Shown here: piece by piece, positions 1 to 64,000 of the stretch | Layout: each line of letters opens with the position of its first letter | Position numbering within the stretch: the first letter of the stretch is position 1 | DNA from: Balanoglossus misakiensis | Taxonomy: Eukaryota; Animalia; Hemichordata | Length of the DNA: 64,000 nucleotides | Direction of reading: 5' to 3' | Assembly: GCA_040954595.2 (NCBI GenBank) | Contig: CM082593.2 | Span: 6,980,043-7,044,042, forward strand | Translations under genes and position numbers: made by a program | The notes under the pieces: model-generated | Databases searched by the model: none | What the model was told of the DNA's origin: nothing | What the model saw: the letters and a program-made list of their open reading frames with translations, nothing else

Positions 1-3000
1 GGGTTATAGCCCATGAAAATCATCCAAAATTGACGATTTTTCGACTTTGCGAGATATCAAAATTTCTTCATTTTTTTGAAAAAATCATGGGTTATAGCCC
101 ATGAAAATCATCCAAAAATGACGATTTTTCAACTTTGCGAGATATGAAAATTTCTTCATTTTTTTGAAAAAATCATGGGTTATAGCCCATGAAAATCATC
201 CAAAAATGACGATTTTTCCACTTTGCGACATATCAAAATTTCTTCATTTTTTTGAAAAAATCATGGGTTATAGCCCATGAAAATCATCCAAAATTGACGA
301 TTTTTCGACTTTGCGACATATCAAAATTTCTTCATTTTTTTGAAAAAATCATGGGTTATAGCCCATGAAAATCATCCAAAAATGACGATTTTTCCACTTT
401 GCGAGATATCAAAATTTCTTCATTGTTTTGAAAAAATCATGGGTTATAGCCCATGAAAATCATCCAAAATTGACGATTTTTCGACTTTGCGAGATATCAA
501 AATTTCTTCATTTTTTTGAAAAAATCATGGGTTATAGCCCATGAAAATCATCCAAAATTGACGATTTTTCCACTTTGCGAGATATCAAAATTTCTTCATT
601 TTTTTGAAAAAATCATGGGTTATAGCCCATGAAAATCATCCAAAAATGACGATTTTTCCACTTTGCGAGATATCAAAATTTCTTCATTTTTTTGAAAAAA
701 TCATGGGTTATAGCCCATGAAAATCATCCAAAAATGACGATTTTTCCACTTTGCGAGATATCAAAATTTCTTCATTTTTTGAAAAAATCATGGGTTATAG
801 CCCATGAAAATCATCCAAAAATGACGATTTTTCCACTTTGCGAGATATCAAAATTTCTTCATTTTTTTGAAAAAATCATGGGTTATAGCCCATGAAAATC
901 ATCCAAAATTGACGATTTTTCCACTTTGCGAGATATCAAAATTTCTTCATTTTTTTGAAAAAATCATGGGTTATAGCCCATGAAAATCATCCAAAAATGA
1001 CGATTTTTCCACTTTGCGAGATATCAAAATTTCTTCATTTTTTTGAAAAAATCATGGGTTATAGCCCATGAAAATCATCCAAAAATGACGATTTTTCCAC
1101 TTTGCGAGATATCAAAATTTCTTCATTTTTTTGAAAAAATCATGGGTTATAGCCCATGAAAATCATCCAAAAATGACGATTTTTCCACTTTGCGAGATAT
1201 CAAAATTTCTTCATTTTTTTGAAAAAATCATGGGTTATAGCCCATGAAAATCATCCAAAAATGACGATTTTTCGACTTTGCGAGATATCAAAATTTCTTC
1301 ATTTTTTTGAAAAAATCATGGGTTATAGCCCATGAAAATCATCCAAAAATGACGATTTTTCCACTTTGCGAGATATCAAAATTTCTTCATTTTTTTGAAA
1401 AAATCATGGGTTATAGCCCATGAAAATCATCCAAAAATGACGATTTTTCGACTTTGCGAGATATCAAAATTTCTTCATTTTTTTGAAAAAATCATGGGTT
1501 ATAGCCCATGAAAATCATCCAAAAATGACGATTTTTCCACTTTGCGAGATATCAAAATTTCTTCATTTTTTTGAAAAAATCATGGGTTATAGCCCATGAA
1601 AATCATCCAAAAATGACGATTTTTCGACTTTGCGAGATATCAAAATTTCTTCATTTTTTTGAAAAAATCATGGGTTATAGCCCATGAAAATCATCCAAAA
1701 ATGACGATTTTTCGACTTTGCGAGATATCAAAATTTCTTCATTTTTTTGAAAAAATCATGGGTTATAGCCCATGAAAATCATCCAAAAATGACGATTTTT
1801 CGACTTTGCGAGATATCAAAATTTCTTCATTTTTTTGAAAAAATCATGGGTTATAGCCCATGAAAATCATCCAAAATTGACGATTTTTCGACTTTGCGAG
1901 ATATCAAAATTTCTTCATTTTTTTGAAAAAATCATGGGTTATAGCCCATGAAAATCATCCAAAAATGACCATTTTTCGACTTTGCGAGATATCAAAATTT
2001 CTTCATTTTTTTGAAAAAATCATGGGTTATAGCCCATGAAAATCATCCAAAAATGACGATTTTTCCACTTTGCGAGATATCAAAATTTCTTCATTTTTTT
2101 GAAAAAATCATGGGTTATAGCCCATGAAAATCATCCAAAATTGACGATTTTTCGACTTTGCGAGATATCAAAATTTCTTCATTTTTTTGAAAAAATCATG
2201 GGTTATAGCCCATGAAAATCATCCAAAAATGACGATTTTTCCACTTTGCGAGATATCAAAATTTCTTCATTTTTTTGAAAAAATCATGGGTTATAGCCCA
2301 TGAAAATCATCCAAAAATGACGATTTTTCGACTTTGCGAGATATCAAAATTTCTTCATTTTTTTGAAAAAATCATGGGTTATAGCCCATGAAAATCATCC
2401 AAAATTGACGATTTTTCGACTTTGCGAGATATCAAAATTTCTTCATTTTTTTGAAAAAATCATGGGTTATAGCCCATGAAAATCATCCAAAATTGACGAT
2501 TTTTCGACTTTGCGAGATATCAAAATTTCTTCATTTTTTTGAAAAAATCATGGGTTATAGCCCATGAAAATCATCCAAAATTGACGATTTTTCGACTTTG
2601 CGAGATATCAAAATTTCTTCATTTTTTTGAAAAAATCATGGGTTATAGCCCATGAAAATCATCCAAAATTGACGATTTTTCGACTTTGCGAGATATCAAA
2701 ATTTCTTCATTTTTTTGAAAAAATCATGGGTTATAGCCCATGAAAATCATCCAAAATTGACGATTTTTCGACTTTGCGAGATATCAAAATTTCTTCATTT
2801 TTTTGAAAAAATCATGGGTTATAGCCCATGAAAATCATCCAAAAATGACGATTTTTCGACTTTGCGAGATATCAAAATTTCTTCATTTTTTGAAAAAATC
2901 ATGGGTTATAGCCCATGAAAATCATCCAAAAATGACCATTTTTCGACTTTGCGAGATATCAAAATTTCTTCATTTTTTTGAAAAAATCATGGGTTATAGC

Positions 3001-6000
3001 CCATGAAAATCATCCAAAAATGACGATTTTTCGACTTTGCGAGATATCAAAATTTCTTCATTTTTTTGAAAAAATCATGGGTTATAGCCCATGAAAATCA
3101 TCCAAAAATGACGATTTTTCGACTTTGCGAGATATCAAAATTTCTTCATTTTTTTGAAAAAATCATGGGTTATAGCCCATGAAAATCATCCAAAAATGAC
3201 GATTTTTCCACTTTGCGAGGTATAAAAATTTCTTCATTTTTTTGAAAAAATCATGGGTTATAGCCCATGAAAATCATCCAAAAATGACGATTTTTCCACT
3301 TTGCGAGATATAAAAATTTCTTCATTTTTTTGAAAAAATCATGGGTTATAGCCCATGAAAATCATCCAAAATTGTCGATTTTTCCACTTTGCGAGATATC
3401 AAAATTTCTTCATTTTTTTGAAAAAATCATGGGTTATAGCCCATGAAAATCATCCAAAAATGACGATTTTTCCACTTTGCGAGATATCAAAATTTCTTTA
3501 TTTTTTTGAAAAAATCATGGGTTATAGCCCATGAAAATCATCCAAAAATGACGATTTTTCCACTTTGCGAGATATCAAAATTTCTTCATTTTTTTGAAAA
3601 AATCATGGGTATAGCCCATGAAAATCATCCAAAAATGACGATTTTTCCACTTTGCGAGATATCAAAATTTCTTCATTGTTTTGAAAAAATCATGGGTTAT
3701 AGCCCATGAAAATCATCCAAAAATGACGATTTTTCGACTTTGCGAGATATCAAAATTTCTTCATTTTTTGAAAAAATCATGGGTTATAGCCCATGAAAAT
3801 CATCCAAAAATGACCATTTTTCGACTTTGCGAGATATCAAAATTTTTTCATTTTTTTGAAAAAATCATGGGTTATAGCCCATGAAAATCATCCAAAAATG
3901 ACGATTTTTCGACTTTGCGAGATATCAAAATTTCTTCATTTTTTTGAAAAAATCATGGGTTATAGCCCATGAAAATCATCCAAAAATGACGATTTTTCGA
4001 CTTTGCGAGATATCAAAATTTCTTCATTTTTTTCAAAAAATCATGGGTTATAGCCCATGAAAATCATCCAAAAATGACGATTTTTCCACTTTGCGAGGTA
4101 TAAAAATTTCTTCATTTTTTTGAAAAAATCATGGGTTATAGCCAATGAAAATCATCCAAAAATGACGATTTTTCCACTTTGCGAGATATCAAAATTTCTT
4201 CATTTTTTTGAAAAAATCATGGGTTATAGCCCATGAAAATCATCCAAAAATGACGATTTTTCAACTTTGCGAGATATGAAAATTTCTTCATTTTTTTGAA
4301 AAAATCATGGGTTATAGCCCATGAAAATCATCCAAAAATGACGATTTTTCCACTTTGCGAGATATCAAAATTTCTTCATTTTTTTGAAAAAATCATGGGT
4401 TATAGCCCATGAAAATCATCCAAAATTGACGATTTTTCGACTTTGCGACATATCAAAATTTCTTCATTTTTTTGAAAAAATCATGGGTTATAGCCCATGA
4501 AAATCATCCAAAAATGACTATTTTTCCACTTTGCGAGATATCAAAATTTCTTCATTGTTTTGAAAAAATCATGGGTTATAGCCCATGAAAATCATCCAAA
4601 ATTGACGATTTTTCGACTTTGCGAGATATCAAAATTTCTTCATTGTTTTGAAAAAATCATGGGTTATAGCCCATGAAAATCATCCAAAATTGACGATTTT
4701 TCGACTTTGCGAGATATCAAAATTTCTTCATTTTTTTGAAAAAATCATGGGTTATAGCCCATGAAAATCATCCAAAATTGACGATTTTTCGACTTTGCGA
4801 GATATCAAAATTTCTTCATTTTTTTGAAAAAATCATGGGTTATAGCCCATGAAAATCATCCAAAATTGACGATTTTTCGACTTTGCGAGATATCAAAATT
4901 TCTTCATTTTTTTGAAAAAATCATGGGTTATAGCCCATGAAAATCATCCAAAATTGACGATTTTTCGACTTTGCGAGATATCAAAATTTCTTCATTTTTT
5001 TGAAAAAATCATGGGTTATAGCCCATGAAAATCATCCAAAAATGACGATTTTTCCACTTTGCGAGATATCAAAATTTCTTCATTTTTTGAAAAAATCAAG
5101 GGTTATAGCCCATGAAAATCATCCAAAAATGACGATTTTTCCACTTTGCGAGATATCAAAATTTCTTCATTTTTTGAAAAAATCATGGGTTATAGCCCAC
5201 GAAAATCATCCAAAAATGACGATTTTTCGACTTTGCGAGATATCAAAATTTCTTCATTTTTTTGAAAAAATCATGGGTTATAGCCCACGAAAATCATCCA
5301 AAAATGACGATTTTTCGACTTTGCGAGATATCAAAATTTCTTCATTTTTTTGAAAAAATCATGGGTTATAGCCCATGAAAATCATCCAAAAATGACGATT
5401 TTTCCACTTTGCGAGATATCAAAATTTCTTCATTTTTTTGAAAAAATCATGGGTTATAGCCCATGAAAATCATCCAAAAATGACGATTTTTCCACTTTGC
5501 GAGATATCAAAATTTATTCATTTTTTTGAAAAAATCATGGGTTATAGCCCATGAAAATCATCCAAAAATGACGATTTTTCCACTTTGCGAGATATCAAAA
5601 TTTATTCATTTTTTTGAAAAAATCATGGGTTATAGCCCATGAAAATCATCCAAAAATGACGATTTTTCCACTTTGCGAGATATCAAAATTTATTCATTTT
5701 TTTGAAAAAATCATGGGTTATAGCCCATGAAAATCATCCAAAAATGACGATTTTTCCACTTTGCGAGATATCAAAATTTCTTCATTTTTTTGAAAAAATC
5801 ATGGGTTATAGCCCATGAAAATCATCCAAAAATGACGATTTTTCCACTTTGCGAGATATCAAAATTTCTTCATTTTTTTGAAAAAATCATGGGTTATAGC
5901 CCATGAAAATCATCCAAAAATGACGATTTTTCGACTTTGCGAGATATCAAAATTTCTTCATTTTTTTGAAAAAATCATGGGTTATAGCCCATGAAAATCA

Positions 6001-7895
6001 TCCAAAAATGACGATTTTTCCACTTTGCGAGATATCAAAATTTCTTCATTTTTTTGAAAAAATCATGGGTTATAGCCCATGAAAATCATCCAAAAATGAC
6101 GATTTTTCGACTTTGCGAGATATCAAAATTTCTTCATTTTTTTGAAAAAATCATGGGTTATAGCCCATGAAAATCATCCAAAAATGACGATTTTTCCACT
6201 TTGCGAGATATCAAAATTTCTTCATTTTTTTGAAAAAATTATGGGTTATAGCCCATGAAAATCATCCAAAAATGACGATTTTTCCACTTTGCGAGATATC
6301 AAAATTTATTCATTTTTTTGAAAAAATCATGGGTTATAGCCCATGAAAATCATCCAAAAATGACGATTTTTCCACTTTGCGAGATATCAAAATTTATTCA
6401 TTTTTTTGAAAAAATCATGGGTTATATCCCATGAAAATCATCCAAAAATGACGATTTTTCGACTTTGCGAGATATCAAAATTTATTCATATTTTTGAAAA
6501 AATCATGGGTTATAGCCCATGAAAATCATCCAAAAATGACGATTTTTCCACTTTGCGAGATATCAAAATTTCTTCATTTTTTTGAAAAAATCATGGGTTA
6601 TAGCCCATGAAAATCATCCAAAATTGACGATTTTTCCACTTTGCGAGATATCAAAATTTCTTCATTTTTTTGAAAAAATCATGGGTTATAGCCCATGAAA
6701 ATCATCCAAAATTGACGATTTTTCCACTTTGCGAGATATCAAAATTTCTTCATTTTTTTGAAAAAATCATGGGTTATAGCCCATGAAAATCATCCAAAAT
6801 TGACGATTTTTCCACTTTGCGAGATATCAAAATTTCTTCATTTTTTTGAAAAAATCATGGGTTATAGCCCATGAAAATCATCCAAAATTGACGATTTTTC
6901 CACTTTGCGAGATATCAAAATTTCTTCATTTTTTTGAAAAAATCATGGGTTATAGCCCATGAAAATCATCCAAAATTGACGATTTTTCCACTTTGCGAGA
7001 TATCAAAATTTCTTCATTTTTTTGAAAAAATCATGGGTTATAGCCCATGAAAATCATCCAAAATTGACGATTTTTCCACTTTGCGAGATATCAAAATTTC
7101 TTCATTTTTTTGAAAAAATCATGGGTTATAGCCCATGAAAATCATCCAAAAATGACGATTTTTCCACTTTGCGAGATATCAAAATTTCTTCATTTTTTTG
7201 AAAAAATCATGGGTTATAGCCCATGAAAATCATCCAAAATTGACGATTTTTCCACTTTGCGAGATATCAAAATTTCTTCATTTTTTTGAAAAAATCATGG
7301 GTTATAGCCCATGAAAATCATCCAAAATTGACGATTTTTCCACTTTGCGAGATATCAAAATTTCTTCATTTTTTTGAAAAAATCATGGGTTATAGCCCAT
7401 GAAAATCATCCAAAATTGACGATTTTTCCACTTTGCGAGATATCAAAATTTCTTCATTTTTTTGAAAAAATCATGGGTTATAGCCCATGAAAATCATCCA
7501 AAATTGACGATTTTTCCACTTTGCGAGATATCAAAATTTCTTCATTTTTTTGAAAAAATCATGGGTTATAGCCCATGAAAATCATCCAAAATTGACGATT
7601 TTTCCACTTTGCGAGATATCAAAATTTCTTCATTTTTTTGAAAAAATCATGGGTTATAGCCCATGAAAATCATCCAAAATTGACGATTTTTCCACTTTGC
7701 GAGATATCAAAATTTCTTCATTTTTTTGAAAAAATCATGGGTTATAGCCCATGAAAATCATCCAAAATTGACGATTTTTCCACTTTCCGAAAGATCAAAA
7801 TTTCTTCATTTTTTTGAAAAAATCATGGGTTATAGCCCATGAAAATCATCCAAAAATGACGATTTTTCGACTTTCCGAAAGATCAAAATTTCTTA
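1..7895. repeat. 88-bp tandem satellite array, ~90 copies, runs off the left edge
   Basis: Unit gggttatagcccatgaaaatcatccaaaa(a/t)tgacgatttttc(g/c)actttgcgagatatcaaaatttcttcatttttttgaaaaaatcat recurs every 88 bp with few variant sites; ends abruptly at ~7895. Confidence 0.98.
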
Positions 7896-8106
7896 TATAA
7901 CTCATATATGTTCGGAAGAAGCCCCTCCACGGCGACAGAGTGGTTCTGTAAGGGACAAAATACGTCCCAAGAAGCACGTCCACCAACCGCGTGCTTCTAA
8001 GAAGAATGTCTGAAAATGACAAAATCACCATGTCAAGAATTCCATTCATACTTTTCTTTTAAATTAAGAAATCAGCACGTAAACATTTTGCCAAAAATTG
8101 TTCATT

Positions 8107-8112
8107 TTTATT
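8107..8112 (-). terminator. Candidate polyadenylation signal (AATAAA) of the kelch gene; further copies at 8188-8197
   Basis: tttatt on + strand in AT-rich sequence ~2.6 kb downstream of the kelch stop; no transcript evidence. Confidence 0.35.
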
Positions 8113-8480
8113 CAATAAATAGTTACAATTAAAACGTCTGTTTTACATGCATACTTTATATATCTATATGCTTTTATCTGGCATAAATTTATTTATTTCA
8201 CCGCACCATCATTTCTCATGGTGTGCAGACTTCAAGCACAAAAAATAACTAATGCAATAATATGAAAGTACCAGTGGATTAAAAGTACTCTGATATAAGA
8301 CATTGATTATAGTTTAATTTTGTGTAATGCAATCAACTGTCCTGCACAGAGGATAGAATCACATTGATGACATAATTTTTGGTCAATGGTAGAAATTCCT
8401 TCAGAGAAGTTGTCAAGTTTTCGGGCACAACAATATGCCATGCTGAAAAATTACATACCAGAATTGATGTGGTCGATAGT

Positions 8481-8496
8481 CGCCACTAGAGGGCGC
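8481..8496 (+). promoter_or_regulatory. CTCF-like binding motif CGCCACTAGAGGGCGC
   Basis: Matches the bilaterian CTCF core CCACYAGRGGGCGC; isolated GC-rich motif in AT-rich DNA. Confidence 0.6.
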
Positions 8497-9560
8497 CGTT
8501 AGGACAGCACCTGCCATATAAAATGCCAATATAAATGCAATGGGCTCAAATATTATCAGCTATGTGATAATCAGTATTTTATCTGGCAGTCTATCACACA
8601 GCAAATATAATTGAATAAAGTTTAGCAACTGTTTCCAAGTGGCAAAAATAATTCACTAATAACCCTATTTACATTTCCATACTGTCTCCATATAATTTAC
8701 ACAAGCCTGGCCCGTACAACTGCGTTCTCAGATTATTTTGTGACCACACATGTTGAAAATGCAAATTCGCTCATTCTTTCATCATTTCTTTCAGTCAAAC
8801 AAAGCTGCATAACAGAATAACAGACAACAGGAAATCTCAGAAATCGAAAGTTTAAATAAATATGTAACTAAAGTTGGCACACAATAAAAATATGTGTCTT
8901 CACGATAAATAGAAAGAGTCTGTCAGTGTTAGCCGTTATCACTGCCCTGTGTACGACTTGTCTAAAGGCATCTCCAATTGCCAGCAAAACTGTTCACATT
9001 CGTCCAGTTTTCCACACCCTGTACATCAAAACCCAAGCAACTTCCTAACAAATGCCCAAGGGAAATAATTTAAGGAAAAGAAAAAAACGTTTCAGTTGCC
9101 CGTAACCATAGCCACCACATCCCCCCCCCCCCCCCACTGCAACAGCTGGAGTAGGTAATTCGACCCCTGTCATGTCAATGGTGCGAGCCAGATGGTACAA
9201 ATATACAATAGCATGGGTTACCACAATACAGAACAGAGGGGTGTCAAGTCTCTGTCACAAAAGATTCGAAACCCAAAAATGGTATCACAAACCACTATTC
9301 AAAACACATGACCAAATATCTGTTGGTGAATAGTAAAGTTTCCATGGAGATAATTTTCTTAATATATTTAAATATATACAATGTACTAGTATTGAAATAC
9401 TTTCTAATACTGTCTGGATTATACACAAGGTGATATTTTTTACAAAAAATATTGATTGAAATGACATGACTATGCTAACGAAGTCCTTCATATCACATTG
9501 ATGCAAACACTAAAATACATGTACTATTGTACCTTTTCAGGTTTCCAGCATTGTTGTTAC

Positions 9561-9919
9561 TTTAAAGGGACAAAGTCTCTCTCTCGCTGCCCTTTTTCTA
9601 TTAATTATGTTTGATACAAGACACAGTTTATGTTAGTCTACATGTTGATATATAGTGAATCAATGTTCAACCACACACAACTTCTATCTCATTTGAAGAC
9701 ACGAGAGTGAAAAAACTCGGCAAAATGAATAATCGGTGTTTACCATTTATTCATTTTGGCGAGATTTTTACTCTCATATCCTACAATCGGGATGGAATTT
9801 GTGTGTGGTCGAACGTTGATTCACTACATATACACATGTACATTAACATAAACAGTGTCTTGTATCAATCATAATTAATGGAAAAAAGGGCAGCGAGAGA
9901 GAGACTTTGTCCCTTTAAA
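9561..9919. mobile_element. Foldback MITE (~360 bp, palindromic along its length), TTAA-flanked, Kolobok-like termini
   Basis: ttaa-AGGGACAAAGTCTCTCTCTCGCTGCCCTTTTT ... AAAAAGGGCAGCGAGAGAGAGACTTTGTCCCT-ttaa; arms remain complementary up to a short central loop near 9740. Confidence 0.85.
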
Positions 9920-10606
9920 ATAAAATATGGTAAAAACTGAAATGAGAATCTATAAGAAGGAGGCGATGTTCACAATTGACAAAGGAAATACAGTGTTTAA
10001 CATGTAAGAACTGAAAAAGATCTGCAATAAAACATTTCTTGTCCGCTCCACTGTGGGTGAAGTCTCGTATTTCAGATGCCATCACAACAAATAACTTACT
10101 ATCGCATTTTGGCTTATAGGTGCACCATCCCACCCTATTCTGTACTGCAGTTTGGTTCGGTCCTGTCAGCTTCCATGGCGAAGTTGGACCTGCACATTTG
10201 GGGAATGGGGACCAGAGGGTTTCGCTTGTGCCCTGGGTTATTGCTATGCATTTATTTACACTCCAAAGTGGACAATGTTGTGTCTCTACATGACAATGTC
10301 AGATTGTTGTCATCATCGACCCCTCAGGGATATCCATCCATCTGTCTGTTAGGATATTATGCTCGCTGTCCATCTATCTGTACAAGCGCGGGTATTTGCC
10401 AGAATATGCAGGATGATAAATACAAACATGCAACATCACGTGCTAAGCAGCGGTGCACATATCTCAAGAGTTAACCACAGGTCGATGTTTCGCGTCTTGG
10501 TGAAAGTGGGCAAGTTGCTCAGAGATTTGCTGCACGCCCCTTCCGTGGCTGAAACCCTGAACACAAAACTGCACAGTCAATCACGTCCACACAACACTCA
10601 AACACA

Positions 10607-10687
10607 TCAGACCGCAGTGTTCTCCATGCGACGCGTGATCGACTGGCACGACTGGCAAGCCTCGTTCTCCTCCTCATCCATGTCTAG
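10607..10687 (-). CDS. Putative stop-codon-readthrough extension of kelch (LDMDEEENEACQSCQSITRRMENTAV*)
   Basis: TCC-TGA-CTA-G context; 26 in-frame GC-rich codons to a second TGA at 10609-10607. Confidence 0.6.
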   Translation of the reverse strand, partial: LDMDEEENEACQSCQSITRRMENTAV

Positions 10688-10860
10688 TCAGGAGGGCTTG
10701 TCGATGACCGCAACTCCAGAGTAACTCCTTCCGGTCGTCATACAGGAGGGAAGTAGTATCCACGTGTCCGTGCGCGGGTTGTAACACTCGACAGACGCAA
10801 GGTTGGATGTGCCGTCGTCCCCGCCAACGACGTACAACAGACCATTCACAGTACAAACAC
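10688..10860 (-). CDS. KLHL2/3: kelch last coding exon (Kelch repeat 6, ..GVAVIDKPS*)
   Basis: tttcag acceptor; TGA at 10690-10688. Confidence 0.93.
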
Positions 10861-13015
10861 CTGAAATAAAACAGGGCAAGGTTTACTCAATAAACGTACT
10901 AGTATATGTCAACTTTCTCTTTGCTTGATAAGATCAATTGTCAGTTAAGCTCCTGACTGATAATATCATATGAAAACTCAGGAATATTTTTCTAAAATTA
11001 TAACATTGAAAAGAAAATAACATTGAAAAGAAAGAAAATATGGCATGGGTTTCCTTTTTTGTATCTTGAATAAAATTGCCTTGGTGATCATCAAACATTT
11101 CAAAAGTATGCGGTAGCTTTCACAACTTAAAGTTTGTGACAAATTTCTCACAATCACACACTTTTCCAAGAATAGAAAAATACCTTGGAAGCACTGAGAG
11201 ATTCTCATCAAGACTGCGCTTGTAAATGCATAAAATCTCACAAATTTGAGGTATCCCCACACACACAAACACAAATTTTGCCAAACTCCAGGAGTCTTTT
11301 TGTGATCGCCTCAATGCTTACTGCCCGACAGCTCAGCACGAAATTTGCATAAAGTCCCCCTAGCTGCGAGTTCATTAGTGACACCCTCACCTGCATTTCT
11401 CCTGCAAAGCGTCATGTCCGCCACCTGCGTCCACTGATTCAGATCAGGGTTGTAAACTTCCACACTTTTTCTCACCAAGGGTCCATCGTGGCCTCCGACT
11501 GCATACAACAAGGAGCCAACCACTCCAACTCCTGAATTCACAAGAGACAGACAAATATTTGCAATAAGAGATACATCAGTGTTTTAAAATGGTGGTAGCA
11601 TAAGTTCATATGTACTGTACTTTGCTGTTCATTCTATTATTGGAATGTTACACGGAAATTCTTAGTAGTGTAATGTCGTGTAACTTTTAATACCAAAAAT
11701 GCTGACATTAAAACTGATATTTGCTTCACTTTGTAGAATTTGGTCAGCTTACCGGCCCCACTTCTACGACAGCTCATTTCAGCCACGATCGTCCATTCAT
11801 TGGTTGAGGGGTCGTATCTCTCTACAGAACTCAGGCAGTGACGAGACGCGCCATCATACCCCCCGACCGCATACACATATCCTACAGAAAACATTTACAA
11901 TGTTATTGTCAACAAGAAGATATTGTGAATGGGGCATTCATATGAGTTGAAATAAAAGTAGTATGTGATGGGGGATTAAATCTATCAGGAGCAAATGACT
12001 ACGGTTAAACCATTCATTGAAAATGGGTGATTTCCTTCAAACAGTTCCCCCTCTCCCACACTTCTGCACTGAAACAACTAAATATGCTAATGAATACGAT
12101 CAAACCATTGATAAAAAAGGGGTGATTCATACCTCCAAGTACGGCCACCCCTACACTACTTCTCCTGACACTCATCGTAGCAATCGGTTGCCATTCATTA
12201 CACTTTGGATCAAACCTCTCACAACTTGCCAGACCTACATGAGACAAAAAGCATCATCCATGAAATAATAAACAAATTACATTTAAGTTATCATAGCTGT
12301 GGCCACAATTCATAGTGTTATGACATCATTTTGGAACATCAAATGCACCACATTCCAACTGTCATGTGATGACTGTCAACCTATCAATGATCACCATAGG
12401 TATCATCATCTAATTTAAATATGGAAGATCTCACATGACAGCTTGATAAGGACATTTCACATGCTATTACCAATACTAGTTTTATTCAAGAATTTCTCTG
12501 AGTGAGGACAGACAAGTACATGTAGTTAAAAGGGTCGGATCAGGGATACTGCATAAAGCATGTGATATTTTCTACATACAAGTACATTATCACGATGTGC
12601 TATTCAAACAATATTTTCAAAACTTCTCACCTGTTGAACCATCAAAGCCTCCAATGGCATAGACTATATTATTCAACACAGCAACTCCAAGCGTACTGCG
12701 CCTGGCTTCCATAGACGCCACTGACGTCCACTGATCCTTCGAGGGATCGTACACGTCAACCGTACGCACGCGTAGGGAACCATTGAATCCGCCCACCGCA
12801 AATATCAGACCATTCATCACTGCAACACCTGCGGAAAAAAATTGGCCACAGTTGATGTAACTTTTACAGAGATGCAGGATTAGTCATGTGATTGTGGTAC
12901 AAACAGTCATACACATACATACACAGATTACATACACACACACACATACATACATACATGCTTGCATGCATGCATACATACATACACACACACACACACA
13001 CATACATACATACAT

Positions 13016-13048
<33 letters not shown>

Positions 13049-13065
13049 TACATACATACATACAT

Positions 13066-13102
<37 letters not shown>

Positions 13103-16100
13103 TACATACATACATACATGTACACACACACACACACACCATTATATGTATTCTTACCTGCTCTACACCGTCTTGACGCCATCTCTGCCACTTGGTACCA
13201 CTTCTCTTCGTGAAAATCATAACATTCTACACTGCGTATTGCCTTGGGGGCTTGGCCTCCAACCACATACATTAACTGCAATGGAAACATAATTACAAAA
13301 TTGAACATAATCTGGTGACGATTTGTCAATATTCAAATTGATAAAGCGCTGTGTGTCATTAAAATATAACATAAAATAATAGATTTATGACATTGAACGA
13401 TGGACAAAACAAGCCCATTCAATGCTGAGACTAAGGTGAAAGCTGGACAGAACTGAACAGTGACCTTGAAAATACTATCAGGGGTCACTGTGACATTATA
13501 GCAAGTGTATGCATATTCACAAGCTTTTTCTAAGCTATCCTTTTGCTCTGGTCGTTGCCAGTGTTGTTGTTAGTTACTCTGGTCTTTTGTTGTTGTTATT
13601 TACTTTCCTCATTCCTGTGTTTATTTCTATAGATGCTCTTTATGGCACCTGTAAATGGGCCTCTGGCTTATTGGTTTACCAAAATAAATAAAATATAAAC
13701 AAATAAAACCGGTGTCAGTATTCATGAATCCCCATGTATAAGTGTGCTGTAATACTACACAGTACATCATCTATCTTGAAACCATACGGTTGTCCATATG
13801 CCATCATGTTGTTCAGATAAAGACAGTGTGTATAAATTATCCAGGTTCACAGATATGTGAGTGGTTCACTGTTAAGTGCTTGGAAGCATGTAGTTTTATG
13901 CCAGAAAGTTGAACAACCTCCCATTGTGGTCTAAACGAAGTTTACTCTGATTGGTCAATTTCCTGATAGGTTTATTATGTATGCAGGTGCGCACTGCGTG
14001 TATGTAACCAATAAGGTGCAGATGAGGTAGTGTAGATAGTTCGTCCGGCATATTTGTTTATACAAGCCAATCACAGTAACCAGTCTTGCTATCTCTCGCA
14101 TATTACCAACAAATCATCTATCAATTTATGGAGAACCAGTGTGTGAATGATGTGGTGTTTAGAACATAGGATTATTTTGCGATACCCTTTTTTTTTAGAA
14201 GACAACTGCCAATTACTGATATTTTTTCCATGAATAAAATTTTCCCGAATACACACAAGTCAAAGCGAAATACTTTAGACAGCGTTGTTTCAACTGAACT
14301 TTATTATAAAGTAAGAAAAGTGCTTTTTTGAACTTGTCTCTATATGTGTGCAAGTTAGTTAAGATCTTGATTTAATGATTTTGGAGCACGATGAAAAAAA
14401 TTCACCGTTCTCATATTAAAACCTCACTTGCTATACTCACAAGTGTTAGAATTCTCAGAAAACAAAGCTTTCATCTGAATACATAAATAATTCCCACGAG
14501 ATTTAACCTCAGTGAGTTATTTAAATTTCCCCATCCTTCATCAAGCAGATATAGGGTACTTTTTTCTGATGTCTTTTCAATTCAAGTACGCTTAAAGGTA
14601 TACAGTCACCTCCAATTTACACACGCCCATATATGGCTTAAATGGTGTATTTGAGTGTTCAAAAGAACATATGGTGGCGCTCATTTTTTCGCGGCACTGA
14701 AAATCTGTGATTGGCTAGATCTCAATTTGCCATGGTAACTATAGGTTAATTTTCCACAGGTGACCGTATACCTTTAAACTTGTCGGCCAGATTTAACTTT
14801 TGAAAATTGTAAAATACACACTTTTGGTAGTCCGATGGGCGTCCTTGGCCTCGTGCGTGGCGTCTTCAGCATGGATCTCTGATCGCTCGACAGCAAGTGG
14901 TATTTCATGGCTTCAATTAAGTAGTCCTTGCAGGTATTGTTGGATTTCACCAGCATCTCTTCCTCCACCGTCTGCACCAGAAATTCGCGGGACAGCAACG
15001 GTAGTCGTACGTTCTCCATCAACACCGCCATGTGCGGTTCGCGGTTCGCCGAGTCGTGGTGGACCCACGCAATCACAGCCTCAAACACCTTCACATGAAA
15101 AAATTTTTTTTATATTACTATTACATTTTTAGACGCTACTAAAAGATCATGTGATGTTAAATTTTACATAATTATATTTTTGTATACTCTCAATTAGATT
15201 TGTTTACATTTTGAATTTGTGACAAATTGCACTATCCAACTTCCTGATACACACAATATGCATAAACATGCATAGTATCACATAAACGTTGATAATATAA
15301 GACAGTCACTAGACATGACTACACTGGTACTCCAATATTAGAGAAAACAAGCAAATCATTTCAGCTAAAGCATCAAGGATTAGTTGTACAGTTGATCTGA
15401 CTTTAAATCAATCGATGTAAGTTGAACAACACTGATTTACAGATGAAGTTTTCATAAGTATTTTCTTGCACAGCCATGAAAAGTTAATGCCATATTACTA
15501 GATTTCACTGTGCTAGACAGCCTTGCGAGTTTATAACTTTGTCGCTTGGCGCGCATAATGACTCCCTAGCAATGGAAAGAAACTTGTTCGCAAGAGTACT
15601 GCTGATTGCAATTATCAGCCAATATTTTGGATTTTCCAGACATAGTAAAATCCAAAACTTCAAATTCCAAAAAAAACAACCACAGCCTCAAATTTCAAGG
15701 ATAATGTGAAATAGTTTTAACTTTTACCTTTTCTTCTGTAGAAACTGTAAGATGATCTGATGAAATCAATTCACAGACTTGTTCAGCTGACAAAGCTAAA
15801 AATTCATCACCTTGAATCACTTCACTGAAATGGCAAAATAGAGATAAAAATAATTCAATATCAGAAATATTTAATACACTTGACAGGTTTGATGTTTTTC
15901 AAACAAAACACGATTGACGTCAACATTATCCTGTTATCGTGAGTTCCAGAACTATTTCTGGATCAAACGGATTCATTTAAATCAATTCAAATTGCCAAGG
16001 ACACATAATGATTAAATGTTTATGTTCAGCAAGATTCAAAGTGCATTTCAAAATTTGCCACCAATATAAATAGATCTATGTGAATGTCAAACTATACGTC

Positions 16101-19100
16101 ATGACATGACAGGATGGTTGTTGAAGGAAACAAACCATTTCACTAATTGTTAATATTCTCAATGAAATGATTGACAGCGCAAACTGTCGACATTGAACAC
16201 CAGATAAACAATAAATCCACTGAACATTTTTTTCAATCCTCAGCTCATTATATTATAACCGCAACATTATAACGACACCACAACTAATGAATTACTCAAT
16301 CTGTCAGTTGATTGATTGACATCACATTGTCTGTGAGAAGTATCTTGGGCAGACAAGATCAGATCACCTTGCTCAGATTAAAACACAAAATAATGGTTAA
16401 GGTATACGGTCACCTATGGAAAATTAGGTATATAGTTACCATGGCAAACTGAGATCTAGGCAATCACAGATTTTCAGTAGGTGGCACACACGAATAAAGA
16501 GCGCTTTAGAACGCTCAAAATACTGCATTCTGCCATATATGGGCGTATGTAAATTGGCGGTGACTGTATACCTTTAACAACTACTTGCAATGACAAGATA
16601 TTGGAGAAACACGTAATAAAAAAAAAACAGTAATTTCATCAAAATTGCAAAATTGTCAGACATCTTACCTGAAGTGCTGCATAGTGTAATTCTGTGCAAA
16701 ATTCAACAACTCACTGCATGCATGGACGTCAGCAAAAGCCCGGATACCGAGACAATTTGTAGGGTGAAGCTGACGTTGTAGAAAATCACAGCATGCGTCG
16801 CGCACGTCAGGTAATTGTAGCAGATTAGCTGCAGGTAGTAATGTCTGTCCGGAAATGGGGAAAAAATAAGAAGAAGAAATAACTTAGATAAATAATAGCA
16901 GTCATGAGAATTATTCATCCTATGTGACATTTTAATATGAACTTACTGATGATTATCACATTAGACATTTTGGATGATTTATGACAAATTATTATAGAGC
17001 TACGATTCTTTTGGACGTTTCGACAGATATTAGTTCACTGTGTATACTATGGCAAATTAGTGAAGTACACGATTAAGAAATTTCAGGTACATTCGTGAGA
17101 GGTGTATCTGACTACAAATTGCAGCAAACTTGCAACAGAATTTTCTAGGTTAAGTTTTCTAAATGGAACAGACACCCCAGGATGTCTTGGTGCCGTCACA
17201 TTTGGCCTTGGAGAAAAACCATTCTCAAAACAACAACATTTCGGTCGGACGACACCTAATCTGGATCCTGTATGCCAGTTTAATGACCCTGAAGAAACTA
17301 CATGTAGTGTAACAAGAGCAGCTGAGATTTATGCATTTCACGAGAACACAGATAGCCCAGAGCCACTGACAGATGAATTGAGAAAGAAACATCTGTACAC
17401 ACACACATACAAACTGTATAAATGATACAAACTGTATAGTACATACATACATACATAAATTACATACACACACACACATACATACATACATACATACATA
17501 CATACATACATACATACATACATACATACACACACACACATACATACACACACACAAACACATACATACATACTCACATACATACATAAATGTACATACA
17601 TATTGCATGTATATACACCTAGTTACATGATACTACATCCACACACACAGACTAAGACAGACACAAGACAGACGCACACACACACAGACACTGACATACA
17701 CACACATGAAACAGAACTGTACGACAGACCTGAACATTCTCCTCCGTAACCTGAACTTCAGCCGAATACACATACTCCACAAGCAAGCCCAATGCCTTTC
17801 CGTCAATCTCTTGCAACGTGACACGCTCGGCACGACTCTCCGAGAGCTCGCCGGTAAACATGGCACTGAAGTACGGACTGCACGCGGCTAAAATGACCCG
17901 GTGTGCGGGGATCTCCATCCCCTCCGCTTCAAGTATTACATCGCACAGCTGGTTCTGTCTGTGTAAGATACGGGTGATACCATTCATTGAAGGGGTAAAA
18001 GGGATTACTTTGGTTTACTGTTTTTGTTCGGTGTATCGCATATTTCATAATTATTCCTTGGTCATGAATTATTGGGAACCATCAGTTTTGTTTTTTATGC
18101 TGGTGGACAACTTGAATAGGAATTATTTTCAAAATAGTAATGACTGGTTATAGGTAGTTATGACTGGTTACTGACATGGGTAACCATGCATGAATACATG
18201 ACAGAAGAGAAATGAGCAATTTCCACTCTTCAAAGTTATTTCCTCAGCGCATCCTTCAAACCTGAAAGCATTTACCACTACAGGATTTGGAATCTCTGGT
18301 TGTGATGTTCAGGAAATGAGCATTGAAATTCGGACTTACTTTCTGAGCACGTTGAGTATGTCGAACGCCTTGCTCGTATGCAGAGTGTTTCGGTACGGCG
18401 GGATCTCGTACGACAGGCCCTCCGGCTCGTCCATGTTGCAATACATGCACCTAAAATACAAAAGACAGCAGAAACCACACATCATTATAAATTGACAACC
18501 ACTGTCGTACTTATACACACGTGAGCAAGAATTTCCCCATACCATGCTTGTTCCTGTTGATATTTTTTGCAGACTAACACACAAACACACTGTTTTATAG
18601 TTGCAGTTCAATCTTCACAGGTTTGGAACATAGTTACTGTGTAGTCCCTTGAACATGTCTAGGTTTCAACTCACAACAACAGAGAGTGTGAGCAGGGATG
18701 GAAGCTATGATGAGCTATTATTATTACTAATGAACACACAAATGTAAAAATAATTATCATATACACTCCACATCAAGGAAATGCAGAATGCCATCATGCA
18801 ATCAGGGTTTTAGCCATGTTGTGGTGTACAAGGCAAGAGTTATGCCATGACTGACTGTAAGCCCCTGGCTGTCGTGCATCGTCAACACAGTGGCAGTTTC
18901 TGAGATGGACACCAAAATCCATGCCTTCAAATGGGTCCGTTGTATTGGATTACAATGCACAGCCAGCATAAATTTGAAACTTGATTTCCAAATCTATAAC
19001 CTATTCCCTTGTACACCGACCAAACATTATTTGCAATGTACAGTAACAGGATTAGGCCAGCAAAAATAGTACCACCCCCATTTTTAAATGTAAGGTTCCC

Positions 19101-19240
19101 ATCATACAGCACAAAACAGCAGGGAGATTCTCCCGAAATCCACCTCCAGAGGGGTGTTGGGATGGGTCCTACCTAGACGATACGACTGTCTCCTTCAAAT
19201 CCAACTTCTCGTCACCAGCAATGTAATACGAGGATCTCAT
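10688..19240 (-). CDS. KLHL2/3: Kelch-like protein (KLHL2/KLHL3/Drosophila kelch family), BTB-BACK-6xKelch Cul3 adaptor; 12 coding exons, ~602 aa
   Basis: Exons 19240-19173, 18450-18340, 17958-17730, 16844-16669, 15824-15728, 15088-14822, 13275-13158, 12828-12631, 12234-12133, 11881-11753, 11531-11391, 10860-10688 join in phase (1809 nt). Motifs [17 protein letters not shown] (BTB), [65 protein letters not shown] are typical of KLHL2/3/kelch. Confidence 0.93.
11391..11531 (-). CDS. KLHL2/3: kelch exon ([25 protein letters not shown]..)
   Basis: AG/GT boundaries, 141 nt, phase 1-1. Confidence 0.93.
11753..11881 (-). CDS. KLHL2/3: kelch exon ([20 protein letters not shown]..)
   Basis: AG/GT boundaries, 129 nt, phase 1-1. 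Confidence 0.93.
12133..12234 (-). CDS. KLHL2/3: kelch exon ([20 protein letters not shown])
   Basis: AG/GT boundaries, 102 nt, phase 1-1. Confidence 0.93.
12631..12828 (-). CDS. KLHL2/3: kelch exon ([19 protein letters not shown]..)
   Basis: AG/GT boundaries, 198 nt, phase 1-1. Confidence 0.93.
12908..13139. repeat. Compound (CATA)n/(CA)n microsatellite in a kelch intron
   Basis: Directly visible. Confidence 0.95.
13158..13275 (-). CDS. KLHL2/3: kelch exon ([20 protein letters not shown]..)
   Basis: AG/GT boundaries, 118 nt, phase 0-1. Confidence 0.93.
14592..14777 (+). mobile_element. TTAA-flanked MITE, family A copy 1 (Kolobok-like)
   Basis: TIR ttaaAGGTATACAGTCACCT ... AGGTGACCGTATACCTttaa; related copy at 16397-16577. 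Confidence 0.85.
14822..15088 (-). CDS. KLHL2/3: kelch exon (BACK domain, [17 protein letters not shown])
   Basis: 267 nt, phase 0-0; donor AAA|GTGTGT. Confidence 0.9.
15728..15824 (-). CDS. KLHL2/3: kelch exon ([32 protein letters not shown]), not in ORF track
   Basis: tttcag/gtaaaa boundaries, 97 nt, phase 2-0; BACK-domain sequence. Confidence 0.92.
16397..16577 (-). mobile_element. TTAA-flanked MITE, family A copy 2 (inverted relative to copy 1)
   Basis: ttaaGGTATACGGTCACC ... GGTGACTGTATACCTttaa; interior is the reverse complement of 14592-14777. Confidence 0.85.
16669..16844 (-). CDS. KLHL2/3: kelch exon ([41 protein letters not shown]..)
   Basis: cag/gtaaga boundaries, 176 nt, phase 0-2. 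Confidence 0.93.
17441..17706. repeat. Compound (CATA)n/(CA)n microsatellite in a kelch intron
   Basis: Directly visible. Confidence 0.92.
17730..17958 (-). CDS. KLHL2/3: kelch exon (BTB domain, QNQLCDV..EENVQ)
   Basis: AG/GT boundaries, 229 nt, phase 2-0. Confidence 0.93.
18340..18450 (-). CDS. KLHL2/3: kelch exon ([22 protein letters not shown])
   Basis: ttttag/gtaagt boundaries, 111 nt, phase 2-2; internal in-frame ATGs at 18446 and 18434. Confidence 0.88.
19173..19240 (-). CDS. KLHL2/3: Probable first coding exon of one kelch isoform ([23 protein letters not shown])
   Basis: ATG-initiated open frame ending at AG|GTAGGA in phase 2, matching the next acceptor. Confidence 0.55.
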
Positions 19241-19798
19241 AATACTAGAAGCTCCGTGGTCTGAGAATGTGTACTATTATCAAAGGTCTGAAGTCTTGTG
19301 TTCTGCCCGTCTCAGCGGCCACAACTCACATTTATAGCCGTGTAACAGGAAGAGGTTTTTACATCAATGCAAATTCGTCAAGCCGTAACACGTCAACAAA
19401 CAGGCATGCATCCCAAGGTTGCACACGTTGATGAAGAAGACACATCAGGCCGACTGCAACATTACATACCACAGTCCATACATGTTTCTGGCCAGTGGAC
19501 TGAATTCGGGCTAAAAATCACCCGACCTTGTCATTGAGATCGTACACTACAGTGACCATCAGATTAATTTCTAGAATACCACAAGTAAAACTTTTGTCCA
19601 CTAAAACCTTGCAGCGTACATTTCATAATTCTTTGTAATGTTGTCACGGCTGTGATGTAGAAGGTCTTGACGTCACAGCTACAACAAACATCTTCCATGC
19701 ACACATGCTAGCAAGTCTTCTGATGACGTTGCATCCGTGGTGATAAATATTGTCCATTCATTAATAGCCATACATCTTGTGGCTTCGGATACTAATAG

Positions 19799-20517
19799 TT
19801 AAGGATGTACGTTCAGTAAAATTGAAAGTATTGTCATTTTTTTAATTGTGGATTTTTGGATTCTCCTTTGTATGTATAATGAAAATCCGTAATAAAATAT
19901 AGGGGTCACTGCGCTTGTTTATGAAATACAGAGCCATGAATTTGGTCGATAAGAGAAGAAATCTGCTGACTCAGCATTTTTCACCAATGATTTGTCTATG
20001 GGCAAAATTTTTAACGCAATTTATCTCAAAATAGAGCGCAGTGACCCCTATATTTTATTTGACCAATGAATTTATATTTGCTGGACTGAGCTATGTGTAA
20101 AAATTTGTGATTGAAAATGACAATAGTAGAAGTTTGTTTTCTGGCGATAATATTATATATAATTCCCCCATATTCCGAACGAGTGTGCCTGCGTCGCGGA
20201 CGAGTGATTCCCCGTATAGCTGTATCCCTCCGAGCCGTAGGCGAGGAGGGATACAGTTATACGGGGAATCACAAGTTCGCGACGCAGGTACACGAGTGAG
20301 GAATACGGGGGAATTATATTTTTATCACATACATAGATCCGCTAATGGTGACGTCAGAGGGATGGTAATTACAATAACGCTTGGTGCATATTTACCTACG
20401 TCTGACGTCATACTATGGTAATATGCGGAGCTATGTATGTGATAATCAATGTAATCCTATGGGAAAAAGACGAGGCGTGCAGTGTTTCCGGTTTATGTTC
20501 TGTGCGTACATCCTTAA
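19799..20517 (+). mobile_element. TTAA-flanked MITE family B with a nested palindromic insert
   Basis: ttaaGGATGTACG ... CGTACATCCttaa; shorter related copy at 43838-44060. Confidence 0.82.
20157..20445. mobile_element. Nested double-palindrome element (20157-20319 and 20322-20445), unclassified
   Basis: atataattcccc..gtatccctcc|gagccgtaggcga|ggagggatac..ggggaattatat followed by ttatcacatacatag..ctatgtatgtgataa; absent from the 43838 copy. Confidence 0.75.
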
Positions 20518-22610
20518 AGGACTAAAATTTACTTGTATTTTACAGGATTCGAACCCCAGGCTTATTGCACCAATTCAAGAAGCAAGCAAGTCCATGCACA
20601 AGACCACTACAGCATTCCCCCCAAAAAGGGTGTTTCAATAACCAAGATGAGTCCCTACAAGTGACAAACCTTTGCACCACTAAATTCAATGCTAAAAAGT
20701 AGCCGCAGGTTACAGCCACAATCCCTCTTGTAGATAATTGTTTTAATTAACCTGATTGTGCTGCTAACCAAATCTGAAGGACTGAGAGTTAATTAAACAC
20801 AGATTTATTTCACGACATAAAATTGATGATCTGATGATCTGTATTCCCCCAAACATGGCCTGACATTATAAACTGGATATTAATTATAATTAATGAGTTT
20901 GATGATACCTTAATCTTTTGAATTGTTAAGTATGATTTATGACCCAAGTGTTGGAATAAAACATCACTTAGTTTTTTTCTAGCATAGAGCAAAGCATGTA
21001 GCGAGTCAGGGTCTGCTGTGCCTCGTTTTATTTGCAAGTTAGAATTTTAGCCCCAGCCAGGGACTTGCTCTTTGTACACAGAAGCAAGTGCCATAGGTGT
21101 AAGCAAGCATGCATGATCTAGCCACTTGCTCCAATGTTTTACTATTAGATCTGATTATCAAGAGTAGCCAGTTCTATAGATCTGGATATAACTAACAGGA
21201 TGAATGTTCTTTACCTCCAGAATATTCTCACTTCTCAAATCAATTTATTGTTTTTTTTTATTTATCAGTTATTTAAACTGGAGATCAACAGGTAAAGATG
21301 CAATTTCTGATTATCTATTACTAGTACTTGGCAGGTCGTTTGGGGACAGTGGCCCAGGACAGCGCTCAATCTCGGCCATGACCTGATCTAGCCTTGGAAA
21401 CCCAAGTACAAGACACACGTCGTAGTGATCGTCTGCCTTGAAGTGGTCGATCAACGCATCAAATCTAAATCGACCAGGGACGGTATCAGTCATCGACTCC
21501 AGCATGGAACATCTGTCGCAATTTATTATCATCAGAACACGTATGTGTCGTAATGATGTCACTCACTGCTACTGGGCAGTAAGCACAGACTGGTGCAACT
21601 GGAATACCTCTGCCTGCCTTTGCTTGGCTTTGTCAAAAAACAACAACTGAACAACGAGAAGTGAATTTGCAAGTTCATGACCTGATAACCTGCTGAGAAG
21701 ACGGTGTAACCGGTGTCTCCTGAATCAATCAAAAGAAGTCAATTTCCAGGGCTCTGCCCCCCCCCCCCCCCAAAAGAAAGATGTATTAATTTTTGTGTGT
21801 ATAACCATGGGAGGTGTACAGTGGTACCTAACATCTATGGTATGGCAACCTTATTCACACTGCTGCCTAGGATAGTTATAGAAGGAAACTCTTACATGTA
21901 TGTATGCTATTGCAATATCCTAGCCCTTCCTATATGACCTCCGTGTAACGTCCAGAACACACAGACCTGTACACAGGGCCAGGCTAGCAATATCCTGTAT
22001 TCGTGATTATTAAGTATCAGATCAGTTACATGTCTTTTATATATGAGGTCAATGACCGAGATGATGGTTTACAATAGATGTCTGAAACAAAAAAGATGCA
22101 TCTTCCCTTTTTTGGGGGGGGGGGGTACTTATATTTTGTCATTTTAATATTATGACACTTGTAGGTAACGTTCTTTTTGTTTTGGGTGTATGTATCCCAT
22201 CCCAAATAATTTGACAGATATAATTCGGCTATGCGCAATCGGTTGTATAAGTATAGTCACTGCTACCAGCAAAAGTTGGCTTATAAAATGACAAACCACA
22301 GAACGTATACATGTAACCCCCATTGGTCCTCGACGTAATATCTGATTGATCGTGGTCTAGCTAACTGGCTGCTGCACACGTACGCTTTACAGTTTGCTGG
22401 GCTACTGTCCCTAATGATATTATTTTGTTCATCAAGATCGCCAAGAACTTATGTTTGTGGTATTAATTTAATAATCTGTCAACACAAGCGAGACAAAAAC
22501 ATAACACGGGATGGCCAGATCACCGGCCACTGTACTGTGTACTGAGTGGCTCGGACGAACGTGGACGGTTTCTGTGATTATTACGCTATTTTGAATAAAA
22601 AATACCTCAC

Positions 22611-22800
22611 CTGTAGTTTGGTGGAATTGTCAATGGTCAACAACTTATTACTTCACTTCCGATCCTCCTGAATTTATTGTTTCTTTATGAAAATAACGCC
22701 TTCTCCTATCATATTCCAGTTCTGGTAGACATGTAGGATCCTATAATCACGCAAGGAAGACCTCGTCTATCACGAGAATCACGTTGAGTTTGTCGATATT
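22611..22800 (-). other. Probable upstream non-coding first exon of kelch (5' boundary uncertain)
   Basis: Strong donor CAG|GTGAGG at 22611/22610, CpG-richer region upstream; in-frame TGA if spliced to 18450, so likely 5' UTR. Confidence 0.45.
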
Positions 22801-25800
22801 TAGACTCGTGGTGGCGTACTGCAACTCTCTCCATAATCGCTGGCCATGGGGTTTACACAATCTGATTAAAATCAGATGTAGGGAACGGCGGCGTGTTTTT
22901 TTTATACTTTACAAATATAAAAGGTTGGCCAGTTATGTCCGCGAAGTGCCAGAACTGTTCCCAGTCAACTACGACAAACACGAAAAACATATTTGCCTTC
23001 GCAGTACAACTGGAAAAAATATAGCTTCCAGAAACGTTTATAATAGTGAAGTTTGTCCATAGCTGGCAACAGTATAAATTTGTGCAAAATCGAAGCCTGG
23101 TTTTTACCTGTGTAAAACAGTGAGTAAACCTTCTAAAAAGAAAGTTGCCACGAATATACAATAAATGCATTTGTCTCTTAAATGTCGTCATCATAAAAAG
23201 AGCTGGTTATAAAGACGCCCAAATACCTGTACGAGTGAACAAACGAAAGCTTCATCCCACTAAGATGGGTGTCAGGTGTATTTTAAAGTTTAAAGCCACT
23301 GGGCATTACCAGTCATACAAACAGTTTTCTTTTGATTATGGTCGTTTGGCTCATTTTGGCACGTTTTGGGTCGTTTCAACATTTTTCATATGCAATAGAA
23401 AAATAGGGATGTGACGGACGTCATTTGCAAACTAGAACCGTTGTTGGCGCTGTACATATCATGATGGCAGTGTATCAGATGGCTTGGCACACACTTGATT
23501 TAACTGCGCAATAAAAGTGGCATATTCACCTTTAGAATATTGGAAAATTTCCAGGGCTGTTTTCAAACTGAAAACTAATATTCGTTCCTAGGCAACTGTA
23601 CCAATCGATCGCTTTTTATGATAAAGGGTCGATATTAAAACATGAATAAGTAATAAGGCACAAATTTAAAATATCGAGCAGCAGAGAGTGGAACATATCC
23701 AAGAAAAATAAAAGACGACGCTAGCATAAATATATGAATCGATATTGTCTCCACGGATACGTTTGGCGACATTAATGGATACATGTTTGCTAAGTATTGT
23801 CAGTTTCTGAATGAGAAAAAATATATATTTAAAATTAGAACTTACAACAAATTCCGAAATATCGTCATTCATCGGCAATCAACGCCGCGTCCGTTTTATT
23901 GTGTTTTAAGACAGTGCCATGGCCTAAAATAAGCAAAATAAAAACCAGCTTCTGAAGTCAGCAATGTTTACATAAACTCTGCATCGATTTCCTTGAAATA
24001 ACGTGAAGAAATCTACACTGATGGGCGCGTGGCGAGTTTCTGTGTTGGTGAAATATATCTACTTTGCAATGCATGGGCTCTTAGGTTGATTGGCTGATAC
24101 ATTTTCACGGTCACAAGCGAAAACAAAAATGTATTGCCTTTAGTCGACGGTGCAATAATACCATTTATAACTGCATGATCGATCGACGCTATTTCTCCTC
24201 GACAATTTTCTATAATTTTGATTCGACAGTTTAGCATTGGTGAAGACGTATACAACAGATTCGGTCAATCGGCCATTAAAACTCCCTAACACAAGATGTG
24301 CAGTGACGTCATCATCTTTGCTGACAAGGCAACTTTTCATCAACCTGTCACGAGTCTTTTGCATCAATGTTATTCATCCCGCCATTTATTAATTTCAAAA
24401 CATTCAAGTCCATGGCAACAATCGACTACAGTGCTGTAATTTTAGTGTTTTAAGCTTGATGTAAGAATATAGCTACAGGCTTACTTCATTTTAAAATATT
24501 CTGTGGCATACTTTGAAGACTAAAATTTAGTTCTACTTTTTGTCGGAACTATAGACGAGTGTATTAGTGATCGATGTAAATACACCATAAAACAGACATT
24601 CGGCGTCTATTTATCTATAAACTTTTAATTATCGTTTAAATGACGCATGACTCATACATTAGTTCTTTGACAAATAAAATGGCCTGTACGAGTTATTTTT
24701 TCCGTTCATGTCAATCCAATGTATTCATAATGCGGACACTCAGAAACACAGTTCATAACCTGTACATGATATAATTACATCCTGGTGCTTTGGGTAGTAT
24801 TCAACATCTAGCTGAAAAAAATATTAATAAAAAAAATGAGTTACAGTGGCGATTTGGTACATAATTCACTGTGTATGTATGGTCGTAGAACAGTCCCTCA
24901 AGAAAGACGGTGAGGGGCTGTGGTTCTGTATAGTTTTCTACCAATATACATGTAGTGGATTCATAGCAACGAAAATACCGCCTTGAATTGTACCAAGATG
25001 TAAGGTCATGTAGGGGTCATAAAATGGCCAATTCATAGTTTCAACTCTTCGAATTTTCATCCGAAACAATCAACAGGTGTTTTTTTTTATAGAATCAATC
25101 ATCTACCTGAGACAGTTGTAGCTAGTTCGAGCCCATGCAGTGCTTTTATTTGCTTATTTGTCAATACATTGTAATGGGATTTGTTTTGTTTGACGGAAAT
25201 CTTCAACGTTGTTTGTTTGTTTTGTGTCTTTAATATACATGTATATGAAGCTGTAATTGTATTTTTGATAAAGGCGTACGGATATTGTTCAATAATAGAA
25301 CAGGCCATTTTAGTTTAGTATACATGTAGTATATAGTCAGGTGTTGTCATTTACTGGGTGGACGCGACGCGCAGCGGCGTTTGATACAGCCATCTCCTAA
25401 CTTCTGGGGTGTCAACGGTTATCATTCCAAAAAATTAAGCCAAAACGAAAAAAAATGCACAAATTTGTACAAATAAAGTAATGTCAGCAAACCGGGGGTG
25501 TCGACTGGTTCATCACGACACCGTGATAAAATGACCTTTCTGGTATAGTCTGATATAAATGAAATCATTCGGGCTTAAAATGAACCCTGCAGAACAGTTA
25601 CTCGACAAATATCTGGCAAAACGTCTCAATCGAAGTGGCATATAAATTAAAACCGACTTTCCGTCAATATGGATGCCTGACATCGTATTCAGACTCGTAT
25701 TCCTGTTGTCTTGGTAACGCGTGACGTGGCTTCTTCTGGTTTGAAGCCATTTTATATCTGCAATTATGTCGCATTAGGTTCCAGTGATAACGGTTTTCCT

Positions 25801-27187
25801 GAAATTAGAGAAAATTGGTTGGCAGACTTGAATGTACTTTTTACAGTGCAAACTTACCCCTGATCCTATTCTCTTTTTAATTTTGCTCAAAGTATGGTTT
25901 TCAGTTCAACAAAACAATCATTTTACTGTTTACAACAATTGTATCACGTTTTTTCTTCTTTTCTCTCTCTATATGTCGTCTCTGTATTACCATCCCTCTC
26001 CGCCTGCCTATTTGCCTGTCTTCTCCCCTCTGTCTCTTGCGAGTATGTCTCTCCCCGTCCCATCCTGTCTGGCTATTCTCTTGCCTCTGTGTCCGCCTAT
26101 TCGACGCCGTGTCTGTCCCTCTGTCAGTGCCTGTCTGTCTGTCTGTATGTCTGTCTGCATATCGATATGTCTGTCTGCATACCTACACTACCTGTCCGTC
26201 TCAAGGCACGGGTCCCCGAACAGTCCAGAATATCACAATTGGGGCACAGCATGAGAAATTAAACCGTCCTCTTTTACCAAATTAACGCTCAGACTCAACA
26301 ATTCCTGTGCGTATTCATGGACGTGGACTGAACAGCTCCATAGCAATTTATTTTTCTAGCAATCTAAACAATTGAATTATAGTTATGAATATAATTCAAG
26401 CTTCGGTTCGAAATGTCTTGACTCAGAGCCAATTGCAGCTCCCAACTTTAATCTGAAAAACGTGAATTAAGTTAAACCTGATGAAATGGTCTTTCTTGTG
26501 TGAGTACAACATGAAGCTCGGTATATTTCTGTTTTGAGTGAAATTCTCAGAGTCGTGTCGTTCCTTTTATTGCACCGCGCACCTGTTCTTGTTTCCGTGC
26601 TTTTAGTCTGGCCGAGACCGCCGCTTACGCAAATACATTCCGTGCATTACATTTTCACTTCGTCGTTTGCTATCCCGTGTCTACTTCGGGTGGTGCATTA
26701 TTCATGTCAGTTTTGTCGTGGCGTCGATTTGAAAACGACGATTGCATTGTTATGGAGGTTTTTGATGGATGAAAAAAGTACGAGAATTCGCCAACCGGAA
26801 AGTGTTCGTGACGATAGTTGTAGGGCTAATTAGCATTCTGAACATTTAGACCTATAGACTTACTGTAAAAGTCTGTTTTGAACGTGTACCGACAAATGAA
26901 GACATATTCCACATATAAGTTATGTCTTTCTTTTTTATACTTTCCATTAGGTTATTTTAAAAGAAAAATATATGCCCACAGTTTCTGGTTTCAACCAAAT
27001 TCAACCGAACACACTCGGGCGGTTTTCCCCGCCACATCCACGATAAAAACTGACGCAATTAATACATCATTAAATTTTTTAGTCGATACTAACCGATCAT
27101 AGGTTGACCTTGCGTTTTTATTTACGCTCACGGCAAAAAGAAATATTATGCTGCATATGCATTTAATGAGCTCGTTCTGTTGTACCT

Positions 27188-27459
27188 GTTCCCTTGGCAA
27201 CTGCTTCCCCTATACTGTTGTTTCCATGGACACGGCGTCGAGGATTTCACGAGCTTTCCCGACGTTGCTAATATATATCTCCTGGTTTTAATAACAAAAA
27301 CAATATAGACGGTTAAGATAGAATGTACTCGTTGAAAGCAAGCTATCGTTTTTTTGTCAGATTTTGGTAATTTTCGGAAGTTCGCTGTGGTTTCCACCGT
27401 CCCTGCTGATTGTTTACGAATTCTCCCTACCTAATTTGCATGTCAATCACGTGACGTCA
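27188..27459 (+). promoter_or_regulatory. PKD2 proximal promoter: two RFX X-boxes, Fox site, E-box/CRE
   Basis: GTTCCCTTGGCAAC 27188-27201, GTTTCCATGGACAC 27220-27233, TGTTTAC 27411-27417, TCACGTGACGTCA 27447-27459, all within 500 bp of the ATG. Confidence 0.6.
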
Positions 27460-27671
27460 GCCGCCCTGTCGAATCGTGTGTTGTGAATGTTGCCTTTGCT
27501 CGGAAACTGGTAGAGGCGATCATCAACTGCAACGCCGAAGGAAGATAACAACAAGTGCCAGTTTGGCGCTTATGTCTCGGGGTTTTACGAGCCCGATCAT
27601 CGTAATTACACTATAGGGTTTTACGCCAACGTCGATACATTCTGTTGGGCCGTCAATAGCCCGTAAAAAAT

Positions 27672-28026
27672 ATGAGCCAGACGCGCGTCAGTCCGTCAAA
27701 TCGTCCGACCAGCGCGGGTGGATTATCGGCTCACGACGAAATGGAAATGGACCGAATTGTGCAAGAAGAAGGTAGGAGATCGGCCACTGGGAACAGACCG
27801 AGCAGTGCCCAGTCAAGGCATGCCTGGCACGACAATGATGGCATGGACATGGACGACGGTCCCTTGGACTATGGTCATGACTATAACGATGAAGACGATC
27901 ACGTACCAACAGCGATGGAAGGCGAAGTTTACGTTGACGGCCACATGAGGGTGTTGGATGCTCAAACTAAGGCAAAATTGGAAGAGCCCAAGGGCTGTTG
28001 CAGCAAAGTTGGGCGAGGTGTCAGAT
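27672..28026 (+). CDS. PKD2: PKD2 exon 1 (MSQTRVSP..)
   Basis: ATG 27672, donor T|GTAAGT, phase 1. Confidence 0.9.
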
Positions 28027-31000
28027 GTAAGTCTCAAACTATTTCTTCTCATGGGATTTCAGAACCTTATTTTACTAAAATAGAAGCTTGTATCTGAGAT
28101 TTAAACCCCGTTTGATTTCTTTCACCAGTCACGAATTTTCTAGTTCTGTACGTCTGGAGGTTTGTGACACACAAGACTATTGTTAAGAGATCAGAGAAAG
28201 AATTTGCCTGAGAATAGCGGAGAAGTAAAGTTTGCAAATCACTAATCCCCCTTGTCATGAGGTTTCACAAAAGTGTGTAGGAGCCCAGTGCCCACGAACG
28301 ATTTTTGAATTATTTCGAACCGGCGTAGAACAGTTGCGATCGCGCGTTACAGCAGTTACGTTCACCGCATATTTCAGTCACTCAAGACAAAGTTTTGTGT
28401 CGACAAGACAGTAAATCTACATGAAACAGCAACGATCGCTTTTTGAAAGAGAAACAGACTGACAACAACGCCAGTGTCTTTTAATTATCTGTCATAAAAC
28501 TAGAGTTGGATCTGCCTCGAAAAACTGGTTCGTTGAATTGAAAGTCGTTGCGATCGCAGTTATGAAAGTTACAAGTTACAGTAACCACGGTTACTAAAAA
28601 AGACCAACTACTGAATACATGTATATGTCCGCCATATGCGTACGTTTTGATTTTTATATTGAGTGCCCTGTGCAAGTTTAGAGTGTATTCTGTAATACTG
28701 ATGGGGGTAGATTTGATCTAACTCTCACCTAATTAGTGTTATTGTTTTTGTATGTAAATGAGCAGTAAATGATGTCTTACCATGGGGGTAGATTGTAGTA
28801 TTAGAGATGGTATAGGTGGGTTTACAATTTGAAATGAAAAGTGGTTCGTACACTCAACACTGGTAGTGGATTTTTATTTTGGTGAAACCCTAAAGTTGAT
28901 GCCAAAACATTTGGTGAATCCCTACTCATACTGGGAAGACAGGTTGATGCAATGTCTAGAATCAAAAAAGAAATAAACATATGTATGTAGAGGTTTTACA
29001 CTATTCACTTGATCATATCAAATATTTTCAAACTGCTAGAAAAAGACATCAATCACGCTTTGATCCTTGAGTAGTACATGCAAAAATGTTTTAATGGACT
29101 CAATATTTTCATAGCCTGGTTTCGTGAAATAGAATTTTAATGATGGTATTTTATTCTGAAATTGATGTAATGTATGTAATAAGTACTAAACAAAAACTAA
29201 TGTAAACTCCATATTCATTTCTGTATTTCAACTTGAGTAACCCTAAATAACCTAAAATATGCGTTACAGAAAAAAATTCCTCATGGATATAATATTGGAG
29301 TCTGTTTGGATTGTATTATTCAAACTGTTTGTCTAAAAAAACAAATATTAATTGCTAAAGAAATTTTATTGAAATAAGGCTGCAGTATTTTCTCGGGTCA
29401 CCATAAAGCATTTAGCTGAAAAGAAAATTAGGATAATTTGAGGGAAATTATTAGATTAATTTTCTTGATTGCTTTGAAAGGCCATTTATCAAATAAAATA
29501 GCGTTGTACTCCAATATGCTTGATTACTTTTCGAAATTAGTGGTTATTTGTGCAGATCTCATGGGAATTCTGTCCCGGTCCAATTCTGAGCTACTCAGCT
29601 TATTTTTGAGAGCGAAGGTGGTAGAAAACTAAGGCTAGGGCTAAGCGTCTGATTGTAGGAACCTTTCTCAGTGCTACACTGCAAAATTACAAAATGTGCC
29701 AAGCTCCTGCAAAACTAAAAGATTGTTGCAAAATTGGCTCGAAGAAAGATGTAAAATTCCTTTTTCTTGCACATGTGGGTAGCTTAAGTTAGTAACATTT
29801 GTCTGCTCTGCATGCAAGTTTTGAGTTAGTGGCTACCAACCAGATATTTCCAGCTGTGGTTTCTGTAATTGCGCGCAGAGTGTATGTCCTCGACTCCGCG
29901 TATTTATTCATTCGTCCTTTCATAAGAATGATAAATGCAACAAGTTCCATTTGACGTAGCCGCTACAAAAAAATATCAATTCTCGCAGTGAAAAGAAACG
30001 CAGAGTCAATTCATCTCGGCAATTGAGGAACCACTTTACTCGTTGAATTCAAAAGCGATATTGTGTGTATTGGGTATTATTGAACATTTTCTTCGCTGAG
30101 TCAGATGCATTAAGAGCCGCAAAACAACAGGTTTGCAGCAAATAAGATATTCATTTCGGCACGCTCGTTACATTTCTCAGAAAGAAAACAACTGCGTAAT
30201 AGAGGTAATCAATAAATTTGTTCGAGAAAAAACACATTCTTTCTTCTCTTTATTTTAATTTTTCAAGATGCAGAAATTAATATTACCCTGTCGATGATGT
30301 CGACAACTGAAATTGAAAATCAGCAGTAAATTTAATTCACACCTTGAATATAAAAATATTCGGTACTAGTTGGCAAATTGCATGATAATTATTTTGATCT
30401 GAACTGTTTTATTAAGTGTTATATAAAGTTATAACCTGAAATTGGGGTGAGCTTATTGAAACCACTTTTCCCGGTATATGTTATTTGGCATCAATCAAAA
30501 AACGGTGCCCAGGATTTTTGGGGGCTGAAGTGATACAATTTGAGTGGCAGTCCAAACACCTCATTCTGACGTTTTCATTTCCTACGTGTGAGTTCGTCAT
30601 GCAAGTTTCCTGTGTTTTCACCCAATTATTGATCGAAGCTGTGAATACAAAGTACCGCTGTCGATATTTTGCACCTTGTTCAGCGAAAAAAGAAAGTAGC
30701 GCAGATATCGCAACAGAACATTCCCGAAAGACTAATCAATAATGAGTCAGTCTCTTTTTTTGTCAGTCTTACTTAAATGATTAAGTGAGACAAAGACAAT
30801 TATACTGCTTCCGAAACTTTCTTTATTCTTGTGTAAGTGGTATTATCATGTTTTTTTTCGTATGAAGGGTGATTTGAATAACTAGAATTTTGAGGTGCTT
30901 TGAAAAGAACATGTGATAAACTTTTTAATGAGAAAGAATAAAGTGCTAGAACAGCAAAATTTTCTGTATTTTTTAAGTTTACAATTTTGCTATTTCATCA

Positions 31001-34000
31001 CATGTTTTCTTCCAGTCATAAAAAACGGATTTGAGGTTTTCCACTTTGAAATCTACAGTAATATTTGCAATTTATGATTTTAATAAAAAGTTGGAGGGAA
31101 AAAACTGTTGAGAAACTCTGCGTGGAATTTCAGTAAATGCAACCTATAGAAAGCTCATTACAAGACCTTCTGTTTATAGACAATATAAACAACACAAGAG
31201 TGTAGTGTACAGAATTCATCTAGGATTTCATAACCAGATGTGTGGTATCTCAGAAGATGGATTACAGTACAAATAATAAAATATTGTTTTGTTTGTTTTA
31301 ATATCTTCACTTCAGCACTATGGAGGACAAGACAAACCGAAGACACCAAGACTGATAGAGAACTTCACGTGAAGACCACCTTACGTGAACTCATCATCTA
31401 CATAATTTTTGTCGTGGTTCTTTGTATCGGTAAGTTATCGCCCCCCCCCCCCCCTTTTCACCCCTGAACTTTGACAAAACAGGACACTTTAAATTAAATA
31501 TTTACAACTAAACATTTACATTGTGCAATGTCTGGCGTGGAATTTCGACTGTATGTGACCTGTGACCTCCAGTTGCTTCAAAGTCATCAAACTTTGCAGG
31601 GAAAAAAACAACAAAACGAAATTTTGGGACGAAGTTGATTCATTCTTAGTATCCGTACCACTTCTCGCTTGACTATTTAAACACCCACAAGGAAAACACT
31701 TGTTATTGACAAAATTCAGGATCTTGCCCCGATGTGTTTTATCATTTCAGTAAAACCCCATAAAATTTAATGGTACATGACTTGAAAAGTTCAAATGGAA
31801 ATTTATGTTTTGTTAGGTCGCAGTTGCACGACTGGAACATATGTCTGGACCACATGAACTCTTTTTCTTTCAATTTTAAAACCAGGCATTTTTTTTATCG
31901 TAGGTGATTTATTTGAAATTAATTAACAATGTATTTTTGTATGAAGAAAATTAGGGGCAACAAAAATGTAGTTAAGATGTTATAGTTAATAGTTGTGATG
32001 ATGATGATGATGATGATTGATGATTGATGATGATGATGACGACGATGACGATGACGATGATGATGATAACAAGGACCAGCTCAGATTTAAAACAAGAAAA
32101 CATTCAAAATATATATGTGACAGCAATAACATATTAAGATAGATCAAAACCAGTATGGTTTAAGTTTTATGAATTTATGACTGTGTCAATTGAAAAAGTG
32201 TGTTTTATGAAGTTGTGTTGGATTTAATTCACTTGAGCATTTCTGCGGTAACTATGGAGCGAAGTAAGATGTACTTGGGAAAAATCTTGAAAAGACCTCA
32301 TACCCCAAAAACAGTTTGAGTCAAAATTTGATTGTCTTGGTTGGCCCTGATGTGGGAAAAGAGAACAGGTGTGTAAAAATAAAATTATTGGATGAAACAA
32401 ATTTCAACCTTGTCTTAAGAGTTTAGGATGTCTTCCGGGCCAGAGTCGTGGAAACAATGCGCTCATGCACCATTGGTAAATTGTAATTGAACAGGATAAT
32501 GGAAAAGACCAATTGCGAAAAAAAAGTTGCCAGGAAAACGTCGCAATTACAGGGACTCACCCATTAGCAGTTTCTGGATTTTCATTTCCTCCCGGACCGC
32601 GACAGGAAACACAGCTAGTCACGTCGATGTCTGTAATTTGGGAGCACGAAAATTAGAATCGATTCATGTTTTGCTGCGTGGAAGGAGAAAGTCACGGTCG
32701 AAATGCAACATTCAGAAGATTGTTGAGAACAAATTCGCCGGGAATAATCAAGATTTAACAGAAGTCTGTTAGGGAGTATTGTTGGGGGGAGTTTTATGCT
32801 TCTCAGAGCAGCTGGAAAGGTTTCCGTTCAGGCTTTAAGAGACGTTCCACCCGACTAAGAGAATGCTATAAAAGTGCTTCGTCATCAAATAAATTTATCA
32901 TGACTTGTCCGTGGAGAGATGAAGACGTGGAAGTTTTCTTGTTTCCTAGCAACCGCCTCACATGGTTACTTTACTCGACATCACGAGTACTCAGCTAAAT
33001 TAATATCACTTTTTAATGTCGACAGATCTGGCCGTGTTTAGTCTCGTTTCAGTGGTTTTATTGTTTGAGAGCACTGAAATGGAAGAAAGTCATTTTCCCA
33101 TGAAAACTAATTTCTCTTTTATCATGCCAAAGGTACACAAAGGCAGTCTGTTGCCTGAAAATTAGTTCTATTAAGTATTTACGTATCCTCAAACATGTTA
33201 GATTGTTGATGTAGGGCGTTGTGTGTTATTGTAAAACAGGAAATTTTCGCAAACGATAAATTTTGTCGAACTACACAGGAGCCAAAAAATGCGAGAATAA
33301 ATATCATGAAAGAACAATGTGTACGATAGAATATTATTTGGAGATTAAGAGAATGCGAAAATTAATTGCAGAAATTTGTCGGTATTGCGAAAATTTCCTG
33401 TCGCAAAAATTTCCCGTTTTACAGTATGATATAATGTACTGTTAATTGACTTCATCTTTGTTACCGTAGAAACAGTTGCAGGTATTGTTTGTCAAGGAAG
33501 AAATAATTGTGAGAAACTCAATGTTGTCATTACAATTACATCAAAAATGTTTCGATCCATCTGTGACGTCTCCAAAGAAATTCATACAAAGTGACATTCA
33601 TATTGTAAAGATTTTATCGTAAAGATTTCACTTTGGGGAATTTTCTCACGGGCTGGGAAAATGCCAGCAAGCAAGTGCAAATGTTTCAACATCACTCTGC
33701 GTTCTGAGTGGCTTTTGTTCAGGTTGAATTAAGTTCACCATGGCGACGCGCCGTGACGACAGAGCGGAGAGTGGTGCTACAATGTATGTATACGTTTCTC
33801 CCGATCATCAATACTGCCTCAACTGTTGAGCTAATCAACAGGTGATGAGGCGAATTGTGTCAAGTAAACCGCGCGCCGAGAGGTGCGTGCTTCTGTTCGC
33901 CTTTGTGCGGTGTACACGCCAAAGAATTAGTACTCAACTCCTTGTTTGTGAAAATTGGACGAGAAATTGATTTTTTTTCCCCATTTGAGTCTGCGAGCAA

Positions 34001-37000
34001 TACAACTAAAGCTGTTCTGAATAATTTATGCCACTTTGTGTAATTGTAAGACTAAAAAAAACTTGGAAAGGATACTGTATTGATTTTTGCATCGTTTTCT
34101 TCATCAGCGTTGCGTTGGGAGAATTACGAGCTAATCAGGGTGTGTTTGTTGGGAGCGAAGAAACAGTGGCTGTTTGGAGTGCGTTGGAAAGATATTTGCG
34201 CACATTTCAGCATAGTTTGCACATTGCCCTGAGTCAGTAGATTCATGAACCTTTGGTCTTCGAGAAGAAAACCTATATTTAGGAATGTGAAAATTGCTCA
34301 GAAAATTGCATTAGTCAAGGAAAAGCAGCTTTTCTACCGAACAAAGTGATTAAATATGTCTGGTTTGTATGTCCCGAGACTGAAAAGGGGATTGGAATAT
34401 CCTCTCTCACGTCACCAATAAAAAAGAGAGGGATTTTGTAATTTGATGTCTCAAGATATGAATGTTTAAAATTACACGTACGCACATTTACCTAAGGGGA
34501 ATAAGGGGGTACTATTTCTGATAGGCGATAATTGAGTGAGACTTCCATTTCTAAAGAGAAAATTTATGAATGAGAGTTTTGTGTTTGTTAAGAAATTTGT
34601 ATTTTGTACAAGATTAATTAAAAACAACATCCCCCACCTGACACAAACACAAATTTAATTAGTATACGATCGGAATAATATTACGGTTTCTTGTAAATTC
34701 CCTTAAATAATGTGTCATGCATACTTTTTTTTTTTACAACTTGTACAAGAGATGAGTGCTTTTCCAGCAGAAAAAAAGAAAAGTGATTGTAATAAAATTA
34801 TGCCCATCAAAAAAACCTGATCTCCATTAAATGAATTTTAGTATTCTGAGAGACCTATCAATCAAAATGCCAACATCAATGTCCACTATGGGGGAAAAAA
34901 TGTGATTTTTATTGTGGTACATCAGAGTGATGGATTGTTTCAGTTTTCTGCAGATACATGTTTGAGCTTTAGTATACCATAAAAATGGTGTTTGCCGCTT
35001 CGTAATACATTGAAAAACTGCACATGCATTATTTCAATACTTGTCATAGAAAATTCATTTTGATGCTGTGTGGTTTTACTCCAGCAGCAAATGAATTGCC
35101 GACTCAAGCCCTTTCACCCCCGGTTCCCAATTGAGAGGTCCAAGTTTACCATAGAGAAACATAGATTTGGACCCGACCACGTTGGTGGAAAGGGTTAAAC
35201 TTTGCCATCAGTGATTGATGGAAAAGTATCAATCCGGATTTGAGGGATTTCAGTGTTTTTTGATCAGTTTGACAGCATCTTTCAAGAGGCTGTCGACAGC
35301 TGTGCGGATCGCGGACACAAGCCTCTGTTTATTTGTGACAGTCAGGAGACGCTAGATTAGCACACTTACCGTTCTCAATCCATCGTGTATGAGTCGTGCA
35401 ATTATGCCGTACGTCCATGTATCGTATTAGTCACCGTGAAAGATCGTCACAGATGTTCGCCCCGAGATGATATGAACCAGATTACCACGGCAGATCCCTG
35501 TGACCTGAAATCATGCAGGTCAAATTGAATAGACGTGATATGGTAAACCACTCCATCACACAGAAATTTTTCAAAGCAAAATGCATGAAACCTGGAAATC
35601 AAATTGCATTAAAAACCGAACTATAAGCAAAAAAATAACAACAAACAAATGAAATATACCAATGTGTATATTCTAATCTTTACATGTTTTTGGGGCCAGA
35701 ACAGCTATCATGTGACTTTTGAACACTACAGTTTATTGTAGCATGCAACATCTCATTTTGGGAGTAGGATATTTAGAGATTATTTTGTCTTTCTTTGTTT
35801 TGTCCACAGTGACTTTCGGTATGACCAGCTCCACCATGTACTACTACACGAAGGTGATGTCCGAGCTTTTCCTGGATTCTCAGTTTCCGGACACCAAGAA
35901 CACCTACCGCGGAATGACCAACATGATGGACTGGTGGAGGGTAAGTTTTCTCGCCGGGAAGAGGAGGGTGGGGGGGGGGGGGGGCCCAGATTTGCACCTA
36001 TTGCTCAGTGTATGCATGTGCCCACCCCTCCATTCAAATTCTGGTTGACACCTTTTGATGCAATTTATAGTATTGCTGGTATCATTTCATGGCCTGTGTT
36101 CCCGCGAAAACTTATTTGCACACTATATGCTATGTCCTGCCTTGAAATATCATGTTTTGCACAATTTTATTTCTAGTCATAGCAAACAATAATTAGATTT
36201 CGATAAAATCTAAACTCAAGACCAGAGCTTATAACACTGTTTGACTTACAAGTTTACAGTCGAGGTGCACTAAACGAATGTGTTGGCGTAAGATTACATT
36301 TTTACAAGCGTTTGAGTTGAATCTCAAAAAGAAACGTTGATTTCACATGTGCCTTCGAAACGAACACCAAAACACACCGCATCAAACATAACCAAAGTAA
36401 TACCTGTCACAGTGATGTAAAGTTTGCATGCAAATTTCAATCAGATGCCATATATGAAAATGCTATGCAAAGTTCATATTTTCAGTTGAATGAACTGTGT
36501 CTAATTTCCTTAAAAGTTCTGCTTTTCTGAATTAAAACGTGATGTGATAAATAACCCTTTTGCATTTATCAAACATTAATTAAATAATTAGGTTTGTAAT
36601 TTCGCTATCCGCGAGAAAAGTCCCCACTTCAAACTCGGCTGTTTAGCCAACAATCTAATCCGTCTCTGTATTAAAATTGATTGCGTGCTGTTTTTTTCAT
36701 CTCATTTTGAGCATAATTCGCTTTATTGCGGGAGACTGGTGTATTATTACCGCAAATGGATTTCAGAATGTTGTTTTTACGACGATCAATGTCTGCGGTC
36801 GACAAAAGATCTGGAATAAAAAAACGGTCGCTTGTTGTTTTCCTTTTTTAATTTCAGTGAAAACATTGCTTTGTGGGTAGCGGGTAATAACGCAACAGTC
36901 TACATGTAGCACTGTATTTGTTCAGCGCGTAGTTTGACGCAATTAATTGTAATTTGAACCTGTGGAATTATCGTCTCGTAAGTCAGTGTGTGGTAATGGC

Positions 37001-40000
37001 TGTTAGGTCAGAATTTTTCTTGCCGTTGTCCCCATTATTTAAAGGCGGGTGCGTCTGACTTTGTCTGATTTATTGAACATAACTTCTTTATGCCTGTTTG
37101 ACTCTTGTGTGCTTCACATTCAGAGGGCAAAGACGCCCCAAATAAACTAGCTTCGTTTGACGTGAAATGTCTCCGCGCAGGGGAGTTGAACTTTGTGTTT
37201 GGTTGTGTGTGTTCCTGAAATAAAGTCAGACCACACAAGGAACCGAGAGTGGTTCGAACAGCCAGTCTGGCTGATGCAAAATTCTCTGTAATTATTGAAC
37301 TTTTTTGTGGTATTTCTGCACGGATAATGCAAGAATGTGTTTTTTGCTGTTTATTTTAATAAAATGGAATAAAATCTACTCTGTCTTTAAGTAGTCACCG
37401 AAAGCTGTAAAAAACTACCGAACACAGTTGGGCTGACCAATTCTCATAAATTTGATCATTATTTGACCTGGCTGCGTGTTCATCATCTCCTTTAAAAATT
37501 AAACGTGTTTCGGGAAGTTTATAGTTTTCTGAGAAAACCCTGCAGGCAGAGCAGAAATTTGATCCACTAGAATGGGCTTACGGACAAAATATCCAAGCGA
37601 CGAAATAGAGATTAGAAAGACAATTACAGAAAGCCTCTATTGATTTTATAGAATTCCAACAGATCTTTCACAAAAGAAAAAAATATACGAGTACCTCACC
37701 ATCATAATGGCCGTGCAAACTGATACACGTATAGCCTCGAGTGTTACCTAGCGACCATGATGCAAAAACGTGCCGTGGAACAAGAAATAATTGATCGCCA
37801 CTCTTTCAGAAATTCAACAGTTTGAAATGTACATAGCTTTCTTTCACACTTGCCAATGCATTAATAACCTCTGTTCCTGAAAAGCGTTTCAACTTCTAAT
37901 AAAGATAAAGTGGGGGATTAACAGTGTAATTTTTCTTCCACTGCACAGAAGTTTATAATTCACTCCGCAAAAAAGTAGCGCGGATTTCAGATTTAGGCAC
38001 CATATGGGTCTGTTTACAACATGCGTGCTAATATTTATTGAGCAATATTAGGCTTTAGTTAACATGGGATAATATGAAATCAAATTTGTCATTAAATTTG
38101 TCCAGTGCTGTAATGCAATGCAATGCACTGCATACAGCGTTCTCCTCAACAGTTTCTGCTATAGAACTAATTTACATAACAGTAATGTTAATTGTTATGA
38201 TAATTAGTTAAAGAGTAGTGGCAATACTTTGTATTTGCTTTGGGGAGAACATTTAAATACAATAATTTTATGATCGCCTAATGAATATAATTTATAATCA
38301 GAACAGCAGTATTTCATATTTTGTCCTTGCCCCGTGTACCTTAATAATACAAGGATTAAAATGTTATTGATCGAAAGTGAATATATTCCAGACAAGGTCT
38401 GTTCACTCAGAGAAATGGCACTTGGAATCACATTTAATGTTTGATAATCTGAGCTTACTATGTATTTACAGAGATGAGGAAAGTATTCAGAATAGTGTTA
38501 ATGTCTGACAGGTGCATAACGTTTCATGACATTTCAAGTTTGCAGTACAAAATTACGTACAATTTAATGCAGCTACATGTATTTGAAATTGCTGTCTGAA
38601 CAGAGAAAACAGTATCTTCAGTTGATTTTTTTGCAAAAATAGAAACAAATGAAGATGAAACAGTACGTGTCATAGAAACATTCTAAGTATAATAGTTTTC
38701 ATTTTTTCCCAAACACTTTGCAGCATTTCTAAAAGTGCGAGTTTGTGTTTGATGGTTGTGTTTCTTTTGTTACAGTTCGCTGAAGGCCCGATGCTGGACG
38801 GCTTATTCTGGGAGCAGTGGTACAACGGCGAGAACTTGACCTCGGACGAACTCGGCTACATCTACTACGAAAACAAACTGTTAGGGGTGCCGCGTGTACG
38901 ACAGTTAAAGGTGCGGAACGACTCGTGCGTTGTGCACTCCGACTTCGAAGACGAGATCAAGCAGTGTTACGATCACTACGCGGAGAGCGTGGAAGAACGG
39001 AATCCGTTCGGGAAGATGAACGGCACAGCGTAAGTTTGGAAAACTACACACGCATTAGAATTTATCATAAAAGAATTCTTTACCACCTTACATGTATATT
39101 CATATGTGAAAACAGCTGTTTCATATAACACAGTATACTGTAAAACACTTTATTTTCGCGAGCAATAAATTTTCACGAAATACACGAGAGCCAAAATAGC
39201 GTGAAAACAGAAAGTTGCGTAATTTTTTTTAAAGATAACGATACAGTGAATGAAATAAGAGAACGCGAAAATTAATACTCGCAAAACAGTGGCCTCTCTC
39301 GATATCGCGAAAATTTCAACTCGCGAAAATTAAGTGTTTTACAGTATTGAAAATGGCAGTCTTGCTCATGATTCTATTTTGTCACGTAATCTCTAATCTG
39401 TTGTTATTTTAAATAAAGAAACTGGATATCAGTCTGGAAAAAAAATTTCGATTACAGAATACATACTTTTATGGTGTAGGGTTTCTTAAGAATAAATGGT
39501 GCAGGTTTTCTCAAGAATCAAGAAATACATGCTTTTAACTTGCAGTACTCTATGTACATTCAGGGCTCTTATTGACTTAGCCCTTGGAAGTCAACTGAGT
39601 GATGTCATAGGTCACCAAGGGGTCAGGGTGCAAAGGGTCTGATAATTATAATTTTAAGATATTAAAAAAAAGCGTGATTTTATAATATTTTCCTATAGAC
39701 TTTATCAGCTGTTATTTCTCTTTGACTGTATCTTTCTGAACTTCCGTGCAACCGGCCACTGGTTTGTCTCGTGCTTGTTATTCCAATGGATGATTTTCAT
39801 ATTTCAATCTCTGTGTACGTGACAGATGGGAATATTCCACTGAAGAAGAACTGGATGGGTCCGGCCACTGGGGGAAACTGGCCACATATGGTGGCGGAGG
39901 GTACTACACCGACCTGAGACAAGACAAGGGCCTGTCAACGGCGATCATAGACGATATGAAGGAAAACCTGTGGCTGGACCGAGGCACTCGTGTCGTTTTC

Positions 40001-43000
40001 GTCGACTTCACAGTGTACAACGCGAACATCAATCTCTTCTGTGTAGTCAGGTTAGTAAAATGTTTTCATCGCAGTGGAGTTAAGATTGATTCTGTTTTTT
40101 TCCCCCTTCTCGTGTTCAAACAAGAAAATGTTGAATGTATTTGTCAGTTTGCTTCAGGAAACACAGTATTTCATTCAAAATTTTAGCTAAAACTGGTTCA
40201 GTTTAAAATTTTGTTGAACATATGAAGTATGGCTGATCAACTCAGCTTACAGTTTTGCCCTAAACCGTCATCCATTTATGGACAGAATAGCATATTGTCG
40301 CGATATTATTCGTATAAAGTAGGGAATGACATTGTGACTATGAGCCAATAGAAGTGACCGCCACTCATGATAAAGACTGTCCGCATTACTGTAGCATGTC
40401 TCTCCTGGTTCAGCGTAATTTCACTGCGTCTAAAACGATAAAAGTGTGACCCGTTTTGTTTCGCTGCTACTCTGTCTCGTCCATGGTTTCCACAGGTTCA
40501 GTGCGTGGAATTTCGATCTCAACTATTTGCGGGATTGAGTTGGCGTGAATTTATTGGGCAGCTGCATCTGCTCGTTAATCACAAAGTACAACTTCGGGTC
40601 AAGTGAAACTAGTTCTCTCTAAAATCCAGCCCTAATAAAACCAGTTTTCTCAAATCCAGATGTACGCTGAGTGTCGTACGTCATCATCAACATTATAACA
40701 CTCTTCAAGAAAAATCTGTTTATAGTTGCTGTGAAATTTTTGTGACATTTTACATAACTCATTTGCGTTTATCTATAATCAAGATTAGCATAACCTAAGC
40801 TGTGATACTCTTTTAAAAAAAATCATTTTAAAAAAATCGATCAAGGAAAATGTTAGATTTAGAAAGGTTGTACATGTATTTGATTTGTCGAATAAATATC
40901 GCAAACAAATTAAAATTATGACAAGATCAGACAGAAATTTTGATTTGCTGATTGACTTTCCCCCGCAGATTGACAAGTGAGTTTCCGCCAACTGGGGGCG
41001 CCATCCCCTCCTGGGATTTCAGAACGGTGAAACTGCTGCGATATGTCTCCGCGTTCGACTACTTCATCATGGCCTGCGAGGGCATCTTCGCCCTCTTCAT
41101 CATGTACTACGTGGTGGAGGAAATTCTGGAGATCAAGCTGAACAAGTGGTCGTACTTCAAGAGCGTGTGGAACTGCCTGGATCTCTTGGTGATTGGGGTG
41201 AGTAGTGCACTGTGATTTTTGTCCTCTAACAAACATATTTTTAAAAAGCTTTGAGCCAATTTTAAGATTTTTAAAAATTTCTCTGAGTCAGCCCTATTTC
41301 TCTGCATCATGTATTGTGGATAATTTTCTCGAGTCACCAGTGAGTTTGTTGAGTCAGTGGCGCGTCAAATTGGCTTAGAGGGCACACCGGTCACATCATA
41401 GGATGTCTACGCTACTGTGGACATATTGAACGAAATGTAGGTCCCATTTTTGGACAGGGAGAAAATTACCCTCACGCAACCAAGCATGGCCATTTGGATT
41501 AGTCTGTTTGTTAATTGACTTAAATTAACTTACTGTCTTGTTTCAGTTGTCCATGGTGTGCATTGCGTTCAGCGTGTACAGGACCATGGCCGTGGCGGAC
41601 ATGTTGGAAGCTTTGCTGGCCGAGCCGACGCAGTACGCTGACTTTGAATATCTCAGCTACTGGCAGACGATGTACAACAGCATGCTGGCTGTCCTGGTCT
41701 TCTTTGCTTGGATCAAGGTATGTTCACCCTCATCTTACGGCGGCTGTCCACCCCTGCGTTTGTGTGGTCTGGCCTACATTACAATAGAAAGAGAACGGAG
41801 TATGTTGATATAATGGTTGCAGGTGGGGGACTGCTATGTCTTGATGGTGAGAAAAATCTTACAATAAAGGGAGTGCCATTTGAAACATTTGAACATGATA
41901 GAAACAGTGAACAGAAATTCATTTATCTGTAGTGCAACCATCTTTTCAAAATGCACACAAACATTCGTACCCCACCACGCAGAAGTTAGAACCATAGCTA
42001 CTTCCCGCGAGTACAGTTTGCCTATACAGGGAAATATGATTTTACTGTAAATGTGTTTTTTTCCCGCTAGGTGTTCAAGTACATCAGCTTTAACAAGACT
42101 ATGACCCAGCTGTCCAGCACTCTGTCTCGCTGCGGCAAAGACTTGATGGGATTCACTGTCATGTTTTTGATCGTCTTCTTTGCCTTCGCCCAGCTGGGCT
42201 ATCTCATCTTTGGTACCCAAATCGATGATTTCAAGTCATTCGGTGACTCAATGTAAGTTTATAACTAGCACTGTGTTAAGATGGTTTTGTGAGAAGTTTT
42301 GTTCTTTCTGTGCTTTGGGTGTAAAGGAAGTCATGGAAAAATTACAGTGGTCTTACTTCACTGCTGATTGTGGCAGCCATATTGGAAATGACATTTGGGG
42401 TCAAAGGTCATCTGCATAAATCAAGTTGGGCAGTGACTGGAATATACTGGTTCAATAGAACAAGGAATAAAAAACAAGCGCAATTTTTGCTCTTGTGGCC
42501 GTCATGTGATCTGTTTATTAAAGAGATGTTTCTTTGTTGAAAGTTCGGTGTTAGGTGTTTATTTGATAAGATTTATGTCATTAGTGTGGGTCCACAGAAT
42601 GACATCACAAAGTGAGGTGAATAGTGAATAGGAAATGCAATCGCAGTCGTTTCGCTCAAATATTTGCAAGATTGTTAAGAGTTCGGTAATGGCAAGGAAA
42701 TTGCAGACGCCAGGGGAAGAAAGCAAACACGTGCGCGGAGTCTGAGATAGGAGTCCAGCCGACGAGTTTGGCAGTTTGAAGAGTCCGTCTCCTTCACTCG
42801 GTCCATTGTATCAATTACGGGGTAATTTAAAAAAAGTTGGCAGGCCGTGAGCTGAATCGGTGATGATGTTTTTGAGACTGTGTGAGAGAAAAAATCTTTG
42901 GTTTGTGTATACTCAACGATCGATTGGACAAGTTACCTTGTGTGCATTAGTTGTGAACACCCTCTGAGAATATTACACCATTCACAAACTTCAAAAGATA

Positions 43001-46000
43001 AAACACCTACAGCATTTCTGTATCTGTGATGTGATCAGTTGAGGAAATCTGAAATAAAAACAAGTAGAGGAGTTCTGAAGTTAGAACAGTGACATTGAAT
43101 TAAGTATTAAAAAATACATTTGATTTGATAAAATTATTGTTTTGTACAATCCATGTAGTTTGCAATATTAAGGGATTATACCAAGTGAGTGTGTCTTATC
43201 ATGATATTGTAATATCTTTTTAAGCATATTTTTTGTTATTTTTTTGCAGCTTCACCCTGTTCCGTATCATCTTGGGTGACTTTGATTTCCACGAGTTGGA
43301 GCAGGCCAACCGAATCATGGGTCCAATCTTCTTCTGTACCTATGTATTCTTTGTGTTCTTCGTGCTGCTGGTGAGTTGCAAATTCCCCCCCCCCCCCTAA
43401 CTTTTTTCAACTTCGCACCCATAACCGTCTTCTGAGAGTACATATCAACCACTTGTACAACTTGTGAGCTTGTGTTTTTGTTTTAAGATGTGTCCCTCAC
43501 ATATGAAAGTTTTAGGCGTCTGTCGATATACACTGGAGTTTTTGAAATCAGGAAACTATTGAAAGTCACACTACATGTACATCTATCTTTGCTGTGTACA
43601 ATTACCAGATACTTGGTGTTGATCAACATTCACTGATACATGTACATTTTTGTGTGTGCTCTCTTTTCAGAACATGTTCTTGGCCATCATCAACGACACC
43701 TACAGTGAGGTGAAAGCAGACATCGCCACGCAGAAGAGCGAATTCGAGATCACTGACTACTTCAAGCGGGTAGGTCAAATAACTGGCAGCATTCAAGGGA
43801 TACTATGAACCCTAATTTAGATATGCCTGTATATGAGTTAAGGATGTACGATCCATAAAATTGAAAGTATTGTCTCAAAATAGAGCGCGGTGACCATATG
43901 ATTTGGTCGATGAATTTATTTTTACTTGACTGAGCTTGGTGTAAAATTTCATGAAAATGACATTAGTAGAAGTGAGTTTACTAGTAATCTCAATGTAAAG
44001 AGATATATGTGCACAAGTTCCAGCAGGTTACTGGTTTACGTTCTGCGCGTACATCCTTAAAGGATGTGTAATGACTGTGTGTGTATGACACAGTGTTTCT
44101 TGCGTGGCCCACCCAAGTGAAATCTACAGTGACCAGAGCTGGATGTTCCACGGTATCTGTCAGCAGTTTTGCACAGGTGCAAACATTTGTTTACGGTTTT
44201 GTGTTTGCTTCTCTTTGCAAACAGGGCTACGAGAAGATGCTGGGGAAGTTGAACTTCAAGCGAGACAAGATCGTGGACATCCAGAAGGCGCTGGCCCACG
44301 CTGATGTCAACAACGACCAGCATCTGGACTATGATGAGTGGCGACATGAACTGAAGGCGTAAGTGTGGCGCATTTTGAGTCCTCAGTAGGACATTGACAT
44401 CACTGAGGCAGTGTTTATCAACACCATACGGGGGCCAGGAAAATTCGGTCAAATTATTCAATGTATTTGTATCAAATGTACAGATACTGAATTGTGATGC
44501 TAGAGAGACTAGCAACGAGGAGAACACGGGTCATTTGATGTTTTCATCGATGGTGAAGATAGATGCCAGCCTCTGCAAATAACGGAACCTAGCAACAGTT
44601 TCCTAGTATCCATTTTCAGCATAGGATACAATTTTTGTGCCAAGGGCAGTCTTAAACTGAGATGTGTAGAATATCGGTATCATTCACTGTCTTGATGTTT
44701 TTAACAGTCGCAAATGTAACAGAAATTTTAAGAGATTGTGCAGGTGAATGCCTCTCAGGGGAAATGTTGGCTGCCATGAAATTTTTTTTAATACATAATT
44801 AGGTAGCATTATTTTGGTGTATTTAAATTATACCAGGGGATTGTTTTCTTTCTGTCGTACGCAGGCGTGGACATGCTGACGCAGAGATTGAGGCAGTCTT
44901 CGCCAAGTATGATGTGGATGGCGACAGAGTGTTGGATGCTGAAGAGCAGGCCAGAATGGCGTCTGACCTGCAGGAACAGAAGGTGAGGTCTTTAATGGTT
45001 GTCTTGCCTGTGTGTGTGTCTTTCTTTACATTGGCAAGATTTACACACAAATTCGTCACCGTGAATTGTGGCTGTTAATGTCAACTCTGTGTTGATGAGT
45101 ATATTGCTGATTTTCATGTGCTAACCAACTGCGATACCCTTGCATGTGTGTCTGGCGGTTCTTTTGTTTCATCTTCCCCCGTTGCCCGAACCCCCCACCC
45201 CCCAATCATTCCCCCTCATCATGGGTATTTTGTTTGAAATCGGCCATGACAGGAAAAGGTACACATTCCGTTCCTTTCAGGTATCGTAAATTTGCCAATA
45301 AGCTTTAAAAATACTGTCAGATTTCCTTGCAGGAGTTTTTTCAGATTTTTATCCTCGCCAAGTTGTGCATGCATAACAAATTCTTGAATCTTCCACACAT
45401 TTTCCCTGCTGTCTGTCATTTTAGAAACATTTTATGGAGAAAAAATGCCTAAACTAGAATTTTCAAAGAAGGGGGTTTCCAACTTGTTTGTTCAGACGCT
45501 ACGATTCTGTAAACATGGACGAGTACCCTTGATGAAATCCCACACATGTCACAAATGCTTGCGTTTCATCTTACGATGTGTCATTAACCACTCACAGAAT
45601 AACCCGACATCTCCCTCCTCCTTTACCTTATTTGTTGTGCTGTTGAACCCCTCTCGCTTGTACATACACATCATCGAACTAACCACCTCTCCATCATGAT
45701 TAACCCTGTGTTTCGTCATGTCACCATATTTGTCTTTGTCTTAGAATCGTCTCAATGCTCAAATTGACGCAGAGATTCGTAAGCAAGAGAAGGTAGACAA
45801 CTGGGTGTCTTGTCGATTTATTTATGTTGCGTGTTGTTACACATCACCATTTTTTTTCTCACAAGAATTTACCCGTCTCTTGAAGTTGTCACATTTTTTG
45901 TCTCCCACGCTGCATGTAAATATGCAAGCCTGCGAAATTGATTCTTGGATACGACTGTAGACTAGAAACGGCATGTTTGAAAATGTACTTCACAGAATTT

Positions 46001-49000
46001 AAATTCAAATGTTTTGTGACACAGAGAATGGTCTTGAACCCTCTCACCCCTGTTAATCTTTTTAGAGGTCCATCTCTTCCATAGAAAACAATGGATTTGG
46101 ACCAAACCATGGTGGTGAAAGGGTTAAAAAAAGCACTGTAGAAATACCGATAGTAGTATTCAGCATGGAAGAGTACATTTGCACATGTTAAAAAGATCAC
46201 TTGAAAGTTAATTCCAGTTAAGTTTGAAGAAGACTCTCTACAAGAGAAATATTGAACGAAAAAAAAAAAAAAAAAAAATAGGCAGTGACACAAAACTCAC
46301 TGAAGTGTAGTAAATTAAAGTTTGAGTAACATTGTCCTTCGGGTTGTCAACCGAAGGCTGATGAAGCAATTTGATGTTTTGTTAAAGATTCTTAAAGTCG
46401 ACCTTTCCCTGAGTTTCCATTAAAAATTAATGCAATCTACACCAAAGAATTCTGAACAATGATAACAGCGCTGGTAATTAAAAATTTATGACTACTGAAT
46501 TAATGATTGATGAACAGACTGCAGACAATTCTACAATAGAACAATGGTTGCTGCAGTTACGTATGGATCATGAATATTCATAACAGGTGGTCACATGATT
46601 GGCGTGACCTCTGACCCCAACTTCACTTTCCAAGCATGACAATACTGATAGAATTCTGTTCAGTAGTTCATTGTGGTTTCCTAGAAACAGTATGTAAATC
46701 ATGAATATTAATCACTGGTCAGAAAAAAAACATCATTCTGAAAACAATATTCTGCAGTACCTTTGAATTTCACTGTGTACAGCACAGTCAACACAAGTGA
46801 CATGAAAACCAATACCAATTTTATAATCAGTGTTCTCAGATATGGTTTGTAGCCTAACATTTGATTAAAGAATTTTAGAAAGTAACTCCATCAGTTGCAT
46901 ATTTCATATGATTACAACAAATCTCAAATGAAACTTTATAAAGGTTTAAAATTTGACACTGTATGCAGTTGCAAACTTCATCGCAAAATTACAGCATGTT
47001 TTGAGTGACATTGGTGTTGCTTCTTTGAAGCAGCTGATTATAGTGATTCGAATCGCGATGCGTCCTATCAACCACGTGCATGAACTTTGTGCTTTCTTTC
47101 TTGAGTTTTTACCGCCCAGGAGAGGAGACTGAAAAATGCTGTGCATGTTTTGTGTGTCGTGGCCTTTGTTTGAAACTCTCTGGGCCCGCGCCCGCTGACT
47201 TGGTCTCGATGCTTTTCTTTGCAGGCTGAACTGACCAATGAGATCGCAGAGGTGGAGGAGGCTGCGGCCACCGGTGCCCAGCCGGGCCCCGCCCGCAGCA
47301 AGAGCCGCGTCAGCTTCAACGATGGAAGCGACAGCGAGGGCGATGAGGACGGTGGTGGCCGTCGAGGGCGCCCTGCTGCTGGGGTCTCCTATGAGGAGTT
47401 CACTGTGTAAGCAACAAGCAGTTGTCATCTTGTGTGTAGAACTTTCAAAAACGATTTTTGTCAAAAAATTTCAGAACACCAAGGCATAGAGTTTGCTACC
47501 TTGTAATTTTAGGAAAACTATAGAGCTTCATTACATAACATTCAGTTATATCGTTATACAAATTACCTAATCACTGTGTCAGCAATATCTGGAAAGAATA
47601 ATGCACGATATTTAAAGCTGTAACTTTTTGCTGTTTTCGTTAGACACACAAAGGCTATGTTGACAACCGGGGTACTGGTTGTATTAGCATGATGTTTCGA
47701 ATAGGACATGAAATTGCATTTGGTGCACAGAATAGAAATGCTAGGAAAAGTAGCCAAAAGTTACAGCTAATGTCCCTTTAAAGTGCCTTGGTTTGGTATG
47801 CAGAGAGGAGACTTATACTCCTGAAATTTCTCATGTAGGTTGAGCCGTCGTGTGGATCGCATGGAGCACTCCATCGGCAGCATTGTGTCCAAGATCGATG
47901 CCGTCCTGGTCAAACTGGAAGCTATGGAACGTGCTAAGCTGAAGCGACGTGAGACAATGGGCAAACTGTTGGACAGTATCACAGAGGTAAGAAGAAATAC
48001 CTTCAAATTTGGAATTTGTCTAAGTGTAGTTTTACACGGACGACCTCTCTGAACGAAAAATTGTTGATTACAAAACACCAAACTTGGTATTTTTTTTTCA
48101 TTGTGATATACTATATCAATCCTTTTATGTAAAGGGAATATTTTTTACAATTAATTTCATCGTTAATTAAAATGTTTGAAATCTTCAATCCCTGCCAATC
48201 ATTGCATGCCAAAAGGAGCAACAAGCAAAGCGGTCTGGCAAAAACATTGATGGCTTGCGACCAGCTTCATCTGCCAGTTCTTATTATGAAGATGAGGTAT
48301 TAACCAGGCTTCACCCGTTCATGAGATTCTGCCACTTTAACCGTCATTAACCATCGCTAACCAGCACAGTTGGTTTTACTAGTACTAACTTTAACTAACA
48401 ATATCAGTATTACCCCCTGTGGGTAACTGTTACATGCCCGGTTTCTTTGTTTGTATTTACATAACATGATTGAAGTTTGGTTTGACACGCGTGACCTTAT
48501 TGACCCCTCTTTCAATGATCTTGGTTTTCTGCTTGAGACAATATTTCTATTAATAAATTTATGTCGTTAGTCGACCATTTTCGAATGGATTCTTCTGCAC
48601 ACATGCAGAAAACTTAACATGTTAAAAAAAATTATTGTTCAATTCTGTGGCTTTTTTGTAGAACCTGTCATAATACTTGTCAGTGAATGTGGAACATTCT
48701 ACAATATTGTTGTCGCTTAGTGACACGTGTCGAAAAATTGAATTAAAAAAAAATGACGTCTAAAAATTGTCTCTTGGCAGGACGAACGTCAGGGCCACAC
48801 TGAAGACACTGCGAAGCGCGAGCAGATGGAACGCTTAGTCCGCGAGGAACTGGAGCGCTGGGACTCGGAGGCCTCTATCACCCAGGCCGCAGGAGGGCGC
48901 TCGGCAAGCGCTGCCAGCAAAGCTCAAGGGAAGTCCAGCGGAAGCTCTCGGCCGGGCAGTGCTTCGTCCAATCGCAATGTGACACTGGTAAGTTGGCATT

Positions 49001-50870
49001 CCCAGCAAGTCTAAATCACACGTCGTATGTATTTTTGTATTTCATCGGGTGTTTATTCTACCGAAGCATGTTCATTATGACAGCGTGGAGTTCATTTTGT
49101 ACCTGTTTTCTTGTTTTGTCGTTTTTTTTCCCCGACACGCAGGAAGACCTACATCCCCATGTTCCAGTAAGTTTTTCAAATCAAAGCCAGCAACATTTGT
49201 AAAAAATTGGTGTTTGCAGTAGCCTTAGCTATTCTGACTCTGCTGCCGGTATATTTTGATCATTTTAAAATTTTCGTTTGAGGAGACTTCTCGATCTGCT
49301 TGCACCAACCTGCATAAGTGATCTTTCCCCCCGCGTAATTAACAAGCTCTAGACTGTAAAAAAAAAATAATTATAGACTGGAAAGGGAAGTGGTTTGCCA
49401 CAAGTCCGACAATTGCAAAAGCCCAGGGAAATTTGAGTGGTTTGAGTCGCAAAGAATCATGGTCCATTGTGTATAGCGCCCTCTGTCGTTCCTTAACATA
49501 AAACTGGAAACACTGTGAAGACAATTCATCAGTAATCAATCATTTTAGAGGACAAATGTCTTAGAGGATGGAAGCTAATTTTTCGCCATTATTTTCATTT
49601 TGATGCATGACTGATATCTTCTGCAGTGATCTACTATCAGCAAATTCATATTCCTGATTAAAATGCCTCCTTGAGATCATCACAAATGTTTCAGTTAATG
49701 ATTATGCGTCCAAATATTTTTTTGCAGTCTACAGAACAGCTGCTTAAGTAAAAAAAAAACTTTTCCGTCTTAATTCATGTGTCCACTTGTCAGTGTTTGT
49801 GTTTTGTGAAGCTTTGCTTACAAAATACTTGCATAAATTTAACAGAACAAACGCTAGTTTTGATAATGCATGACATAGATGTAATATTGCTTGCATGCTA
49901 TCACTTTAAGGAAACTGAGAGACCAGCATCTGCTGTAGGTCAACAAGAAATGGACTCAGAAGTAAGTTTACATCGAGACAGGAAAAAAATAAAATCATTA
50001 GCGGTCCATTTCATTGCATCTTGTTCTTCTCCTTATATTGATATGTGTTGAAACTGTAGCACACTTGCAGATTGCTAAAGTAAAATATCACAGTCACTAG
50101 AATTTTTCCATGCCGCTCTATGCTTTTGCGTACCTCGTCATCTTAATTCATCACTTGTAGACTTACTTGTAGAATACTGGTTAAATACCCCTCCCCCCTT
50201 CAGTGGTTTGGTCCATCTCCATTTTCGCAGGAGTGAGGGTCAGGCTCATGTAAGGGTTATGGGTGAAGGGTTAAGAGGTTGACCATCGTAATCTGAGGGT
50301 TATAACTTTGATTCATGTAAATAATTATTCAACAAGAAATACACCATGAGAATATTGCTTTGTTGGGGGACAAATAGTAAATCTTTACTGGCCTGCCCAG
50401 AATGGGGTCACTCTTTTCAATAGTGATAAAGTTTTTAGGCATTTGGTTGGCCTTTGCAGAATGAGAAAGCCAGGAGACGATTTGTTATTTTCCCTCAAAA
50501 AAGACCACCTGCTGTGTTTCGTCGGCTCCTAAGCTGCTTAATCCACCGGTTTAATCTGGCTCAGTGGTTTACTATCTAAAGCATCAAAACAGGACAATTA
50601 TTACAGAACGTGTTTGACACTTTAATGAACTAGGATATGCGAGATGCTGTTTAGTTATCCTTCCACCCCTCTGTCAGTGTACTTGGTCCAACCTGACCAC
50701 TGGAAACAAAGGGGTCTGACTAAAACTCGGGGGACAGAGGTTAGGTCTTCCGAGAAGAAACCGTGGTAAACAAAATCACAAAATCATATTACCCCCTGGA
50801 AATCATCAAACGTTTCTTTCTATTCCTTCTTTCACAGGATCCAAGTGGTATGACATCAAGCAACGTGTAA
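27672..50870 (+). CDS. PKD2: Polycystin-2 (TRPP2) cation channel; up to 19 coding exons, ~941 aa
   Basis: Exons join in phase (2826 nt with all cassettes). N-terminal [80 protein letters not shown], pore [25 protein letters not shown], two EF-hands, coiled coil [25 protein letters not shown]. Confidence 0.95.
31316..31429 (+). CDS. PKD2: PKD2 exon 2 ([28 protein letters not shown])
   Basis: ttcag/gtaagt, 114 nt, phase 1-1. Confidence 0.93.
31995..32067. repeat. (GAT)n/(GAC)n microsatellite
   Basis: Directly visible. Confidence 0.9.
33227..33426 (+). mobile_element. TA-flanked MITE family C copy 1
   Basis: tattgtaaaac ... gttttacagta termini with subterminal tttcgc/gcgaaa motifs; related to 39136-39346. 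Confidence 0.7.
35105..35198 (+). mobile_element. ~90-bp piggyBac-like MITE family D copy 1
   Basis: ccctttcacc ... ggtggaaagggttaa; interior agaggtcca..ccatag..gatttggacc shared with 46034-46127. Confidence 0.6.
35810..35940 (+). CDS. PKD2: PKD2 exon 3 ([22 protein letters not shown]..)
   Basis: cag/gtaagt, 131 nt, phase 1-0. Confidence 0.93.
38776..39029 (+). CDS. PKD2: PKD2 exon 4 (TOP domain)
   Basis: cag/gtaagt, 254 nt, phase 0-2. Confidence 0.94.
39136..39346 (+). mobile_element. TA-flanked MITE family C copy 2
   Basis: tactgtaaaacactt ... aagtgttttacagta terminal inverted repeat. Confidence 0.78.
39826..40050 (+). CDS. PKD2: PKD2 exon 5 ([27 protein letters not shown]..)
   Basis: cag/gttagt, 225 nt, phase 2-2. 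Confidence 0.94.
40969..41197 (+). CDS. PKD2: PKD2 exon 6 ([12 protein letters not shown].. S2-S3)
   Basis: cag/gtgagt, 229 nt, phase 2-0. Confidence 0.94.
41547..41717 (+). CDS. PKD2: PKD2 exon 7
   Basis: cag/gtatgt, 171 nt, phase 0-0. Confidence 0.94.
42071..42252 (+). CDS. PKD2: PKD2 exon 8 ([11 protein letters not shown].. S5)
   Basis: tag/gtaagt, 182 nt, phase 0-2. Confidence 0.94.
43250..43370 (+). CDS. PKD2: PKD2 exon 9 (pore, [13 protein letters not shown]..), not in ORF track
   Basis: cag/gtgagt, 121 nt, phase 2-0. Confidence 0.94.
43671..43769 (+). CDS. PKD2: PKD2 exon 10 ([17 protein letters not shown]..), not in ORF track
   Basis: cag/gtaggt, 99 nt, phase 0-0. Confidence 0.94.
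43838..44060 (+). mobile_element. TTAA-flanked MITE family B, internally deleted copy
   Basis: ttaaGGATGTACG ... CGTACATCCttaa; shares taaaattgaaagtattgtc and tctcaaaatagagcgc with 19799-20517. Confidence 0.82.
44225..44358 (+). CDS. PKD2: PKD2 exon 11 (EF-hand 1, [12 protein letters not shown])
   Basis: cag/gtaagt, 134 nt, phase 0-2. Confidence 0.92.
44865..44982 (+). CDS. PKD2: PKD2 exon 12 (EF-hand 2, [12 protein letters not shown])
   Basis: cag/gtgagg, 118 nt, phase 2-0. Confidence 0.92.
45745..45792 (+). CDS. PKD2: PKD2 candidate cassette exon ([16 protein letters not shown])
   Basis: gtcttag/gtagac, 48 nt, phase 0-0, open. Confidence 0.55.
46034..46127 (+). mobile_element. ~90-bp piggyBac-like MITE family D copy 2
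   Basis: aaccctctcacc ... ggtgaaagggttaa. Confidence 0.6.
47225..47406 (+). CDS. PKD2: PKD2 exon (acidic cluster [15 protein letters not shown])
   Basis: cag/gtaagc, 182 nt, phase 0-2. Confidence 0.92.
47839..47986 (+). CDS. PKD2: PKD2 exon (coiled coil [18 protein letters not shown]..)
   Basis: tag/gtaaga, 148 nt, phase 2-0. Confidence 0.94.
48781..48987 (+). CDS. PKD2: PKD2 exon (..[17 protein letters not shown]..)
   Basis: cag/gtaagt, 207 nt, phase 0-0. Confidence 0.9.
49143..49166 (+). CDS. PKD2: PKD2 candidate 24-nt microexon (EDLHPHVP)
   Basis: Long pyrimidine tract + cag, donor gtaagt, phase 0-0. Confidence 0.6.
49911..49961 (+). CDS. PKD2: PKD2 candidate 51-nt exon ([17 protein letters not shown])
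   Basis: tttaag/gtaagt, phase 0-0, carries RPxSA as elsewhere in the protein. Confidence 0.6.
50838..50870 (+). CDS. PKD2: PKD2 terminal coding exon ([10 protein letters not shown])
   Basis: Strong pyrimidine tract ttcttttcacag acceptor, phase 0, TAA at 50868-50870. Confidence 0.7.
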   Translation, partial: DPSGMTSSNV

Positions 50871-52122
50871 GTTCATCAAAAAGCTTGAAGACGTCAAGTA
50901 CGACCTCCTTATCTACGATTCCATCCATTTGCGATAAAAAAAAATGATGCAGTGTGGGAGAGAGAAAAAAGACAGAGCAATATGACCCAGCAAGCCTTTC
51001 AGTAATTGTGTGCTCATTAGCTCAAAATTATTACCACGTTTTTTGGATTATTTTTCGTACATAGAATAAAACAAATAATGAAAAATTGTTACTTATATAC
51101 TGTCTGTTGCAATTTTGCTGAACTACATGTAGCCTTGACATTGAAGACATCTTAAGCAGCCAGAAAAGTGAGAAAAAATTTCTGAGAAGCTTACCATCTG
51201 AAAGACTTTTTCTGTGATTGTATTAACACTACACTGAGCAAAATTGACGTGATATTAAAAAACAGGCTGCCTTATTAACATAAAAATATTTAAAATATTT
51301 TATTGATATATTAATTTATTCCCTGTCATATCAAGTTGTGTTTCTAGTCCATCGTAGAAAAAGACAAAAAAAAAAAATTATACAACCACTAGCAAAAAAG
51401 TTTGTGATTTGTCAAGTTTCACTTGTGTGTATATACTGAATATTCATTTTTTCCTCGACCTTTCACCTTTCACCCCCGTTTCAAACAATCTTCTCCGAGT
51501 GAAGAGCGTATAGTTGGTATCATAAATACATTTACTTGAATTTTTCTCAGTGGCAGGGATTCGCGTTTCAAGAGAAAGGGAGCCTCTGATACCAAGCTTT
51601 AATGTGACATTGCCATGGAAACTGACATTTTTTTAGACGAACGTGTTGTTTCTGGAAGATTGGGTTTGTGTTTTGATTGAAAAATGTTTTGCCACGTTTT
51701 TTCACGTCATATAACTATATATTAATCGTATATAATTGTAAGTTGTTTCAAAAAAATATGTACAGAGTAGTTTTTTAAAACAAACAAGAGAAATGCTCAA
51801 CTACGGGAAAAGTTCATTTGGATTGAGAAATAAAAAACAAAAGGTAAATCAAAATTTGTTATTTTACCTATACAGTGTACACATGATTGGCGGTATAAAC
51901 ATTCCGGGTCCGTAGCTTATATTTCTCTTGTTTTGTTTGGCTTTGTGAGTGACAAGTTCTATCACTATTCAACAAAGTGTGTATAAATTCCATTTTAGAA
52001 ACGTACTTACCCTGAATGGCTTGTTTTATTGGACATTCTGGCCAACCAACAGAAAGCGTTTTTGACGTGGTCAGTTTTTAAACTGTTGTAACTGTTTTGA
52101 TATTTGTGGAGAACCAGTGTAC

Positions 52123-52128
52123 AATAAA
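52123..52128 (+). terminator. Candidate PKD2 polyadenylation signal
   Basis: AATAAA followed ~30 nt later by a T/GT-rich tract; other AATAAA hexamers occur earlier in the putative UTR. Confidence 0.4.
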
Positions 52129-53996
52129 ACAATCCAGTAGAGAAAAAAAAACATTCTTGTCCTGTTTGTTTGATTTATGAAAGATGTGTTGCAATTGGGA
52201 AAATCTGACATTTAACTTGCTTGCAGTAGTATGCACATATTTTCAGAGAAATGATAATTCTCTAAACTTTTCGATTCTCTGTGTTGAAAATTGTTAGTGC
52301 GCCCTCAACGGTCCATTGTTGGAGCAACTTGTGTTTAGTAATAATCCTGTGGCTAATTCCAAATCTGTTTCACCCCTGCTTGCTTGGAAGATAGTCAGTG
52401 GGAAGCATTGTTCGAAGACATTTTGGCAGCTGTGGTACTGTGGGTACCAACCTATTCGGGATATCTTTAGGAATACATTATGTGAAACTTGCACATACTG
52501 AGTTCATAGCCGGCCGGCTTGTGTTCAGCAGGTAAATCTGAAATAATTCTGCCGTAGAGGGGGTCAGCGAACACCCAGCAAAAATGTAGTTCCTGCAGAT
52601 TGTGCATTCAGTACAGTATATGCACAGGTCAGAATGACATTGAAATTCAGTGAAATGTGGGATGTTCGATCAAATAGTTTACCCCCCCCCCCCCACCATT
52701 ATTTCCGTTATATAGGGAAGATTAAAAACGGAAAATATTCAATTATCAAGCGCCCATTTTCCACACCTACGAAAGAATCGCCGTTCCCATAAATAATATT
52801 TTCCCGTCTAAATGCTATTTCTGGGTTGAGTTTATTTCCTATACCTGGTTAACTACTTCATTTGAAATTAAAACAAATTACGAGCGCAAGTGTGCAGGAG
52901 ACATGTTCGCTGCTGTATTAATTATCTCTTCCGTCGGATGTATTATTAGATTCTGAGAAGAAGAATTCTCATAAGTGGCAATCTATCATCTGCTATATAC
53001 GTCATATTCAAATGTCAACTCGTCTGCACAATCAAACACAAATTGCTTGACATTTCATTTTTTTCAAGAAGCTAAGGTGTCCTTGGCAGTTCTATTGTGT
53101 ACTCGCACGAAATGTTGATCTGGTTTTAGCATTACGAAAAACTTGGCATGCGAAGAAAATGAAATTTGTCGTTGAAAAGCAGGATGATAATTTTCCATGT
53201 GGAGGATTTGCGCATGCGCAATATCCTGAGTGTGAGGATGCCGCAAAATTGTCTCCACTCTTCAGATGTATTTGTGCATTGGCAACTACCGTGACATTTA
53301 ATTGCTGTGGGGCGGGGGGGGGGTATCTGTACTTTTCGCAAGGTTCGTCCGCCCCGCAGATCTATTAAAGATATACACTCAAGATCATGACCAATTGTTC
53401 TACCATCCATTTATCTAGTGAAAACACGACTGTCCCCATAGTAACTATGCATATAGTAATCAGCCATACTTGTATTCATATTTAAATAAGAAATCACTAC
53501 AATTATTTTTACGAAAGGAAACAATTATCAAATCAATTAAAAAAGTGATATAATAAGAATAAAAGTATGGCCGCTGATTACTAATTTGCATAGAAACTAT
53601 GGGGGGGGGGCAGTCCAGAGGCCAAAAGCACCCATTCACATTAGAGAACACAGAAAACTCAATATGCTAAATATGAATAGCAATGTCGACTGTTCATCTT
53701 TAGATTCGGTGTGTTCTCGGGTGGGGCCATCTCTCTCTGTTTTGTTATGTTGTTTTGTAGCAACTGCTGGAGAAACTGGTTTACTTACAGGTTCCTTGGA
53801 TTCTTTGCGTTCTTGTTAGAATAAATGCTCTACTATCGCTTCGTCTTTCTTGGCGCCGTCTTCTGTCCATAGGAGCTCCAGTAGCGTATTTCCACGGTCA
53901 AACGGTGACACAAACCGTTCGATATCACTATTGTACGTAGTCGGCATCAGAATTATCAGGGAAGTTGTCAAGGTCCATCCTGGCCAGTGGTAAACA

Positions 53997-54153
53997 CAAA
54001 AATGGCGTGGCAGGACATCCACGTGGCAAGAACATAATCTAAATATGCACAAACTATCGCTTTCGACCAATCTCATGCATGTGTAGATTGAATGCCTTCT
54101 TGCTGGCCAATAGCAGACACAATATAGCAGTGCGAGCCATGTACTTGACCAAT
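53997..54153. promoter_or_regulatory. Candidate promoter: YY1-like AAAATGGCG plus three CCAAT boxes
   Basis: CCAAT at 54067, 54107, 54149 (40 and 42 bp spacing). Confidence 0.35.
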
Positions 54154-57100
54154 CAGATTAAACAGTTTCCTTCTAACAGGTGGTACATGTCTACGTTACG
54201 TTGCCCTTATTCACATGCAGATTTACATTGTCATCGATGTAAGCTGTGGGTCACCCCATCCCACAGTGGGTGTTCAAATGAAGGTCGGCACATTTATTGA
54301 CAGTAAATTTCCAATTTTAGACAAGATTGGGCCGTTTATCGTGGAACAAGTCATTAATCGAAAGTTGTTGGTGTGCTGTATAGTCAGAGGCTTGTTTTTA
54401 AGTTCCTGACCATAAGTGTGGTGTTTTCAGCTGAAATAACACACCTAGGCTCCACTCGTTCGATTATCTATACTAAAACCGAGATTTAGTTTCTTACAAG
54501 TCAGTCTTCTTCTTGTGGACGAAATATACCTACAGGCTTTAATAACTCGTTAAAAATTAAACTAAAATGACATTAAATTGTAAATTCGAAATTATAATCG
54601 CGAGTATCGTCCTTTGATCACGCGGCACTCAGTTTTTATGCGAATTGACGTGCATTTCGAATGGACGACATCTTAAAATGTTTTTCAAGTATTCACGCGG
54701 ACTTCAAATTTTTCAAGTTTTCGTCTCGAACCGACAGCTTGCTCGAAGAGCAGACACGAACACAGAAGGTCGTTTTATAAAGCTTCTGTAGAAACTTGGA
54801 TTAATACAAAAACGCGGCGGAAGTGGCGGGTAGGGCGAGTTATTCGTGTGGAAGGAATGTGAGACGACGGTTGGAATGCAAAATGTTTAAAAAAACGATG
54901 ATCGAACGAACGCTTGGCGGCTGTGGGTAGCCACGTTATAATCATCATATCGTCTTTCATGCATGACACTCACTGGAACAGCGTTAGACATGACGTGAGA
55001 CCAAATCATCAAAGCGACGTGTAGCCTGATGCCAGAACTCAGCTTCCTTACCCCATCACACAATTGTGAGGCGACCGCATAAGAGAATTTCTAGATAGAA
55101 TAATGTAATGTATCCTTGAGCAAAATATGAGAAATGTTTGGAGAATATTTTCGAAGCGCATATTACCTTTAACGCTATATTTCCTGTTCTGTTTATCAGA
55201 GCAGTATATCGCCACTGTTATAAATCGCTCCGGGTTGCCGGGGATTTGATCCCGCCTAAAAGCTTTCAAGCTATCAAAACGCCCGCCTTTTCCCAACGGC
55301 CCAGGCAAACTGTCATTAGCAAAAACGCTACAAAACCACTTGTTGTTACGGCACGGACATCTCTCTCTGGCGGACAGCAACGATGTCTGTCAAACGCAAA
55401 CTTCTTTAAAAGCCTGGAATTGTGACTTCTGAAATTCCTACTGCCATTACGTTTGTTTTTCGGCACTTTCTTGCATAATGAAAATAAAGGAATTGTAAAG
55501 ATGTAAACTTTTTACCCCAATGTATAACGATCTGCCAATTTAAGGTAGTATATACTTTATCCCGCTTGAAAGCAATTACAGCAAGTATTTTTGTATAGCT
55601 GACAATTTTATTAATTTATAAATTCAGATTTAGAATTTTCCACATAAGTGAAATATTTATTTCGTGAGTAAAGAATTAATATCAAATCATGTGACATAAT
55701 GAGCTTACCTTTTTATTTTATCGGTTTCCTTAATACTTGGGTTTAACTTGTCACATTGTCAGTGTCTAAAATGACTGGGTATAAAAATTGAATGTTTACC
55801 GTGATACGCAATAAATCCCCTGGTTACGTATGCTTTTGAAGAATGAGCGACGGATACATACGCCAGGTTAAATAAGGCGAACACTGACAGTCGGAAATGA
55901 TTATCGCAATAAGTTTAATTTAATGAAGTCTTGCCACATGGTTTATTGTTATCAGGGGTGACATCCAGAGACACACAGGGTGAGTTCTATTTAAAATTGG
56001 GAATTTGTGTTAATAAAGGCCAGTGACGTCATCTGAGTTGACGGGTCTGGAGTTTGTGACGTCACAGCGGCTCAGATATGGCGCTGACTCGAGATGAAAT
56101 CCGTGACAAAACGCAAACACATATTAATATCGATAAATAAAACCATTTTCATTCATATATCATCTTTTAAAACTACTAAAGTTTTTTACCGCCATGCTGA
56201 CTGGTAATAAACACAATCCTATTAATTCGCAATCTTGTGTTTTAAATCTTTGGACAAGAAATAGCTTATTTTATGGGTTGGTTTGGGAAACCCCGTCTTC
56301 AATGGCCAGGCCGAAGTATCACATGCATGTTGGAATGTTGCAAACAATCCCGGAGAGCGCGTAGTACCTCGTATATCCAAAAGCAAACGAGGGAAAGTTT
56401 CTGTGCTGTGATCTGGAAGCCGATGGTTTGATTGAATGGACAGATTTCTATTTTGACGTATTACAAAAAAGTAATGCGAAAAGTAACGCGTTGTCATTCG
56501 GACACAGATTAACAGCGACGGTTACTCAACTTCCCGGATCGGGTCATTGAACCGGAGAACGACAACCCGTGTACGTGCCTAAAGATCATGCCCTACGCAC
56601 GCAAACTTAAAGGGGAACAGGAAACCACTTTCGGTTATTTTAGTTTCCTTTGACATCTCACTGTTTGGTAGTACACGTACAAGTTGTCTTAACTACACTC
56701 ACACCCGCCTAAGCTGGTGGATATGGCGACACATGAATACTTTAATTCTTCAATTTTTGGTAAATACCAAAAAATGTCTAAATTGTATTCAGCTGCTATG
56801 CCCATATACAGGGAGCGGATTGAGTTGTGACAATCCGTGATGGACAAAATTTCAGTAAGCTGAATTAGCTATCAAAAGAAAATAAACTAACCAAAATAAT
56901 AATAGCAATGTTCTGTAACAGAATCCAGGCTGCAACAACCTCCCTCTACCGTGGTAATCATGCCAGGATTATCAGTGTTTCTATTCATATAGTTGTCAGT
57001 GCGTCCTTGTACACGCAATTCCATATAAGACCACGTAGCATCATTCTATTGTCCCCACGTATGAGTGAAACGTAATCCAGGCACCGAGACATGAATAAAT

Positions 57101-57947
57101 GAAAGGAAAGACTGAACTCTACAGTTAAAAAATAATGACGGTAACATTTAAATAAAATCCTTGAGCACAGTGTACCACATGGTTGCCATCTGGACGAGCT
57201 GTTCATCCATTTTATGTAACTTTATTCTGAATACCGTTGTAAACACACACCTTATGGTAATCCCTGGCCTGAAGGTCGAGTACCAGTAAAAGATTATTGT
57301 CCTTAGTTCATTAGAAGCTCGAGTGTCTTTCCAGTCTAGACTATTTCAGAGCTAATTGTAAAATTTGTATAACAGACACGTGTTAACAGTCTATCAACAT
57401 TTCAGGTAATAAAGAAAAATTGCAAACACTATTCGTTTCTGCACTCAAAATGTGTCCGTCCCAGTTGCGAGAAAATCGCCCACGTTTTTGAGAAAAAAAC
57501 GTCATGTTTGGACCAAGTAAACAAATTATGAATCTAAGACTTTCACTAACATTGTTCTGTTTTACAAGACTCTTTGTATTATTTTTAAAATATCATAAAT
57601 CAGCGGCCACCATTCTGAATGCCCATCCCAAGCAAGTTGACAATCGAGCATGCGCAAATGGTTCGAAGATAAATTATGCATGTATCTCGTCGCCAGACGA
57701 CGCGCACTTGTGTTCGTTCCTCAGTAAAATATCCCTGAAATCACGAGTTTAATATCTTACGGTTATCAATTTGTCATATTACTCCGCATATGACATGCTT
57801 AACTTTTTAATATCGTGCGACAGAATTAAATTAGAAGTAATTTGGAAGTAATTTCAAGCTGTCAGTATCAGATACTGACATTGCGCCGCCGCCCACGGAG
57901 TTTGCGTCGTTGTGTTGCCGACTCATGTGGATGTTGCTCATCGCTGA

Positions 57948-57972
57948 AGAGAGAGAGAGAAAGAGAGAGTGA

Positions 57973-58003
<31 letters not shown>

Positions 58004-58030
58004 TCAGACAGACAGACAGACAGACAGACG
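57948..58030. repeat. (GA)n/(GACA)n microsatellite
   Basis: Directly visible. Confidence 0.93.
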
Positions 58031-59049
58031 GTATAGAGGGGAGAGAGATGGAGAATTCAAGTTAATTCAATTAAATCGCGTTTATTTATACTAGTATACA
58101 CTGCTGCACTTTGCAGGATAATGTGTATGCCAATAAAACGCAATCAAACATGATATATCAAGTTCGCATTCAATATATAAAAAGCTCGTAACAACAAAAA
58201 GGATGATTGAGATCATCAAAAACGTTGAAGAGCTAATACAATGGCCGATTAGTTGAAATCCTAGCTACTTTCATTCTCTTAGGAAACGCCATGAAAATGA
58301 TCGAACGCGACAAAAAAGCGGATACGCGTAAAGTAACATATCCCAGTTGCATTTAATGTAAATTTTATTTTTATTTAATATGCCAACAGACTTTACAATA
58401 AATGATTGGCGTAATCCGACGTACATTTTCAAATCATGCGAATATGTGGCATGTGTACAAAAGACAAATTATAAAAGGCTTGGCTGGGTTTTATAATAGC
58501 GACACAATTGATACAGCATGTATTCTGAATACGCGAGTTTTTCAGTTTTGATCAAAGCTTATGAAAGCACACAGAGAATTGACATATTTCGTACGACTGC
58601 AGGATTCCAAAATTGTTAAAAATTTCGCGTCGCGTACTGGAGCGGTGGACATTCTCTTAGTGCGTATCGGGGGTCACTATTTGGCTTGTGAAGGTGCTTG
58701 GGCCATAGATAGTACTGTCTATGGTTGGGCAGATGCCTATATTATAGAGTATGTCAGTCGCAGGTGACAAGGAGTGGAAGCGCGCCGCCACCGGTTTCGA
58801 TACCCCCAACAAACCAAGGCACGCGCATATACTACCGACTTCAAGTGGTTTTTGCTGAAGCGAAGAGATGGAATTAGGCCGAGGAGAACGACGGTGCGCG
58901 TCTGTCTGACAAGCCGATCACTTCGAAACTCATCACGGCACAGCTGTGAATACTGTTCTGTCCAGACGGCTCGTCTTCCCCTGGGTGACCTCAAGAAACA
59001 ATTACGTCGAGCCCGCGACACCATAAATAAGCGAACATTCTCGATATTT

Positions 59050-59189
59050 ATCGGGGAACGAGGAGAATATTTCAGGTCTCTCTCTCTCTCTGTGGATTGG
59101 TGTCTACTTTTGCTCGAGCTCTACACTGCACGGTGATCACTTCGAACAGACAAAGTCTCGCAGAAGGACAAGAGAAGAAACCGGCATAG
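59050..59189 (+). other. Candidate first exon of a downstream gene (start uncertain)
   Basis: CpG-rich stretch ~58600-59300 with consensus donor AG|GTGAGT at 59189/59190; no recognisable coding exon follows in the window. Confidence 0.3.
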
Positions 59190-62100
59190 GTGAGTGGTTA
59201 CCCGTTACATTGGCTTTCCCGCCGCGGCCATATCCCGCGCCACCGCGAATATCTTGTTCCTACCTGCGCGGAGTCAGCCGCGTCTCAAATCACCGCTCGA
59301 CGTGATTTAACTTCCCCGACTGCTTGTCCCCCGAGATGGTAAATTTGTTACGGGAAAACCTAGTTTCATTTGATTTGCTATAATTAGTTTATTGGCGTAC
59401 CGTGGACTTCTTTCAGTAGCATTTGTTGCCGACAAATTGCTGTATCGTTCCTTTTTATAAAAAAAAAAGTGAAACGGCAACTGGTGCGATGTTTTAGAGG
59501 GCAACGCGCACAGAACAGCAGCGCAGTGACGTTCGTTGATTATACATGTACATGTCTGAAACATGTTCACACAAATTGAACGCCGAGAGGCAACTTTGTC
59601 AAGGTATTGCCTCGCTTTACGACAACAAAACGCTCACACAGTACACCAGACCGACTGGAACTATACAAAACGCATTGTCGTATAGCTTTTTTGTAACTGT
59701 TCCGTCATATTGAACGTGTCCGACAACAGAAATGCGTTAGGGTATATACGAGACGGGTATCTCTTTTCGATACATGCACGGCGTTGTGTCGATCGACAAA
59801 GCAAAGAAACTTGTCCGAGAAAGTGTATTTGTATCTACAGAAGGGCCATTCCAATTTTCACGCGAGAAAAACGCACACCTCTCAACTTGGAACTCAAATC
59901 ACGTAACGACAATGTAGAGTCCCCCTTAAAAGTTAATGCCCGAATTAACGCGCTGATAGGGATATACAGTATATAACACTATACAAAAGAACATTAGATT
60001 TTCTTCGAATATTGGCGCGGAGCTGGCAAATATTGGCCAGTCTGAACGCGTAAAAATTAGGGACAATGTGCAAAATTTGAACGACAAAATTAGAAGGTGT
60101 GTTTGTGCTGCTTACCGCGCGTATCTAAGAATACACCGTGGGCGCGCGCTCGCTGAAGACAGGCGCTCTGTCTTTCTCTTATAGAAAGAAGTTCTTCAGA
60201 TTTGATCAGTCCGCCCACTGCGTGCGGTTATCATGATATAGCCAAGGTGACTTCCCTCTTACGAGGAAATCTGCCGTTTTACTCTGTCGAGTCCTGACCT
60301 AAAATAGAAATCAGGCCTCCTCTATAATGCACATAAAGTTCCCATTCACCCGGAGGCGAAATTGTTGTTTTTGCAGAATGGAGTCAATTTTCTATTTTTC
60401 CGTATTACGGCGAAGGAGCAAAAAAAAAAAGCTTGATCATTTTATCCCGTTCTTCAAAAGCATGCACGTTCATTTTATGTCATACGCACTCTGATAAAAA
60501 TAAGAATATGCTATACAGAGACATAATCAGCGAAAAAAATCTTCCTCATCATTCGCTATTTCAGATTGAAGTATGGAGACATCCGCCGAGCGGGGCAAAT
60601 CAGCATAAGTACCATTAAGGGCAGTTAGGTTTATCTAATGATGCAAATGTGGCAACATATCAACGTGGAATGCGTAAACACTTGTTCCGTGGACATATTC
60701 CTCGGAGGGAGAAGGGGGGGGGGGTTGCTTGATGAAGTGACCGGAGTATTCCATCAATGAATATCGTTCTACATTTCCACTGTCCGCTCACAAAATGACC
60801 ACGGCTTTCGTGCGAGCGAGCGAGCGACTGCTGTCAAAATTAGACCACGGGCTCTTCGTTCATGCGCAGTCTCCACCGTTGCCGACAAATTGACTCGAGA
60901 TCTTTAAACGGTGATAAAGCTTTGGTTCTGATAAGAGACGACTTGAAGTTGTTTCTCTACTCCAGCGGAGAGCGAGACGCTCTCGAGGGCAGAAATGAAG
61001 AAAACGACCTTGTACATTTTTTGTAGTTGAAATAGTGATTTGATCAGTCAAAATTTATATATTGTATATACCAGAGATATTCTGCACAAAATATATACAC
61101 ACTTTAATTAAACTCTAGATTTAACACGAATAATAATGCAAGCATGTCTGTAACAGCGTCGTCCAACGACATCACAAAGAACAACAAGAATGCACAAGTA
61201 TTGCAATGACTGTAAAAACCCACGAACATATTGCAGGCTTGCGCATCGCCATTCGTGTTTCAACAACCACTTAATACGTCACATGGTAAATTATCTCGCT
61301 ATTCAGCCCGATCTCCAAATGGAGCATAAATAGAACAAAATACGTCGCCGAGTCTCATAATTGCGAATATGCAGTTTCATAACCATTGCCGATGAACGAT
61401 AAGATGGGGGTAAACCTCGAGAATAGGCAATCTGCATATACATTGCTGACGTCATCACCAACAGGTGCACGGACGCTCTATTGAGATTCCCCGAGTACCT
61501 GACTAAATAGTCACTCACCAAAAGGTTACCAAGGTTACGTAATGTTCCCCGGGGAAGATTTTCAGCAAGTCTGTCAAATCTTTCCATAGCTTCGGGAGAA
61601 GCATTTTTAATTCCACAATTTCACCAGGAAACTTAATCCCTTGGTATACATTGCTCTGTTTCGCCCTGGAGGATTTTTTTGCGGGATATTCTCTTTCAAT
61701 GTCTTTGTGGAGCGACAGTGCTAACCTTTGGTGACCGCGAAAGGTTATATGACTAAAATGTGAGCGCGGTCTGTCTTTTTGGCTCGCAGAGCACATTTGA
61801 ACGTGCAATACGTGTGCATGTTGTTAGACGGTTTGGGTTTCCAGTGGTTCTGAATCTGTAGAGATCCGGAAAAAACATCAAAAGTTAATACTGCGATAAA
61901 ACAGTCTTAATCTTCTCATTGTTTGGTAAAAAAAAGAATGATCCCATTACATAGTGGAGAAACAAGAACTAGGTTGTTCGGTCTCAACTTATAATCCACA
62001 TAAAGCTGATGGCGGCCATTTTGAATCTCAAATAGTAGGCCTATGTACAGGTAGGTTAAAATAATTGTCGTCCTCAACAAACCGCGATGCGGTGACCGAT

Positions 62101-63617
62101 GAATTTACGATTGAAAAGGATAATTTAAAGTTTATTGGGGAAAAAACTTTGATATGACGTAGATAGTGCAAAATGTTGTGATGATTCCTGCTCCAGTTCC
62201 ACAATGCACTGCGCGCTAGCCATAGTGCAGACGACAACCAGGCCATCCCAAATTCACATTTTCACCACATAATACGCACATAACATAACAAATGCAATTA
62301 GCCATTTCAAGAGGAGTTGGGCTTTTCTTGTAAAGAAAAAAATACGCGCACATTGTATTGATTTAACGAATTGCGTCGCCGATGCAAAGTAATACGTTTT
62401 ATAGCACAAATCGTGATTTTTGCAGGTTTTACGGACAGTATACGCTGATTGAAACGGCCGTTCCCGTGACTCCTGGAATATAAACCGGAAATGGGTTTTA
62501 TTTGAAAGCAATGCATTCTGCGTTGACATTTTATATACGTACTATATTACATGCGCCTTGTACTGTCCTAATTTTTGCGTTTCTATACACAACAAGATAT
62601 ACATCTCTTGTAGGGTATGCTGTGATGATGCAAATGATGGGGTTGACCAAAACCCTTCCTCGAATTAGTCTATGAGAAGGATAGGCATGAAGAAAGATAC
62701 CAGAAAAAGATATACGTGTACCATGGTCATACACTGTTTTGGACACTGTAATACGTTCCAAGTATCATTTTCAAAGACACGATATATGTCGGTCAACTTG
62801 CAGTTGTTTTTAAAAACTGCATTCTCCATATATAATTTTGAAATGAAATTATTTTTGTTGGATTTGACACATCGTCGTGTTACCTTCCAGCGCCGAGGTC
62901 ATGGACCAGATGTTGGTCGCTCTACCGGTCTTTTGTCGCTAAGCCATGACTATAACTGCAGCTCGCGCTCGCTCACAAATCTCCTCATGCTTGTCGCATA
63001 GCTGCAACAGCTGAAGATGGGAAAATAACAAAGAAAATTCATTTCACTCAATTGCCACTCGAGCTGGGGGTAACCATGGTGACGCGTGAGGACGAAATGA
63101 AAACTTGTAGATTACAATAGCCAGGTCTATACATGTGCACACAATTAACCCTATATTATGACTTATTAAACCGTCGTTCAGCTATAGGTGGATGGAAAAC
63201 AACTTCATCGGTAAAATGGCCTAGAGTCCCGGACGCCTTTATGTAACACACACACAAAACAGTACCCTGGTTTTATATAATGTCGCCTTTGTTCGTCATG
63301 CAAGCGAAAAACGGGGGACGCGCGGACGCGACGCATAGACGCAATATGTCGTAGTCTCTGCATGACTCTAATCCTATTTTTACATATTCGCGCATTTGTA
63401 CACCAACTCAATACAACTCTCCAAGGATCCGTTCCAAAAGAAAAAACCCTGGTAATCGCGAAGCACATTTGAATGTCAATCGAATTCGTGAATACGCCGA
63501 GAGATGATTATTTTCGCCAGGAGGTTTAATTTGACGCTTCTGAAATATACTGATACGGCTGTACAACAAACCCTTTCATAAGCCATTCATGTATATATGC
63601 AATTTCTTAACAGGCAG

Positions 63618-63649
<32 letters not shown>

Positions 63650-63650
63650 G

Positions 63651-63712
<62 letters not shown>

Positions 63713-63720
63713 TACACACT
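63618..63720. repeat. (CA)n microsatellite
   Basis: Directly visible. Confidence 0.95.
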
Positions 63721-64000
63721 CACGTCACTCACATATATATTTGTGTATCTCACATATCTCACATAATAATATATATATGACATTTATATACATCACATTA
63801 ACATATATATGTATATCGCTATCACTGCTGATGTGAGCAATTGGACAACAGGCGCATTTACATGTATTTATCACGCCTGACTTGATATGTGACGGGTATG
63901 TGATGGCCTTATGATTCTTGCTAATACTGTGACAATGCCAACCAACCCACGTCGAAGCTATTTAAAGACTAGGTCAGAAACGGTTAGATATGACAAGCGT

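Follow-up and report, generated by a model that had tools for sequence, protein, structure and literature searches.

The window, the whole 64,000-nucleotide (nt) stretch of Balanoglossus misakiensis DNA that we analysed, carries on its minus strand a KLHL2/3/kelch orthologue (10688..19240), whose 12 coding exons encode a BTB-BACK-six-Kelch protein of 602 amino acids (aa). Exons 1–6 lie at 19240-19173, 18450-18340, 17958-17730, 16844-16669, 15824-15728 and 15088-14822, and exons 7–12 at 13275-13158, 12828-12631, 12234-12133, 11881-11753, 11531-11391 and 10860-10688. Joined, they give an intact 602-aa translation without internal stops, in which Pfam BTB, BACK and Kelch_1 were matched. The nearest protein was kelch-like 2/3 of Ptychodera flava (96.5% identity; XP_070544804.1), followed by the acorn-worm orthologues of Glandiceps talaboti (92%; XP_077999159.1) and Saccoglossus kowalevskii (90%; XP_002730487.1), sea urchin and amphioxus proteins (~75%), a 593-aa KLHL2-type protein (71%) and a Drosophila kelch (63%); these figures come from a 578-aa version in which exon 1 was omitted and one acceptor was off by 3 bases. 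The best solved relatives of the Ptychodera protein are KLHL2 (2xn4, 4chb) and KLHL3 (4ch9), and 13/13 of the WNK-contact residues of KLHL3 named in PMC4019986 and PMC9022995 are retained in the kelch protein. Judged by its BTB-BACK-six Kelch repeat architecture, its best matches to KLHL2/3 and these WNK contacts, the gene belongs to the KLHL2/KLHL3/kelch orthologue group; human KLHL2 (Mayven) and KLHL3, which are Cul3 adaptors for WNK kinases, share its domain order and the end of its first open reading frame (ORF1) (PMC4019986, PMC9022995).

The neighbour of the kelch gene, in head-to-head orientation on the plus strand, is a PKD2-family (polycystin-2) gene (27660-50000). On human 5q31.2, KLHL3 likewise has PKD2L2 beside it (PMC2642994), a likeness which suggests that the kelch–PKD2 linkage is old. 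The first 7,894 nt of the window (1-7894) are a satellite array with an 88-bp unit in ~90 copies (98% matches).

The first stop and its context

At the end of the last exon the minus strand reads AAG CCC TCC TGA CTA GAC ATG GAT GAG, and the first TGA occupies 10690-10688. The UGA that closes the true kelch ORF therefore stands directly before CUAG (10684..10690, minus strand), the context described as a leaky-stop signal in PMC4132726 and PMC5868278. No leakier stop signal is known from animals. Re-reading and translation of the minus strand bore out what the sequence-only reading had reported here, namely UGA-CUAG, 26 open codons and a second UGA. The same end codon was found in 96 of 120 kelch homologues among the matches listed; of the remainder, 14 end at most 6 codons further on, 9 more than 20 codons further on and 1 is shorter. 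All four annotated acorn-worm kelch proteins (4/4, from the genera Ptychodera, Glandiceps and Saccoglossus) have DKPS as their C-terminus. By these comparisons the first stop is at its ancestral position and common to three acorn-worm genera, which excludes a sequencing error or a recent nonsense change, the false signals that Jungreis et al. subtracted (PMC5100048). Sea urchins and sea cucumbers carry sense-coded kelch tails past the ancestral stop position, which shows that the kelch C-terminus tolerates additions. In the records concerned (P0005, P0008, P0037, P0143, P0021) the ancestral stop is lost and the constitutive tails are ~20–40 residues long; they are conserved among sea urchins.

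The stop and its four-base context are those of the vertebrate readthrough genes AQP4, OPRL1, OPRK1, MAPK10, MDH1, LDHB and VDR (PMC4132726, PMC5868278). In human cells, 17 of 17 further UGA-CUAG genes tested were leaky, at 1.3–6.7% versus 0.7% for UGA-C, and the best four reached 6–17% (PMC5868278); a value of 31% is given for OPRL1 (PMC4132726). Because all of the human genes tested leak, leakage at the kelch stop is, by analogy, likely too. Selection on what follows is a separate matter: positive PhyloCSF is reported for only 4 of the 23 human UGA-CUAG genes (PMC4132726, PMC5868278), which sets the prior for a selected tail at roughly one in four or five, and MDH1 and LDHB are functional without positive PhyloCSF (PMC5868278). 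The MDH1 and LDHB extensions carry a C-terminal targeting motif, and the short acorn-worm kelch tail could carry one likewise. It differs from the vertebrate UGA-CUAG genes in coming from an invertebrate deuterostome and in extending a BTB-Kelch ligase adaptor. Kelch and KLHL are absent from the main text of PMC5868278.

The reading frame beyond the stop

The in-frame second ORF comprises 26 codons (LDMDEEENEACQSCQSITRRMENTAV; 10610..10687, minus strand) and ends at a second UGA (10607..10609, minus strand), with further in-frame UGA codons at 10600 and 10579. The nearest AATAAA on this strand, a candidate polyadenylation signal, lies ~350 nt past the second stop (10251..10256), which puts the tail inside the last exon. 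Open frames of at least 26 codons arise by chance with a probability of 0.23–0.40 under three Markov models, so that the length alone is no more than chance and such frames are common. The composition is another matter. GC content at codon positions 1/2/3 is 0.58/0.38/0.81, and the 21/26 third positions that are G or C give a hypergeometric p of 0.005 (0.015–0.028 with repeats collapsed). Periodicity was scored by a three-periodic Markov model, for which 14 segments of PKD2 and 11 exons of kelch served as the training set, and the tail obtained 11.3/11.4/16.2 in frame 0 (Markov order 0/1/2). Among 269 held-out exon windows 12/19/6% scored as high, and among 3324 stop-free non-coding windows 0/0.06/0.3% did; of the stop-free non-coding windows with GC of at least 50%, none of 371 did. 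The windows overlap and are not independent. The GC-rich composition that had been called exon-like is thus borne out, both in GC3 and in a three-frame periodicity above that of most true exon windows.

Several controls bear on how this score is to be read. The periodicity does not extend past the second stop, the 78 nt beyond it scoring −0.6 to −2.8, and a model trained on PKD2 only ranks the kelch frame first of six in the tail. Two repeats within the tail, GAG three times and a 9-nt unit twice, both preserve the frame, and when they are collapsed the score is still 9.4 (order 0 and 1). Without the acidic codons it drops from 11.4 to 1.5 (codons 10–26 alone), which means that the acidic patch, 8 codons long, carries most of the periodicity. 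In a base-by-base scan, 24 windows at 12 places matched the tail's score, an unmasked PKD2 exon among them. An exon that has escaped annotation may lie at 61107-61190 (minus strand), where a stop-free stretch equals the tail in its coding-like frame score. The 78 nt past the stop of 9 other kelch loci (L003, a near copy of L002, excluded) scored −8.1 to +6.6, with 3 of 9 at 5 or above under a model ill-matched to them, and post-stop sequence may thus be a wider null than introns for this score; we took the likelihood ratio for a coding tail as about 5–15, versus 17–290 from density estimates. The tail therefore carries what appears, from a single genome, to be a strong coding signature in the kelch frame, although one that comes mostly from 8 acidic codons.

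Three features stand out in the tail itself. The acidic patch occupies codons 2–9. The CxxC (CQSCQS) to which the sequence-only reading had drawn attention is present, but it consists of a perfect 9-nt tandem duplication (TGCCAGTCG twice, 10657-10640, minus strand) and is thus probably young and incidental, a by-product of recent duplication rather than a functional feature. The C-terminus is ENTAV, in which T-A-V at the free end fits the class I PDZ ligand consensus, S/T-x-V/I/L at the C-terminus; such an end occurs in ~4% of simulated tails and in 1 of 120 homologous proteins among the matches listed. Docking of the Kelch tail on a PDZ scaffold through T-A-V-COOH is accordingly no better than a leading guess, and one we consider unlikely. 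KLHL2/3 bind the WNK4 degron, an acidic 11-mer whose Asp pairs with Arg528 of KLHL3 (PMC4019986, PMC9022995), and 5 of those 11 residues are matched in the acidic patch (p 0.013–0.10, by shuffle type), as against shuffle p 0.23–0.54 for the WNK3 degron. We rejected degron mimicry as weak and post hoc, the patch having Cys in place of the essential Asp. The tail matched no Pfam family and no PDB chain.

Folding predicts an RNA stem at 10570..10648 (minus strand), with pair probabilities of 0.64–0.98 in four windows. Its 12-bp helix, which includes one G-U pair, would join 10645-10634 to 10585-10574, with 3 more pairs across a bulge; it starts 40–43 nt past the first stop and holds the second stop inside its loop. 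Helices of at least 12 bp were predicted in 9 of 706 real background windows, 2 of 1000 base shuffles and 1 of 300 dinucleotide shuffles, in a test of helix length chosen after the helix had been seen. In folding energy the region does not stand out: z is +0.75 over 191 nt, the best of 48 windows has −1.93, and a further estimate gave −1.96 (8/200 shuffles). Another stem, beginning 7 nt past the stop, appeared in only 2 of 4 folding windows and was not relied on. SL2, the stem that matters in fly kelch, begins 31 nt past the stop (bioRxiv 10.1101/2020.06.22.165522), which makes the spacing of the acorn-worm stem at least comparable; the latter may raise the readthrough rate, a weaker suggestion than that of leakage itself. 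Some 700 nt past the second stop lies a MITE-like long palindrome (9557-9923; arms of 41 and 109 nt, 84–98% complementary), which would fold into an extended double-stranded stem, provided that the 3′ UTR reaches it.

Kelch ends at other loci

The sequence-only reading had proposed that the 3′ ends of invertebrate kelch genes be aligned for a conserved TGA-CTAG. Among at least 19 metagenome loci with kelch matches, 10 cover the end of a kelch orthologue; the other 9 were dropped, 2 because an intron precedes the end and 7 because they hold other exons or unrelated repeats. UGA-CUAG was absent from 10 of these 10 distant orthologue ends (two have TGA-C, one TAG-CTAA), so the signal is not pan-bilaterian. 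The same 10 loci yielded no tail similar to the acorn-worm one (second frames of 5–60 codons, best p 0.086), nor did 10 longer kelch homologues (best shuffle p across both sets 0.07–0.09), and it is unlike the tails that sea urchins and sea cucumbers encode as sense (shuffle p 0.2–0.8). The 24 loci fetched (19 metagenome, 5 bacterial, 0 viral) included no acorn-worm locus. When the last exon was read through and used in a protein search, the tail was absent from the matches listed (120 of 174 longer, 55 short), and residues 44–83 of the read-through exon alone gave 4 candidates, none scoring. The sole match of a 34-residue tail query among 1.84 billion representatives, a repetitive 4261-aa leucine-rich protein, was judged spurious. 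Searches of this kind would be expected to miss a readthrough product that has no annotation, and their blanks carry little weight.

Other second frames came to light at these loci. The kelch orthologue at L004:1501-1830 ends in TGA-C, followed by 49 open codons with a GC3 of 0.69 and an acidic stretch, and is possibly a separate readthrough case. An echinoderm-like orthologue (L001:1501-1730) has TGA-C and, after 16 open codons of which the last encodes Val, a second TGA; its frame scores negative and is not similar to the acorn-worm tail (p 0.8). In two crustacean-like records called through TGA (P0164, P0204), an 8-codon acidic frame and a second TGA follow the kelch stop.

Drosophila kelch is the orthologous gene and has its UGA at the same codon as acorn-worm kelch; in both a stem is predicted some 30–40 nt downstream and acidic residues lie near the start of the extension. 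The fly stop context is UGA-AUG and that of mosquitoes UGA-AGC (PMC3159437), and in the fly gene there are stem-loops, and an extension of 782 aa is reached by readthrough of up to ~70% in the adult brain (bioRxiv 10.1101/2020.06.22.165522). Acorn-worm kelch differs from it in the CUAG context, in a second ORF of 26 codons and in having no similarity to fly ORF2. In its working, as far as context and extension allow us to judge, it resembles the vertebrate UGA-CUAG genes and not the fly mechanism. Abundant readthrough was not found outside Pancrustacea in 52 species (PMC5100048; hemichordates are not named in its main text), and PMC13278127, in the part covered, lists kelch for Drosophila only. 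Among the literature matches listed, no readthrough is reported for KLHL2 or KLHL3, for any hemichordate gene or for any non-insect kelch.

Competing explanations and proposed origin

We lean, if only slightly, towards the reading that leaky readthrough yields a Kelch isoform with a selected 27-residue tail. Low-level leakage driven by the context could also occur with a tail that is simply unselected 3′ UTR, its GA-rich repeat and TAV being in frame by chance, and this we hold to be plausible if rather improbable. It would agree with the 19 of 23 human UGA-CUAG genes that lack positive PhyloCSF though all tested leak (PMC4132726, PMC5868278), with an open frame and a PDZ-type end that chance supplies at 0.23–0.40 and ~0.04, and with a periodicity carried by 8 codons, a CxxC made by perfect duplication and a homologous tail that was not found. 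It fits poorly with a score that is attained by no more than 0.3% of stop-free non-coding windows, that stops at the second UGA and that survives the collapse of repeats (order 0 and 1); the helix and the C-terminal motif are further low-probability features, partly independent. Alternatively, translation might stop at the first UGA and start afresh at an AUG six bases on; the product would be a free-standing peptide of 24 residues, or the ORF would act from downstream to tune the translation of kelch. The AUG at 10681 does stand in a strong Kozak context (GACAUGG, with a purine at −3 and G at +4), and nearly all of the periodicity lies from it onward, but neither the CUAG context nor the kelch frame of the ORF would then be explained, and reinitiation after a long ORF is inefficient; we regard this as very unlikely.

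Splicing could account for the coding signature without readthrough if the AG of CTAG served as an alternative acceptor, in frame with the previous exon (phase 1), since the phases match. Most of the sixth Kelch repeat would be lost, however, and with it the last strand, which closes the propeller in Kelch domains; moreover, the CTAG acceptor scores −10.6, where 23/23 real acceptors score −0.5 to 15.2, and 78% of the 5803 AG sites overall rank above it, and the four annotated acorn-worm proteins in the cluster all end in DKPS. We found no usable splice acceptor leading into the tail, an exon-internal intron was rejected as well, and a spliced-in tail is highly improbable. The cysteines that follow the UGA might recall selenocysteine, and the echinoderm sense-coded tails a stop that is an error or a recent nonsense change. 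A SECIS family is absent from the 3 weak Rfam matches in 8000-10900, though, and the one SECIS-like string in a pattern scan lies only inside the palindromic repeat, while the stop position is common to three acorn-worm genera and the echinoderm tails are unlike the acorn-worm tail; these readings are largely refuted, and we give them next to no credence.

In the readthrough reading that we favour, a minority of ribosomes would pass the kelch UGA-CUAG and produce a longer Kelch isoform with a selected, acidic 27-residue tail. A near-cognate tRNA would decode the UGA, at a rate that mammalian reporters would place at about 1–17%, with up to 31% in one assay, and the stem ~40 nt downstream may boost this rate, much as SL2 does for the fly gene. 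Placed behind the final strand of the propeller, the tail would spare the sites for Cul3 and for substrate, its most likely role being to alter where or for how long the adaptor acts. Of the minor Kelch isoform that the sequence-only reading had proposed, the leaky stop (likely) and the single-genome coding signature stand; an ancient origin is not supported, because the fly signal differs and none of the 10 distant loci has UGA-CUAG or a related tail. Readthrough in acorn worms, if real, would therefore most likely be convergent with the fly case, and the tail would have arisen within acorn worms independently of it. A bolder version, in which regulated kelch readthrough was gained twice at one and the same ancestral UGA (in flies with stem-loops and UGA-AUG, in acorn worms with UGA-CUAG and a stem), a PDZ ligand retargets the Cul3 adaptor, and the WNK-degron-like acidic patch may vie for a partner propeller or be captured by it, seems to us doubtful as a whole.

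The prevailing view is that functional readthrough abounds in insects and crustaceans alone and is rare in other groups, with kelch as its classic fly example. If the tail is not conserved, acorn-worm kelch would be one more neutral leaky stop. If it is selected, this would be, by the literature searched, the first readthrough reported from hemichordates, and the same ubiquitin-ligase adaptor would have recruited readthrough twice.
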